NCBI GenBank assembly: GCA_938074535.1
Contig: CALJER010000014.1
Location: 1 to 17,105 of the forward strand
Length of the DNA stretch: 17,105 bases
Direction: 5' to 3'
Origin: an uncultured archaeon
GTDB lineage: Archaea > Hadarchaeota > Hadarchaeia > Hadarchaeales > WYZ-LMO6
Each line of letters starts with the position of its first letter. Within the stretch, counting starts at the first letter, position 1. Below are positions 1-17,105 of this stretch, piece by piece. The notes beneath the pieces were generated by a model. It did not search any database. It saw nothing but the letters and a program-made list of their open reading frames with translations, and was not told the DNA's origin. The position numbers and the translations under genes are program-made.

Positions 1-125
1 GCTTCTTCCCTCCCGGATCGTTTAACCCGGATGTGCCCCCACAATGGATGGTACCGGGAAGCCCGGTCAAACCGGAAAACCAGACATGGCGGGCCCGGTG
101 GGATTCGAACCCACGACCGTCCGGT

Positions 126-137
126 TTCCCTGCACGT
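126..137 (-). other. tRNA intron 3, canonical position 37/38, 12 nt, relaxed bulge-helix-loop
   Basis: CTCT-TA^A-CGTGC-AGGG-AA^A-CCGGA: central helix CTCT/AGGG with one G-U pair and no inner helix. Confidence 0.85.
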
Positions 138-144
138 TAAGAGC

Positions 145-168
145 TTCATCCGGTCCTTCCCGGACCGA
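145..168 (-). other. tRNA intron 2, position 30/31, 24 nt, strict bulge-helix-bulge
   Basis: GAG-CATC-CG^T-CGGTCC(GGGAA)GGACCG-GATG-AA^G-CTC. Excision restores the anticodon stem TCCGG/CCGGA. Confidence 0.88.
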
Positions 169-190
169 CGGATGCTCCACCAGACTGAGC

Positions 191-211
191 TTCCCGGTAG
201 CCTGCGCTACT
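191..211 (-). other. tRNA intron 1, position 9/10, 21 nt, strict bulge-helix-bulge
   Basis: GGG-CCCG-TA^A-GTAGC(GCAG)GCTAC-CGGG-AA^G-CTC: 4-bp central helix CCCG/CGGG, two 3-nt bulges, flanking helices on both sides. Confidence 0.88.
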
Positions 212-247
212 TACGGGCCCGGGCCCGATAAAGCTCCTCCTCCCTCT

Positions 248-260
248 CTTAAAAGCTTTC
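248..260 (-). promoter_or_regulatory. BRE/TATA promoter of the tRNA gene
   Basis: Minus strand reads GAAAGC-TTTTAAG about 28-40 nt upstream of the mature tRNA 5' end, in an otherwise GC-rich context. Confidence 0.65.
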
Positions 261-283
261 AGGGCCAGCGAGCTCAGGCGAGT

Positions 284-805
284 TCAGGGGAAGACCTCTT
301 CAAGCCTCCGCGAGCACTCCCGGCAGAAGTTCCTCCCCTTGGCATCCACTTCCAGGACGGAGTTGGAGAAGCTCATCACGCAGCTCCTCCTCGTGCAGTG
401 ACCCAGGCCCAGGGTATGCCCCAGCTCGTGAACGGCCTCCTTGACCAGCCGCTCCCTGAGGAGAGCCCCTCCCCCCTCCATACCGTAAAACTTGGGATCG
501 AGTCTGTACATGGACACCAGCGCTCCCCTCCCCGGACACTCGGCCAGGCCGAAGACGAAGTTCAGGCCCGGGGTGAAGAGATCCACATCCGTCAGCGCCA
601 GGATCCTTCTTTCGCGCTGCCTGAGCACCTCCCTGAGGAAGGAGGAGGCTTCGTACTGGTCCCTGCCTCTCCTGTAGGCGGCCTGGGGTACCTCCAGGGG
701 AGGGGAGATGACTGGCTTGAGCTTTCCACCGAAAGGCTCGGGGAGGAGGGCACCCAGCCTGGGGAGGATCCAGGAAGGCAGCCTTCCTACCGGGACCATC
801 CTCAC
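284..805 (-). CDS. amzA: Archaemetzincin, Zn-dependent metalloprotease (peptidase M54)
   Basis: HELGHTLGLGHC zinc motif, CVMSFSNS Met-turn, FCREC, LNFVFGLA and RDQY motifs. Start is GTG 805 or ATG 799. Confidence 0.93.
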   Translation of the reverse strand: MRMVPVGRLPSWILPRLGALLPEPFGGKLKPVISPPLEVPQAAYRRGRDQYEASSFLREVLRQRERRILALTDVDLFTPGLNFVFGLAECPGRGALVSMYRLDPKFYGMEGGGALLRERLVKEAVHELGHTLGLGHCTRRSCVMSFSNSVLEVDAKGRNFCRECSRRLEEVFP

Positions 806-831
806 CTCTAGGGCCGACAGGTGCTATCCCT

Positions 832-872
832 CTAAAATCCTCGGCCTCCACCTTTTTAACGAAGCTTTTCCC
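832..872. promoter_or_regulatory. Possible divergent promoter region between amzA and the hypothetical gene
   Basis: AT-rich boxes (TAAAAT at about 833-838, TTTTTAA at 853-859) lie in the short gap between two divergent starts. Confidence 0.35.
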
Positions 873-881
873 CTTTTCAGC

Positions 882-1454
882 GTGGGACTGGAGGTCCTTC
901 TTTTGCTGAAGGGAAGGCGGGAGCCGGAGGAGCTGGGGTTACCCGACACCATGGTTTGTAATGTGAGGGGGGAAGACACCCTCCTCGCGCCCTTTCCCTC
1001 CCGAGGCCCCAGGTACTACCCCTGTCAGGAGCCACCGCTGGAGTACGCGGTTCCAGGGAAGGTACCGGAGCTGGACTTCGAAGTCCTGCTGAGCGACTGG
1101 GAGAGCGGTTGTCTGGAGGAGGGGAGGGCAGCAATCCTTTGCGGGTGGGAGGGGGAAAGGCTCAGGCCCGAGTACGTCAGAAGGAAGCCCCTTCCCTGCC
1201 AGGAGAACGGGCTCTTCCATACCGGGGGGCACGTGAGGGTCACGGCCTTTTCCTCCGGAAGAATCCTGCTGGAGGGCTTCCGCCCTTCCCTCCTGGAAGG
1301 GAGGAGGAAAATCATGGTGAGGAGGGAGGTTCTCTGGGAGGGAACGCCGGCGCTGCCCGGGGGCCTCCAGAAGTTTGGGGAGGCCGCAAAGGCTGCCTTG
1401 GAGAAAGCCAGGTGCCCCGGATGCAGGGAACTGCACTACGCCTCAATAGGGTAA
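882..1454 (+). CDS. Hypothetical protein (about 190 aa) with C-terminal CxxCxxxHY motif
   Basis: Part of ORF 708-1454. It fills the gap between genes and uses host-like codons. GTG 882 lies about 25 nt after TTTTTAA (alternative start ATG 951). The protein ends AAKAALEKARCPGCRELHY. Confidence 0.7.
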   Translation: MGLEVLLLLKGRREPEELGLPDTMVCNVRGEDTLLAPFPSRGPRYYPCQEPPLEYAVPGKVPELDFEVLLSDWESGCLEEGRAAILCGWEGERLRPEYVRRKPLPCQENGLFHTGGHVRVTAFSSGRILLEGFRPSLLEGRRKIMVRREVLWEGTPALPGGLQKFGEAAKAALEKARCPGCRELHYASIG

Positions 1455-1479
1455 AATACTCCACCCTCGAAGTTTCAGG

Positions 1480-2124
1480 ATGTCCGGGGTGAAGGAGGCC
1501 CTGGAGGCCCTGCTCGACTTCAAGGGAAAGAAGGTGAAGGACTTCTGCCTCAGAAGACTGGAAAGGGGGGAAAGGGCCTACGACATCCTGCAGGAGCTGA
1601 ACCGGGGACTGGAGGAGATAGGAAGGGGGTACGAGAACAAGGAGTTCAGGAGGTACTTCGACTCCGATCTCATCGTGTCCGGGGCCAACATGAAGAGGGC
1701 GGTGGAGCTCCTCAGGCCCCACCTTTCCGGGGGGGAAAGGAGGGAGAAGAGGGGGAAGATCCTCCTGGGAACGGTGAAGGGGGATGTGCACGACATAGGA
1801 AAGACCGTGTTCTCCATCCTCCTCCAATCCAGCGGCTTCGAGGTGGTGGACCTGGGAGTGAATGTGGACAAGGAAGCCTTCGTGAGGGGGGTGAGGGAAC
1901 ACGAACCACAGCTGGTGGGCATGTCCGCCCTTCTCACCTCCACCGCTCCCTACATGGAGGAGGTGATGGACGAGCTGGTGAAGGAGGGAATGAGGGAAAA
2001 GGTGAGGGTGATCGTGGGCGGGAGGGCGGTCACGGAGGAGTTCGCCAGGAAGATAGGTGCCGACGCCTACGCGAGGGACGCCGTGGAAGGAGTGAAGAAG
2101 TGCCTGGAGCTGGTGGGGGGATGA
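1480..2124 (+). CDS. Methyltransferase-system corrinoid (B12-binding) protein, MtbC/MttC/MtaC-like
   Basis: GTVKGDVHDIGK (DxHxxG), GFEVVDLGVNV, VGMSALLT, VIVGGRAVT and IGADAYARDA motifs, with an N-terminal helical cap domain. Confidence 0.95.
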   Translation: MSGVKEALEALLDFKGKKVKDFCLRRLERGERAYDILQELNRGLEEIGRGYENKEFRRYFDSDLIVSGANMKRAVELLRPHLSGGERREKRGKILLGTVKGDVHDIGKTVFSILLQSSGFEVVDLGVNVDKEAFVRGVREHEPQLVGMSALLTSTAPYMEEVMDELVKEGMREKVRVIVGGRAVTEEFARKIGADAYARDAVEGVKKCLELVGG

Positions 2125-2127
2125 GGG

Positions 2128-3000
2128 GTGAAGATTTTCATGCTCTACCGGGGCCCCTTCGGGGAGCAGATGGTCAACAACATGGTGCTGAGGGGACTGG
2201 GGCCCCACACCGCGGGAACCTTCGAGCTGAAGCCCGAAATCCTGGAGGAGGAGCATCCCGGGGAGAAGGACCTCTGGAGCAGACTGTGGGAGGAGCCCTC
2301 CAGGTACCTCCCCAAGCGCCTCCCCCCCGTCAAATGTGACCTGCTGCTGGTCCTGGGCCTCCACTCCAAGCTGGGGGACCTCATCCCTCCCCTCGCGGAG
2401 AGGATGGGCGCCAGGAGCGTCCTCTATCCCATCGATGACCGCCAGCACCTTCCTGAGGGAAAAAAGACCATCCAGGAGGAACTGGAGAGGAAAGGGGTGC
2501 ACGTGGAGTTCCCCGAACCCTTCTGCGCTCTGGAAGGGAGCGAGGACCCCCTCATCAGGGAGTTCTCCCTGCACTTCGGAAGGCCGAGGTTCAGGGTGAA
2601 GAGGGAAGGGGGAAGGATAAGGGCGGTGGAGGTGCTGAGGGACACGCCCTGCGGTTCCGCCCACGCGGTGGCGGAGAAGATGGTGGGGGTTTCATGCGAG
2701 GATCCCAAGGCCCTCAAGGAAAAGCTCTTCTTCGAGCACCACAACGAGGAGAACGAAAACTACTGCCTGGCGGAGATGGATCCCCTCGCACCCTACATGC
2801 AGGAAGCCGGCGACCTCCTCGTGGATGCCTTCTTCGAGGCCTGCGGCTTCCCCACCACCAGGGACCTCATCCTGCAGGAGGCCAAGCAGGGGAGGGTGGA
2901 CTTTGAGCGGCTGAAGAGGAAGCTGGTGGAGGAAGAGAAGAGGTGCGAAACGGAAAGGACCATACGCAGAAGCCTCAGGGAGCTGGGGCTGGAGGCCTAA
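2128..3000 (+). CDS. DUF166-like protein with C-terminal HTH-like extension
   Basis: EFPEPFCAL, FGRPRF, VLRDTPCGSAHAVA and YCLAEMD match my recollection of the archaeal DUF166 family. It starts 3 nt after the corrinoid gene stop. Confidence 0.75.
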   Translation: MKIFMLYRGPFGEQMVNNMVLRGLGPHTAGTFELKPEILEEEHPGEKDLWSRLWEEPSRYLPKRLPPVKCDLLLVLGLHSKLGDLIPPLAERMGARSVLYPIDDRQHLPEGKKTIQEELERKGVHVEFPEPFCALEGSEDPLIREFSLHFGRPRFRVKREGGRIRAVEVLRDTPCGSAHAVAEKMVGVSCEDPKALKEKLFFEHHNEENENYCLAEMDPLAPYMQEAGDLLVDAFFEACGFPTTRDLILQEAKQGRVDFERLKRKLVEEEKRCETERTIRRSLRELGLEA

Positions 3001-4592
3001 TCACCAGGAAGGAAGTGCAGCTCGCCCACCAACCTGTACATGAGGTCGCTCTCGCTCTCCAGGTTCAGGTACTCCACCCTCCTCGCCAGCTCCTCCCCTT
3101 CCTCCCTCCTCCTTCTCGAGACCAGGGCCTGCCTGGCCCCCTCCAGGGCCGCGTTCCCCACCTTCTCCACCCTTTCCGGGGGGACGCGTGGGAGGAGGCC
3201 TATCCTGAAGGCCTTCTCCACCCTTATGTAGGTCCCGAAGGCCCCGGCAAGGTAGACCCTCTCCACCTCCTCCTCCTCTATCCCGTACCTCTCCAGCAGC
3301 ACCTTCACCCCAGCCCTTATGGCGGCTTTGGCCAGCTTCAGCTTATCCACATCTTCCTCGTCGATTTTGATCTCCCTCTCCCCCTTGGCTATCGTCACTT
3401 CCTTCCTTCCCCCCGTGAACTTCCCCGTCTCGTCCATGAACCCCCTCTCCAGCATCTCGGCCAGCACATCTATCAGGGCGGAACCGCAGAGGCCCACGGG
3501 GGGCATATCGTCTATGGTCTCGAAGCTCACCCTCCCGCTCCCGTCCATCTCCACCCTGCTCACGGCGCCCGAAACCGCGCCCACCCCGCACTTTATCCCG
3601 CTGCCCTCGAAAGCCGGACCCGAGGCACAGGAGGTGGCGATCATCCTCTCCTCGTTTCCCAGCACGATTTCGGTGTTCGTGCCTATGTCCATCAGCATGC
3701 ACATCTCTTTCTTCCTGTGGAGATCCGTGGCCAGAAGGCCGGCCACGGTGTCCGCCCCCACGAAACCACCTATGAGGGGCAGGGCGTACACGTTTCCTTC
3801 AGGGTTCATGTTGAGCCCCAGTTCCGCTCCTCTTCGGTTCTGGGCCTCCAGGCTGAAGGGTCTGAAGGGAAAGACCCCCAGGGAGCCCACGGGCTGACCC
3901 AGGAAGAGGTCCCTCATGGTGGAGTTTCCCACCACCACCATCTCGTAAACATGCTCCGGTCTCACCCCCAGTTTCCTCACCATCTCGTTGGCGGCCCCCC
4001 TCACCATCCTCTCCAGCTCCCCCTGACCCGCGCTCCTGGCGTGGGTGATCCTGCTTATCACATCTCCTCCGTAGACCTCCTGGGGGTTTTTCATGGAGGA
4101 AACGCCCAGGATCCTCCCCGTCTCGAGGTCCACCCCATAAGCCACCAACGTGGTGGTGCCCACATCCAGGGCCAATCCCAGCAGCTCGCCCTCGTACTCC
4201 CCCATCACCCTCCCCTCACCCCTCCACTCCCACACCACCCTTTCCCCCTCCCTCCTCACCAGCGGCTCTAGCCTCACGGGCACTACCCTTCCCCTCTCCA
4301 GGATTCTGTACCTCCTCCGCGGTACCTCCGCCACCAGCCAGCCGTCCTCCCTCTCCACCCTCGCCTGGCAGGCCAGCCTCTCCCCCGCTCCAGCGAACTT
4401 GAGCTCCGCCTCCGTGGGCGGATTCAGTCCCTCCCCCTCCACCCTCAGGAGGCACTGACCGCACAGGCCCAGTCCCCCGCAAAGGGAGGGAAGGTCTATC
4501 CCCATCTCCCGGCAGTAGGAAAGGAGGTCCCTACCCTTCACCAGCCTGGCCCTCTTTCCGTAGTTCCTGAAGAAGAGTTCCCCCCTCTCCAC
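2997..4592 (-). CDS. Reductive activator of corrinoid proteins (RACo-type ASKHA ATPase with N-terminal [2Fe-2S] domain, DUF4445)
   Basis: CGGLGLCGQC...RLACQ ferredoxin motif; DVGTTT, NPQ..YGGDVISRI, GGFVGAD, DIGTNTEI, GPAFEG, GLCGS, LAGAFG and VGNAAL motifs. Confidence 0.93.
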   Translation of the reverse strand: MERGELFFRNYGKRARLVKGRDLLSYCREMGIDLPSLCGGLGLCGQCLLRVEGEGLNPPTEAELKFAGAGERLACQARVEREDGWLVAEVPRRRYRILERGRVVPVRLEPLVRREGERVVWEWRGEGRVMGEYEGELLGLALDVGTTTLVAYGVDLETGRILGVSSMKNPQEVYGGDVISRITHARSAGQGELERMVRGAANEMVRKLGVRPEHVYEMVVVGNSTMRDLFLGQPVGSLGVFPFRPFSLEAQNRRGAELGLNMNPEGNVYALPLIGGFVGADTVAGLLATDLHRKKEMCMLMDIGTNTEIVLGNEERMIATSCASGPAFEGSGIKCGVGAVSGAVSRVEMDGSGRVSFETIDDMPPVGLCGSALIDVLAEMLERGFMDETGKFTGGRKEVTIAKGEREIKIDEEDVDKLKLAKAAIRAGVKVLLERYGIEEEEVERVYLAGAFGTYIRVEKAFRIGLLPRVPPERVEKVGNAALEGARQALVSRRRREEGEELARRVEYLNLESESDLMYRLVGELHFLPGD

Positions 4593-4649
4593 TACCTTCC
4601 CCCCAGCCCCTTTTCCCTCTTCCCTAATAACCGCTCAGGAAAGGGGGGC

Positions 4650-6044
4650 TCACTTCCAGTTCTCGGCCAGGAACTTGGGAATGCCGGAGGAATCCCTCGG
4701 TCCCACCATCACTTCCCATTCGAACCCGAGCAGCTCCTCCAGCTCCCCCTTGTACCTGGCGGCCATTCCGGGGATGATGATCTTCCTGTGCTTCACCTTA
4801 TCCTTCACGCTGGAGGCCTTGACGGCATCCGCTATGGTCTGTGCCGTCATCTTCCTCCCCGCTATCGAGGATTCCACGCTGAGGCCTCCCGTGTCCACCA
4901 CGACCAGGTAGGAGGGCACCTTGGAGCTCTCTATGTCGCTGACCACCGTGAAGTAGGTGAGGGCGAAGTTGGAGGTGATCATCACAGGAGAGTTCTCGTT
5001 TACGCTCCCTATGGCCCTCATCCCCGCATCCACGCTTACCGGCTTCCTGGGATCGGTGTAGATGTTCTCCCTCAGGATGAGGAGGGGGAGCCAGCTCCAG
5101 ACCTCCTCGGATCTGAGGATGAGGAGATCCGCATATCTGACCATCAGGATGGTGGCCAAGGCCGTCTCCTCCCACGCGAGCTCCTCAGGCTTCCTTCCGC
5201 CATCCTCCCACACCCTCGCCACGGAAGCCACCAGCGGGAAGCCCACCTCTTGGTCCTCACCCCTGATGGCGGTGTTCCTGAGGACGGTGAAGCAGTTCAC
5301 CGTTTCCTTCAGCTCCTCACCGAATCCCGCCCCGGGATCGAGAAGGAGGTCCTGAACCCCCCAGCTCCACAGGGTCTTGGCCATGGACTTCAGGGTCTTG
5401 AGGTCGAAGGGAGAGTAGAGGGCGAGGGGGCACTGGTACTTGAGGGCCAGCTCACCCATTTCCTTCCAGTTATCCCTGGTGGCGGCGTAAAGGAGGGGCC
5501 TTCTATCCCTCACCTGAGAGACTGCCTTTTCCATCACCCCCGGATCGGTGCACCAGAGCACCAGGGGAAGCTTGCTGAGGGAGGCCTTTTTCACGGCGGC
5601 CTCGAACCTGGAGGGATCACCGGAGACGTACCTGGGGGCGAGCATGTCCAGCTTCAGGGTTTTCCCTATGTAAGAGTACCCGTACTCCTCCACCCTCTTG
5701 ATCTTCTTCAGGAGGTCCATCTCAGGCAGGGTATCCTCCAGGGTGAGGGCGAGGGGGGGAGGGTTGAAGTAGCGGTACTCGTGCCTCCTCACCACCAGCT
5801 GTCCGCCCACCCTGATTTCCCCTATCCTCACCTCCCTCACGGGGGGCTTCAGCATCTCCCTGAGCTTCTCCAGGTTGGCCTCCTGTCCCTTCTCGAAGAG
5901 GGGCGGGCACTCCTCAACCGAGATGGTCCTCTCCGCCAGCCTGGCGGCAAAGGCCATGCAGACTCCTGGCTCGCACTTGCCGCAGTTGGTCTTGGGGAGG
6001 AGGGCGTAGAGGTCGAGGGGGCCTATCTTCCTCTTGGCCGCCAC
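4650..6044 (-). CDS. cdhE: Acetyl-CoA decarbonylase/synthase gamma subunit (corrinoid Fe-S protein, large)
   Basis: LPKTNCGKCxxxxCMAFA..CP [4Fe-4S] motif, NIYTDPRKP, NFALTYFTV and VGPRDSSGIP motifs. Confidence 0.97.
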   Translation of the reverse strand: MAAKRKIGPLDLYALLPKTNCGKCEPGVCMAFAARLAERTISVEECPPLFEKGQEANLEKLREMLKPPVREVRIGEIRVGGQLVVRRHEYRYFNPPPLALTLEDTLPEMDLLKKIKRVEEYGYSYIGKTLKLDMLAPRYVSGDPSRFEAAVKKASLSKLPLVLWCTDPGVMEKAVSQVRDRRPLLYAATRDNWKEMGELALKYQCPLALYSPFDLKTLKSMAKTLWSWGVQDLLLDPGAGFGEELKETVNCFTVLRNTAIRGEDQEVGFPLVASVARVWEDGGRKPEELAWEETALATILMVRYADLLILRSEEVWSWLPLLILRENIYTDPRKPVSVDAGMRAIGSVNENSPVMITSNFALTYFTVVSDIESSKVPSYLVVVDTGGLSVESSIAGRKMTAQTIADAVKASSVKDKVKHRKIIIPGMAARYKGELEELLGFEWEVMVGPRDSSGIPKFLAENWK

Positions 6045-7211
6045 TCACTTCACCCCTATCCAGGGCATAAAGGTGGGCTCGCCGCCCTCCCCCATGAGCC
6101 ACTTTATCACGTCCTTCATCGTCCTGATGGCGGCGGGATGCAGGGTGATGTAGAGGTCGTTTCCCGCCATCAGCATGGTGAGGGCCATGGCAGCCTCCCA
6201 CATCGGTCCCCTGTACTCCCTGGCCCCCATCTCAGGGTTGTGCAGCCAGGCCTCCCTGGCCCCCCAGGCGTTGGCCGTGGCCGAACCCATGGGGCACTGG
6301 AGTTCCCCGTCCCCCATCAGTCCCGCCAGCCTGATTCTCTCCATGATGGAGAAGGCATACTCTATCCCATAGCCCAGGGGGGCCGAGGTCGGATCGATCA
6401 CGATTTGCTCCTTGGGGATGTACTCATAGAGCCTGCGGTTGAGCTCCTTGGCCTGCGCTAGGTCTATGGAGGTCCAGGCCAGAACCACGTGACCGTACTG
6501 CTTGGCCGCCCTGGCCACGGGCTCCCACATGTCCAGGTTGGCGGAACTGAGGAGGACCCTCTCGCCCTCGCAGACCTCCGCTATCTTCGGCAGAAGCTTC
6601 GCATCCTTCTCCGGGTTCCCCGAGCCTCCCACGATCAGGGGAACCTCCACCGCCTGCAGGAGGTTCTCCACCAGCTTGCAGGATTCTTCGATGGGGGTAT
6701 CCTTGGAGTAAGGATCGCTGCTGACGAGCTCTATATCTATCAAATCCGCTCCAAACTTCTCCACCGCCAGCTTTGCCCACTTGAGGGGATCCTCCACGGC
6801 ATCCCCCAGCACCGCCCTCACGGGCCCGGGAAGGCGGAGGGGCACGTCAAAAACATCACAGGCGATGGCGGGAGGATTCGGGAACTTCCCTTCCAGGAAG
6901 TGCCAGGGGGGAGCGGTCTCTCCCCCTATCTTCACCACCCTCCTCCTCGTCCCCCCGTCGGCGCTGGTGGCCCCCAGCGTGACTTCGGCTATGGAGCCTG
7001 GATACTCCTGCACGAAGGGGGAGAACTCGGCCTCCAGTAGGGAGGCGGGCTTGGCCGGGGCCAAGGGCTTGGGCGCCTGGGGCGGGAGGAAGGAAAGGAG
7101 GGGTCTGAAGAGGAGCCTCAGCTCCTCCAGGTTCAGATCCACATTTTCCAGCTCCAGCTCCCCGAACTCACCCAGGAGTTCCAGGATCTCCTCCAGCGGA
7201 GACTTTGTCAC
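6045..7211 (-). CDS. cdhD: ACDS delta subunit (corrinoid Fe-S protein, small)
   Basis: EVTLGATSADGGTR, VGGSGNPEKD, DPTSAPLGYGIEY, ERIRLAGLMGD and NAWGAREAW motifs. GTG start overlaps the cdhC stop. Confidence 0.97.
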   Translation of the reverse strand: MTKSPLEEILELLGEFGELELENVDLNLEELRLLFRPLLSFLPPQAPKPLAPAKPASLLEAEFSPFVQEYPGSIAEVTLGATSADGGTRRRVVKIGGETAPPWHFLEGKFPNPPAIACDVFDVPLRLPGPVRAVLGDAVEDPLKWAKLAVEKFGADLIDIELVSSDPYSKDTPIEESCKLVENLLQAVEVPLIVGGSGNPEKDAKLLPKIAEVCEGERVLLSSANLDMWEPVARAAKQYGHVVLAWTSIDLAQAKELNRRLYEYIPKEQIVIDPTSAPLGYGIEYAFSIMERIRLAGLMGDGELQCPMGSATANAWGAREAWLHNPEMGAREYRGPMWEAAMALTMLMAGNDLYITLHPAAIRTMKDVIKWLMGEGGEPTFMPWIGVK

Positions 7212-8674
7212 TTCCCCTCCCCCTTGCCCTTCCTCTCTGCCTTTCTGATGATCATCTTCTCGGCGAAGATCCTCGCGTTTTTCAGGATGATCTCAAATTC
7301 CATCCCTCCCGCTCCCGGCACGCCCACAGTAAGGGTGGGGGCCATCACCGGCACTCCCTCTGCGGGCACCCCCCCGGCGGCCTCCGCTGGGGCCTCGGCA
7401 GCCTTCTCCGCCTCCACTCCCTTCAAGCCCTTCACCCCCAGCTTTTTCAGGTCCTCGCTGGGCTCCACGATGGGGTGGTTGTGCTCTTTGAGGAAGGCCT
7501 TCAGCTCCTCGATGTTCTTCACCTCCTCCTCGGTGGGTATCTTGTCCACCACCTCCTTGGGTATGAAGTCCTTCACCCTCTCCTTGGCCTCCTTGGGAAT
7601 CCAGACCACCCTCTTCCATCCCCCGTCGGCCTGCAGGAACTTGGGGGACCTCATGTACTCGAAGGACAGGCCGTGGAAACCATCCACCTGCCTTCCTCCA
7701 GCCGTGGAATCAGCCATGGTAGAAAAAGACACCCCGTTGACCGCCGGGCCCTTGAAGTCCCTGTGCACTATCCCCAGCCCATCCACCTCGGGAATGTAGA
7801 AGGCTACGGCCTCAAAGCAACCGCAGGAGGTGTGCGGGTACCCGAAAGCCGTGTAGAGCTGCACCCTCTGGACCGCCCCCAGGCTCTTGGCCTTCACGGA
7901 CTCGTTGGCTCCCTCCCATTCACCCTTGAGGGGATCTATGACTTTCCCTATCTTGACCTCGTAGATGGAGCCCTTCGGATCTATCCTGGAGGCGGCCCTT
8001 CCGTCGAACCAGCTTATGGCACCACAGTTGGCGTACCTCTGGGGCGTGATCACGCACACGTGGGTGGGGGCGAAGGACTGGCAGAGGGTGCATCCGTAGA
8101 ACACGTCCACCTCCTCATCCTTGAGGCCCCTGGCCCTGGCATCCCTGGCGTCGTAAACTTTGATCGCCTCGGGATAAAGCCTCTCCACCTCGGCGGGATC
8201 GGTGTAGAAGGTGACCTGGACTTTCTCTATGATGGGACACTCACTGTGGTAGAGCCTGATGATCACCATCCCGAGGTGTTTCAGGGTGAAACCCTTCTGA
8301 ACCGTTTTCTTGCTCACCCTGCACCAGATGGTGTTCCTTTGGTTGAGGTGCATGAAACCCTCCACCCAGTTGGTGAAGTAGTGGAGGCGTCTCTCGAAGA
8401 CCCCTTCCATCTCCTCCTCCAGGTCCTTTCCGCTCACCTCCACCAGCATGGCAAAGGGGGTCTTGCTCCCCTCGGGTATGTCCTTTAACTCAGGGCCCAC
8501 CACCACGACCTTTCCGTCCTCCACCTGGTCGGAGGGCCTCACCCTGAGAAGCTCGAACTTGTGGGGAACATCGGGACCGCCCAGCTCCGCGTGCATGTCC
8601 CCTTTTCTTATCCTCTCTCCCTCGTAAACCACCCCCACGTCCACGGGGATGTCCGCGAACATTCCAGACTTCAT
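7208..8674 (-). CDS. cdhC: Acetyl-CoA synthase, ACDS beta subunit
   Basis: YEGERIRK, EGFMHLNQR, and A-cluster ligand motifs FYGCTLCQSFAPTHVC..CG and PHTSCGCFE; FLQADGGW. Confidence 0.98.
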   Translation of the reverse strand: MKSGMFADIPVDVGVVYEGERIRKGDMHAELGGPDVPHKFELLRVRPSDQVEDGKVVVVGPELKDIPEGSKTPFAMLVEVSGKDLEEEMEGVFERRLHYFTNWVEGFMHLNQRNTIWCRVSKKTVQKGFTLKHLGMVIIRLYHSECPIIEKVQVTFYTDPAEVERLYPEAIKVYDARDARARGLKDEEVDVFYGCTLCQSFAPTHVCVITPQRYANCGAISWFDGRAASRIDPKGSIYEVKIGKVIDPLKGEWEGANESVKAKSLGAVQRVQLYTAFGYPHTSCGCFEAVAFYIPEVDGLGIVHRDFKGPAVNGVSFSTMADSTAGGRQVDGFHGLSFEYMRSPKFLQADGGWKRVVWIPKEAKERVKDFIPKEVVDKIPTEEEVKNIEELKAFLKEHNHPIVEPSEDLKKLGVKGLKGVEAEKAAEAPAEAAGGVPAEGVPVMAPTLTVGVPGAGGMEFEIILKNARIFAEKMIIRKAERKGKGEGK

Positions 8675-9201
8675 CTTTCCAGCTCCTCCGCTATCTTCTC
8701 CAGGTTCTTATACCACTCCTCCTCCGACATGTTGGGAAAGGACCAACTACAATGAGGCTGATAAACTCTATTTAAAGATATCGTCCTGAGGTGGGGGGCG
8801 AAGGACTTCAGACCCGAGCCCATGAGCCACTCCATGTAGTAAGGACCCAGCCCGAGCATCAGCACCAGATCGTGGGGCTGCCCATCCCCATGCAGGCTCC
8901 ACTTGGGATCGGTGAGCCTGGAACATATCTCCACCATGGCCATGCGGGCGGCGGGCTGCACCCCCCTCTTCCTGAGCTCCACGGCCGCATGGGCGGTGGC
9001 CACCAAGGGGACCTTGCCGGCCCTGGCTATCCTAACCACATATTCCAAGGGCGATTTCTCCCCGTTTCCCCCTAGGGAACCCGTACCCACCACGAAAAGG
9101 GGGCGCTTGGCCCTCTTGATGAGGGCCGCCACCACCTCGGGCTTGGTGATGAGCACGGCCTTCACGGGCCCTGGAACCTCCGCCCTCTGCCACGGCTCCA
9201 T
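8671..9201 (-). CDS. cdhB: ACDS epsilon subunit
   Basis: IKRAKRPLFVVG, HDLVLMLG..YY and YQPHCSWSFPN motifs; located between cdhA and cdhC. Confidence 0.93.
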   Translation of the reverse strand: MEPWQRAEVPGPVKAVLITKPEVVAALIKRAKRPLFVVGTGSLGGNGEKSPLEYVVRIARAGKVPLVATAHAAVELRKRGVQPAARMAMVEICSRLTDPKWSLHGDGQPHDLVLMLGLGPYYMEWLMGSGLKSFAPHLRTISLNRVYQPHCSWSFPNMSEEEWYKNLEKIAEELER

Positions 9202-9202
9202 C

Positions 9203-11545
9203 TCATCCCTCCTTTGCCCTTACCAACCTGGGCACCAGGGTGGGATCGGGATTGGGGTTCTCAAATTCCTTCCATCCCTTCTCCTTCAGGAAGGCCATCA
9301 CCTCGTCCTTCATGGTCACGGGGATGTCGGCCGCCGTCCTCACAAAGAGGTGGAGGTCGTCGGGAAGCTCCCCAAAGAGCTTGCGGTGCAGGTCGATGTA
9401 GTGGTTCAGCTTCATGGATCTGCCCCTCGCCGTGTCGTTGGCCCTCATGCACAGCTTGGGGATGGCCACCATGGCCTCCTCCACGGTCTCCGCCATGAAG
9501 AAGAGGTGCTCGGGGACCGGACCCACGTAGACCTCCTTTCCCGTTCTGGCATCTATCACCTTCCAAGCCTCGGGGTCCTCCTTCCTGCCCAGCAGGGCTC
9601 TCCTGTACTTGGACCCGTGGGGCCCCACGATCACGGGAACACCCAGCCTCCAGAACCCGCTGGCTATGGAGGAAGCCTTCTGGGAGTAAGCGCCCCAGGC
9701 CACTCCCACCGCCCCTACCCTGTTGTGGATGTAGTCTGCTATCTCCTCGTAGTTGGACCTCAGCCTGCGCTTCGCGAAGATGTTGGCGATCTTGATGGCG
9801 GCACCGGCGATGTGGGAGTTGGCCACACATGAGCCGCAGTTCACTATCCCCCCGGCGTCGAAGACCCCAGGATAGGTCTCGTAGAGGCTCTGCCCGTTCT
9901 CGTCCCTGTACATCCCTATGGCCATGGCCGAGCATCCCGTGGTGCAGAGGATGTACTTCCTCCTGGCGAACTCCTCGGCTATCCTGGCCACCTCCTTCCA
10001 GCTCCCGGGGAAGTTGGAGCACCCAACTAGGGCCAGCACACCCGGGATCTCCCCCATGACGATGGGCTGGCCCACCCTCCTTATCTCCACGTCCTGGATG
10101 GCTCCCCTGCCCGCCCTCATCTTGAACCTCTCCTCCGCCGTCTCCAGCCGGTGGGCTCCCAAGATGAGGGTGTGGGGCTTTATTCCCACCGGACATATCC
10201 CCTCCTGCTCGCACCTGCCGCATCCCACGCAGGGCTCGTAGAGCTCCGAAAGGGGCTTCAGGTCGCCCTTCCCCGCCTCAGCCAGGGCCTGGGGAATGGG
10301 GAGGGTGTTGGGGCAGGCCCTCACGCACGAGAAGCAGGAGGTGCACCTCCTGGCCTCCTCCATCACCTTTTCCTCCGGTGGAATGAGGCCCATCTTCCTC
10401 CTCCTGGGGGCTATCTGCATCGCCACCCTCACCGCCACCTCTCCCGCCTTCTCCGAGTCCAAAATGGCCACGCCCGGGAGCTTGCCCTCCACCAAATCCT
10501 TCACTATTCCCTCCACGGGATCCCTGGTCCTGTCGGGCAAACCCTGGAAGTTCTTGTAGTGGGTGGTGATGAGGACGGCGTTCACCTTCTGGGCTTCCCT
10601 TAAAATATCCGCCCTTATGCACTGCTCGTCCACCATGATCACGTCTGCCACCCCTGATCTCACGAACCTGAGCTGGAAGGAGATGGGTCCCACGATCTTC
10701 GCCTTCCTGGAGTACCTGGTGAGGTCTATGGCCGTGCAGCAAATCCCGCACACCTCCACCTGGTCCTCCAGGTTCTCCCTGGCGAGGTAGTTGGCCACCC
10801 CGATGGCGGGAGGAACGTTGTGCCCTATCACCAGGATCACGGGCTTGGAGCGGTCTATCACCCCCATTCCCAGCTCCACCAGGTGCGCCTCCGGATCGGC
10901 CTTCGGGAAGCCGTAGGCGGAGATCTGGGCGATGTCCGCCACCTCCATCACCACGTGGTCGATCATGCCTGCGTGGAAGACCTTGGACTCAAAGTCGAGG
11001 TTGTCGCCCTCCTGCCCCGTGTGTGTACAGGAGAGGAGATGCACGAGTTCCGTCTCGCAGTAATCCAGCACGTCCTCCAGGTCGCCCAGCGTCCTGGGCT
11101 TTATCCCTGTGACCAGCCTGATGGTGGGGGCCTCCAGGTACACGTTTTCTCCCCCCACGTCCAGCGGATGGTCCCTCCCGTACTTCTCTATGAGCTCGTC
11201 CAGCATGTGCCTGGCGTGCCCGCAGTGCGTGGAGGCCCCTATGCAGCAGGAGAGGAGGACGATCCTGGAGAGCTGGCCGCCCATGTCTATGCCACATCCG
11301 CCCCTCTTCCCCCTGCTCAGATCACACTTCCCGAAGGTGCAGAGGCAGCAGAGGTCGCAAAAAGGCAGGTAGAAGGGTTTATACCGTCTGAGGAGCTTTT
11401 TGTCCCACTCCCGCAGGGAGGCTATGTCCGGCATGGGGGTGGGACCTTCCTCCTCCTCCCATTCCCTGACCACCCGGCCCAGGTTGAGTTCCAGTCCCTT
11501 GGCCCGAAGCCAGGGGAGCTGGAGCTCATCGGCCTTGATCCTCAT
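9203..11545 (-). CDS. cdhA: Ni-CO dehydrogenase, ACDS alpha subunit
   Basis: CDLCCLCTFGKC (D/B clusters); C-cluster ligands GHN, GICCT, DEQC, VGCSN, TGCS and GSCV; two extra 4Fe-4S motifs CTSCFSCVRACP and CVGCGRCEQ..CP. Confidence 0.98.
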   Translation of the reverse strand: MRIKADELQLPWLRAKGLELNLGRVVREWEEEEGPTPMPDIASLREWDKKLLRRYKPFYLPFCDLCCLCTFGKCDLSRGKRGGCGIDMGGQLSRIVLLSCCIGASTHCGHARHMLDELIEKYGRDHPLDVGGENVYLEAPTIRLVTGIKPRTLGDLEDVLDYCETELVHLLSCTHTGQEGDNLDFESKVFHAGMIDHVVMEVADIAQISAYGFPKADPEAHLVELGMGVIDRSKPVILVIGHNVPPAIGVANYLARENLEDQVEVCGICCTAIDLTRYSRKAKIVGPISFQLRFVRSGVADVIMVDEQCIRADILREAQKVNAVLITTHYKNFQGLPDRTRDPVEGIVKDLVEGKLPGVAILDSEKAGEVAVRVAMQIAPRRRKMGLIPPEEKVMEEARRCTSCFSCVRACPNTLPIPQALAEAGKGDLKPLSELYEPCVGCGRCEQEGICPVGIKPHTLILGAHRLETAEERFKMRAGRGAIQDVEIRRVGQPIVMGEIPGVLALVGCSNFPGSWKEVARIAEEFARRKYILCTTGCSAMAIGMYRDENGQSLYETYPGVFDAGGIVNCGSCVANSHIAGAAIKIANIFAKRRLRSNYEEIADYIHNRVGAVGVAWGAYSQKASSIASGFWRLGVPVIVGPHGSKYRRALLGRKEDPEAWKVIDARTGKEVYVGPVPEHLFFMAETVEEAMVAIPKLCMRANDTARGRSMKLNHYIDLHRKLFGELPDDLHLFVRTAADIPVTMKDEVMAFLKEKGWKEFENPNPDPTLVPRLVRAKEG

Positions 11546-11598
11546 CTTTGAGCCCAGGCACCTCCCCCCTCCTTTTTTGGCATTGAAGCTCCTTTTTT

Positions 11599-11658
11599 CA
11601 GAGCGCCATTATAAAAATTTTGCTCCGGTAGGAGCGAAACTCTTTTAAATGAGCTCTG
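11599..11658. promoter_or_regulatory. Back-to-back BRE/TATA promoters for the cdh operon (-) and the metF-like/cooC/mobA unit (+)
   Basis: Minus strand reads GCAAAAT-TTTTATAA (TATA about 11609-11616). Plus strand reads GCGAAAC-TCTTTTAAAT (TATA about 11643-11650). The two arms form an imperfect inverted repeat. Confidence 0.75.
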
Positions 11659-11678
11659 GGGAGTAAAAAGGTGGTCCG

Positions 11679-12401
11679 ACGAAGATACTGCACGAGTTCG
11701 TTCCGGGGCACAGGTTCCTGAAACTCGCCGAGGAAACGGTGGAGCTGGTGGATGGATGGAACATCACCGACAGTGCCGCCGGTATGCCAGCACCGAGTGG
11801 CACAGCCGTGGGCTGCGTGCTCAAAACCAAATACCCGGATAAAATCGTGATACCCATCTTCATCCTGCATTACAAGGGACCTGTAGAGGTGGGAGGTCTA
11901 GCCCTGGCAGCGGAAGCCGTGAACCTCGACGGACTCGTGCTCACCATGGGAGACGTCCCCAAGTACGGAGAAGCCATAAAGATGCTGAAGTCCTCGGAGG
12001 AAGCCAGGGACTTCCTGCGCGGCACGGTGCGCGTGAAGACTCTCAAACTGGGCTGTCTCCTCTCCCCCCGCCGATCGGTGGAGGAAGCCGTGGCCAGGAT
12101 AAAGGGCTGGGACTTCGCCTTCTTCATGAGGCTGGAGGAGAAGACCCTTCCTTTCCTGCGGGAAGTGGCCAGGGAATGCAGAAACCTCCGGATCCCTCTC
12201 TACGCCTACTTCCTTGTGGGAACCAAGAAGAACGAAGAAATCCTGAAGATGATCGGGTGGCCTGTCACCACCCCCATGGAGAAGGTGGAGGAGGCGGCGG
12301 GAAAACTGGAAGGCCTGGTGGATGGCATCATACCCACTTGTGCCGGAGATTACGAGGGAGACAAGGAGCTGCTGAAAAAGCTGCAGAGTTTTAGGGAGTA
12401 A
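11679..12401 (+). CDS. Divergent MetF/MTHFR-like flavoprotein (methylene-tetrahydropterin reductase-like), about 240 aa, apparent ACG start
   Basis: (M)KILHEFVP resembles the MetF FEFFPP motif; WNITDSAAG, IVIPIF and LVLTMGDVP resemble other MTHFR barrel motifs. The frame is open from 11667, and the first standard start is GTG 11739. Confidence 0.65.
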   Translation, partial: TKILHEFVPGHRFLKLAEETVELVDGWNITDSAAGMPAPSGTAVGCVLKTKYPDKIVIPIFILHYKGPVEVGGLALAAEAVNLDGLVLTMGDVPKYGEAIKMLKSSEEARDFLRGTVRVKTLKLGCLLSPRRSVEEAVARIKGWDFAFFMRLEEKTLPFLREVARECRNLRIPLYAYFLVGTKKNEEILKMIGWPVTTPMEKVEEAAGKLEGLVDGIIPTCAGDYEGDKELLKKLQSFRE

Positions 12402-12422
12402 CCCCCCACGCTCGGAAGGAAC

Positions 12423-13211
12423 TTGAGCCCGAATGAAAAGCTGGTCTTGGCCGTATCCGGGAAGGGAGGGGTGGGAAAGAGCACCCTCTCCGCCCTCCTC
12501 GTCAGGTCTCTTTCAGAGAAGGGGATAGGTCCCCTCCTGGCGGTGGACGCGAACCCTGACTCCAACCTCCCCCACCTGCTTGGAGTCCAGGCGGAGCGGA
12601 CGGTGGCCGACCTCACCTCCGAGATGAAGGAAGAGATAGAAAAGGGAACCCTTCCCCCCACCCTCACCAAGAAGGATCTGCTGGAGTACGGGATTATCAA
12701 AATCCTGAAGGAGACCCCTGCCTTCGACCTGCTGGTGATGGGGAGGGGGGAAGGGGAGGGATGCTACTGCATGGTGAACAAGCTTCTCACCGACATCCTG
12801 GACACCCTGAGCCGCAACTACAGGGTCACCATCATAGACGAGGATGCGGGACTGGAGCACCTCAGCCGGAGGACCGACAGGGACGTGGATGTGATGCTCA
12901 TCGTCACGGACCCAAGCTCCATGGGCTTCCGGACAGCCTCCAGGATAAAGGAGGTGGCCAGGGAGGTCCATCTGGAGTTCAAGCGGATGTACCTGGTGGG
13001 GAACCGCTTTTCCCCCGACCAGGTGCCCCTCCTGGAAGAGAAAGCGGCGGAGATGGGGCTGGGGGTGGGAGGCTTCCTTCCCCACGACGAGAACGTCTTC
13101 AGGCTCAACCTCCTGGGCAGGCCCCTTCTAGAGCTTCCCCCCGACAGCCCCTCCCTGAGGGCCGCGGAGGGCATCCTCTACAGGATAGGTCTTCTCGGGG
13201 ACCGGGAATGA
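12423..13211 (+). CDS. cooC: CODH/ACS nickel-insertion ATPase (CooC/AcsF family)
   Basis: SGKGGVGKST Walker A, VDANPDSNL, MGRGEGEGCYC and DEDAGLEHLSRRT motifs. TTG start follows GGAAGGA. Confidence 0.93.
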   Translation: MSPNEKLVLAVSGKGGVGKSTLSALLVRSLSEKGIGPLLAVDANPDSNLPHLLGVQAERTVADLTSEMKEEIEKGTLPPTLTKKDLLEYGIIKILKETPAFDLLVMGRGEGEGCYCMVNKLLTDILDTLSRNYRVTIIDEDAGLEHLSRRTDRDVDVMLIVTDPSSMGFRTASRIKEVAREVHLEFKRMYLVGNRFSPDQVPLLEEKAAEMGLGVGGFLPHDENVFRLNLLGRPLLELPPDSPSLRAAEGILYRIGLLGDRE

Positions 13212-13792
13212 GGCTGGCCCTCCTCATTTTGGCGGGGGGAAAGAGCGAGCGGTGGGGGAGGGAGAAGGCCCTGGTGGAGGTGGAGGGCAAGCCCCTGCTC
13301 CTGCATGTGCTCGAGAGGCTGGGTGAACTCTCGGAGGAAAGAGTGGTGTCCTGCAAGCCCGGTGTGGGGCTGAAGCTGGAGGGGGTGAGGGTGGTGGAGG
13401 ACGAATCGGAGGAGAGGGGGGCGGTGATGGGCCTGATCAGCGCCCTTCCCTTTGTGCGCAGCGACTACGTGATGGTGGTGGCCTGCGACCACCCGAGGGC
13501 CAGCCCCCTAGTGATGAGGAGGCTGGCGGAAAGGGCGGAGGGTCACGAGGGCGCGGTCCCCGTCTGGCCCAACGGGTACCTGGAGCCCCTCCACGCCGTC
13601 TACAGGACCCGCAGCCTGCTGAGGGCGGTGAGGGAGGCGGGAAGTGAGAGGAGGCTGAGGAAAATCCTGGAAGGCCTAGACATCGTTTACGTTCCGGTGG
13701 AGGAGGTGAGGGAGCTCGACCCCCAGCTCGATTGCTTTTTCAACCTCAACTCCCCCGAGGACCTTTCCAGGCTCCCTCCGCGGAGAGCCTGA
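13208..13792 (+). CDS. mobA: Molybdenum/tungsten cofactor guanylyltransferase
   Basis: ILAGGKSERWGREKAL, VVACDHP, EPLHAVY and FFNLNSPEDL motifs. ATG 13208 overlaps the cooC TGA. The upstream part of ORF 12761-13792 is spurious. Confidence 0.92.
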   Translation: MRLALLILAGGKSERWGREKALVEVEGKPLLLHVLERLGELSEERVVSCKPGVGLKLEGVRVVEDESEERGAVMGLISALPFVRSDYVMVVACDHPRASPLVMRRLAERAEGHEGAVPVWPNGYLEPLHAVYRTRSLLRAVREAGSERRLRKILEGLDIVYVPVEEVRELDPQLDCFFNLNSPEDLSRLPPRRA

Positions 13793-14879
13793 GGTCCCTG
13801 AGGAAAGCCGTGAGGTGGGAGGGACGGTGGTGGGGCATCACCACCAGCCTTATCCCCTCCGGGAAGTCTGAGCGCGAGACCACCCATCCTTTCTCCTCAA
13901 GCCCTCTCTCCAGCTCGGAGCAGCTGAGGGACTCATGCCTGAAGACCACCACGTTGAGCTCGGGCTCCACCGGCAGTTCCAGACCCTCCACCCCCCTTAT
14001 TCCCCCCGCCAGCTTCCTAGTCAGCTGCACGCACCTCCTAGCCTCCCTCCCGTCCAGGAGCTTCAGGGCTATCCAAGAAGCCGCCACGGAGGCCCCGGGC
14101 CTGGTCCCCAGCAGGGTGTGGGTCCTGCCCCCCAGATAGGGAACCTCCTCCCCCACCCTCTCCAGCCACTCCCCCTCCCTCACGAGAAGGAGGCCGGAGG
14201 GAATGGGAGCCCCACCCATCTTGTGCAGGTCGGCAGTGAGGGAGGAGACCCCTTCCACCCTGAAGTCCCATTCGTAGTCCACGGAAAGGAAGGGCAGCAT
14301 GAAACCTCCTAGGGAGGCATCCACGTGTAGAAAGCAGCCTTTCTCCGCCGCAACCTCCGCCATCTCCTCGACCGGGTCCACCAGGCCCAGGGAGGCGGTG
14401 CCCGCTGTTGCCACCACTGCCGCCGTCTCCCGATCCACCTCTTCCTCTACCTTCCTGGGGTCCGCCCTGTAGTCCTCCCCCACTCCCACGAGCGCCAGCT
14501 TGAGGCCAAGCAGGCGGCAGGCCTTTCTCACGGAGTAGTGGACGGACGCAGGGGCCACCACCTTCCTCCTCCCCGTAACCTCCCTGGCCACCCACAGGGC
14601 CATGAGGTTTCCCTCGGTTCCCCCGGAAGCGACGTAGCCCGCCGCTGCCGGGCAGGAAAAGAGCCTCCCCGCCTCCTCCACCACCTCCTCCTCCAGCTCC
14701 CTCACGCTCGGAAAGACCCTGGGGTCAAGGGCGTTGGTCTCCAGAAACCTGAGGTAGGCCCTCACCACCTCCCTTTTGGGGAGGGTGCACATGGAGGAAA
14801 AGACCCTCCCGGAGCGGTACCCCGGATCCCCCTTCCTTCTCTCCTCCAGGAACCTGAGGTAGTCCTTCCCCCTGCCCAA
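13746..14879 (-). CDS. mfnA: PLP-dependent L-tyrosine/L-aspartate decarboxylase (methanofuran and beta-alanine synthesis)
   Basis: GRVFSSMCT, ETNALDP, SGGTEGN, HYSVRKA, LHVDASLGG, ADLHKMG (PLP lysine), GTRPGA and IRLVVMPH motifs. Confidence 0.9.
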   Translation of the reverse strand: MGRGKDYLRFLEERRKGDPGYRSGRVFSSMCTLPKREVVRAYLRFLETNALDPRVFPSVRELEEEVVEEAGRLFSCPAAAGYVASGGTEGNLMALWVAREVTGRRKVVAPASVHYSVRKACRLLGLKLALVGVGEDYRADPRKVEEEVDRETAAVVATAGTASLGLVDPVEEMAEVAAEKGCFLHVDASLGGFMLPFLSVDYEWDFRVEGVSSLTADLHKMGGAPIPSGLLLVREGEWLERVGEEVPYLGGRTHTLLGTRPGASVAASWIALKLLDGREARRCVQLTRKLAGGIRGVEGLELPVEPELNVVVFRHESLSCSELERGLEEKGWVVSRSDFPEGIRLVVMPHHRPSHLTAFLRDLRLSAEGAWKGPRGS

Positions 14880-14880
14880 C

Positions 14881-15744
14881 CTATCCCCCCACCAAGTGAT
14901 CCAGGATCAGGCCTGCCACGTTCTCCTTTCTCACGGACTGCAGTCCCCTCCACCCAGGGATGGCGTTCACCTCCACCACGTACTTCTCGCCCCCTTCCCC
15001 CCTCAGGAGGTCCACCCCCGCGTACTCGCACCCCGTCACCCTGGCCGCCTTCAGGGCCATCTCCCTGCTCTCCTCGTCCGGCTCCCAGGGCTCGGGGGAA
15101 GCACCCGCCGAAACGTTCGTTTTCCACCCGCTGCCCACCCGCCTCATGCCCAGCGCCTCCTCCCCCACCACGAGGATTCGGAGGTCCCAGTTGCCGTGGG
15201 GAATGAACTTCTGCACGTAGTACACGGACCTTCCATACTCCAGCACGGAGAAGAGACGGTAGGCCAGGTCACCCTCCTTCACCCTCAGCGCGCCCGCCCC
15301 CAGGGAACCGAACAGGGGCTTCACCACCACTTCCCCGTAGCGCTCGAAGGCCTTCCTCGCCTCCGCCCTCTTCTCCGTCACCACGGTGGGAGGAACGGGC
15401 AGGCCGGCGTCCTCCAGCAGGGAGTTGGTGTAGAACTTGTCCGCACACCTCTCTATGGAGGAGGGAGGGTTCACCACCCTCACCCCCAGGTTCTCCAGGC
15501 GATGGAGCACGTCCATCCGGAAGACCAGCTGCTCCGCCGATCCCTTGGGCACCCACCTCACCAACAGGAGGTCAAACTCCTCCAGGTCCCTGCCGCCACA
15601 TGTTACCCTGGGCCTCTCCCCGAGCCTCGCCACCACCTCCTGCAGGGGGAACTCGAAGCACTCCCAGCCCCTCCTCACCGCCTCCTCCCTCAGCCTGTCC
15701 ACGTTCCAGTCAGGCTTTCCTGAGGTGAAGATGCCCAGCCTCAC
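14881..15744 (-). CDS. RimK-family ATP-grasp alpha-L-glutamate ligase, probably H4MPT:glutamate ligase (MptN-like)
   Basis: GSAEQLVFRMDVLHRL, DKFYT, VVKPLFGSLG, WKTNVSAGA, YAGVDLL and EVNAIPGW motifs; directly downstream of mch. Confidence 0.88.
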   Translation of the reverse strand: MRLGIFTSGKPDWNVDRLREEAVRRGWECFEFPLQEVVARLGERPRVTCGGRDLEEFDLLLVRWVPKGSAEQLVFRMDVLHRLENLGVRVVNPPSSIERCADKFYTNSLLEDAGLPVPPTVVTEKRAEARKAFERYGEVVVKPLFGSLGAGALRVKEGDLAYRLFSVLEYGRSVYYVQKFIPHGNWDLRILVVGEEALGMRRVGSGWKTNVSAGASPEPWEPDEESREMALKAARVTGCEYAGVDLLRGEGGEKYVVEVNAIPGWRGLQSVRKENVAGLILDHLVGG

Positions 15745-15767
15745 GCCAAGCCCCCCGGAAACCGGGG

Positions 15768-16706
15768 TCAGGGTCTGAGCCCCAGCGACCTCTCAAGTAC
15801 TTCCTCGTTGATTCCCCCCGCGCGGAACACCCTTCCCGTCCTCAGGTTGTTCACGGTGATCTCCGCCGGTGAGAAGAGCTTGGGGTCTATCTTGAAGAAG
15901 TCCCTCTGATAGCGCTCGAAGAGCTCCAGGAAGGGAGAGCCGTAGTCCCTAGAAGAGCTGGAGGGCACCTCCGCGATCACCCTCTCCACCTCCGCGTCCT
16001 CGGCCTCCACGAAGTACACCGTCCTCCCCCCGTAGAGCACGCAGTCGTTGGTCTTTCCCATGGCCTCCAGATCGTTCTTGGCCACGGGGGCGATGGGGGC
16101 CCTTCCCGCCCCGCTGACGATTTTCTGGATGGGAAAGCCCACTTCGTGGAGCTTGTGCACGCCCGTTTCCACCACCCTGGCGGAGATCTGGACGCTGCCC
16201 ACGATGCTGGCGGTGGGGGCCACCACGAGGGTGAGGTTCTCGGGCTTCACCCCGCATTTTCCCGCCACGAACTCCGCCACCTTCTCGTCCGGGAGCTTCC
16301 TGGTCTCAAGGGTGAGCACCGCCACCTCGCTCCTATCCCGGTACCCAAGCTCCCCGAAGAGCTTCTCCACCGCGGCCAGGGCCCTTCCCGGACCTGAGCC
16401 CATGGCGAAGTACTTTTCCACCTTCACCGCCCATCCCGCGTACTGGGAAGCCATGCACGAGAGGAGGGGATGGTCCGTCCTCACGAAAACCCAGGGGAAC
16501 CTCTCCACCCTCACCTCCACCTCCCCCAGCCCACCCATGCATATCTTCGAGAAGGCGATCCCGGCCTCCAGGCTTCCCGGCACCTCCACACCCGCATCGA
16601 TCACCGTGGTCCCGTTCTCCAGCTTTCTGACCCTTATCCTGAGCTCCTCCTCCCTGGCCACCATCTCCTCCACTATCCTCTGCGCCCTCTGATTCACGCT
16701 CAGCAT
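15768..16706 (-). CDS. mch: Methenyl-tetrahydromethanopterin cyclohydrolase
   Basis: MLSVN, ICMGGL, SQYAGW, MGSGPGRAL, APTASIVGSVQISARVVETG, MGKTNDCVLYGG and FFKIDPKLFSPA motifs. Confidence 0.98.
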   Translation of the reverse strand: MLSVNQRAQRIVEEMVAREEELRIRVRKLENGTTVIDAGVEVPGSLEAGIAFSKICMGGLGEVEVRVERFPWVFVRTDHPLLSCMASQYAGWAVKVEKYFAMGSGPGRALAAVEKLFGELGYRDRSEVAVLTLETRKLPDEKVAEFVAGKCGVKPENLTLVVAPTASIVGSVQISARVVETGVHKLHEVGFPIQKIVSGAGRAPIAPVAKNDLEAMGKTNDCVLYGGRTVYFVEAEDAEVERVIAEVPSSSSRDYGSPFLELFERYQRDFFKIDPKLFSPAEITVNNLRTGRVFRAGGINEEVLERSLGLRP

Positions 16707-17105
16707 CCCTCACCCCTCCACACCAGGATTTCCCCCTTGCCGGCGCAGGCCAGATCACCGTCGTATCTCTCGTACCTTCCCTTTAAGTGTTCCTCCCTCA
16801 CGGGCAGTCCCTCCCTGAGGAGGTACCTCAGGAAGAAAGGAAGGAAGGCCGGGCGGTACACACAGCTGTACTGGAAGGTCGGGAGGAGCGGGGGCTTCCT
16901 GAAGGCCAGAATGGTGCCCCTCTCCATCCCGCCCCCCATCCCCTCCCCCGCCTCCCCGAAGCACACGATCGTCCCACCGGTCATCAGGGCGCCCGCGAAG
17001 TCCCCCAGCCTCCCCTCCACCGCTATCGTCCCCCTCCTCATCCTCTCCCCCACCTCCCTCCCAGCCTCCCCCCTCACCACGATGGTTCCCCCCCTCATCC
17101 CCACC
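16700..17105 (-). CDS. fwdC: Formylmethanofuran dehydrogenase subunit C / FhcC-like, 3' part only
   Basis: Repeated GxxMxxGTI beta-helix motif, LLPTF and C-terminal GDLAxxGKGEI. The 5' end lies outside the window. Confidence 0.88.
   Translation of the reverse strand, partial: VGMRGGTIVVRGEAGREVGERMRRGTIAVEGRLGDFAGALMTGGTIVCFGEAGEGMGGGMERGTILAFRKPPLLPTFQYSCVYRPAFLPFFLRYLLREGLPVREEHLKGRYERYDGDLACAGKGEILVWRGEGC

Follow-up and report, generated by a model that had tools for sequence, protein, structure and literature searches.

A conserved tRNA-Lys(CUU) gene with three introns in a Hadarchaeales archaeon, and a leader copy of its acceptor strand that may act as a splicing decoy

The window analysed here, a stretch of DNA taken at its full length of 17,105 nucleotides, carries genes for CdhA-E, an AcsV-like protein, Mch, MptN and MfnA. 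The complete archaeal acetyl-CoA decarbonylase/synthase cluster, with cdhA, B, C, D and E together with the AcsV-like corrinoid activase, occupies positions 2997-11545 of the minus strand, and mfnA, mptN and mch come after it at 13746-16706, in keeping with the Wood-Ljungdahl/H4MPT context that an earlier note on this DNA had proposed. The best relatives of Mch, at 92-87% identity, belong to MAGs titled Candidatus Hadarchaeales, Hadarchaeota or Hadesarchaea, and the taxonomic placement, for which that note had asked, identifies the host as a Hadarchaeales MAG, neither a methanogen nor an Archaeoglobus; NCBI taxonomy puts Hadarchaeales in the kingdom Methanobacteriati. The assembly comprises 1.206 Mb in 53 contigs at 63.3% G+C and is 93.6% complete.

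Near the beginning of the window, 134 nt of the minus strand (220..87) make up the precursor gene of a tRNA-Lys(CUU), which closes with an encoded CCA at 89-87. Indexed from its 5' end, where index 1 corresponds to window position 220, the gene consists of exons at 1-9, 31-52, 77-83 and 96-134, summing to 77 nt, and of introns at 10-30 (21 nt), 53-76 (24 nt) and 84-95 (12 nt), such that 57 of its 134 nt are intronic. In window coordinates, the features of the locus and its flanks are the following:

247..254, minus strand: TATA-like box TTTTAAGA, about 25 nt upstream of the leader copy, a candidate promoter (sequence reading)
221..226, minus strand: leader copy GGGCCC of the acceptor 5' strand (nt 1-6), adjoining nt 1 (comparison of Lys genes and folding)
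212..220, minus strand: exon 1, tRNA positions 1-9 (spliced product read by ARAGORN)
191..211, minus strand: intron 1, 21 nt, position 9/10, strict hBHBh' (motif pairing counts)
169..190, minus strand: exon 2, tRNA positions 10-30 (spliced product read by ARAGORN)
145..168, minus strand: intron 2, 24 nt, position 30/31, strict hBHBh' (motif pairing counts)
138..144, minus strand: exon 3, tRNA positions 31-37, with the anticodon CUU inside (spliced product and motif pairing)
126..137, minus strand: intron 3, 12 nt, canonical position 37/38, bulge-helix-loop (motif pairing counts)
87..125, minus strand: exon 4, tRNA positions 38-76, with the anticodon stem 3' strand, variable loop, T arm, acceptor 3' strand, discriminator G and CCA (spliced product)
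76..79, minus strand: T run in the trailer, a possible terminator (sequence reading)

A T/A-rich box similar to TTTTAAGA is found at an equal distance in four orthologues of the same family. Joined by script, the four exons yield a 77-nt tRNA-Lys(ctt) that ARAGORN reads with all four stems fully paired, thus restoring the cloverleaf with a sensible anticodon, and whose 3' end runs through the T arm GTGGG TTCGAAT CCCAC, the acceptor strand CGGGCCC, a discriminator G and the encoded CCA. In the unspliced gene the acceptor 5' strand GGGCCCG lies 124 nt upstream of this matching 3' strand. The three introns and their share of the precursor are those that the earlier note had assigned to a tRNA-Lys(CUU), and its claim of a bulge-helix-bulge (BHB) or bulge-helix-loop motif at each of them is borne out as well, in the form of strict hBHBh' motifs at introns 1 and 2 and a bulge-helix-loop at intron 3.

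Motifs were assigned by the standard BHB geometry, in which 4 bp of central helix separate two bulges of 3 nt, one on either strand, and the cut follows the second nucleotide of a bulge. Introns 1 and 2 each present two 3-nt bulges 4 bp apart with outer helices flanking them, in a strict helix-bulge-helix-bulge-helix arrangement. At intron 1, the outer helix pairs G1-G3 (nt 1-3) with C11-U12-C13 and the central helix pairs C4-G7 (nt 4-7) with intron CGGG, the bulges being UAA and AAG and the inner hairpin 5 bp long; at intron 2, the outer helix joins about nt 21/22-24 with 32-35/34 and the central helix C25-A26-U27-C28 with intron GAUG, with bulges CGU and AAG and an inner hairpin of 6 bp. By complementarity the outer helices of both introns are wholly exonic (GGG/CUC and GAG/CUC, respectively), and the supply of outer helices by such complementary exon stretches may be why positions 9/10 and 30/31 are used. 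A register for intron 2 shifted by 1 nt also allows a BHB to be drawn, but leaves the anticodon stem unpaired and was rejected. Intron 3 acquires its motif once intron 2 has been removed: the outer helix is then the full anticodon stem and the central helix pairs C32-U33-C34-U35 with intron AGGG, while the 3' bulge is AAA, an inner helix is lacking and the 5' site falls in an 8-nt loop, which makes the motif a bulge-helix-loop. Because it requires nt 32-35 as well as the complete anticodon stem, it can form only after loss of intron 2; the motif of intron 2 itself uses nt 32-34, so that the two are mutually exclusive. Judged by this overlap, intron 2 would have to be removed before intron 3, the ordered removal of such introns being described in general terms in passages of PMC8450103.

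The same dependence shows in the search procedure, where a one-pass solver missed the triple-intron solution because the outer helix of intron 3 is complete only after removal of intron 2, and stepwise removal of BHB-bounded segments recovered it. The stepwise procedure generated 16 candidate products, exactly one of which was a full-length tRNA, namely Lys(ctt); when the interior was shuffled 100 times with neighbours preserved, the same procedure yielded some full-length tRNA in 1 case. Introns 1 and 2 have motifs that are compatible with one another, and enforcing both on the leaderless precursor gives -52.9 kcal/mol as compared with a minimum of -60.3 kcal/mol (7.4 above it, at 37 °C). The motif conformers differ from the computed minimum-energy fold of the leaderless precursor, and this counts against the best explanation of the locus.

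A DNA search of 40 relatives retrieved the full precursor in G003 (97%), G002 (93%), G001 (86%) and, from a second genus, G005 (90%). All four keep the three introns with strict motifs at introns 1 and 2, which with the host makes 5/5 family genomes in two genera. Three compensatory double changes were counted among seven orthologues: two lie in the inner helix of intron 1, where U-A has become C-G in G001 and C-G has become G-C in G023, and one in the central helix of intron 2, where the pair of exon A26 with intron U is replaced by G26 with C in G017. The 4-bp helix of intron 3 retains 4/4 pairs in 6/7 orthologues and only 3/4 in G005. Pairs were counted by script in each sequence separately, a MAFFT alignment of the seven orthologues having been set aside for its misplacement of short exons.

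It could be argued that we are dealing with a tRNA pseudogene in decay, disrupted by insertions, and that AAG is read by tRNA-Lys(UUU) alone, the gene for which is present at C8:66150-66226. The behaviour of annotation tools would fit such a reading: ARAGORN called nothing in the unspliced window and, when run with its intron option, mis-called the locus as a tRNA-His with a 219-nt intron, and Rfam gave no report at its gathering threshold, its tRNA model stopping at 24.8 bits in the whole-genome search, where the cut-off is 29 bits. Decay is nevertheless hard to reconcile with the restoration of every stem upon removal of the three inserts, or with inserts whose placement fits bulge-helix-bulge geometry exactly and which five genomes of two genera have kept, compensatory changes included. 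Codon use speaks against it as well: the nine ORFs counted in the window contain 180 AAG and 26 AAA codons, which makes AAG about 87% of Lys codons, and no other tRNA-Lys(CUU), such as the intact one that the earlier note had reckoned with, is among the 43 tRNA genes found in the 93.6%-complete assembly. As the sole tRNA-Lys(CUU) found in a genome that prefers AAG, the gene is needed. We regard the pseudogene reading as very improbable and are highly confident that the locus is a genuine tRNA-Lys(CUU) gene with three introns, at 9/10, 30/31 and 37/38. The expectation that standard annotation would miss or mis-call it thus holds for ARAGORN and Rfam only, since tRNAscan-SE 2.0 is designed for iterative removal of such introns (passages of PMC8450103); annotation by the former two alone would leave the genome without a tRNA for its main lysine codon.

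On the side of the splicing enzymes, the genome holds one RtcB gene (590.8 bits) and a single EndA ORF of 178 aa with N and C domains (G000 C39, L101:1474-2010, minus strand). No second EndA subunit gene was found, the 93.6%-complete assembly yielding one match per domain at E <= 1, both in this same ORF. The encoded protein aligns collinearly with 1a79, the homotetramer of M. jannaschii; its nearest solved relative is the M. kandleri enzyme, and the residues of the motifs Y-x-R-G, H-S and S-V-R-K (Tyr/His/Lys) are identical to those of 1a79 in the alignment; we take the Tyr, His and Lys of these motifs to be the catalytic triad. Residues 117-178 align ungapped to M. jannaschii 110-171 and no loop insertion is seen, and by gene size, domains and alignment the enzyme appears alpha4-like, that is, of the homotetrameric type. 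Passages of Kaneta et al. 2018 (PMC5829648) ascribe broad EndA specificity to the L3 loop, taken here as an additional loop of the C-terminal region that strict-specificity alpha4 enzymes lack; alignment to M. jannaschii did not reveal a recognisable loop of this kind in the EndA studied here.

The properties of the enzyme bear on intron 3 in particular, for one may suppose that only two of the introns are true and that the third stretch, at window positions 137-126, is cut out in a different register (36/37 or 38/39) or dealt with by another route. Its motif is a relaxed bulge-helix-loop facing an alpha4-like enzyme, and bulge-helix-loop and relaxed motifs are, according to passages of PMC5829648, not classic alpha4 EndA substrates; moreover, the borders of the intron shift by 1-2 nt within the A run, which gives three registers. 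The mature product, however, is unchanged and identical in all registers, and only 37/38 provides a 4-bp central helix beside the full anticodon stem together with a 3-nt 3' bulge, as it does in 6/7 orthologues. We therefore keep 37/38 as the position of intron 3 and consider its splicing in another register or by another route unlikely.

To follow the introns across the order, we ran a pattern search over 65 genomes, which matched in 27 with a pattern that demanded an insert after the anticodon; the presence of a 37/38 insert in 27/27 results from this requirement, and the 38/65 genomes without a match are not evidence of gene absence, since genes without the canonical intron are undetectable by the pattern. 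Among the 27 Lys genes, the combination 9/10, 30/31 and 37/38 occurs in five genomes of family f1; 9/10 with 37/38 in G023 (f4) and in three genomes of the f2 genus g3; 30/31 with 37/38 in G017 (f4); a D-arm insert with 37/38, judged by eye, in twelve f2 genomes; and 37/38 alone in five genomes. Where a 9/10 or 30/31 intron is present, in 10 genes, the automatic solver gave clean results; its output for the D-arm group was doubtful or absent (no solution in 3/27 and artefactual three-step paths in g10), and that group was sorted by eye because of it. From this distribution, the three-intron form is confined to one family among the genes found, and the 9/10 and 30/31 introns also occur singly, and patchily, outside f1. 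With 9/10, 30/31 and D-arm introns each present in some of the 27, tRNA-Lys(CUU) is a single, compact case in which to study how the order has gained and lost tRNA introns. The D-arm insert of the twelve f2 genomes (L007, L010, L012, L105, L109-L122) is 16-21 nt long, sits at about 21/22-22/23 and ends in GCC(A/G)AAA; it replaces the 9/10 or 30/31 introns, and its splice motif is relaxed.

Immediately upstream of nt 1, the leader repeats the acceptor 5' strand, and comparable copies were recorded at further Lys and Asn loci (window 221-226, minus strand; G000 C26:4965-4971; L103-L175). In the 27 Lys genes a leader copy (GGGCCC, GGGCCCG or GGCCCG+A) accompanies 9/9 genes with a 9/10 intron and 0/18 without, and in 47 Asn genes from 65 genomes it accompanies 20/20 with an 8/9 intron and 2/27 without (G009 and G012), counts that overstate independence, since the genomes compared are related. 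The tRNA-Asn of the host itself has an 8/9 intron and carries its leader GCCGGGG (G000 C26:4965-4971) 3 nt upstream. Across four families the Asn copy is exact in 16/20 genes and a near copy in the other 4/20, and the near copies GCTGGGG and GCTGGGA retain pairing at the C-to-T change via G-U. The leader copy and the intron are also associated when genes of one genus are compared, for Lys within g3 and g5 and for Asn within g9, g10 and g7. Within the host genome, a copy is present within 20 nt of 2/2 genes with 8/9 or 9/10 introns and of 1/41 others, the exception being an Ala gene without introns, which has a copy of 6 nt at a distance of 10 nt upstream. The upstream GGGCCC was also considered as the true 5' end of the tRNA or as part of a fourth intron and rejected as such, as no U8/A9 would follow it.

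When the leader is included, it is paired to the 3' acceptor strand in the minimum-energy fold and the intron takes up nt 4-7, in Lys and Asn alike. For Lys at 37 °C, the conformer with the decoy and both motifs is computed at -51.2 kcal/mol, that with the true acceptor stem at -46.2 and that with the motifs but no decoy at -37.1 kcal/mol. Based on these predicted folds we lean towards a role of the leader copy as a decoy for the 3' acceptor strand, which would free the real 5' strand for the motif of intron 1. With a similar degree of conviction, we suggest that 8/9 and 9/10 introns in Hadarchaeales depend on a copy of the 5' acceptor strand in the transcribed leader, intron gain and loss being tied to gain and loss of the decoy. 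If functional, the leader copy would explain how cleavage is possible at an intron whose motif has to borrow the acceptor strand.

The leader copy may instead have no part in splicing and be the scar of a 5'-proximal intron insertion or of an integrating element, travelling along with an intron some 10 nt away. The copy and the intron are tightly linked, and at this distance they would be inherited together; furthermore, the Asn genes of G009 and G012 retain the copy without the 8/9 intron, just as a leftover would be retained. A scar would have to account, on the other hand, for a copy that matches the acceptor of each tRNA in turn (GGGCCC in Lys, GCCGGGG in Asn), for its exact preservation in most of the Asn genes with the intron, over four families, with G-U pairing kept in the near copies, for the contrasts within genera, and for a fold switch predicted in two unrelated tRNAs; nor does any single simple insertion turn an intron-less allele into one with both leader copy and intron. 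Given the relatedness of the genomes and the close linkage, the insertion scar stays a rival, which we hold to be possible though the less probable of the two explanations, and it is the decoy that we carry forward.

From the structure of the gene, its motifs, their conservation and the enzyme genes present, we propose a functional single-copy tRNA-Lys(CUU) gene with protein-spliced introns, a scheme in which the splicing order, the decoy and the transcription start are the conjectural elements. A search for sequencing runs that contain this DNA listed a single DNA run, which may be its source, and no RNA run. Transcription would probably start at or near the 6-nt leader, and the precursor would initially not be folded as a cloverleaf: the leader GGGCCC would most likely pair with the 3' acceptor strand and leave the real 5' strand free, so that a BHB could form at intron 1 from one helix between the intron's 3' end and acceptor nt 4-7 and another between nt 1-3 and nt 11-13. 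In the same way, intron 2 would offer its 3' end to nt 25-28, and nt 32-34 would be taken up by nt 22-24. Cleavage in each of the bulges would then fall to the single alpha4-like EndA and ligation of the exons to RtcB, with the bulge-helix-loop of intron 3 probably forming after excision of intron 2; RNase P would afterwards take off the leader.

Archaeal tRNA genes with up to three introns are known mostly from Thermoproteales, as stated in passages of PMC4033280 and PMC8450103, which refer to the multi-intron tRNA genes of Pyrobaculum and Thermofilum described by Sugahara et al. 2007, 2008. Like the gene described here, these are missed by standard finders, according to the same passages. 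In contrast to them, the present host belongs to Hadarchaeota (kingdom Methanobacteriati) and not to Thermoproteota, and it has one alpha4-like EndA gene where theirs is the heterotetramer with the crenarchaeal loop. Closer to the host, Kaneta et al. 2018 (PMC5829648) analysed the Hadesarchaea archaeon YNP_N21 with tRNAscan-SE 2 and SPLITS and, in the passages available, report marked tRNA gene disruption. That genome resembles the host in its lineage, in its alpha4-type EndA and in a raised share of non-canonical and multiple introns, as far as these passages go; the same text passages contain neither gene-level detail nor a three-intron tRNA-Lys(CUU) or leader element. Between them, the Thermoproteales reviews and Kaneta et al. 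2018 put both this kind of gene and its raised frequency in the lineage already in print, and the novelty that the earlier note had seen in the gene is weakened by the placement of its host in Hadarchaeales, the lineage for which passages of the latter paper describe disruption. What the tRNA-Lys(CUU) gene does offer is a clear case of three conserved introns in a lineage on the euryarchaeal side whose endonuclease is alpha4-like, a combination that supports the published view of intron load as independent of the enzyme's subunit type.

Further parallels are found in Asgard archaea and in split tRNAs. Atabeyarchaeia and Freyarchaeia have, in passages of PMC11291895, introns in 92-95% of tRNA genes and several introns in over half, and share with the host the non-canonical positions and the multiple introns per gene; they differ in extent, the host having introns in 14/43 tRNA genes and several in 3/43. 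In the split and permuted tRNAs of Nanoarchaeum equitans and Cyanidioschyzon merolae, complementary leader and trailer flanks pair and form the BHB itself (passages of PMC4090602). There, as would be the case here, sequence outside the mature tRNA builds the EndA substrate; the leader of the host differs in being a direct copy of the acceptor 5' strand, which would pair with the 3' acceptor strand and thereby free the real strand for a cis intron. No description of a leader acceptor copy was found in the literature searched, the original Thermoproteales papers lying outside its scope, and the leader decoy may be the sole aspect of the locus that is new.

For the genome as a whole, a census that combined ARAGORN, Rfam, our own T-arm/acceptor scan and hand curation counts 43 tRNA genes with 18 introns in 14 of them, or 0.42 per gene, and 9/18 introns are non-canonical. 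A single canonical intron is found in six genes (Thr-GGU, iMet, Arg-UCG, Pro-CGG, Tyr and Trp), a single non-canonical one in five (Asp, Glu-CUC, Gln-UUG, Gln-CUG and Ser-GCU) and several introns in three, namely Lys-CUU with 3, Asn with 2 and Met with 2. The extensive intron gain that the earlier note had ascribed to the lineage can be upheld only in part, as a raised intron load with half of the introns non-canonical; the density, at the same time, is well below the 0.84 per gene given for Thermoproteales in passages of PMC8450103. The genome holds a bulge-helix-loop and several motifs without an outer helix in other tRNAs, and yet its sole EndA resembles the strict-specificity enzyme of M. 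jannaschii. Neither the census methods nor a relaxed search of 17 new spans brought up genes for tRNA-Phe(GAA), Gly(UCC) and Gly(CCC) or a third CAU gene; these may lie in the absent 6% of the genome or be disrupted, whether by T-arm introns or as split or permuted genes.

Several of the other interrupted genes deserve mention. The elongator tRNA-Met(CAU) at G000 C26:7630-7742 (L177) has introns at 30/31 (21 nt) and 37/38 (14 nt), the 30/31 motif drawing on exon segments equivalent to those used in tRNA-Lys(CUU); it was missed by the genome-wide Rfam search and scored 48.4 bits when scanned alone. The tRNA-Asn(GUU) at G000 C26:4975-5128 (L176), with orthologues in L013 and L019, carries an intron of about 59 nt at the canonical site, with a conserved core (GGATGAAGA..CGA..CC ... 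GA.GAC) of kink-turn or box C/D-like look; an Rfam scan of the Asn, Met and Trp loci returned no small-RNA family in the long introns. A BLAST search of the genome for a second copy of the Lys introns gave none, introns 1 and 2 matching only themselves below E = 0.1, so that nothing points to transposition of the Lys introns. They differ in this respect from the transposed intron families of Thermoproteales type (Fujishima et al. 2010), being without near-identical copies, whereas introns of tRNA-Asp and tRNA-Glu may qualify: the 28-nt D-loop intron of tRNA-Asp (C17:61119-61224) and the 28-nt intron of tRNA-Glu CUC (C16:3610-3715), which lies at 34/35, inside the anticodon, are identical at 22/28 positions. 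The 17-nt intron of tRNA-Gln UUG (C41:10333-10425) has the core GCGAGGAG in common with the Asp and Glu introns, and the three, judged by sequence resemblance, may represent one intron family at different positions in different tRNAs.
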